In this document: positions 1-28,894 of the stretch, piece by piece
How the letters are laid out: each line of letters begins with the position of its first letter
Numbering within the stretch: the stretch's first letter is position 1
Assembly (NCBI GenBank): GCA_036867785.1
Contig: CP145419.1
Span: 1,178,001 to 1,206,894, forward strand
Source: Plasmodiophora brassicae
Lineage: Eukaryota
Direction of reading: 5' to 3'
Length of the DNA stretch: 28,894 bases
Program-made: the position numbers and the translations under genes
The notes under the pieces: generated by a model
What the model was told of the DNA's origin: nothing
The model's input: only the letters and a program-made list of their open reading frames with translations
Database searches by the model: none

Positions 1-2
1 CT

Positions 3-1337
3 TGCAACGACGCTGTGGCCGGTGGACTGCAGCGGCAGGCCGTCATCGTCAGGGATTCGCAGTACTACCTGTCGTGCACGTTGGAGGCACTGGCGGCCCA
101 CATGGTCGACATGGGCGCTGGGGCTGTCTTCTTGGGTGGGCCCGCAATGCGACCGCATGCATGTGTCACGACGTTGACTGACGTTCGTGAAGATTGCGGC
201 GGCGGAATCCAGGGCACGAGCGCGTACTACGCATCCGACAACAGCCCGACCGCCATGCTCGCCACACGACGCCTTCCGATCATGGTCCTGTCGCTGTCCA
301 CGAACGAGATCGACCTCATGGTGGCCGCCTTAGCGGATCATCCTCAGGCAAGGGTACGCGTGCAGATCGACACGAATGTATGGGTGGCCGCGTTCGCCTC
401 GCCAGTCTACCAGTTGTTCGTGCGCGTTATCCCGGCGACCATTTACCTGATCGCGGCGGCCCTGGCAGTCATCTACATGGTACAGCGCCTCCGGTTCGTA
501 CACGCAGACTTCCTCGCGAAGACGATCGAGAGGCGGCGTTCACTGAAGGCGGCTTGCCGCTACATCGTCGTGCACGGTCTGCGTATCCCCGATGCGTCGC
601 TGCTGCTCGAGTTCGTGTCGTGCACGTTGAACGGCGTCGTTATTGCCGTTGGTGGCTTCTGTTCCACATCCAACTTACCGGGTGGACTGGTCAATTTCTT
701 CCTTCCGCAACTGGCGGGCGCCAGCATTGCTGGCGACGTGCTGGCGGCGATTGTCTGGCAGCGGATGCGCAATCCGTCACCGAGTGGCGCCAACAACTGG
801 CCGATGAGTCGCATCGCGACGGTCTCCGTCATGATCCTGCTTCCGATTGCCATCGACACGATCGTATCACTGACGTTCGCTGTTCCCGGTACGGGCCGCG
901 CTCTTGGGCGCTGGATGGCGGACAACATTGCTGCAATCGCCGGGGCGCTGTTCTGCCTTCTGCAACTGGTCATTGGGATCCACTTCCTGAGCCAGTCGAC
1001 GCGTTTCATTCTGGAGACACGCTCCCGTCGCGCGTCTCTTCGTGGCAGGGGCGGCCTCGACGCCTCCATGGATGTAATGATCGCACGGCTGGCTCGGTGG
1101 ACAGCGTTGCTGGGCGTGTGTCAGCTCGTGTTTGTCGCCATCACGCCGATCGCCGTTCTGCCGTCGTTCAAGACTCCGCCCGTCTGGACGGCATACTGGG
1201 CGGTGGTCGGCACCAGCAAGGCCATGTCGGCACTCTGCTGCGTCAACATGTTCAAGCAACGACGCAAGTCACACAAGGTCGTGCAAACTAGCATCAGCAA
1301 GAAGCCTTCGCTGGTCCCGTCGGCCCCCTCAACGTGA
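3..1337 (+). CDS. 5'-partial PA (protease-associated)-like domain + seven-TM membrane protein (GPCR-like)
   Basis: Frame is open from the window edge. N-terminus CNDAVAGGLQRQAVIVRD..SCTLEALAAHMVDMGAGAVFL...LPIMVLSLS fits the PA-domain pattern (C..lv..C....GA.av..iP). It is followed by 7 hydrophobic segments and a basic C-tail. Stop TGA at 1335-1337. Confidence 0.7.
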   Translation, partial: CNDAVAGGLQRQAVIVRDSQYYLSCTLEALAAHMVDMGAGAVFLGGPAMRPHACVTTLTDVREDCGGGIQGTSAYYASDNSPTAMLATRRLPIMVLSLSTNEIDLMVAALADHPQARVRVQIDTNVWVAAFASPVYQLFVRVIPATIYLIAAALAVIYMVQRLRFVHADFLAKTIERRRSLKAACRYIVVHGLRIPDASLLLEFVSCTLNGVVIAVGGFCSTSNLPGGLVNFFLPQLAGASIAGDVLAAIVWQRMRNPSPSGANNWPMSRIATVSVMILLPIAIDTIVSLTFAVPGTGRALGRWMADNIAAIAGALFCLLQLVIGIHFLSQSTRFILETRSRRASLRGRGGLDASMDVMIARLARWTALLGVCQLVFVAITPIAVLPSFKTPPVWTAYWAVVGTSKAMSALCCVNMFKQRRKSHKVVQTSISKKPSLVPSAPST

Positions 1338-1956
1338 CCAAATCGGCAAGAACATTGGGCGTCTGCGCACAGCGCCTATCCCCTCTTGAAAAACAGCATT
1401 CTCAATGTTTCTATGGAGTTCAACTCAATTTGCCAATGGAGTTCAAACGCACCTGATCACAATAAATGCGAGCACAAAGTGGATTTCGACCATTGGTCAG
1501 GAACCGACCGAGGCTGGGTATCGAAGTGCCGTTGGACGGATGTGAGTGGGCGTTTGCGTTCGTATAAGACTTGTCGGCGTTATGCCCGGGCTCTGAGCAG
1601 CTACAGGTGACTACGGGGGACTGAGCCTGGAGTCTCTCCAATCGAGCAGATGTGGTTGATTGGGCCTTTGGCAACGCTTGACAACGCGCGCGCGTCTGGG
1701 CTGACTTGTGGGCCTGAACGAGACCTCGCGTGATCCGTCCCTGCGTTTCCGCAAGAATTGAGGAGAACCGCTGTGGGGCCGCTCCACTTCTGTGACGGCG
1801 GGCGCTAAAGTCGGAGCTTTAACAAACGGTTTGTGTCGAGTGTGACTCGACACCAATCCGTTCTGTTGTCCAACGCGAGTCGCGATCACCGTTCGCCGTC
1901 GCCCACTCTCAATCCCTGTGCGCGCTGTGCTGTTCAACGCCGGCAACTGTCCCGTT

Positions 1957-2952
1957 ATGGCTTCTACACTGCCCGTCCACACGATCATCGGGGCGAACGG
2001 CGCCGTCGGCCGTAGCCTCAAGGCGCACCTCGCCAAGCGATCGACCGACCTGGCCGTCCGCACCGTTTCGCGCAGCGCGTCGTCCGACCCATCGCACGTG
2101 TCGGCGTCGTGCCTCGACCACGATGCGATCGTAGCGGCCTGCGCCGGGTCGGCTGTCGTGTACCTGGTCATCGGCATCGAGTACAACGCCACAGTCTGGG
2201 AGCGGGATTGGCCAGTCATCATGGAGAACGTCCTCGACGCGTGTGCCGCCAGCAAGGCGACGCTGATCTTTGCCGACAACCTGTACTCGTACGGCGCGAC
2301 GAAAGAGGTACTGACGCCTGCGCTGCCCTACACGACCAGCGCGACGCCATCGCGCAAGGCGCTGGTCCGCGCCAATCTGTCCCGACGCATCGAGGCGGTC
2401 GCGAAGGCCAAGACGATCCCGGGTTATGCCATCGTCAGAGGCAGCGATTTCTTTGGACCTCTGTGCACTGGCCTGAGCCACCTGGGCGACTACGTCGTGC
2501 GTCCGATCATGCAGGGCCAGAAGGCGCAGTTCATCGTGCCGTTCAACGTGTACAAGCACTCGATCACGTACGACGACGATTTCGGTCGCTGCCTCTGCAT
2601 CGCGGGTACGTCGACGCGCGCCCTGGGCCGCGCCTGGCACGTCCCGAACAACGACCCGTTGACGTTCAAGCAATACGTCGACATCATTGCACAAGTCGTG
2701 GAAGAATCCGGCGGTCCGCCGGCGTCGACCGTCAAGGTTGGCCGCATGATGCCACCCTGGCTGCAGGCCGCCGTGTCGCCGTTCGTCAGTTTCTTTCGCG
2801 AAACGCGCGACATGTATCAGGTGTGCTGGGACCACGACTACATTGTTGACGGCAGCGATTTCGCCAACGAGTTTGCAGCGGAATGGGGCGCCCCCACGCC
2901 GTACAAGGTCGGGTTCAAGGCCGTCGTGGACCACTACAACACCCAGAAGTAA
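1957..2952 (+). CDS. NAD-dependent epimerase/dehydratase family protein (atypical SDR), intronless
   Basis: ATG 1957. Rossmann motif IIGANGAVG, plus DNLYSYG, RGSDFFGP, HSITY and AWHVP, typical of bacterial atypical SDRs. TAA at 2950-2952. Confidence 0.9.
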   Translation: MASTLPVHTIIGANGAVGRSLKAHLAKRSTDLAVRTVSRSASSDPSHVSASCLDHDAIVAACAGSAVVYLVIGIEYNATVWERDWPVIMENVLDACAASKATLIFADNLYSYGATKEVLTPALPYTTSATPSRKALVRANLSRRIEAVAKAKTIPGYAIVRGSDFFGPLCTGLSHLGDYVVRPIMQGQKAQFIVPFNVYKHSITYDDDFGRCLCIAGTSTRALGRAWHVPNNDPLTFKQYVDIIAQVVEESGGPPASTVKVGRMMPPWLQAAVSPFVSFFRETRDMYQVCWDHDYIVDGSDFANEFAAEWGAPTPYKVGFKAVVDHYNTQK

Positions 2953-2997
2953 AACGACCAATGACCATTGTGGGCTGCATGCATCGATCTTGCAATG

Positions 2998-3438
2998 TCA
3001 GTTACGCCCCCTGGTCAGCAGGAAGCGCTCGTAACTGTCGCGCTTCATGAGCTGGAACACCTCGCCGGCACTCCTGTGCGGCAACAGGGCGCTCATCGCG
3101 ATCCAAACGCAGACGGCCGGCGCCGTCGAAATGGGTGTGCGGCAGGTTGACGGCGAGCGGCGCGTCAGCGGCGATGAACAGCGCGTATACCAGTTCGGCG
3201 TCGGCGCTGGCCGCGTCCAACGACGTCTCGATGTCGATCAACGTGTCCGTCGCCGTATCGGCGGCAACTCGTAGAACAGCAAGTTCTTCCCCGCCAACCT
3301 TCAATCGACTGTAAACCATACAAGGCGTCAGAAACCGCTCACTTCGACGCTGAATTCGTGGATCGGAATCTGCTTGTGGTCGGCGCGGCTATCGTCATCC
3401 TCGAGTAACCGGTCGAACGAGTTCAACTGGTGGGGCAT
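2998..3438 (-). pseudogene. RGS (regulator of G-protein signalling) domain, frame-broken or with non-canonical splicing
   Basis: Minus-strand pieces in order: MPHQLNSFDRLLEDDDSRADHKQIPIHEFSVE | GTGAGC..AG intron | NLLFYE ... AELVYALFIAADAPLAVNL...FDGA ... EVFQLMKRDSYERFL, stop TGA at 2998-3000. These match the RGS consensus (EFSeENLlFw; IY..FI...AP..VNl; i..LM..DSy.RFL) but lie in different frames. Confidence 0.75.
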
Positions 3439-3490
3439 GACCACTGGGCGGTTCGATGGCTCTACTGTAACTGGTGATTGGCGTCTCTAG

Positions 3491-3829
3491 GATGTCCTGG
3501 TATCCCATTTCGAGGGGAAGCAAGGACTGGCCCATGACGCCTTGCACGAGGAATCCAACGACGGTCGTGACGATACCGACGTTGGATTGCTTCCATGCAA
3601 CGACCGACCGGCTTCACCTGCTTCTTGCGCGACGACACCTCGTGGGCGTCGTTCAACCAAAGCGGGCGCTGATGATTCGCTGACTAAGTTCGGCAACGAA
3701 ATCAAGCAGGGTTTGGGCGACCTTGGTCGAGAACTTGCAGCAGGTCTGTTGGCCGGTGGCAGGACCGACGACGTCAAGGACCTGCTGGCCTCCACGCGAA
3801 AGAGGCGTCTGCAACGAACCAGCTCCTGA
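3491..3829 (+). CDS. hypothetical terminal exon or gene fragment (DVLVSHFEGKQGL...KRRLQRTSS)
   Basis: Open frame after a ctctAG acceptor at 3490, with protein-like composition and a basic C-terminus. No upstream exon identified. Confidence 0.3.
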   Translation, partial: DVLVSHFEGKQGLAHDALHEESNDGRDDTDVGLLPCNDRPASPASCATTPRGRRSTKAGADDSLTKFGNEIKQGLGDLGRELAAGLLAGGRTDDVKDLLASTRKRRLQRTSS

Positions 3830-4048
3830 CTGCCCAGGCGCGTACGTTCGGCGAGACGGACGAACTATTCTCACGAGTCACGATGGGGTCCCGCTTATGT
3901 GTGGCGAAGGCACCGCAGAAGGCAGTACACAGGCTGACATGTTTGCTGGCAGATGGCCAGGTCGCAATGGGCGTCTTCCTCTGTGAGTCACGCGACGGGG
4001 TCCCGCTAATTGCAGCAATCTGCGGGCGCATCTCCCCCGATCTCGTCG

Positions 4049-6008
4049 ATGCAGCGCTTGGGCAGGTGGCGGCCGACGCGACAGCCGGCCAGGCGTCTAC
4101 TGTCAACAGAAACGATAGTAGTGAACAGGACGGTAGGGGGTGTGTCGCCTGACGAGGGGTTCGACCGCGCTGATGATCGCCGGGCGTAGACGTACAATCA
4201 ACCGGGGCGTGGGTGGCGCCCCACCGTCGGCATCTGCCTCGACGGTACATCCGTCGAGTATATCGTCGAAGCGATCCGGGCAGGCGCCATGCCCAACCTG
4301 CAGAACTGGACGAGCGGGCACTGGGAGGCGATCCCGTCGGCAGCGCCCGGGTGCTCCCGAGGCCTCGCTGCAGGTACCTGCCAGAGTGCACACTCGCTCT
4401 AGACTATATTCGTTTGACCATGGATCCGCGGTACACAGCGGTCATGCCGACGTTCACCAACCCGAACAACGTCTCCATTGCGACCGGGACCGTAAGCCTG
4501 CGGTCGCTGTCTTCGTTCCCTCGACTGATGGCCCGCAGACACCCAGGGTGCATGGCATATCCGGCAACTATTTCTACGACGCGGAACGCGACGAGGACGT
4601 CCACATGAACGCCGCGTCGTACATCCGGGCGCCCACCATCTTCTCCGAGATGGAGCGGCGCGGCGTCAAGGTCGTCGTAGGCGTATGCGCCGCCGCCGTT
4701 CCTTACTAACGCTGCTCCTTCTACAGGTCATTGTGACAACAGCGAAGCAGAAACTGTACGACCTTCTTGCTGCCAGTTCGTTCATGCGCATCTGCGTGCC
4801 CTTCTGCAACGTGCCCTTAGCGCAGTCGTGCAGACCTGGACCTGTCGCAGAGCATTGTAGTGGCGTCGGAGACGGCCGAGGATCAGACGACGACGGCGCA
4901 CCTGGCGAGGCATGGCATTGAGGGTGGCATTCGCGCCCTGTTGCCGTCGTACGCGACGACGCCCGGCATCTACGACCCGCGGATCAGCTATCACTCCCTC
5001 GATACGGCCCTGGCTCTGGTAACGCGATCGACGGCCACGCTCGATATGGGACTCACAGGACGTGGCAGTTGCAACGCCATATGGAACAGTCGCCGATGAC
5101 ACCTGCCATGGTCTACTGTTCAACGACCGACTTTGTCCAGCATCAGTGAGTATAGTGTCGTCCTGCGCCCGCTCGCGTCACCTGAGATCGTCCTCTATAG
5201 GTTCGTTCCTGGGTCTCCCGAAGCGAACGAGTTCTGCGCGGCCGTCGACGAGAGGCTCGGGCGGTTCGACAGCGAGTGCTCGGCGATGATTGGCATCACG
5301 GCCGACCATGGCATGAACGACAAGGTCAAGTACGACGGTACACCCAACATCTGCTACCTGCGACCCGTTGTCGATCGCGTTGGCGTCAAGTGCCGCATCG
5401 TGCTGCCCATCACGGACGCCTACGTTCGACATCATGGTGGGCTCGGCTCCTTCGCGATGCTCCATTTCGACAACAAGGTGTGCCAATGTGCGCCGCCCAA
5501 CTGTGCTCGTCTGACTGTTCCCGCAGCGAGACGCACGCGAGGCGCATGGCGAGCTATGCAGGATGCGAGGCATGTACACGATTGTAAACAAGGCAGCCGC
5601 CGCTGATGAAATGAGCCTCCCGAAGGATCGTCTAGGTCGCGTATCCTCTTCGGTACTATAACAGGAACGTGTCGCTGATGGGCGTCCATCGATAGGAGAC
5701 ATCGTCCTCGTTGCCAAGCGCGATTTCGTGTTTGCCAGCAGCCCCGAGGAGCATGACCTGTCCCAGCTGGACCCGGGCGTCAAGCTGAGATCGCATGGCG
5801 GCTTTTCAGAGATGACCGTCCCGATGTATTTCAATTTCAAGCTCAACGACGCCTATGCGAAGCGACTGCACTCAGGTGGGATTCATTTCCAGTGCACATG
5901 ATCACGATGCCTTGGCTGACACTGGTCCCCCCGCCAGGTGAGATGCGCAACTTCCACCTGTTCGAAGCGCTCTGCAACGGCGCCGGCCAGCAAACAATGC
6001 ACGATTAG
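4049..6008 (+). CDS. phnA: phosphonoacetate hydrolase (alkaline phosphatase superfamily), multi-exon, with predicted mitochondrial presequence
   Basis: Spliced translation gives [112 protein letters not shown] and RNFHLF. Exon 1 is 4049-4132, intron 1 4133-4189, TAG at 6006-6008. Confidence 0.92.
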
Positions 6009-6049
6009 ATGGGGGAAGACTGCATGACTGCGTGTATTGCGTGCCCAGA

Positions 6050-6574
6050 CTAGATCTCGTCGAACACGAAGTTGCATTCCTCTTCCTCGTCGGATCCCAT
6101 GACGGCCGTCTCGTTGATTCGTGCTGAGCGGAACATATGTCAGAGGGGGGATGTCTCCTCGAGCACAACCACATATCCGCACCATTGTCAGGCAGTTCGC
6201 CCATGGCTTTCAGGGCGCGTGCCTCATCGGCCGAGTACTTTAGAATGCAATCGGCCTTCTCGTCCTGGTAGTCTCGCAGGCCCAGCAGGACAATGTCGCC
6301 CTGGGTGATCCAGACGCGCTTGCGCATCTTACCACGAATGTGGCAGAGGCGCGTCTTCCCATCGAAACAGACGGCTTCCAATCGGCCTGGGCCCCACGTG
6401 TGAGCATCGCACGATTCGAACGGATTCCTCCCGCACGAGCATACCGTTGCCCAACATTTTGACGACCTGCGCGTACTCCTGGCCGTCCTCCTTGACAGTC
6501 AGCTCCCGCTTCTCATCGCCTTCGTTCTTACCGCGACGACGGTTCTTACCGCCCTTGCCCTTGTTCTTCGGCAT
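6050..6574 (-). CDS. eIF1A: eukaryotic translation initiation factor 1A (3 exons: 6574-6445, 6386-6183, 6123-6050)
   Basis: [17 protein letters not shown]...[51 protein letters not shown], with acidic tail ...FVFDEI*. GT-AG introns at 6387-6444 and 6124-6182. Confidence 0.97.
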
Positions 6575-6871
6575 CGCTTACGTAACCGCTAATTGCCTGT
6601 GACCTGAGCCTACCTTGACTCATCCGGGGTGAATCAACATACGATATCCGGAGACCGAAGCGAGTCATTACAGATGCAGTCGGGACAATGAGGACCACGG
6701 GAGCAGGCCGGGGGGCCGGCGCGGCGACAACGACGCCGGGATGGATCGGGGAGATGCCGGTTGTGGTCTTGGGCGTTTACGTCGCACCAAGTTGGGCAAG
6801 ACTGCGTGGCGGAGTCCGTGGCGGAGTCAGACCCAACCGACTCTCCAGGCGAGGAGCGTCCTGGGACGACC
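6575..6871. promoter_or_regulatory. ~300-bp divergent intergenic region, putative bidirectional promoter
   Basis: Head-to-head start codons of eIF1A (6574) and SPB1 (6872). No specific motif identified. Confidence 0.45.
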
Positions 6872-9568
6872 ATGGTTCGGAAAACGAAAACCGCCAAGAC
6901 CCGGTTGGATAAGTACTACCGGTTAGCGAAGGAGCAGGGCTTTCGTTCGCGTGCCGCGTTCAAGCTCATCCAGCTGAACCGCAAGTATGATTTCCTATCG
7001 TCGGCGCGGGCGCTGATCGACCTGTGTGCGGCCCCGGGTGGGTGGCTTCAGGTCGCCGCGAAGTACATGCCCGTGTCCAGCCTGATTGTCGGTGTCGACC
7101 TGGATCCCATCCGTTCGATCCCGAACGTTCGCGCATTCCAAGAGGATATCACGACCGCTTCGTGTCGGACGGCCATTAAAGGCGCGATGCAGGGCTGGAA
7201 GGCCGACGTTGTGCTGAACGATGGATCGCCGAACGTCGGCGGCGCCTGGACGAAAGATGCTTATGGCCAAGCGGAACTGTCGCTCATGGCATTGAAACTT
7301 GCCATTGAATTCCTGCGCCCAGGCGGCCTGTTCATCACCAAAGTCTTCCGATCGCAGGACTCCAACAGTCTGCTGTGGGTCGCCCGTCAACTGTTCGACC
7401 GGGTCGACGCGACGAAACCCAGCGCCTCGCGTTCGTCGCCGATTGTTCGTTCTGCTGCGTTCTTCGCTGAGCGTCTGCTGTTGCCCAGGTGGAACGTCGG
7501 CGGAAATCTACTTTGTGTGTCAAGGGTACAAGGCTCCCGACAAGGTGGACCCCCGTCTGCTGGACCCGTCGCATGTCTTCAAGGCGATCGAGTCCGGCCC
7601 GGCGCCCGTCAACGTGCTGCGGGACGCCCCGATGAAACAGAAGCGCCACCGATCCGGCTACGATGACGGTGTCATGGTCCTGCACAAGTCGATGACGATG
7701 CAGGAGTTCCTGGATGCGCCCACGCCCGCTGAAGCGCTGGCGATGTACAACGCGATCGTCCTAGACGATATCGCCCGCTCGCATCCGGCGACGACCGACG
7801 ACATTCGCGCCGCGTGTGCTGACCTGAAGGTGCTCGGACGCAGGGATTTCAAGCAACTCCTGCAATGGAGGCGCACGCTGCGGGCGCATCGCGAGCAGGT
7901 CGCCAAGCAGGCTGCGGCCGACGCTGAGTCTGACGGCAACGACGACGACGGCCAGGTTCGTTATACAACGGTTGCAGCGGCACCCGGGCCGTTCTAGAAC
8001 TTATGGTCTGCTGTAGGCAGAAGACGAGCCTGATGAGGCGCGGGAAGCCCGCGAGACCGACGAGCTGGAAGAGGCGCGTAAGCGGATGGAAGCCAGGCTG
8101 AAGCGGGCGAAGCGCAAGCGCAAAGAGCAGAAGACGAAGGCGCGCCTGCGTCAGCTGGGCATGGTCACTGTCGAAGACAACGAAGCCGCCAACGACGAGG
8201 AAGGGCTGTTCGCCCTGAACGCCATCGAATCCGGTGCCGGTCTGCGAACCGTCGTCGCCGACGACGCTCAAGCTGTTGACGTCGACGAAGACGACAATGC
8301 TGATGAGAGTGATGATGATGATGATGATAGCGTTGGCGGCGTGGAAATCCTGAGTGACAGCGAAGCGGAGGCGGCCCTGGAGAGGGAGCTCGACGAGCAG
8401 TACGCGGCGTACAAGGCGGCGTGTGGCACGTCGAAGAAGCGCCGCGTTGATGTCGGCCTCGGCGACGACACGGGAGCATACATTGTCGACAACGACGCCG
8501 ACCGTCAATCTGCCGGGAGCGATGATGATGATGACGAGGACAAGCAGGACCCGAACCCGCTCAACATCGACCTGGACAACCTGGACGATCCCGCCGAACT
8601 GTCGTCCCGTCGCAAGGCGCAACGCTGGTTCAGTCGGGACCTGTTCGCGTCCTGTACGGCCGATGACGCCAACGGCGAAGTCGTTGCCGACGACGGCAAC
8701 GTTGGCGCCCGGGAGGACGCCGACGACGACGTCAAGGCTGACCCTGCGCCGATGGACGACGGCGCCAGTCATCGCCCGCTAGTGCTGCGCCCGCGGAAAG
8801 GTACACTTGCCGGTGAATGTTCGTTGCACGATTACTGAACACGGAACAGCAGGCGCAGGCACAGGGGACGGCGGCGCCGGGTTCGAGGAGGTCCCTGTTG
8901 CCGAGTCCGACGATGAATGGCCGTCGGATTCGGACGAGGAGGCCGAGATGCTCGCCGTCGGCAAGATGTTGCTGCGGAAGAAGAGCCGGCGCGACCTCGA
9001 GGACGCGTCCTACAACCGGTACGCCTGGCAGGACGATCCGGGCCTGCCCTCCTGGTTCGTCGACGATCAGCGCGCACACAATCGGCCGATCCTGCCCGTC
9101 TCCAAGGGCGACGTCGACCTGATGAAGGCGCGTCTGGCCGCGATCAACGCGCGGCCGATCAAGAAGATCGCAGAGGCGCGCGCCAGGAAGAAGCTGACCA
9201 CGGCGCGACGCTGGGAGAAGGTACGCTGCTGTTTAGCGTCTGCGTTGTCGGCTGACGCTCGTGCCTAGGTGAAATCGGCGGCCGAGAGCATTGCCGGGAA
9301 CAGCGATTTGCCGGACAAGGAGAAGATGAGGCGCCTGGATTCGCTGTACAAGACCAAGGGCAAGAAGGCGAAGGGCGGCGCGAAGCCCCAGAAGCAGTAC
9401 GTTGTCGCGCGGAAGAGCGGTGCCGTCAGGCCCAACAAGGCGACGGGGTCGAAGCGCCCCGGGCGCATCAAGATGGTCGACAAGCGCCTGAAGGCGGATA
9501 AGCGGGGTCGGGATGCGTCGCAGCGCCAACGCAAGAAGACCACGACCAAGAAGCACAAAAGCAAGTAA
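6872..9568 (+). CDS. SPB1: pre-rRNA 2'-O-ribose methyltransferase SPB1/FTSJ3
   Basis: [52 protein letters not shown] and KPSASR|GTSAEIY; then an acidic middle, [29 protein letters not shown] and [10 protein letters not shown]. Introns about 7431-7488, 7956-8016, 8801-8849, 9221-9268. Confidence 0.96.
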
Positions 9569-9827
9569 ACGCGCCTGTCGCCTGTTTACTCTTGGACTCG
9601 TCAGGATGTCGATCATCGGCAACGATTGCTGGTGCCATTGTGCAACGTGACGCCAGGGACGCCCTGCTGGTGTTGCGTCGGGACCTGCTCGAAATCAGCT
9701 GTCCGGTACGGTACCACGAACGAATCGTCAACGAGGCGAAATGCCTGTCACAGGGGCCCAGTGACTGGGGCGGATCGGAAACGGCGTCTCCGACGTATAT
9801 AGTTGAGGTCGGAAGCCACCTCGCAAG

Positions 9828-12626
9828 ATGGCCGCCCAGCAGCGCGATGCCTGCTCGTCCGGCGACCTGATCTCGCGCGTCCAGGCGCAGGCGTCGTCGA
9901 TCGCGTCGTACTTCTCGGATGTCGAGACGCTGCTGCGGACGATCGCGCAGGCCATGGTCGGCCAGTACGACAACGACCTCCAGGGCGTCCAACAGTACGC
10001 GCGAGTGCCGCCCAGCGCCGACCGCGACCCGTACCGCGCCATTGAATTCGCCAGCATGCTGACCAGCGACCCTGCCCTGGTTCTGAACTACTCGTGCGTC
10101 TACGACCTCGTGCACCCGACGGTACCTTGGCCGCCGAAGACCAGCATCTCGCTGGCGTTCGCCAGGCAGCACAACTGCACGTACGATACGTCCTACCTGC
10201 TGACCGACATCTGTGCCGCCAAGTACCCGCAGTGCCCGAACGCCACCAAGGCGCTCGCCAGCCCGATCCGGGTCCTCGACTGGGCCAGAAACGCGTCCAA
10301 TCCCTGGTGCCCAATCTACTGCCTCAACCCGGCCCGATTCAACAACTCGTACCTGGCCTTCACCGAGGACCTGTCCCGGCCCATGGAGATCATGGGCCCA
10401 CAAGTGTAACGTCCCCCCGATATCGTCGATCGTACGTCCAACCGCGAATCCCACGACCTTGTAGGTCCACGTACTACTACCCGCAAATCGATCTCCTGTA
10501 CTGGGCTTCGACCACGTCCCAGAACCGCGCCGGGTACGTGCAACGTGTCTGGATCGTTGTCGCGACGAGTGCAACCGTGGTGACTCGTTGCGCAGCATCA
10601 CCTTCTATCCCACGAACTGGTACGACGAACTGTCGCCAAGGCATCGCGACATGAACGCGATCGTCCCGCAGCTGTTCTACGCGCAGCGCCCGATGTGGGA
10701 GACGACGCGAGCCGCATTCGAGGTCGGTCCAGCATCGACGGGGCTGTTGCACATTGCTGACTTGTTGGGTCAGGATCCGTACCCGGACGGGTACGGCAAC
10801 GGCATGATGACGACGATGCACTACCCGGTGTACTACCACAGCGAGTACATCGGCGACCTGATGGTCGACCTGCGCCTCACCTCCTTGGGGACGATGACGT
10901 CGGCGTTCTCGCCGAACCGCGACAGTTTCTCCTTCATCACGTCGTACCCGGATCTGGGCATCCTGGCGGCAAACGCCACCGTCTACGACCGGTTCTTCTG
11001 CCCGAGCACGACGAACTGTGACACGGACGGTCACTATGATTTCACCAATGCCATCACGTCGTCGCTCTATGACAGCCCACACAACGTGTCGACCATCACG
11101 GGGAGCCTGGCCACGAAGTCGCCCGCGTTCGACACCGTCCTGTTCGATTCGCGCGCGTTCCACATGTACTCGACGCCGGTGCCCATCCCGAACACCGACT
11201 GGGTCCTGTCGACGCTGGTCCCCGTCGACCAGATCGACCGCGCCGCCATCTGGTCCCTGACGCTATCGCCGCGCTCCATCGTCGTCGACCGCACGTCGCC
11301 CACGAACGTCACGATCGTGGCGATGCTGGAGAACATCGGCCTGCAGCCGGCGCCCTGGCGATCCCACATCAGCGAGACGGCCGTCGGCTCTGTGGCACCC
11401 ACGTATGGTGTGCTCCAATCTGGACAATCGACGCCGTTAACCGTCACCATCACACCGGAGGTGGCGTTCCGGTCGGGGACGTCGCTGGTTCAAGTGTAAG
11501 ACCGACATTACGAAATAGTAGATGTGTCGTCGTCGCCTGACGCTCGTCTTGGGCGTAGGTACGCGTCCGGGCACAACGACGGCGGGTGCTTCCCGAGCTT
11601 GGTGGAGGCGGTCGCGATCGAATACGAGCCGCTGTACATCGCGTTCGCGATCCCGGCGTACCTGACCGGGATCGTGATCGCCAGCTGTGTGGCCGTCGTT
11701 GCCATGCTGGCTGGGACGGCGCTGCTCATCGTTCGCCATCGTCAGTCGACGCGAATCAAAGCGTTTTCGCCGCCGCTGCTGTTGCTGTCGTTGGCCGGCG
11801 CCGTTCTGCTGTCGTCCGCGTCGCTGACCTTTGCGTTCCTGCCTGCGTCCGACCTGTTGTGCCAGTGCCGGTGGTGGATGACGGCGCTAGGCTTTATCGT
11901 GACGTTCGCGCCCCTGTTCATCAAGACGTACCGGATCAACCGCATATTCAACAGCTTGAGCACCCATGTCATCGCGATCCCGAACGCGCTCCTGTACAAG
12001 GGCGTGTCCGTTCTAACCGGTATCGTCATCGTGATCCTGATGGTCGAGACGCTCGACCCGACGTGGAAGTCGGTTCGGGCGGTCGTGCCCGTCCCGTCTA
12101 TCGCGTCGTCGCTACCGGGCTACACGACCACATTGCAGATCTGCACGTCGAATTCGTACGCCGTCGCCGCCATGATCGGGTTCCTGGCTCTCCTGACTAT
12201 CTGGGGAGCCGTCACATCGTGGAAGGTCCGGCACACACCCGGTACGTAATTCGACACATTGCACAGCAGCGACTGTGGCGCGCCAATCGAGCTGACCGTT
12301 GATTGACCCTGCCAGATGCCTTTAACGAAGCGTTCACCCTTTCGGTGTCCATCGTGACCGTGTTGGTTTACGCCGCGATCATGATTCCAGTGCAGATCCT
12401 GAACGACAACAACCCGTTGGTTCTGGTGGTGATCCGCGGCCTCGGCGTCAACGTCGGCATCCTGTTATCGATGGGCGCCTTGTTCTACCCGAAACTGGAA
12501 CTGATCTACCACGGCCGACAGAACGACAAGATCCAGACGGCAACATCAGGGCACGGGCACAAGTCCGGATTCAGCAGGGCAACCGTTGTGGGAGCCGCTG
12601 GCGATTCCGCTGGCGCCCAGAAGTAA
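9828..12626 (+). CDS. class C-type (7tm_3) GPCR with extracellular dCache-like sensor and Ig-like spacer; start codon uncertain
   Basis: Cache-like DPYPDGYGNGMMTTMHYPVY..IGDLMVDLRL and TDWVLSTLVP. Ig/MSP-like LENIG..P.W..VAPTYGVLQSGQS..LTVTI. Class C motifs IKAFSP, LCQCRWW..GF..LFIKTYRINRIFN, KVRHTP|DAFNE and LFYPKL. Introns 10406-10464, 10534-10595, 11496-11558, 12242-12315. Confidence 0.88.
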
Positions 12627-13183
12627 CAAATTCCCGATATGTTCGCTAGCGTTCATTCTTGATACTGTATTTATGCATTAGGATATTCCCCACCTTCTCC
12701 GACTGATAAATAGACAATACGGCGCGGCCGTTGCCGTTCTTGGTATAAACGAGGGCTGGCGGGTCCATGACGTACAAGGTAGGTCAGCTGCCGTACGTAA
12801 TTGTCCATAACCCGGGAAATCAACAAATCGACCTGTCGCGCCGCGCCTGCTTGAGTGCCAACGTTCTTGTACCCGGTGTCGTAAACTGACGACGCTTCCG
12901 GCGATGTGCACGACGTCGTGCGACCCAGAGGAATCTTTTGACGGATTGGGCACCCGTGCGCGCAGCGCTCTGCCCGCGCCGCCTTGTTCGCTTAGACGAT
13001 GGCGGGTGGCTCGACGACCGTAGGTCTCGCGCTCTTGCCAGGCAGCTGCCTCCGTTTGTCGGTATCCTGATCGTTACACTGGCCAGCGACCGTCGTGCTG
13101 GAGTTCAGTGTCGTTCAACTCGTCGTTGTCGACCGATGACCACATCAAGCAACGTGATCTGCATCCGTTCGCGTGCTAGGCGG

Positions 13184-13596
13184 TGTGCGCTCCCTGGATC
13201 CGTGCCAGGCCTCGTGCTGCACCTGTTGGCGTCATGTCGTCGTCCTCCTGCTCATCATGAGGCGCCTTGTTAAAGAACTTTCTGGCCAACGCCAAGGCTG
13301 CCGCTGGCCTCAGCAGCAAGGCACCAGGGGCAGAACATCGCTTCAAACGAGCGCCGACCGGCATGATCAGCGGAGACGGGCCGAAATTCCGTTTCTTGGA
13401 CATTTTGTGGTCCCGAATGAAAGAGATTCCGCACAACCCATTTGGGATTGCGGTGATCATGCCGGTCGGCGCTCGTTTAAAGCGATGTTCTGCCCCTGGT
13501 TCCTTGCCGCCGATGCCAGCGGCAGCCTTGGCGTTGGCCAGAAAGTCCTTAATCACTGCAGGTTCAAAGCACACGTCGTTGATCTGACAGTACATG
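13184..13596. repeat. 413-bp dispersed direct repeat, copy 1; contains a long inverted repeat (arms 13273-13369 / 13454-13550)
   Basis: Matches 26761-27173 with 2 substitutions seen. The internal 97-nt arms differ at 6 positions and flank an 84-nt loop. Confidence 0.95.
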
Positions 13597-14022
13597 CACG
13601 TACTCCGCTTCGTCTCGTCGAAGGGCCATTGCACGGCGTTAACTGTTGGCGATGCCCTGACTGCGGAATAAGTTCAAGAATCCTTGGTAAATTGCGACAT
13701 TCCTCGCTTTGTCAGCACCTGCCTGGAGAGCCTGATTCGTTCTATATTGCCTGCATCAGATACAAAACAGGTCTGAGTTCAGAGTGACATTGGCGTGAAG
13801 ACGCTGCAACGTACCCCTGAAACAGCTCTTTCGTCTTCTCCACGAGATCGTTTCTTTGTTGGTTTTCACGTGCCTGGTGCCAGGTCGCCGGCAGGTACGC
13901 CTGTATGGCAGGCGGGATTTCAGGCATGGGACACACGCGTTCGTACTGGGTATAAGATGCACTGTCCATGCGAACTCTTATACCCAGTACCAACGCGCGT
14001 GTGCAATGCCTAAAATATGACA

Positions 14023-14345
14023 TCACGCGACAGGCCACTGTAAACCATCGGTTTCTTGCTCATGTTGCTCGTCATCGGAGCCACTTTCGACGATCGGGTC
14101 AGTGTGGCCGTTTGGTTTCTTCGGGACCGAAGCGACACCCTCCTTCCTCGATGCAGCGCGTTTCGTTGCTGCCGATGCGGCGGCGCCCTTCTTCGTCTTC
14201 AACGCCACGGCACCGGTCTTCTTTGATACGACGCGCTTCTTTGAAGTCGATGCAGCGGTGCCCTTCTTCGCCGTCAACACCGTGGAGCCATTCCTGGTCG
14301 TCGACTCGACAGCGCCCCTTCTGGTCGTCAACTGGGCTCACCACT
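14023..14345 (-). pseudogene. Lys/Ala-rich low-complexity coding fragment (histone H1-tail-like) followed by an acidic patch
   Basis: KKGTAASTSKKRVVSKKTGAVALKTKKGAAASAATKRAASRKE...ESGSDDEQHEQE. There is an in-frame stop just upstream and no ATG. Confidence 0.35.
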
Positions 14346-14432
14346 GTGGCAGAGGCCGCATCAGCGAAGTTGTCGCCAACGACCCGATTCCCGGATTAGC
14401 AACGCGAAGATCACTATGTAGGTGGCTGCTGC

Positions 14433-14891
14433 ATGATGTTGGTGAACGTGATCTTGGTGACTTGCTCGGTCAGCGTTTTTCTAGCGCCCGTGCAGGCAGG
14501 TGGCGACGGCGACGTCGGCCGGAATAGTGACATGAGTGATGCCGAGTACTACAAAGATCAGCTGATGCGTCCAATTGACTTTGGTGCCGTCGTCAACGCC
14601 GCCGTGGCCGCTCAGGAGTACAACATCTGGTCGTGGCAGGATCTGCTCGACAAGGGCGACGCGGATGCGATCAAGTTGCGCATCCTGCAATGGGCGCCGA
14701 GCATGAGCCATCCGGAGATGCTCGAATCGGGGCTTCCCCTCCTTGATGGTGTTATCACAGCGACGGACAAGCTGGATGATGACAGCGCCCTGCATCTGGT
14801 CGAAATCATTATGGACAACGTCAAGCCAATTAGGTGGGCCGGCTATGATGCCGAAACGGTGCGTCGCGCATGCATGCACGGGAATCGCTGA
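14433..14891 (+). CDS. small secreted protein, candidate effector (may splice at ~14859 to a further exon)
   Basis: Signal-peptide-like MMLVNVILVTCSVSVFLAPVQA|G followed by a soluble helical-looking region. A GTGCGT donor-like site lies at 14859. Confidence 0.65.
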   Translation: MMLVNVILVTCSVSVFLAPVQAGGDGDVGRNSDMSDAEYYKDQLMRPIDFGAVVNAAVAAQEYNIWSWQDLLDKGDADAIKLRILQWAPSMSHPEMLESGLPLLDGVITATDKLDDDSALHLVEIIMDNVKPIRWAGYDAETVRRACMHGNR

Positions 14892-15619
14892 AGAATCCCG
14901 CCCGAGTATCCTCGGAGCCCTGCGTGCTATACTGTACGTCCAGCCTCCTGGCGATACGGATCGGTTGACGCCGGATCTGCCCGGTTAACATCCACCTTCA
15001 CCTCCGACCAGCAGTGTCCCCTCGCCAGTACTCAATTCCTGTGGGCGAAAGTGGAAAGCGTCCCCTGACTGTGCGGATTCTCGCGACTGATGTATCCTCT
15101 GTGCGCTCTATGTCGCCAGATTTGTGTTCTGTGTTCCGTTGATATCAATACGAGTACTTGTTATGTTTGATGTGGACTCATGATTGCAAGCACGTAAGGC
15201 ATCGCCATTGTAGGTCCTGCGTAGCAGCGTAGGTAGTTGTTGCCTGGAGGTCGGCACGGTTGCCTGGCGGGGGCCCGGAGGTCCACTTTGATATCACCTG
15301 GACGCAAGCGATCTATGGCCGCCCAAGTCTCTAACACAATGTACATAGCGCGCAGCAGACCGTTTTGTCCGTACAATGAGCATGTTGATATGCTTGAAGA
15401 GATTGGGGATATGGAGGATGAACCCTCCCGTTACACAGTCGCATGCGTCAGATGATGCCTCTGCAAACTGCTGTTCACCGAGAACGCTTTCGCACACGGG
15501 AACGGCCTGCTCGGGGTCGGTTCAGTGCAAGTTCCGGGCGCGGACGACCCGGACGCCCTAGCGCCCGATTTAGACCGAGGCATCGCCCGCCTGCAAACTT
15601 GATTTTTCGCAGGCGGTCC

Positions 15620-16200
15620 CGGTGTCGTGCGGCGGTGCGGTCGTCTGGGCGGATGGCGGTGCGATGCACCCAACGCGCGCTATACACCATGGAGCGTGCG
15701 CCCTCCTCCGACGCCTCCTGCAGGATGCGACGATGCGCATGCCGGATGGAGGGCGGTATACGTCGTGGACGTGGACGCCGCTCAACGTGAAGCAGGCGCC
15801 GACTCCATGGTGGGCGTCGTTCGACGGCGCGACCGACGACCCGACGACGCTGTCCGTCGCCAACGCCGCCCACTGCATCGTCGTACACGGCCGCCCGACA
15901 TGCCGTTGCGTCCGGCTTCGCACGTCGCGGGTTGCCGACGCCCTGCCGCGCCTGTCTGCCCTGCCATCCGGGGGAACGCACTGCACCTCCGTAACCGGTA
16001 CGATTCTTCGCCTAACACACAGAGCCAGGCCCTCTAATACGTGCTGGATAGGGCGCGCTTGCCGTCTCCCGTCCAGCGCGAGCACCTGCAAGGCAACAGT
16101 CGTCCTGCGTAGGCGGAGCTGGGCGGGGACAACGTCGTGCCGACCTGCTCCTCAGCTGTGGCGGCGCGCCGATCGTTGCTGTCGGTCGCGCGCGGCGACA
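15620..16200 (+). pseudogene. decayed Skp1/POZ-like + ankyrin-repeat gene relic, copy A
   Basis: Mixed frames give VVWADGGAMH...CALLRRLLQD, VDVDAAQREA, TLSVANAAHCIVVHG (cf. Skp1 AANYLdi) and GNALHL (ankyrin G.TaLH). DNA similarity to 23150-23860 (-) and 27290-27604 (+). Confidence 0.5.
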
Positions 16201-16299
16201 AGCGTGGACATCGGAATGAATATTGAAGCTCGAGATGGTGCATATCCCCCCGGCGCCACTGGGCCGTCGTCCGGGACCATGATCAGCTGGCCGCTGCTG

Positions 16300-17180
16300 A
16301 TCCATATCGAGGTATTCCTGATTCGGCAATGGCCTGCTCTTTGGTGGGTCAACGACTGGCATCGCTTCGTCCATCACACCTGCCCGAGTGAACTAATGCG
16401 CCACGATGTCCCAACTCGTACGCGACATGGGACCGTTGCTCGTCGAACCTGTCCAATTCGGCCACCTTTCAATGCTGCTATCGGCCGTTCGGGCCGATCT
16501 CCAGAAAGGCCCTCACCGCCGCGAGCTCTTCGCTAGCCTGCCCAGGTCGCTACGGGAGTGGGGTGAGCGTCTAACAGGTCGTCCAGAAGTGCGTCGCAGA
16601 GATCGATAAGTGCATTGACTTCTGCTACAATTTGCCCAATCAACTCATTTGTCAGCGTTCGGAACTGGTGACGAATATGTCGTTTCGAGCCTCTTGCCTG
16701 CAGGCCCCAGAAAGTTGCCAACGACCACTGTCGGCACGTGCATGATGGAGCTGTCGCTTCCCAAGTGCTTCGCGGATAATCTGGGCCTGTAGGCACGAGG
16801 CGTGTAACGACATATTCGTCACCAGCTCCGAACGCTGACAGATGGGTCCATTTGCCAAATTATAGCAGAAGTAAATCCGCTGATCGACCTCGGCGACGCA
16901 CTTGTGGACGACCTACTCATCCAGCGGACCACCTCCTTAGCGCCTGGGCAGGCTAGCGAAGAGCTTCGGTGCGGGCCTTTCTGGAGATCGGATCGAACGG
17001 CAGATGGCAACATCGACAGATGGCAGAATTGACAGGATCCACGAGAAACGATCCCATGTCGCGGAGACGCTGGGATATTGTTACACAGTAATCGACTCGG
17101 GCCGGAGTAATGGAGGAAGTGATGGCGGTCGTTGACCCACCAAAATCTGTTAGGTCGTCAGCCGAACGTATCAGCGGGAA
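16300..17180. repeat. diverged inverted repeat (~400-bp arms, ~70-bp spacer) of an unknown coding fragment
   Basis: 16339-16710 aligns to the reverse complement of ~16780-17145. Shared blocks include ccgatctccagaaaggccc, gctcttcgctagcctgcccagg and gtcagcgttcgga.ctggtgacgaatatgtcgtt. Confidence 0.9.
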
Positions 17181-17750
17181 GACCCATCTGTACATTGCTG
17201 ACCTGCCGATGCCGTAATCCATGAGCAGCGATACGACAGCGGCCCAATGGGATTGTCAAGAAACAAGTCATTGATAACCGGTGCCTTACCGTGCACAGTA
17301 ACGCAGGCTATACAGTCGAGGTCCCAGAAACCTTCACTGTTGGACAGAAGCCAATCATATTCGATGAGGCGCCCACGCCCTGTTTCAACTCCAAACGCCT
17401 CGCTGCGTAGGTCCTCCAGATCTTCGATCTGGAGAATCCTGGTCGGAGTTCGGCTGCGGAATTCCTGCATATCAACGACCGTTTGTGGGAGCGTATCGCG
17501 CGCGCATGACACTCGCCAGAAACAACCACCCTGCATTGTACGGTTCCGAAGAGGTGCCGAAATCGACAGCGTAGGCCACACCTGAAATGCCGAGTAGGCG
17601 TCATCGTATTCGCTGAGGCCGTAGTCCAGCAGTAGATGGGCCACGTAGATGAGCGCACGATCAAGGAGGTCTCGTCTTAATGCACATGGACCTGTACAGG
17701 ATCCCAGGAACCAGGTTGGGTCGCGTTTCCGTCCGCGCGTACACGACCAT
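16780..17750 (-). pseudogene. frameshifted relic of an unknown protein family
   Basis: Consecutive protein-like frames (LLDRALIYVAHLLLDYGLSEY...; MYRWVFPLIRS...RLRDMGSFLVDP; PICQRSELVTNMSLHASCLQ) are interrupted by frameshifts. A paralogous fragment lies on the opposite strand. Confidence 0.45.
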
Positions 17751-18779
17751 CTGATAGAGATGCTGTCGCAGATGGTTATCTCCCTGCACTACTTGTTGCC
17801 ATCGGACTCGTGCCAGCTGGTGCACGCACGTGACTCCGGCCGGACAGCGTTCGAGCGCACATTAGCGCTCGCCAGCGACATAAATCGCAACGGTCACGCT
17901 CCCGATGTTAACGGTTACGTACACGAGCGCGTTAGACACGTCGCGGCGTTCATCGGACGACGTTGCAACAATATCGGACGTCGTTGATGGCACAACGAAT
18001 CAACTAGTCCTTACGTCGGCGTTGAAACCGCGATGGACTCGCGTGCTGCTGTCATGATTCGGCGTTGTGTTAAGACAGGGAGACGATACAATACTGGTTC
18101 GACGCGTTCGCGCTGGTCAGAAATTCGCCTGACGCTGAAGGGGCGAAATCGTCGCGCCCGCCTGGCACCGCCTCCCGACACGGCCAGCGTTGTGGCGCGT
18201 ACTCCACGATGGCCATACCTGCTCTCGCCGCTGCGACGCATCCGGCAATCATGCGCCAGCACGAGTGCCTTCGCAGGGTACGTCGATCGTATTGCCCGGA
18301 TGAAGCTCGACCTTGTCGCTGATCAGGACCTTGACCGAGGCACGTACGGTGATCGTTCGAGTACGTGCCTGCCGCTGAGTCCGACCTGCTCGTCTTATTC
18401 TCGAGGTCGTCAGCAGCGTCGTCGAGCCGGGCGCCATGCTCGATGCCGAGCGCGGTGCCGTTATCGTACTCCTGCTGCTCCCGAATTTCCAGCTTGTGCA
18501 CCCCGGCCCCTCGCTGTCACGGACGTCGTTGGGCATCGGGCATTAGCAGTCGACGCCGTTGACTAGCACGTTCTGCTGCTGGTTGTCGGACCATATCGCT
18601 GTCACGTTCGTGCTGCTGGTGGACGATATCGACGACGGTTCCCGCCGTATCCATCCACCTTTGATATTGCCCAACCGTGTAGGTGGGCGGCGCTCTTGGG
18701 CCCGTCATGCTTTCACGAGCAACGGGACAAAGTTTGGCTGGGATCGGTGCCGTCGGAAAACAGGGGCACAGAGTCGTTC

Positions 18780-19880
18780 GTCTGGACAGAACCATGACGT
18801 CCAGGGCGACACCGGGGATGCCGTTCGTGTCGTCATACCCCGCGTCTCACTCATTCGCAGCCGGCGAACGCCTCCGTATGCAGGTCATGGCGGCCGACTT
18901 CAGCCTTGACCAGGCAATGTCTTCGTATGACGACGCCACGTAGGATCCACCTGGTCGACCATATCGTCGATGACGGACTGCATGGATGGTGCTCCCCGTC
19001 GAGCAGATTGACCGCGCCGCCATCTGGTCCCTGATGCTATCGCATCGCTCCATCGTCGTCGATCGCACGTCGCCCACGAACGTACCGATCGTGGCGATGC
19101 TGGAGAACATCGGCCTGCAGCCGGCGCCCTGGCGATCCCACATCAGCGAGACGGCCGCTCGTTCTGTGGCACCCACGTATGGTTTGCTCCAATCTGGACA
19201 ATCGGCGCCTTTGATCATCACCATCCCACCGGAGGCGGCGTACCTGTCGGCGACGTCGCTGGTTCAAGTGTACAGTATGTACCGCTTTGCGAAACATTTG
19301 ACGTCGCCTGACGCACGTCTTGAGCGCAGGTACGCGTCCGGGCATAACGACGGCGCGGCGGGTGCTTCCCGAGCTTGGTGGAGAAGGTCGCGATCGAATA
19401 CGATCGAGCCGAGCGGTGCGCCGCCATAGGCCGGCCATGTGCTAGCAGACATCATGCTGATCGCTGTCAGCGTGCTCGTAAGGGCAGCGGCATCGTCCCA
19501 CGCGCTAACGCTCCAGCCAGCAGATGGGCGTAGGAACGCCTGCACTGTCCTTGTGTTTTACATCGAACCCTCCTGCCTGCTGCGAAACATCTTGCAGATG
19601 CGGGTCTGGTCGTACTGGACGAACGCCCAACCTGACGCATTCGCATCGGTGCCAATGCTCGTTACCGACGTCGACAATGTAGAGGCGACCAGCGCATAAC
19701 TGTCTGGCCATTTAGTCACAATGACGTCGGACAGGCAAGCGTGAAGCAGAACCCGGCGGCAGTCGCCCCATCGCCTACCGTCGACCATTGCTCTGTTCAC
19801 CTTCATCGCTCTCGTCTGCATCATCGTGTTTGACCTTGTTCCCAAATTGCATTTCGTCGTGGCAACCGCAGGATTGTTAC
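18780..19880 (+). pseudogene. decayed paralog of the dCache-class C GPCR
   Basis: 18990-19400 is highly similar to 11218-11630, including the intron position. Diverged flanks keep FVSSYP..ANAS (cf. FITSYP..ANAT), SYWTNAQPDAF (cf. SWKVRHTPDAF) and LVPKL (cf. FYPKL). Stops, frameshifts and loss of TM1-3. Confidence 0.85.
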
Positions 19881-20869
19881 GACTGGAACGCGGTCTGCGG
19901 CCGGTAGTGGTTTGGCAGGATGACAGCCATAATTCATGGCCCATGGCAGATCAGACAAGACGAGCGCCGAAACGTGCCGCGCGAATGCCTTTCATTCAGT
20001 GCCGCCAACGACACTGTCCTGCTCTGTCGAAACATCATTCCACTTATGATTGTTCGACGACAACATCGGCCGACCTGTTCGCATGCCGTTTGGGCAGTGT
20101 GCAATCCTGGCCGGTCACCGGGCCGGGTTTGCGTCGTTTGTGGGCGAACCGAATAATCGTCATTCGTATCCGCGTTGAAGCGAACTTCAAGCAGGTATTA
20201 CTCATGTTGCTGATGGATAGTCATCAGGCATCCTCCAGATGTTCATCGTTGCGGATGACGCGGTCGCTCCACGTGTCGCCGAATGCCGAGTTGGAGCGTC
20301 CAGGGGGTCGTACACGCCCATCATATTGCTACGGCTTGGCCTGCTGTCCATGCTGGCGTACGCGTCTTCTTCATGCAGGCCTGGAATCGGTCCTTGTTGT
20401 TCCGCGGATGGTCAGTCTTCACCAGCCGCTTCATAGCGACCGCCAGTACAGACTCCGGTACGTCAGATTCGCAATGCTCATCGATCTCCACCTTCCCGTC
20501 AGAGCGCTGTGCTGTTCGGCCTGGAACGACAGCGGCCAGCGGCGCCCCGCACGAACAAGATCTACGTGGTTGGAGAGGTTGGTTCCCAAAGTCTGCCAGT
20601 ACACCATGCTGTCTTTATGGGGAGTTAAAGAGGTAAGAATACACTTAGTGAAAATTATTGCGACAATGTAACGTATTTCATTCCTGAAAATCTATAGAGA
20701 AAGAAATCCAATTGTTGGCCCAGTAGCTCTCGAAATATATATTGAGGCTAGTTTGTCTTCTTTATAGGATATGCTTCCCAATTAGCGCCGCGATCACGAT
20801 CCCGCCGACCGTGATTAGCAGCTGTGGAACGGTTGGGCACAATCGTCGCCAAAATCCTGTTCAAGACTG

Positions 20870-21160
20870 TCACCAAGCCGCCTGATAGAACTCAGCCTGT
20901 AGGGTACTGAAACCGGCCGCGTACAGGACCGTACCTTCCGCGGGTGCGGTCTGGCGATATGTTTGCCATGCAGCCAACGCCTTCGCGCTCGAGGCTTCAG
21001 CTCGCTTGTAGTGCTGCAACAGTGCCGGGAGTCGGGGATCGTTGGGGTCAGCCATGAGCGCGTCCATGTATGCTTGCTCACGGGCACGCTCTTCGCCGAT
21101 GCATTGAAAGTAGTGCTCACTCAGCTGCTTCTCGACATCGTGATGCAGCGGGAGAGACAT
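20870..21160 (-). CDS. hypothetical small helical protein (96 aa)
   Basis: ATG 21160, MSLPLHHDVEKQLSEHYFQCIGEERAREQAYMDALM...FYQAAW*. Coding-like composition with an AT-rich region downstream. Confidence 0.45.
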   Translation of the reverse strand: MSLPLHHDVEKQLSEHYFQCIGEERAREQAYMDALMADPNDPRLPALLQHYKRAEASSAKALAAWQTYRQTAPAEGTVLYAAGFSTLQAEFYQAAW

Positions 21161-21449
21161 CAAACCAACACCAGCCGCACGACAGACAGGTGACAAGTGA
21201 CAACGCGTGAAGCAAGGCAAGGATCGGAACCAAAAAACGAGGGGCACGGATCCCTGTTTTTCACGCGATTGATTGGCTCAACGCCGCCGCCGAGGCGCAC
21301 CACTGCGGCAGCGGAATGCCCAGGCTGCTTTCCCAGCGAACTGCGATTCGTACTGCGACGTCGTACACTGCCGTCCGATATCCATTTGTCTTCGGCACCG
21401 TACGGCACAAGTCGTTCAGGCCCCGATGCATCTGCCTGCGCCGTCCGCG

Positions 21450-22750
21450 CGCCCCGACGTCGGTGCCGCCGGACGGCGACACGTGTCAACGCGGCCACCA
21501 CATCCTCAATACGGCCTGCTGGACGCCAGGTGATTCTGCGAGATCGCACTGCGCCTTGGGGATGTGTTCGTGTCATCGCCTGCTGCACAGGCACCCAGGC
21601 CTTCTGACGCGCTGGACCTCACAAGTCTGCCATCTCCTGCCGTCGAAGCGGGACGGGTACAACGTGGCGCAGGCCAGGCGATGCACTCGTCGTCCGACGA
21701 TTGCTACGACTTGGCATGCCGCGCCCCAGCCGTGCACCACGGGACGATGGCTGGCTGACCAGGCAGGCGCCGATCTCCCTGTCTGCGCGTCGAGCGGCGC
21801 CTACCTGCCTGCATTGTGCTCGGCATTGCATGTCGTGACTATTCGAAGCCTCGAGGCGCCTGCTCGCCCTACCTGCAATCTACTGCGACATCATCTCGTT
21901 TGCCTGCCTCGCGTGCGACAACGTCGCCGCCGACCAGCCGCACGGCTCAACGGACACACGGCGACCACAACGCGCCGCTGCTGGACTCCTGCCGACACGC
22001 CCGACACGTCTGGGCGACCGGCCTGCACAGGTACGAGCCGTCGCCTGATGCACATCCCCGGGCCTCTAACATTTGCTGGACAGGATGCGACGACGGATCA
22101 GCGACCGGCATCCCGACGAACGCTGCCGGTCGGCAACGACGTCAACAGCGACGTCGTACTCTGTCGCCCGAACTCGGTTGTGTTCGGCACCGCTCGGCGC
22201 GGGTCGTCGATGCCCTGACGCGTCCAACTATAATGCCTGCTCCCACGCCGACGGACGCACAACGACCTCAACGGGTCCTACTGGACGCCAGCCGACCGCC
22301 GTGCACCTGGATGGGTACGTCTCGTCGCGTCATGCACCGACCCCAGGACTTTAACATGTTCGAGACAGGACACACGCCTACCGTTATATGTCCAGCGTAG
22401 TCGTCCTGCCGAGGCGACGCGTGGCAAGTGTCGCGCACCGGCCTGTTTCTCAGCTGAGGAGGCGCCCTGGACGTCCGTCCACTGCCGTAATCGTGCGCCC
22501 GCGCCCCTGTCCCTGCACCCTGTGCCGATGGCGATCCCACCAACCAGCCACGCCTCCGAACGCCTCGTCTGCATGCAGAGCGGCGCCTGCCTTCCCTTCA
22601 GGTCTTTCAGCATTTCAGCGTCGACCAGGTCTCGTTGCCGCCGCTCGACATGCGAACGCCTGCCTGCCACATCGGCACAACCACCACCGGTCAATACAAG
22701 CGGACCTGGACGTCCGCCTTCGCTCGATGGATGTCTACAGTACCAGACCC
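21450..22750 (+). pseudogene. decayed ankyrin-repeat gene
   Basis: Frame-hopping ankyrin motifs: AARLNGHTATT/PLLDS/ADTPDTSGR/TGLH, QAGADLP, and VLLDAS/PTAVHL. Internal DNA repeats. Confidence 0.5.
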
Positions 22751-22929
22751 ATGTGTGGACTGGGCACGGTACACACCGCCTCGCACCAGCAGCAAGCAGC
22801 ATGTTGGAGACCCGCTCCAGATCGGCGTCGTGCCGCACAACCAGGTCGACCGCCGGCGACCTGGGTCGGCGACGGGCGCCGTGCCCCTGCAGTACTGATT
22901 GCAGTGAACGCTGTCGTTCGGCGCCTGCT

Positions 22930-23860
22930 GTCGCCAGGACGACCGGCAGCGGCGGTCTACGCTCGTCTTTGCGTCGTATACATGTATTGAACGGTTCAGG
23001 TTGTGCCGATGTTCCGGAAGCAATGACGACGGATCTTCGACGGCAGGCGGGCGATTGCATGTCGACCGGCGGCATCGGGCGCTGGGCGCTGCCGCCGTGC
23101 TGGATGACCTGCAGGACAGACAGGCGACGCTTGCCAGACAGACGGGAACCTCGGCGATGCCCTCGGTTGGTCGGCCCGCCATCGAGGCATGGTGCAGGTC
23201 AGAGTCGCGCGGGAATATCGCAGCGATCGGCGAATGGCCAGGGCGCCGCCTCAGTTGACGAGCAGGTCGGCGCGCCGCTGCTGCCCTGCAGGTGCTCACG
23301 CTCGACAGACGATGGCAGGCGGCGGCAGTCGTATCCTGTTCCAGCACGTTAGACGGAGGGGCGTCGGTGAATCAGACGACGGCACGTACCTATGCTGGAG
23401 GTGAAGCGTGTTCACCTAGATGTGTCGTGCACGTCGGCAGGCGTCCGGCAGGACGCGTTGTGGTCGGCATGAGCCCCTTGGCCCGTGCTGCTGGTAGGCG
23501 ACGACGTCGGCGCGCTAGGTCATCGAAAGCACCGAGTGTGCGATGCCGAATAATACGACATGTCGGGCGCCCGTATACGACGAGGCAGTGGGCGGGGTTG
23601 GCGACCGACAAAGTGGTCGGGTCGTCGCCAGCGTCGACGGCGTCCAGCACGAAGTCGGCGGCCGCTTCACGTTGAGCGGCGCCGACCTTGACGTCGACGT
23701 AGACCGCCCTCCATCCGGCATGGCACACTGCGACATCATGCAGGAGGCGTCGGAGGTCGGCGCATGCAATATCGCGTCGCGTGCACCGCACCACCCCCCG
23801 GTCAGGCGACCGCCCGCCGCGCGGCATCTGGCCTGCGACGATGGTGAGTTCTCCGTTGCC
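22930..23860 (-). pseudogene. decayed Skp1/POZ-like + ankyrin gene relic, copy B
   Basis: RSPDRGVV..CADLRRLLHDV..VDVKVGAAQREAAADFV..TTLSVANPAHCLVVYG, then RVLPDA/ADVHDTS/NTLHL. Homologous to copy A and to the inverted 21950-22710 region. Confidence 0.5.
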
Positions 23861-23919
23861 TGACGGCGGGGTGCCTGTGTAGTGCCTGAATGTGTGTGTC
23901 TGTGTATATTGATGACGGA

Positions 23920-26404
23920 TCAACTGATCTGCGCAGGGCCTTCAATGCGATCAACAACGACCTGGTAGTCGGTGTCGGCAACGACGATGGGTGTTTCGTG
24001 GAAGTACGCCAAGGAATTGTCCCCCACGCGAAGATCAGGGGAGACCTTCGCGAAATGCTTCTCCTCAATCGATGATGCCAGCGAACTGTAACCCTTCGGG
24101 GCGACGCGATCGCCAGGGTTGCCGGAGGACAACAGCAGGCCCAGGCTGCCGTCCGGCTTGACGCCACACACCAGCATGCCCGCGCTCTGGATACCACGGA
24201 AGTTGCTCGCCTTCAGGTTCGCCAGAACGACGGCCATCTTGTTCAGCAGTTCGTTGGCAGAATAGTGAGCTCGTAATCCCGAAACGATCTGTCGCGTCTC
24301 AGAACCAATATCGACTTGCAGCACAAATAGGTGCTCGGCCGTCTCATGCCTACAGACGACCGCGATGAGTACAGCAACATTGAGAGACACGACTCATAGC
24401 GCACTCTGCGACATGGCGGATGAGACCAGTGACGAGATTGAGTGGGAATATCTTCGCAAACAGCACTTGGGGTTCTCCGATGACATGACCCGAATGAATG
24501 GAATGTCGGAAGTACGGTCCATCACCCCTCAACGACAGGACCGATCGGTCGAAGTTCAGCTGCTTGCAAATTCTGTTACCCGGGTAAGAGATACGGCAAC
24601 AGGGTGCAACCATTGAACAGACCTCTCAACAAGCTCGGGCATGTATGGTTCGAGCATTGTAGCAAGAAGGACAACCGCATTCATAGAGACGTTAATAACT
24701 GAACCGGCGCGCGCTTTGTCTGTAGACTTGTGAGTAAATGCAAACAGGATCACCAAAATTGCGGGTCTGCATACCATCTTTGATAAGGCGCCAAGGAGGA
24801 TTGTCTTGCAAATATTTGTTGCATCGGTGCGAGGCCTGCATAGCTCGCTTTAGCCCGTCTTTTATCTCGACCTAGCGAGGAATTAGAATTTGACGACTCT
24901 TGCCAGCACCAGCCATACCTTCTCCAGGAGAGCAACGAATACCTTTGCGTGCTCTTCCATATCCTTGACGAACGTCTCGTCGTCGGGGGTCAACGTGCAC
25001 TCAGGAACAACGGAATTATAGCTGTTCTTGATAAAGACAAGACCGCGGTTCACGAAGTCGCCTAGATTATTCACTAGGTCATCATTGTTCTTCTGCAGAA
25101 AATCGTCCCAAGAGAACACGGCCTCGTCCGTTTCGGGACGGTTGACGAGAAGGCAGTATCGCCAAACCGACGGCGAGACGCCGGACAGCTGCACACTGTC
25201 ACCGAAAACACCGACTCCCATCGACTTCGAGAACTTGCCGCTCTCGTACTGAAGGTACTCCGTTATGTTGATGTGGTGAAGCATAGTGTACCCTTGATCG
25301 GCCCCGAGAAGAACGGATGGCCAGATGACAGTGTGGAAAGGAATGTTGTCCTTCCCCACGAACTGGACCAGTTCCACTTGTTTCGGATTCCTCCACCAGC
25401 GCTCCCAATCCGGGGTGTACGCAGCAGTAATGGACATGTAGCCAATTGGAGCCTATTCATCAGCAAACACATCAGGACCACGATGCATCCGACAAATACA
25501 CGACTTAGACTGACATCAAACCAGTTGCAAAACATTTTGTCACGGAGCCCATCTTTTGGAACAGGGACTCCCCATTTCAGATCGCGCGTGAGGCATCTGG
25601 ACTTCAAACCAGTTGCGATCCACGCTTTCGTCACTTGCATGGCGTTTTGCGACCAGAGCCCCTTCTCCGCGAGCTGATCGACCCACTTTTCCAGCCGCTC
25701 CCTCATCAACGGAAGATCAAAGAACAGACGATTCGTCTTGCGAACAACTGGCGTCGATTTGTCACTGGCGCAGTACGGGTCTTTAAGGAGAGTCGCCGTC
25801 ATCAGATGCCTACAGTTATCGCACTGGTCACCATGCGCGCCTACGTGACCACAGTCAGGGCAAGTTCCTACACAGCACCGTGAGTATTCCAATCACCAAT
25901 GGCCAGGCGACAAGCGAGCGTACCTCGAACGTAGCGATCAGCCAGGATCATATCGCATTTTGTGCAGAACAGCTGTTCGACTGTGTCCTCGTGAACAATG
26001 CCGTTAGCTTCGCATTCCTTGAAGATTCGCTGGACGATCTCAGTCTGCAGAGGTGTCGACGTCCGTCCGAAAATATCGAACGAGATGCCGAACCATTTAT
26101 AGACCTGGGCATGAACGGCGTGGTACTTGTCGCAAACCGCCCTAGGTGTCAGGTCCTCCTGGATGGCCTTCTGCACCGTTGCGGTCCCGTACTCATCCGT
26201 CCCGCACACGTAGATGACGTGATGCCCGCGGAGCCGGCAGAACCGCGCGTACGCATCGGCGCTCAGCACGCCGCCAATGATGTTGCCGAGATGCGGCACG
26301 TTGTTGACGTACGGGAGCGCCGACGTGATCAGGATGTTGCGCGCACCGTCCGTGGGCAGCACCGGCTCCCGCTGCGCCTCGCCGACACGAGCAGACGGGG
26401 CCAT
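23920..26404 (-). CDS. MARS: cytosolic-type methionyl-tRNA synthetase with C-terminal EMAPII/Trbp111-like tRNA-binding domain (divergent)
   Basis: [21 protein letters not shown] (HIGH), GTDEYGT, Zn knuckle [35 protein letters not shown] and LEPYMP, then [26 protein letters not shown]. The ORF is maintained across short GT-AG introns. TGA at 23920-23922. Confidence 0.93.
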
Positions 26405-26760
26405 TCGAAAAATTTTCGGTGTCCGTGGCTGGGGACTCGATAATAATAGTATAGAGGGCAACCCTTGCGCTAGGGCCAAGGAACTTCTATTTGTATTTGT
26501 CAGATACAGCTAAAGCGTCGTGAATTCGGCGGGAACGGACGTGAATAGGACAGGCTTGACTCGAGTGACAGGATCGGCGGAGTGCGCAGCGTGCACGGCG
26601 GGCGCCATGAACGCGCGCGGTGCTCTATGTCGGCCGCACTGTGCCCGTCTAATGGCGACTGGACACTGCCGGGCGACGATGCAGGCGACGGCGCGTCGGG
26701 ACGCAGCGGCACACGAGCTTCATGCTGGGGTCCAGCGTCGGCTTCCGCCGGTCGCCCGGT

Positions 26761-27173
26761 TGTGCGCTCCCTGGATCCGTGCCAGGCCTCGTGCTGCACC
26801 TGTTGGCGTCATGTCGTCGTCCTCCTGCTCATCATGAGGCGCCTTGTTAAAGAACTTTCTGGCCAACGCCAAGGCTGCCGCTGGCCTCAGCAGCAAGGCA
26901 CAAGGGGCAGAACATCGCTTCAAACGAGCGCCGACCGGCATGATCAGCGGAGACGGGCCGAAATTCCGTTTCTTGGACAGTTTGTGGTCCCGAATGAAAG
27001 AGATTCCGCACAACCCATTTGGGATTGCGGTGATCATGCCGGTCGGCGCTCGTTTAAAGCGATGTTCTGCCCCTGGTTCCTTGCCGCCGATGCCAGCGGC
27101 AGCCTTGGCGTTGGCCAGAAAGTCCTTAATCACTGCAGGTTCAAAGCACACGTCGTTGATCTGACAGTACATG
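26761..27173. repeat. 413-bp dispersed direct repeat, copy 2 (hairpin arms 26850-26946 / 27031-27127)
   Basis: Near-identical to 13184-13596. Confidence 0.95.
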
Positions 27174-27289
27174 AGTAGGGCCGTCTGACAGCTGACAACG
27201 CATGACGCAAGAAGAAATCGGCCCAAAAAAATCGCATTTATGGACCCAGTTTTTTGGGACGTTAAGCCCCTTTGCCGAGCAACGTTGCC

Positions 27290-27604
27290 GCTTTAGCTTT
27301 CGCCCACGCCGGTGGCGGCAGTATGGGACCTGTGGACGACATCGCGCCTCCGGCCGACGGATGCCGTGTCGGCGTGAATCAGTCGCCGACTCCGTGTTGC
27401 GCTGCGACTGACGACGCTGACGATGCAGCCGATCGCCCACGTCCCCTGCCAATCGCCGACGATCCGACGACCAAGCCGGTGGTCGACGCCGCCCACTACA
27501 TCGCCGTACACGGCTTCCCGATACGCCACGATGTTCACCATCGCACCTCGCCGATCGCCGACGACCTGTCGCGACCGCGTGCCCTGCCAGTGTCTGCGCC
27601 GTAA
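27290..27604 (+). pseudogene. Skp1/POZ-like relic, copy C
   Basis: DDPTTKPVVDAAHYIAVHGFP is homologous to DDPTTLSVANAAHCIVVHGRP of copies A and B. Confidence 0.45.
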
Positions 27605-28341
27605 GCCGTTGCACCTCGAGGACAGGTACGAGTCATCGTTTGTTGCACAGTGTCCCAGGCCCTCTGACGCGTTCGACACCGCCCTTACAAGGGGTTGTTT
27701 GCGAGTTTGGGCCACCGTCAGTTGAACATGACGCTATCGTTGGGAAGAGCAGGGAAAATCAGAGGCAGCTGGGATGTTTCCGTTGGCATATGTGCCACCG
27801 TTCCTCTCGTATCGCCAAGAATGTAGCGCGACTGGGCAGATTTCCTGATTTCACTAAGTCAGAACTGAACTCCGTGGGAGTGCGCAAAATGCCGAGTGTG
27901 GACTGTTTTGGCACTTGCGAATCATGGATGGCATCGCCTGGCGTCTCGTTCTCCAGCAAACCTGCGCCCTGATGATCAACCATGGCTAGACCGCACGCTG
28001 CAGCCCTGCCGCATTTCCAGTCATGGTCTGGGCACGATGCGTCGGCGCCTTCAGTACTTCGTTTAGCCGGCGTGACTCACATGGCGAAGGTCGACCCTGA
28101 CAGGTGTCCCGCGTTTCCGTTTGTACTACCTCCACATCTGGCGTGCGTGCCGGCGTCGTTATGAAATCCGTCGGTTTACGACACTGTCCTGATGTAACCG
28201 CTCGGCATTCGGTGTCCAGGTGTCATCCGTGCCCAGCCTGCGCTGCTGTTGATGCACGAGGCCCTGAAGCTGCGCAACCGCACCCACCCGATCGGCCACC
28301 GTGCGGAATGCCATACACTATTATCCAGGCGACGCTGATTT

Positions 28342-28675
28342 AACTTGTCCGGGCATGCCTGCTGTTCACCCTGTGATTTCTCTGTTGCCGTTGCACTAGA
28401 TGCATCTGATTGCATTTCGCCTGCCCTTTCAGTACGTCCGCCGGTTGCCTGTCGAATCGAGACGCGTCTGTTGACCAGTTGGTCGGCGGCGGTGACGGCG
28501 TCCGCTGAGAACTGCTGTGCATCTGCGTGCTGTTCGCCTTCGGGAAATTCCATATTGCTCTGAAACCAGGTGCATCGGACAGCATTTCCAACGCCCTTTC
28601 AGTACGTGTGCCGGTTGCCTGTCGATTCGAGACGCGGCTGTTGACAGTTGGTCGGCGGCGGTGACGGCGTCCGCT
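28342..28675. repeat. telomere-adjacent ~170-bp tandem repeat, last copy truncated
   Basis: gccctttcagtacgt..gtgacggcgtccgct occurs at 28423 and 28593 (period 170). A weaker partial copy starts at ~28342. Confidence 0.9.
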
Positions 28676-28890
28676 TAGGGTTTTAGGGTTTTTTAGGGTT
28701 TTTAGGGTTTTTTAGGGTTTAGGGTTTTTTAGGGTTTTTAGGGTTTTTTTAGGGTTTTAGGGTTTTAGGGTTTTAGGGTTTTAGGGTTTTAGGGTTTTAG
28801 GGTTTTAGGGTTTTAGGGTTTTAGGGTTTTAGGGTTTTAGGGTTTTAGGGTTTTAGGGTTTTAGGGTTTTAGGGTTTTAGGGTTTTAGGG
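28675..28890 (+). repeat. telomere (TTTTAGGG)n
   Basis: G-rich strand runs toward the end. Proximal units vary (T2-T7 AGGG); distal units are regular T4AG3. Confidence 0.99.
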
Positions 28891-28894
28891 AACC

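What the first reader, a model, noticed from the sequence alone, without database searches (positions are those of the whole stretch)
9828..12626. Class C GPCR with a dCache sensor plus Ig-like stalk in place of a Venus flytrap
Seen: 7tm_3 motifs (KTYRI, FNE, PKL) preceded by a Cache-like segment (QRPMW...DPYPD.YG.GMMTTMHYPVY...VDLRL), a Cys-rich insert and an Ig/MSP-like domain. Known: class C GPCRs usually use a Venus flytrap domain, while GPR158/179 use a Cache domain and couple to RGS7. Amino-acid-binding dCache domains carry a Y..R.W..Y.D..D motif, which looks partly retained here. Inference: a protist chemoreceptor that joins a bacterial-style ligand sensor to G-protein signalling, possibly sensing host or root exudates. 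The Cache-Ig-7TM order is not one I recognise as characterised.
Basis: partly seen in the sequence, partly recalled or inferred. Interest (0 to 1): 0.8.

Follow-up and report, generated by a model that had tools for sequence, protein, structure and literature searches.

The report
Protist GPCR with bacterial-type Cache sensor
This spliced, transcribed protist gene encodes a class C G-protein-coupled receptor whose outer part is a bacterial-style double-Cache sensor on an Ig-like stalk instead of the usual Venus flytrap, an arrangement I did not find described outside animals.

Summary
Window 9828-12626 (+) is one gene of six exons. The product is 829 aa.

The C-terminal third is a class C 7TM domain (Pfam 7tm_3, E 2e-25). 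It scores closest to GABA-B receptors, not to GPR158.

The N-terminal ~520 aa has no Pfam domain above threshold, yet it is a diverged dCache_1:
- A eukaryote-only family profile matches bacterial dCache_1 kinases (hhalign 98.8%, E 7.6e-17) and solved Mlp24.
- An AlphaFold model of the closest paralogue superposes on PctA, PctB and PscC sensor domains (Z ~16, 224-241 residues).

Model residues 424-530, between the Cache domain and TM1, form an Ig-like beta-sandwich (Z ~10).

Only the Tyr/Asp half of the amino-acid-binding motif is kept, so the ligand is unknown. There is no signal peptide, which is unexplained.

Plasmodiophora brassicae has at least two named paralogues. Unnamed eukaryote-like proteins join the same ectodomain to a multi-TM region plus an RGS domain.

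Verdict: a real new variant of a known kind (Cache-bearing class C GPCR). Host-cue sensing is untested.

The parts
9809..9827 (+). 5' end of the transcript, with a very short 5' UTR
   Evidence: Intron-less contigs of three runs end at 9814 (X1), 9813 (X13) and 9809 (X5). An in-frame TGA lies at 9804-9806. No depth was seen at 9651-9767 in any of the 4 runs.
9828..10405 (+). Exon 1: start codon, long N-terminal helix of the Cache domain, and the Cys-rich insert with CPIYCLNPARFNNS
   Evidence: Sequence. The joint 10405>10465 is present in 4 of 4 runs. Collinear with the paralogues.
10406..10464 (+). Intron 1, 59 nt, GT..AG
   Evidence: 4 of 4 runs
10465..10533 (+). Exon 2: first beta-strands of the membrane-distal Cache module (YYYPQIDLLYWAS...)
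   Evidence: Aligns to strands 217-232 of the paralogue model.
10534..10595 (+). Intron 2, 62 nt, GT..AG
   Evidence: 4 of 4 runs
10596..10722 (+). Exon 3: helical part of the distal module (NWYDE..., FYAQRPMWE)
10723..10773 (+). Intron 3, 51 nt, in frame, GT..AG.
   Evidence: Joint 10720>10772 (cut +2) present in 4 of 4 runs
10774..11495 (+). Exon 4: DPY...VDLRL strands of the distal module, the whole proximal module (FCPSTTNC, VPVDQIDRAAIW), and most of the Ig-like domain (LENIG...)
11496..11558 (+). Intron 4, 63 nt, GT..AG
   Evidence: Joint present in 3 of 4 runs. X8 had no bridging contig.
11559..12241 (+). Exon 5: last Ig strand (CFPSLVEAVAIEY) and TM1-TM5, including KTYRI at the end of TM3
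   Evidence: Pfam 7tm_3 E 2e-25..
12242..12315 (+). Intron 5, 74 nt, GT..AG
   Evidence: 4 of 4 runs
12316..12626 (+). Exon 6: FNE, TM6, TM7, PKL, a C-terminal tail of about 45 aa, and the stop codon
   Evidence: Pfam 7tm_3 profile positions 193-251..
9846..11250 (+). Diverged double-Cache (dCache_1-like) ectodomain, residues 7-417 (introns included in this span)
   Evidence: Boundaries transferred from paralogue model residues 22-426. hhalign 98.8%. Family profile against solved Mlp24, E 3.6e-6.
9963..10471 (+). Insert of about 150 aa with 6 of the 7 N-terminal Cys and 5 N-glycosylation sequons, between the stalk helix and the first beta-strand of the distal module, residues 46-195
   Evidence: No Pfam family at E<=1. 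Not aligned to the bacterial relatives.
11251..11628 (+). Ig-like beta-sandwich stalk, residues 418-522 (intron 4 included in this span)
   Evidence: Paralogue model residues 424-530 match MG, FnIII and Ig-like domains at Z 9.5-10.6, rmsd 1.9-2.9 A, 88-101 residues. Sub-threshold Pfam matches: HYDIN/CFAP65 Ig E 0.0022, MSP E 0.06.
11644..12488 (+). Class C seven-transmembrane domain, residues 528-784 (intron 5 included in this span)

Best explanation
The gene encodes an 829-aa class C G-protein-coupled receptor. Its extracellular sensor is a diverged bacterial-type double-Cache (dCache_1) domain carrying a eukaryote-specific Cys-rich insert. An Ig-like beta-sandwich stalk joins it to a GABA-B-like seven-helix domain with a short tail.

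Most likely mechanism:
- A small molecule binds the membrane-distal Cache pocket. The Tyr and Asp that contact the amino group of ligands in bacterial amino-acid and amine sensors are kept, so a ligand with an amino group is a reasonable guess.
- The change is relayed through the proximal module and the rigid Ig-like stalk to the 7TM domain. This is the role the Cys-rich domain plays in other class C receptors.
- The 7TM domain then activates a heterotrimeric G protein.

Shown here: the gene structure, that all exons sit on one transcript, the 7tm_3 domain, homology of the ectodomain to dCache_1, and the dCache and Ig-like folds in the paralogue model.

Inferred: outside-facing topology, ligand binding and ligand class, relay through the stalk, dimeric working, and G-protein coupling.
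For: Gene and transcript. Contigs from 4 of 4 laid runs lack five GT..AG introns. Single contigs span 9809/9813/9814 to 12654/12713/12800 in 3 runs.

7TM domain. Pfam 7tm_3 E 2e-25, plus the contiguous last part in exon 6. A eukaryote-only profile hits GABA-B2 at 1.4e-16, mGluR2 at 3.4e-8, GPR156 at 7.6e-8, GPR179 at 4.4e-7 and GPR158 at 4e-6. KTYRI, FNE and PKL are present, as are Cys600/602 at the top of TM3 and Cys694 in extracellular loop 2.

Cache domain:
- The window's exon-3/4 translation found 13 proteins at E<=1e-3 among 1.84 billion. Three of them are prokaryote-type dCache_1 sensors (E 1e-4 to 7.5e-4).
- Of the 7 family members scanned (2 with 7tm_3, 4 with RGS, and P0014), 4 give sub-threshold dCache_1 hits at the same profile region.
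- hhalign of the eukaryote-only alignment against bacterial dCache_1 kinases: 98.8%, E 7.6e-17, 219 columns.
- The same eukaryote-only profile hits solved Mlp24 LBD at 3.6e-6.
- AF2 model of paralogue P0004: pLDDT 68.4. Foldseek gives 124 PDB hits at E<=1e-3, and the 36 rows listed are almost all dCache-type sensor domains.
- VIA: PscC Z 16.2 over 241 residues; PctB Z 15.9 over 230 of 234; PctA Z 15.9 over 224 of 230. A Foldseek-independent search gives the same result.

Ig-like stalk: (Z 9.5-10.6).

Outside-facing topology. There are 8 N-x-S/T sequons and 10 Cys before TM1. The N-side of TM1 is acidic and the C-side is basic (RHRQSTRIK). Signal peptides are present in paralogue P0016 and in relatives P0005, P0006, P0013 and P0023.

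Ligand pocket. The Tyr of DPY and the Asp of VDLRL align with the PY.D Tyr and the Asp of Mlp24. These are Y144 and D173 of the amino-acid motif (PMC8915833, passages), which amine sensors also keep (PMC10589655, passages).

Link to G-protein signalling. The same ectodomain stands in front of a multi-TM region plus an RGS domain in 4 relatives.
Against: - There is no signal peptide or N-terminal hydrophobic segment, and no upstream exon. The transcript contigs begin 14-19 nt before the ATG and an in-frame stop lies at 9804-9806. How a 520-aa N-terminal domain would cross the membrane is therefore open.
- Pfam dCache_1 does not reach its gathering score in any member. The window itself scores only MCP-like_PDC_1 at E 0.22, and paralogues score 17-24 bits against a cut-off of 45.
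- The fold evidence is from a paralogue with a 30%-identical ectodomain and a middling model (pLDDT 68, pTM 0.55). The window's own spliced protein could not be folded here.
- The carboxylate-binding half of the amino-acid motif (Y121, R126, W128) is not in register and is not conserved in the family.
- An Ig-like domain, not a TM helix, follows the Cache domain, so the bacterial relay mechanism cannot apply unchanged.
- No ligand, G protein or dimer was tested.
Confidence: 0.65

Rival explanations
1. The ectodomain is a protein- or matrix-binding (adhesion or scaffold) module rather than a small-molecule sensor. This would resemble GPR179, whose Cache domain binds pikachurin, or the alpha2delta subunits. 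The Cys-rich insert and the Ig-like domain would make the contacts.
For: - About 150 of the ~410 Cache residues are a conserved Cys-rich insert of unknown fold class.
- The carboxylate half of the amino-acid motif is missing.
- The alpha2delta subunit is among the best structural matches (3jbr_F, Z 16.0).
- GPR179's Cache domain binds pikachurin (PMC11437087, passages).
Against: - All the closest sequence relatives outside the family are prokaryote-type sensor kinases.
- The distal-module Tyr and Asp that contact ligand amino groups are kept in the window protein and in 6 of the 7 aligned relatives; P0006 is the exception.
Confidence: 0.15
2. The receptor does not activate G proteins. It works like GPR158/mGlyR, as a ligand-controlled platform for an RGS protein (GAP control).
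For: - Four relatives carry the same ectodomain fused to a multi-TM region and an RGS domain.
- GPR158 and GPR179 are Cache-bearing class C receptors that act through RGS7 (PMC11437087, passages; PMC12716839, passages).
Against: - The tail after TM7 is only about 45 aa, with no RGS domain or long docking region.
- The 7TM domain scores far better against GABA-B2 (1.4e-16) than against GPR158 (4e-6).
- KTYRI, FNE and PKL are kept.
Confidence: 0.1
3. Because it lacks a signal peptide, this copy is not inserted with its Cache domain outside. It is then either a decaying or poorly functional paralogue, or a receptor with a cytosolic Cache domain.
For: - No signal peptide and no upstream exon.
- Paralogue P0016 and relatives P0005, P0006, P0013 and P0023 do have signal peptides.
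- A broken partial copy of the gene lies 7 kb away.
Against: - The reading frame is intact over 829 codons and six exons, and the gene is spliced in four runs of four studies.
- A second named paralogue (P0014/P0024) starts the same way, with MAA about 8 residues before the conserved Cys. The feature is therefore shared, not a lesion of one copy.
- The charge distribution around TM1 favours N-terminus-out.
- The Cys and sequon content fits a luminal domain.
Confidence: 0.1

Closest known systems
GPR158 (mGlyR) and GPR179, animal class C GPCRs with a Cache ectodomain
   Same: A class C 7TM domain is preceded by a Cache-type sensor instead of a Venus flytrap. A rigid linker domain lies between the sensor and TM1.
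   Different: - Those receptors have one Cache module (six strands, three helices) and an EGF-like Cys-rich linker (PMC11437087, passages). This protein has a double Cache of about 410 aa with a Cys-rich insert, and an Ig-like beta-sandwich linker.
- The tail here is short, with no RGS7 platform.
- The 7TM domain scores better against GABA-B2 than against GPR158/179, which suggests an independent fusion.
- The 2025 survey found no Cache domain in non-metazoan GPCRs of the lineages it sampled (PMC12716839, passages).
Bacterial dCache_1 ligand-binding domains (PctA/B/C, Mlp24/37, PscC, CtaA, Tlp3; sensor kinases P0008, P0009, P0012)
   Same: - Homologous by profile comparison.
- Same fold over nearly the whole bacterial domain.
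- PY.D Tyr and the Asp of the ligand amino-group site are kept.
   Different: - About 150-aa Cys-rich insert after the first helix.
- Extra Cys pair in the proximal module.
- Followed by an Ig-like domain rather than directly by a TM helix.
- No N-terminal TM helix or signal peptide.
- The output is a 7TM domain.
- Y121, R126 and W128 are not kept.
GABA-B receptor 7TM domains
   Same: Best-scoring solved relatives of the 7TM domain (GABA-B2 E 1.4e-16, GABA-B1 2e-10). Lys in TM3 (KTYRI), FNE before TM6 and PK after TM7 are present.
   Different: GABA-B receptors sense through a Venus flytrap and work as heterodimers with long coiled-coil tails. This protein has neither.
Eukaryotic dCache_1 proteins alpha2delta and CACHD1
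   Same: Eukaryotic, extracellular dCache_1 with a large insertion. Alpha2delta is a top structural match (Z 16.0), and CACHD1 is hit by the family profile that also includes bacterial sequences (E 4e-5).
   Different: Those carry a VWA domain inserted between the two halves of the ligand motif. This was said to hold for all eukaryotic dCache_1 proteins found (PMC8915833, passages). Here there is no VWA domain, the insert lies earlier, and the protein is a GPCR.
7TM-RGS proteins of the AtRGS1 type (recalled from knowledge, not tested here)
   Same: Relatives P0005, P0006, P0007 and P0013 have 6-9 hydrophobic segments followed by an RGS domain.
   Different: Those relatives carry the Cache-plus-Ig ectodomain. 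The window protein has no RGS domain.

Membership tests
Class C GPCR (Pfam 7tm_3, PF00003) | 7tm_3 profile match above the curated cut-off over the whole seven-helix domain | tested here: met
   Exon 5: 90.3 bits against a cut-off of 33.5, profile positions 8-191. Exon 6: profile positions 193-251. The two matches are contiguous.
Class C GPCR (Pfam 7tm_3, PF00003) | Seven hydrophobic helices, with the TM3 Lys, FNE before TM6 and PK after TM7 (motif roles recalled from knowledge of class C receptors) | tested here: met
   Six hydropathy peaks above 2.0, plus the weaker TM3 at residues 598-622. KTYRI at 621, FNE at 729, PKL at 785.
Class C GPCR (Pfam 7tm_3, PF00003) | Venus-flytrap (ANF_receptor) ectodomain; typical of the class but not universal | tested here: not met
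   No ANF_receptor hit at E<=1 in any exon translation.
dCache_1 (Pfam PF02743, Cache superfamily) | Pfam profile match above the gathering score (45 bits) | tested here: not met
   Window: no dCache_1 hit, only MCP-like_PDC_1 at E 0.22. Relatives: 17.4-23.7 bits.
dCache_1 (Pfam PF02743, Cache superfamily) | Homology to bona fide dCache_1 sensor domains | tested here: met
   hhalign 98.8%, E 7.6e-17. Eukaryote-only profile against Mlp24 LBD, E 3.6e-6. Whole-library phmmer hits to dCache_1 kinases.
dCache_1 (Pfam PF02743, Cache superfamily) | Long stalk helix plus two stacked PAS-like modules (double-Cache fold) | tested here: met
   Met for the paralogue model only: Z 15-16, rmsd 3.0-3.5 A, 224-241 residues aligned, model residues 22-426. 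Transferred to the window protein through a collinear alignment.
dCache_1 (Pfam PF02743, Cache superfamily) | A TM helix directly C-terminal to the domain (PMC8915833: 'always located C terminally') | tested here: not met
   An Ig-like domain of about 105 aa lies between the Cache domain and TM1.
dCache_1AA (amino-acid sensor subclass) | N-terminal half of the motif, Y121-x4-R126-x-W128, placed 13-17 residues before Y144 | tested here: not met
   The window has Y, R and W at -17, -14 and -11 from the Tyr, against -23, -18 and -16 expected. These residues are not conserved in the paralogues. This is a sequence register only; no superposition of pocket residues was possible.
dCache_1AA (amino-acid sensor subclass) | C-terminal half of the motif: Y144 and D173 | tested here: met
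   The Tyr of DPY and the Asp of VDLRL lie 29 residues apart and align with Mlp24's PY.D Tyr and its Asp. The single-sequence alignment is weak (E 0.17) but the profile hit is significant.
GPR158/GPR179 (mGlyR) subfamily | Single Cache module plus EGF-like Cys-rich linker | tested here: not met
   Double Cache and an Ig-like linker, against the description in PMC11437087.
GPR158/GPR179 (mGlyR) subfamily | 7TM domain closest to GPR158/179 | tested here: not met
   GABA-B2 1.4e-16, against GPR179 4.4e-7 and GPR158 4e-6, with the same profile. No tree was built.
ASH/MSP (PapD-like) Ig domains | Pfam match above cut-off, or a specific structural match | tested here: inconclusive
   HYDIN_VesB_CFA65-like_Ig scores 18.6 bits against a cut-off of 25.5; MSP E 0.06. 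The structural matches are generic Ig-like, MG and FnIII sandwiches at Z 9.5-10.6.

The most novel reading that the evidence does not exclude
The Cache-plus-Ig ectodomain may be a portable eukaryotic sensor cassette of bacterial ancestry that was wired independently of animals into both arms of G-protein control. In one form it is joined to a class C 7TM domain (the activating arm). In the other it is joined to a 7TM region with an RGS domain (the deactivating arm). In the clubroot-type parasite, this receptor family would be the sensor for host-derived amino-group compounds that guide zoospores or trigger germination. It would reach the surface without a signal peptide, by an unusual route.
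Probability: 0.2. Interest if true: 0.8.

Novelty: new variant of a known kind. Interest (0 to 1): 0.6.

Why it matters
Cache-bearing class C receptors are so far an animal speciality (GPR158/mGlyR and GPR179). The 2025 survey of animal relatives found no Cache domain in non-metazoan GPCRs. The 2022 amino-acid-sensor study reported that all eukaryotic dCache_1 proteins it found carry a VWA insertion.

This gene shows a second, apparently independent joining of a bacterial-type double-Cache sensor to a class C 7TM domain in a protist, with a different linker. The Cache domain is hidden from routine annotation because it stays below the Pfam threshold. The named paralogues are labelled only 'GPCR family 3 profile domain-containing protein'.

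Cache domains can usually be expressed alone and screened for ligands. That gives a direct experimental route to the chemical cues sensed by an obligate plant-root parasite that cannot be cultured. It also gives a route to how one sensor can drive either a GPCR or an RGS output.

Tried and rejected
- **Single-sequence AlphaFold of exon 3/4**: pLDDT 29, unusable.
- **Word-indexed protein searches**: they returned only P0011 and P0014 and missed known paralogues. Their blanks mean nothing. In particular I cannot say whether the window's own protein is annotated in public proteomes.
- **Intron read-through in early queries:** my queries used 10597-11493. later showed that this stretch reads through the in-frame 51-nt intron, adding 17 extra residues. 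The hits lie outside that stretch and the conclusions stand.
- **P0010** (693 aa, repetitive, E 1.4e-4 in 5 short stretches, no Cache, 7TM or RGS domain): treated as a composition artefact and left out of all alignments.
- **Metagenome scan:** the first alignment was too diverse (error). With a tighter alignment, 80 pattern matches were found and none was confirmed.
- **ESM Atlas:** for the ectodomain of P0004, all the hits shown are Cache families, but at 0.89 this is only a lead. For the Ig part there was no usable hit.
- **Complex prediction**, two copies of the paralogue's Cache domain: no verdict.
- **The look-up of sequencing runs**: no RNA holder listed. The runs are RNA only by the tool's guess.
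- **Joint 9373>11221**: rests on a 25-27-nt match with 3 mismatches from an abundant unrelated contig. Rejected as spurious.
- **Search for a signal-peptide exon in 9569-9827**: none. The only ATG-led frames give MSIIGNDCWCHCAT* and MPVTGAQ*.
- **Supplements are closed.** Dataset S3 of PMC8915833 (protozoan dCache_1 proteins) and the supplementary architecture figures of PMC3971589 might list such proteins. I could not see them.
- **Literature searches for a prior description**: the listings show no paper describing a dCache-7tm_3 or Cache-7TM-RGS protein in protists. 'dCache' with '7tm_3' returned 0 papers.
Full report
**What is at the locus**

Window 9828-12626 on the + strand holds one protein-coding gene in a GC-rich (about 60%) eukaryotic region. 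I first modelled five exons from open frames and GT..AG sites. I then laid contigs of four public runs from four studies on 9300-12800.
- The contigs lack five short GT..AG introns: 10406-10464, 10534-10595, 10723-10773, 11496-11558 and 12242-12315.
- Four of these joints are seen in 4 of 4 runs. The joint at 11495>11559 is seen in 3 of 4; X8 had no bridging contig.
- The 51-nt intron at 10723-10773 is in frame and has no stop codon.
- Single contigs cover the whole gene in three runs: 9814-12800 (X1), 9813-12713 (X13) and 9809-12654 (X5).

The Cache, Ig and 7TM exons therefore lie on one spliced transcript. The tool lists these runs as RNA only by a guess. The loss of five canonical introns is what indicates cDNA. 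The revised coding sequence is 9828-10405, 10465-10533, 10596-10722, 10774-11495, 11559-12241 and 12316-12626. It encodes 829 aa.

**The 7TM part**

Pfam 7tm_3 matches exon 5 at E 2e-25 (90.3 bits, cut-off 33.5, profile positions 8-191). It matches exon 6 over profile positions 193-251. Hydropathy gives six strong helices plus the weaker TM3. After TM7 only about 45 residues remain.

I built a profile from the window exons and the three 7tm_3-type relatives only, with no bacterial or RGS sequences. It scores best against GABA-B2 (1.4e-16), then GABA-B1 (2e-10), mGluR2 (3.4e-8), GPR156 (7.6e-8), GPR179 (4.4e-7) and GPR158 (4e-6). The helix bundle is thus generically class C and nearest to the GABA-B type. 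It is not specifically of the GPR158 type.

**The ectodomain by sequence**

No Pfam family reaches its threshold in the first 520 residues. An exhaustive phmmer run of the exon-3/4 translation over 1.84 billion representatives gave 13 proteins at E<=1e-3:
- Three are near-identical fragments (P0001-P0003).
- One is a repetitive protein that I set aside as an artefact (P0010).
- Two have 7tm_3 (P0004, P0011).
- Four have a C-terminal RGS domain (P0005, P0006, P0007, P0013).
- Three are prokaryote-type sensors with dCache_1, two of them at or above Pfam's cut-off (P0008, P0009, P0012).

The eukaryotic members are collinear with the window protein and share distinctive motifs:
- C near the N-terminus
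- N-x-[ST]-C
- CP-x-YCLNP-x-R-x-x-NS
- PY-x-D...M-x-T...P-x-Y...G...D-x-x-L
- FCP...C
- VP...ID-x-AA[VI]W
- L-x-N-x-G
- CFP just before TM1

A profile of the eukaryotic members alone matches a profile of the three bacterial sensors at 98.8% probability, E 7.6e-17, over 219 columns. The match runs from the first strands of the distal module to the end of the proximal module. The 7tm_3-only profile also hits the solved Mlp24 ligand-binding domain (3.6e-6) and two other solved Cache sensors. This is homology, not just resemblance.

**The ectodomain by structure**

Spliced products cannot be handed to the folding tool. I therefore folded P0004 with a 14-row alignment that included the window exons. 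P0004 is a truncated gene model of the closest paralogue. Mean pLDDT was 68.4 and pTM 0.55.
- Foldseek found 124 PDB chains at E<=1e-3. The 36 rows listed are almost all dCache-type sensor domains (Mlp24, PctA/B/C, CtaA, Tlp3, PscC, TlpQ...).
- VIA-align gave PscC Z 16.2 (rmsd 3.5 A, 241 residues), PctB Z 15.9 (230 of 234 residues) and PctA Z 15.9 (224 of 230). All span model residues about 22-426.
- A search that does not depend on Foldseek gave the same top list.

The bacterial domains have about 230-260 residues and the model segment has about 405. The excess is mainly a segment of about 150 residues after the long first helix, which holds most of the cysteines. In the window protein this is residues 46-195. 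It has no Pfam match and no counterpart in the bacterial relatives.

The same wide search shows that model residues 424-530 match Ig-like beta-sandwiches:
- complement C3/C4 and alpha2-macroglobulin MG domains
- an FnIII-like RbmA domain
- PECAM Ig domains
- glycosidase Ig-like domains

These matches have Z 9.5-10.6, rmsd 1.9-2.9 A, over 88-101 residues. Pfam gives only sub-threshold hints to HYDIN/CFAP65 Ig and MSP families. The stalk is therefore Ig-like, and I leave 'MSP-like' open.

**Ligand site**

The published amino-acid motif has two halves (PMC8915833, passages). Y121, R126 and W128 contact the ligand carboxylate. Y144 and D173 contact the ligand amino group.
- In the window protein the Tyr of DPY and the Asp of VDLRL are 29 residues apart, as in PctA.
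- They align with the corresponding Tyr and Asp of Mlp24.
- They are kept in 6 of 7 aligned relatives.
- D173 and the Y144 position are also shared by amine sensors (PMC10589655, passages).
- The carboxylate half is not kept. The window's Y..RP.W has the wrong spacing and register, and the paralogues lack it.

I therefore do not file the domain as dCache_1AA. A ligand with an amino group is a guess, not a finding.

**Topology problem**

The protein starts MAAQQRDAC..., eight residues before the conserved first Cys. It has no hydrophobic N-terminal segment. The upstream Spb1-type gene ends at 9568. The 260 nt between the genes hold no signal-peptide exon, an in-frame stop lies at 9804-9806, and three transcript contigs begin at 9809-9814.

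Paralogue P0016 and relatives P0005, P0006, P0013 and P0023 have clear signal peptides. The second named paralogue (P0014/P0024) again starts with MAA about eight residues before the Cys. The 10 Cys, the 8 sequons and the charge pattern around TM1 all argue for an outside-facing domain. I have no explanation for how it would get there.

**Family and context**

Cluster look-up names two paralogues from Plasmodiophora brassicae:
- PBRA_002250 (P0015/P0016, 838-856 aa)
- PBRA_005651 (P0014/P0024, 884-908 aa)

Both are labelled only as GPCR family 3 profile proteins. The window protein is 32.8% identical to the first and 27.9% identical to the second. The RGS-linked relatives come from unnamed sources.

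The gene's neighbours are housekeeping genes: eIF1A, Spb1/FtsJ3 and methionyl-tRNA synthetase.

**Mechanism and rivals**

I put 0.65 on a ligand-activated class C receptor whose Cache pocket senses a small molecule and whose Ig-like stalk replaces the Cys-rich relay domain. The rivals are:
- a protein-binding ectodomain (0.15)
- a GPR158-like RGS platform (0.1)
- a mis-targeted or decaying copy (0.1)

The dimer test gave no verdict and is not used.

**Comparison and novelty**

The known kind is the Cache-bearing class C receptor of animals (GPR158/179). This protein differs in Cache type (double rather than single), linker (Ig-like rather than EGF-like), tail and 7TM affinity, so it is not a member of that subfamily.
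- The 2022 study states that all eukaryotic dCache_1 proteins it found carry a VWA insertion (PMC8915833, passages).
- The 2016 Cache paper lists eukaryotic Cache only in alpha2delta, in histidine kinases and in an adenylate cyclase (PMC4822843, passages).
- My searches listed no paper describing this architecture.

I rate it a new variant of a known kind, with interest 0.6.

Noticed in passing
window 18990-19403 (+): A partial genomic copy of the receptor gene. It is 87% identical in nucleotides to 11216-11627 over 423 aligned positions with 20 gaps. It covers the end of the Cache domain, the Ig-like part, intron 4 and the start of exon 5, and the frame is broken after the intron. Public collections hold ORF calls on it (P0002, P0003). 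It looks like a pseudogene fragment.
   Followed up: partly
window 13184-13596 and 26761-27173: A 413-nt repeat, 99.5% identical between the two places. It is internally palindromic: 13273-13550 matches its own reverse complement at 78%. It has no Pfam match and may be a small mobile element.
   Followed up: partly
window 6692-9568 (+): The upstream gene is an Spb1/FtsJ3-type rRNA methyltransferase (FtsJ E 2.9e-46, DUF3381, Spb1_C). Its transcript contigs end at 9560-9565 in three runs, just before its TAA stop at 9566-9568, which is followed by A. The 3' UTR therefore seems close to zero length.
   Followed up: no
proteins P0005, P0006, P0007, P0013 (not in the window): These are unnamed eukaryote-like proteins of 1072-1498 aa. 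They carry the same Cache-plus-Ig ectodomain, then 6-9 hydrophobic segments, then a C-terminal RGS domain (Pfam E 5e-16 to 2e-11). Three of the four have signal peptides. My searches listed no paper describing a Cache-7TM-RGS architecture.
   Followed up: partly
window 9813-12713, run X13: One run carries a diverged allele of the gene, with 44 listed substitutions over about 2.6 kb. The other three runs are identical or differ at 2 places. The public fragment P0001 (96% amino-acid identity) looks like this variant.
   Followed up: no
window 9828-9870, and paralogue P0014/P0024: Two of the three paralogues start with MAA about 8 residues before the conserved first Cys and have no signal peptide. 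The third paralogue and the distant relatives do have one. The N-terminus looks like the mature end of a protein that has lost its signal peptide.
   Followed up: partly
window 5902-6498 (-) and 23390-25452 (-): Housekeeping neighbours: eIF1A (E 3.6e-18), and a methionyl-tRNA synthetase with a tRNA_bind domain (E 3.5e-42 and 3.1e-21). Long open frames between 13 kb and 23 kb gave no Pfam match.
   Followed up: no
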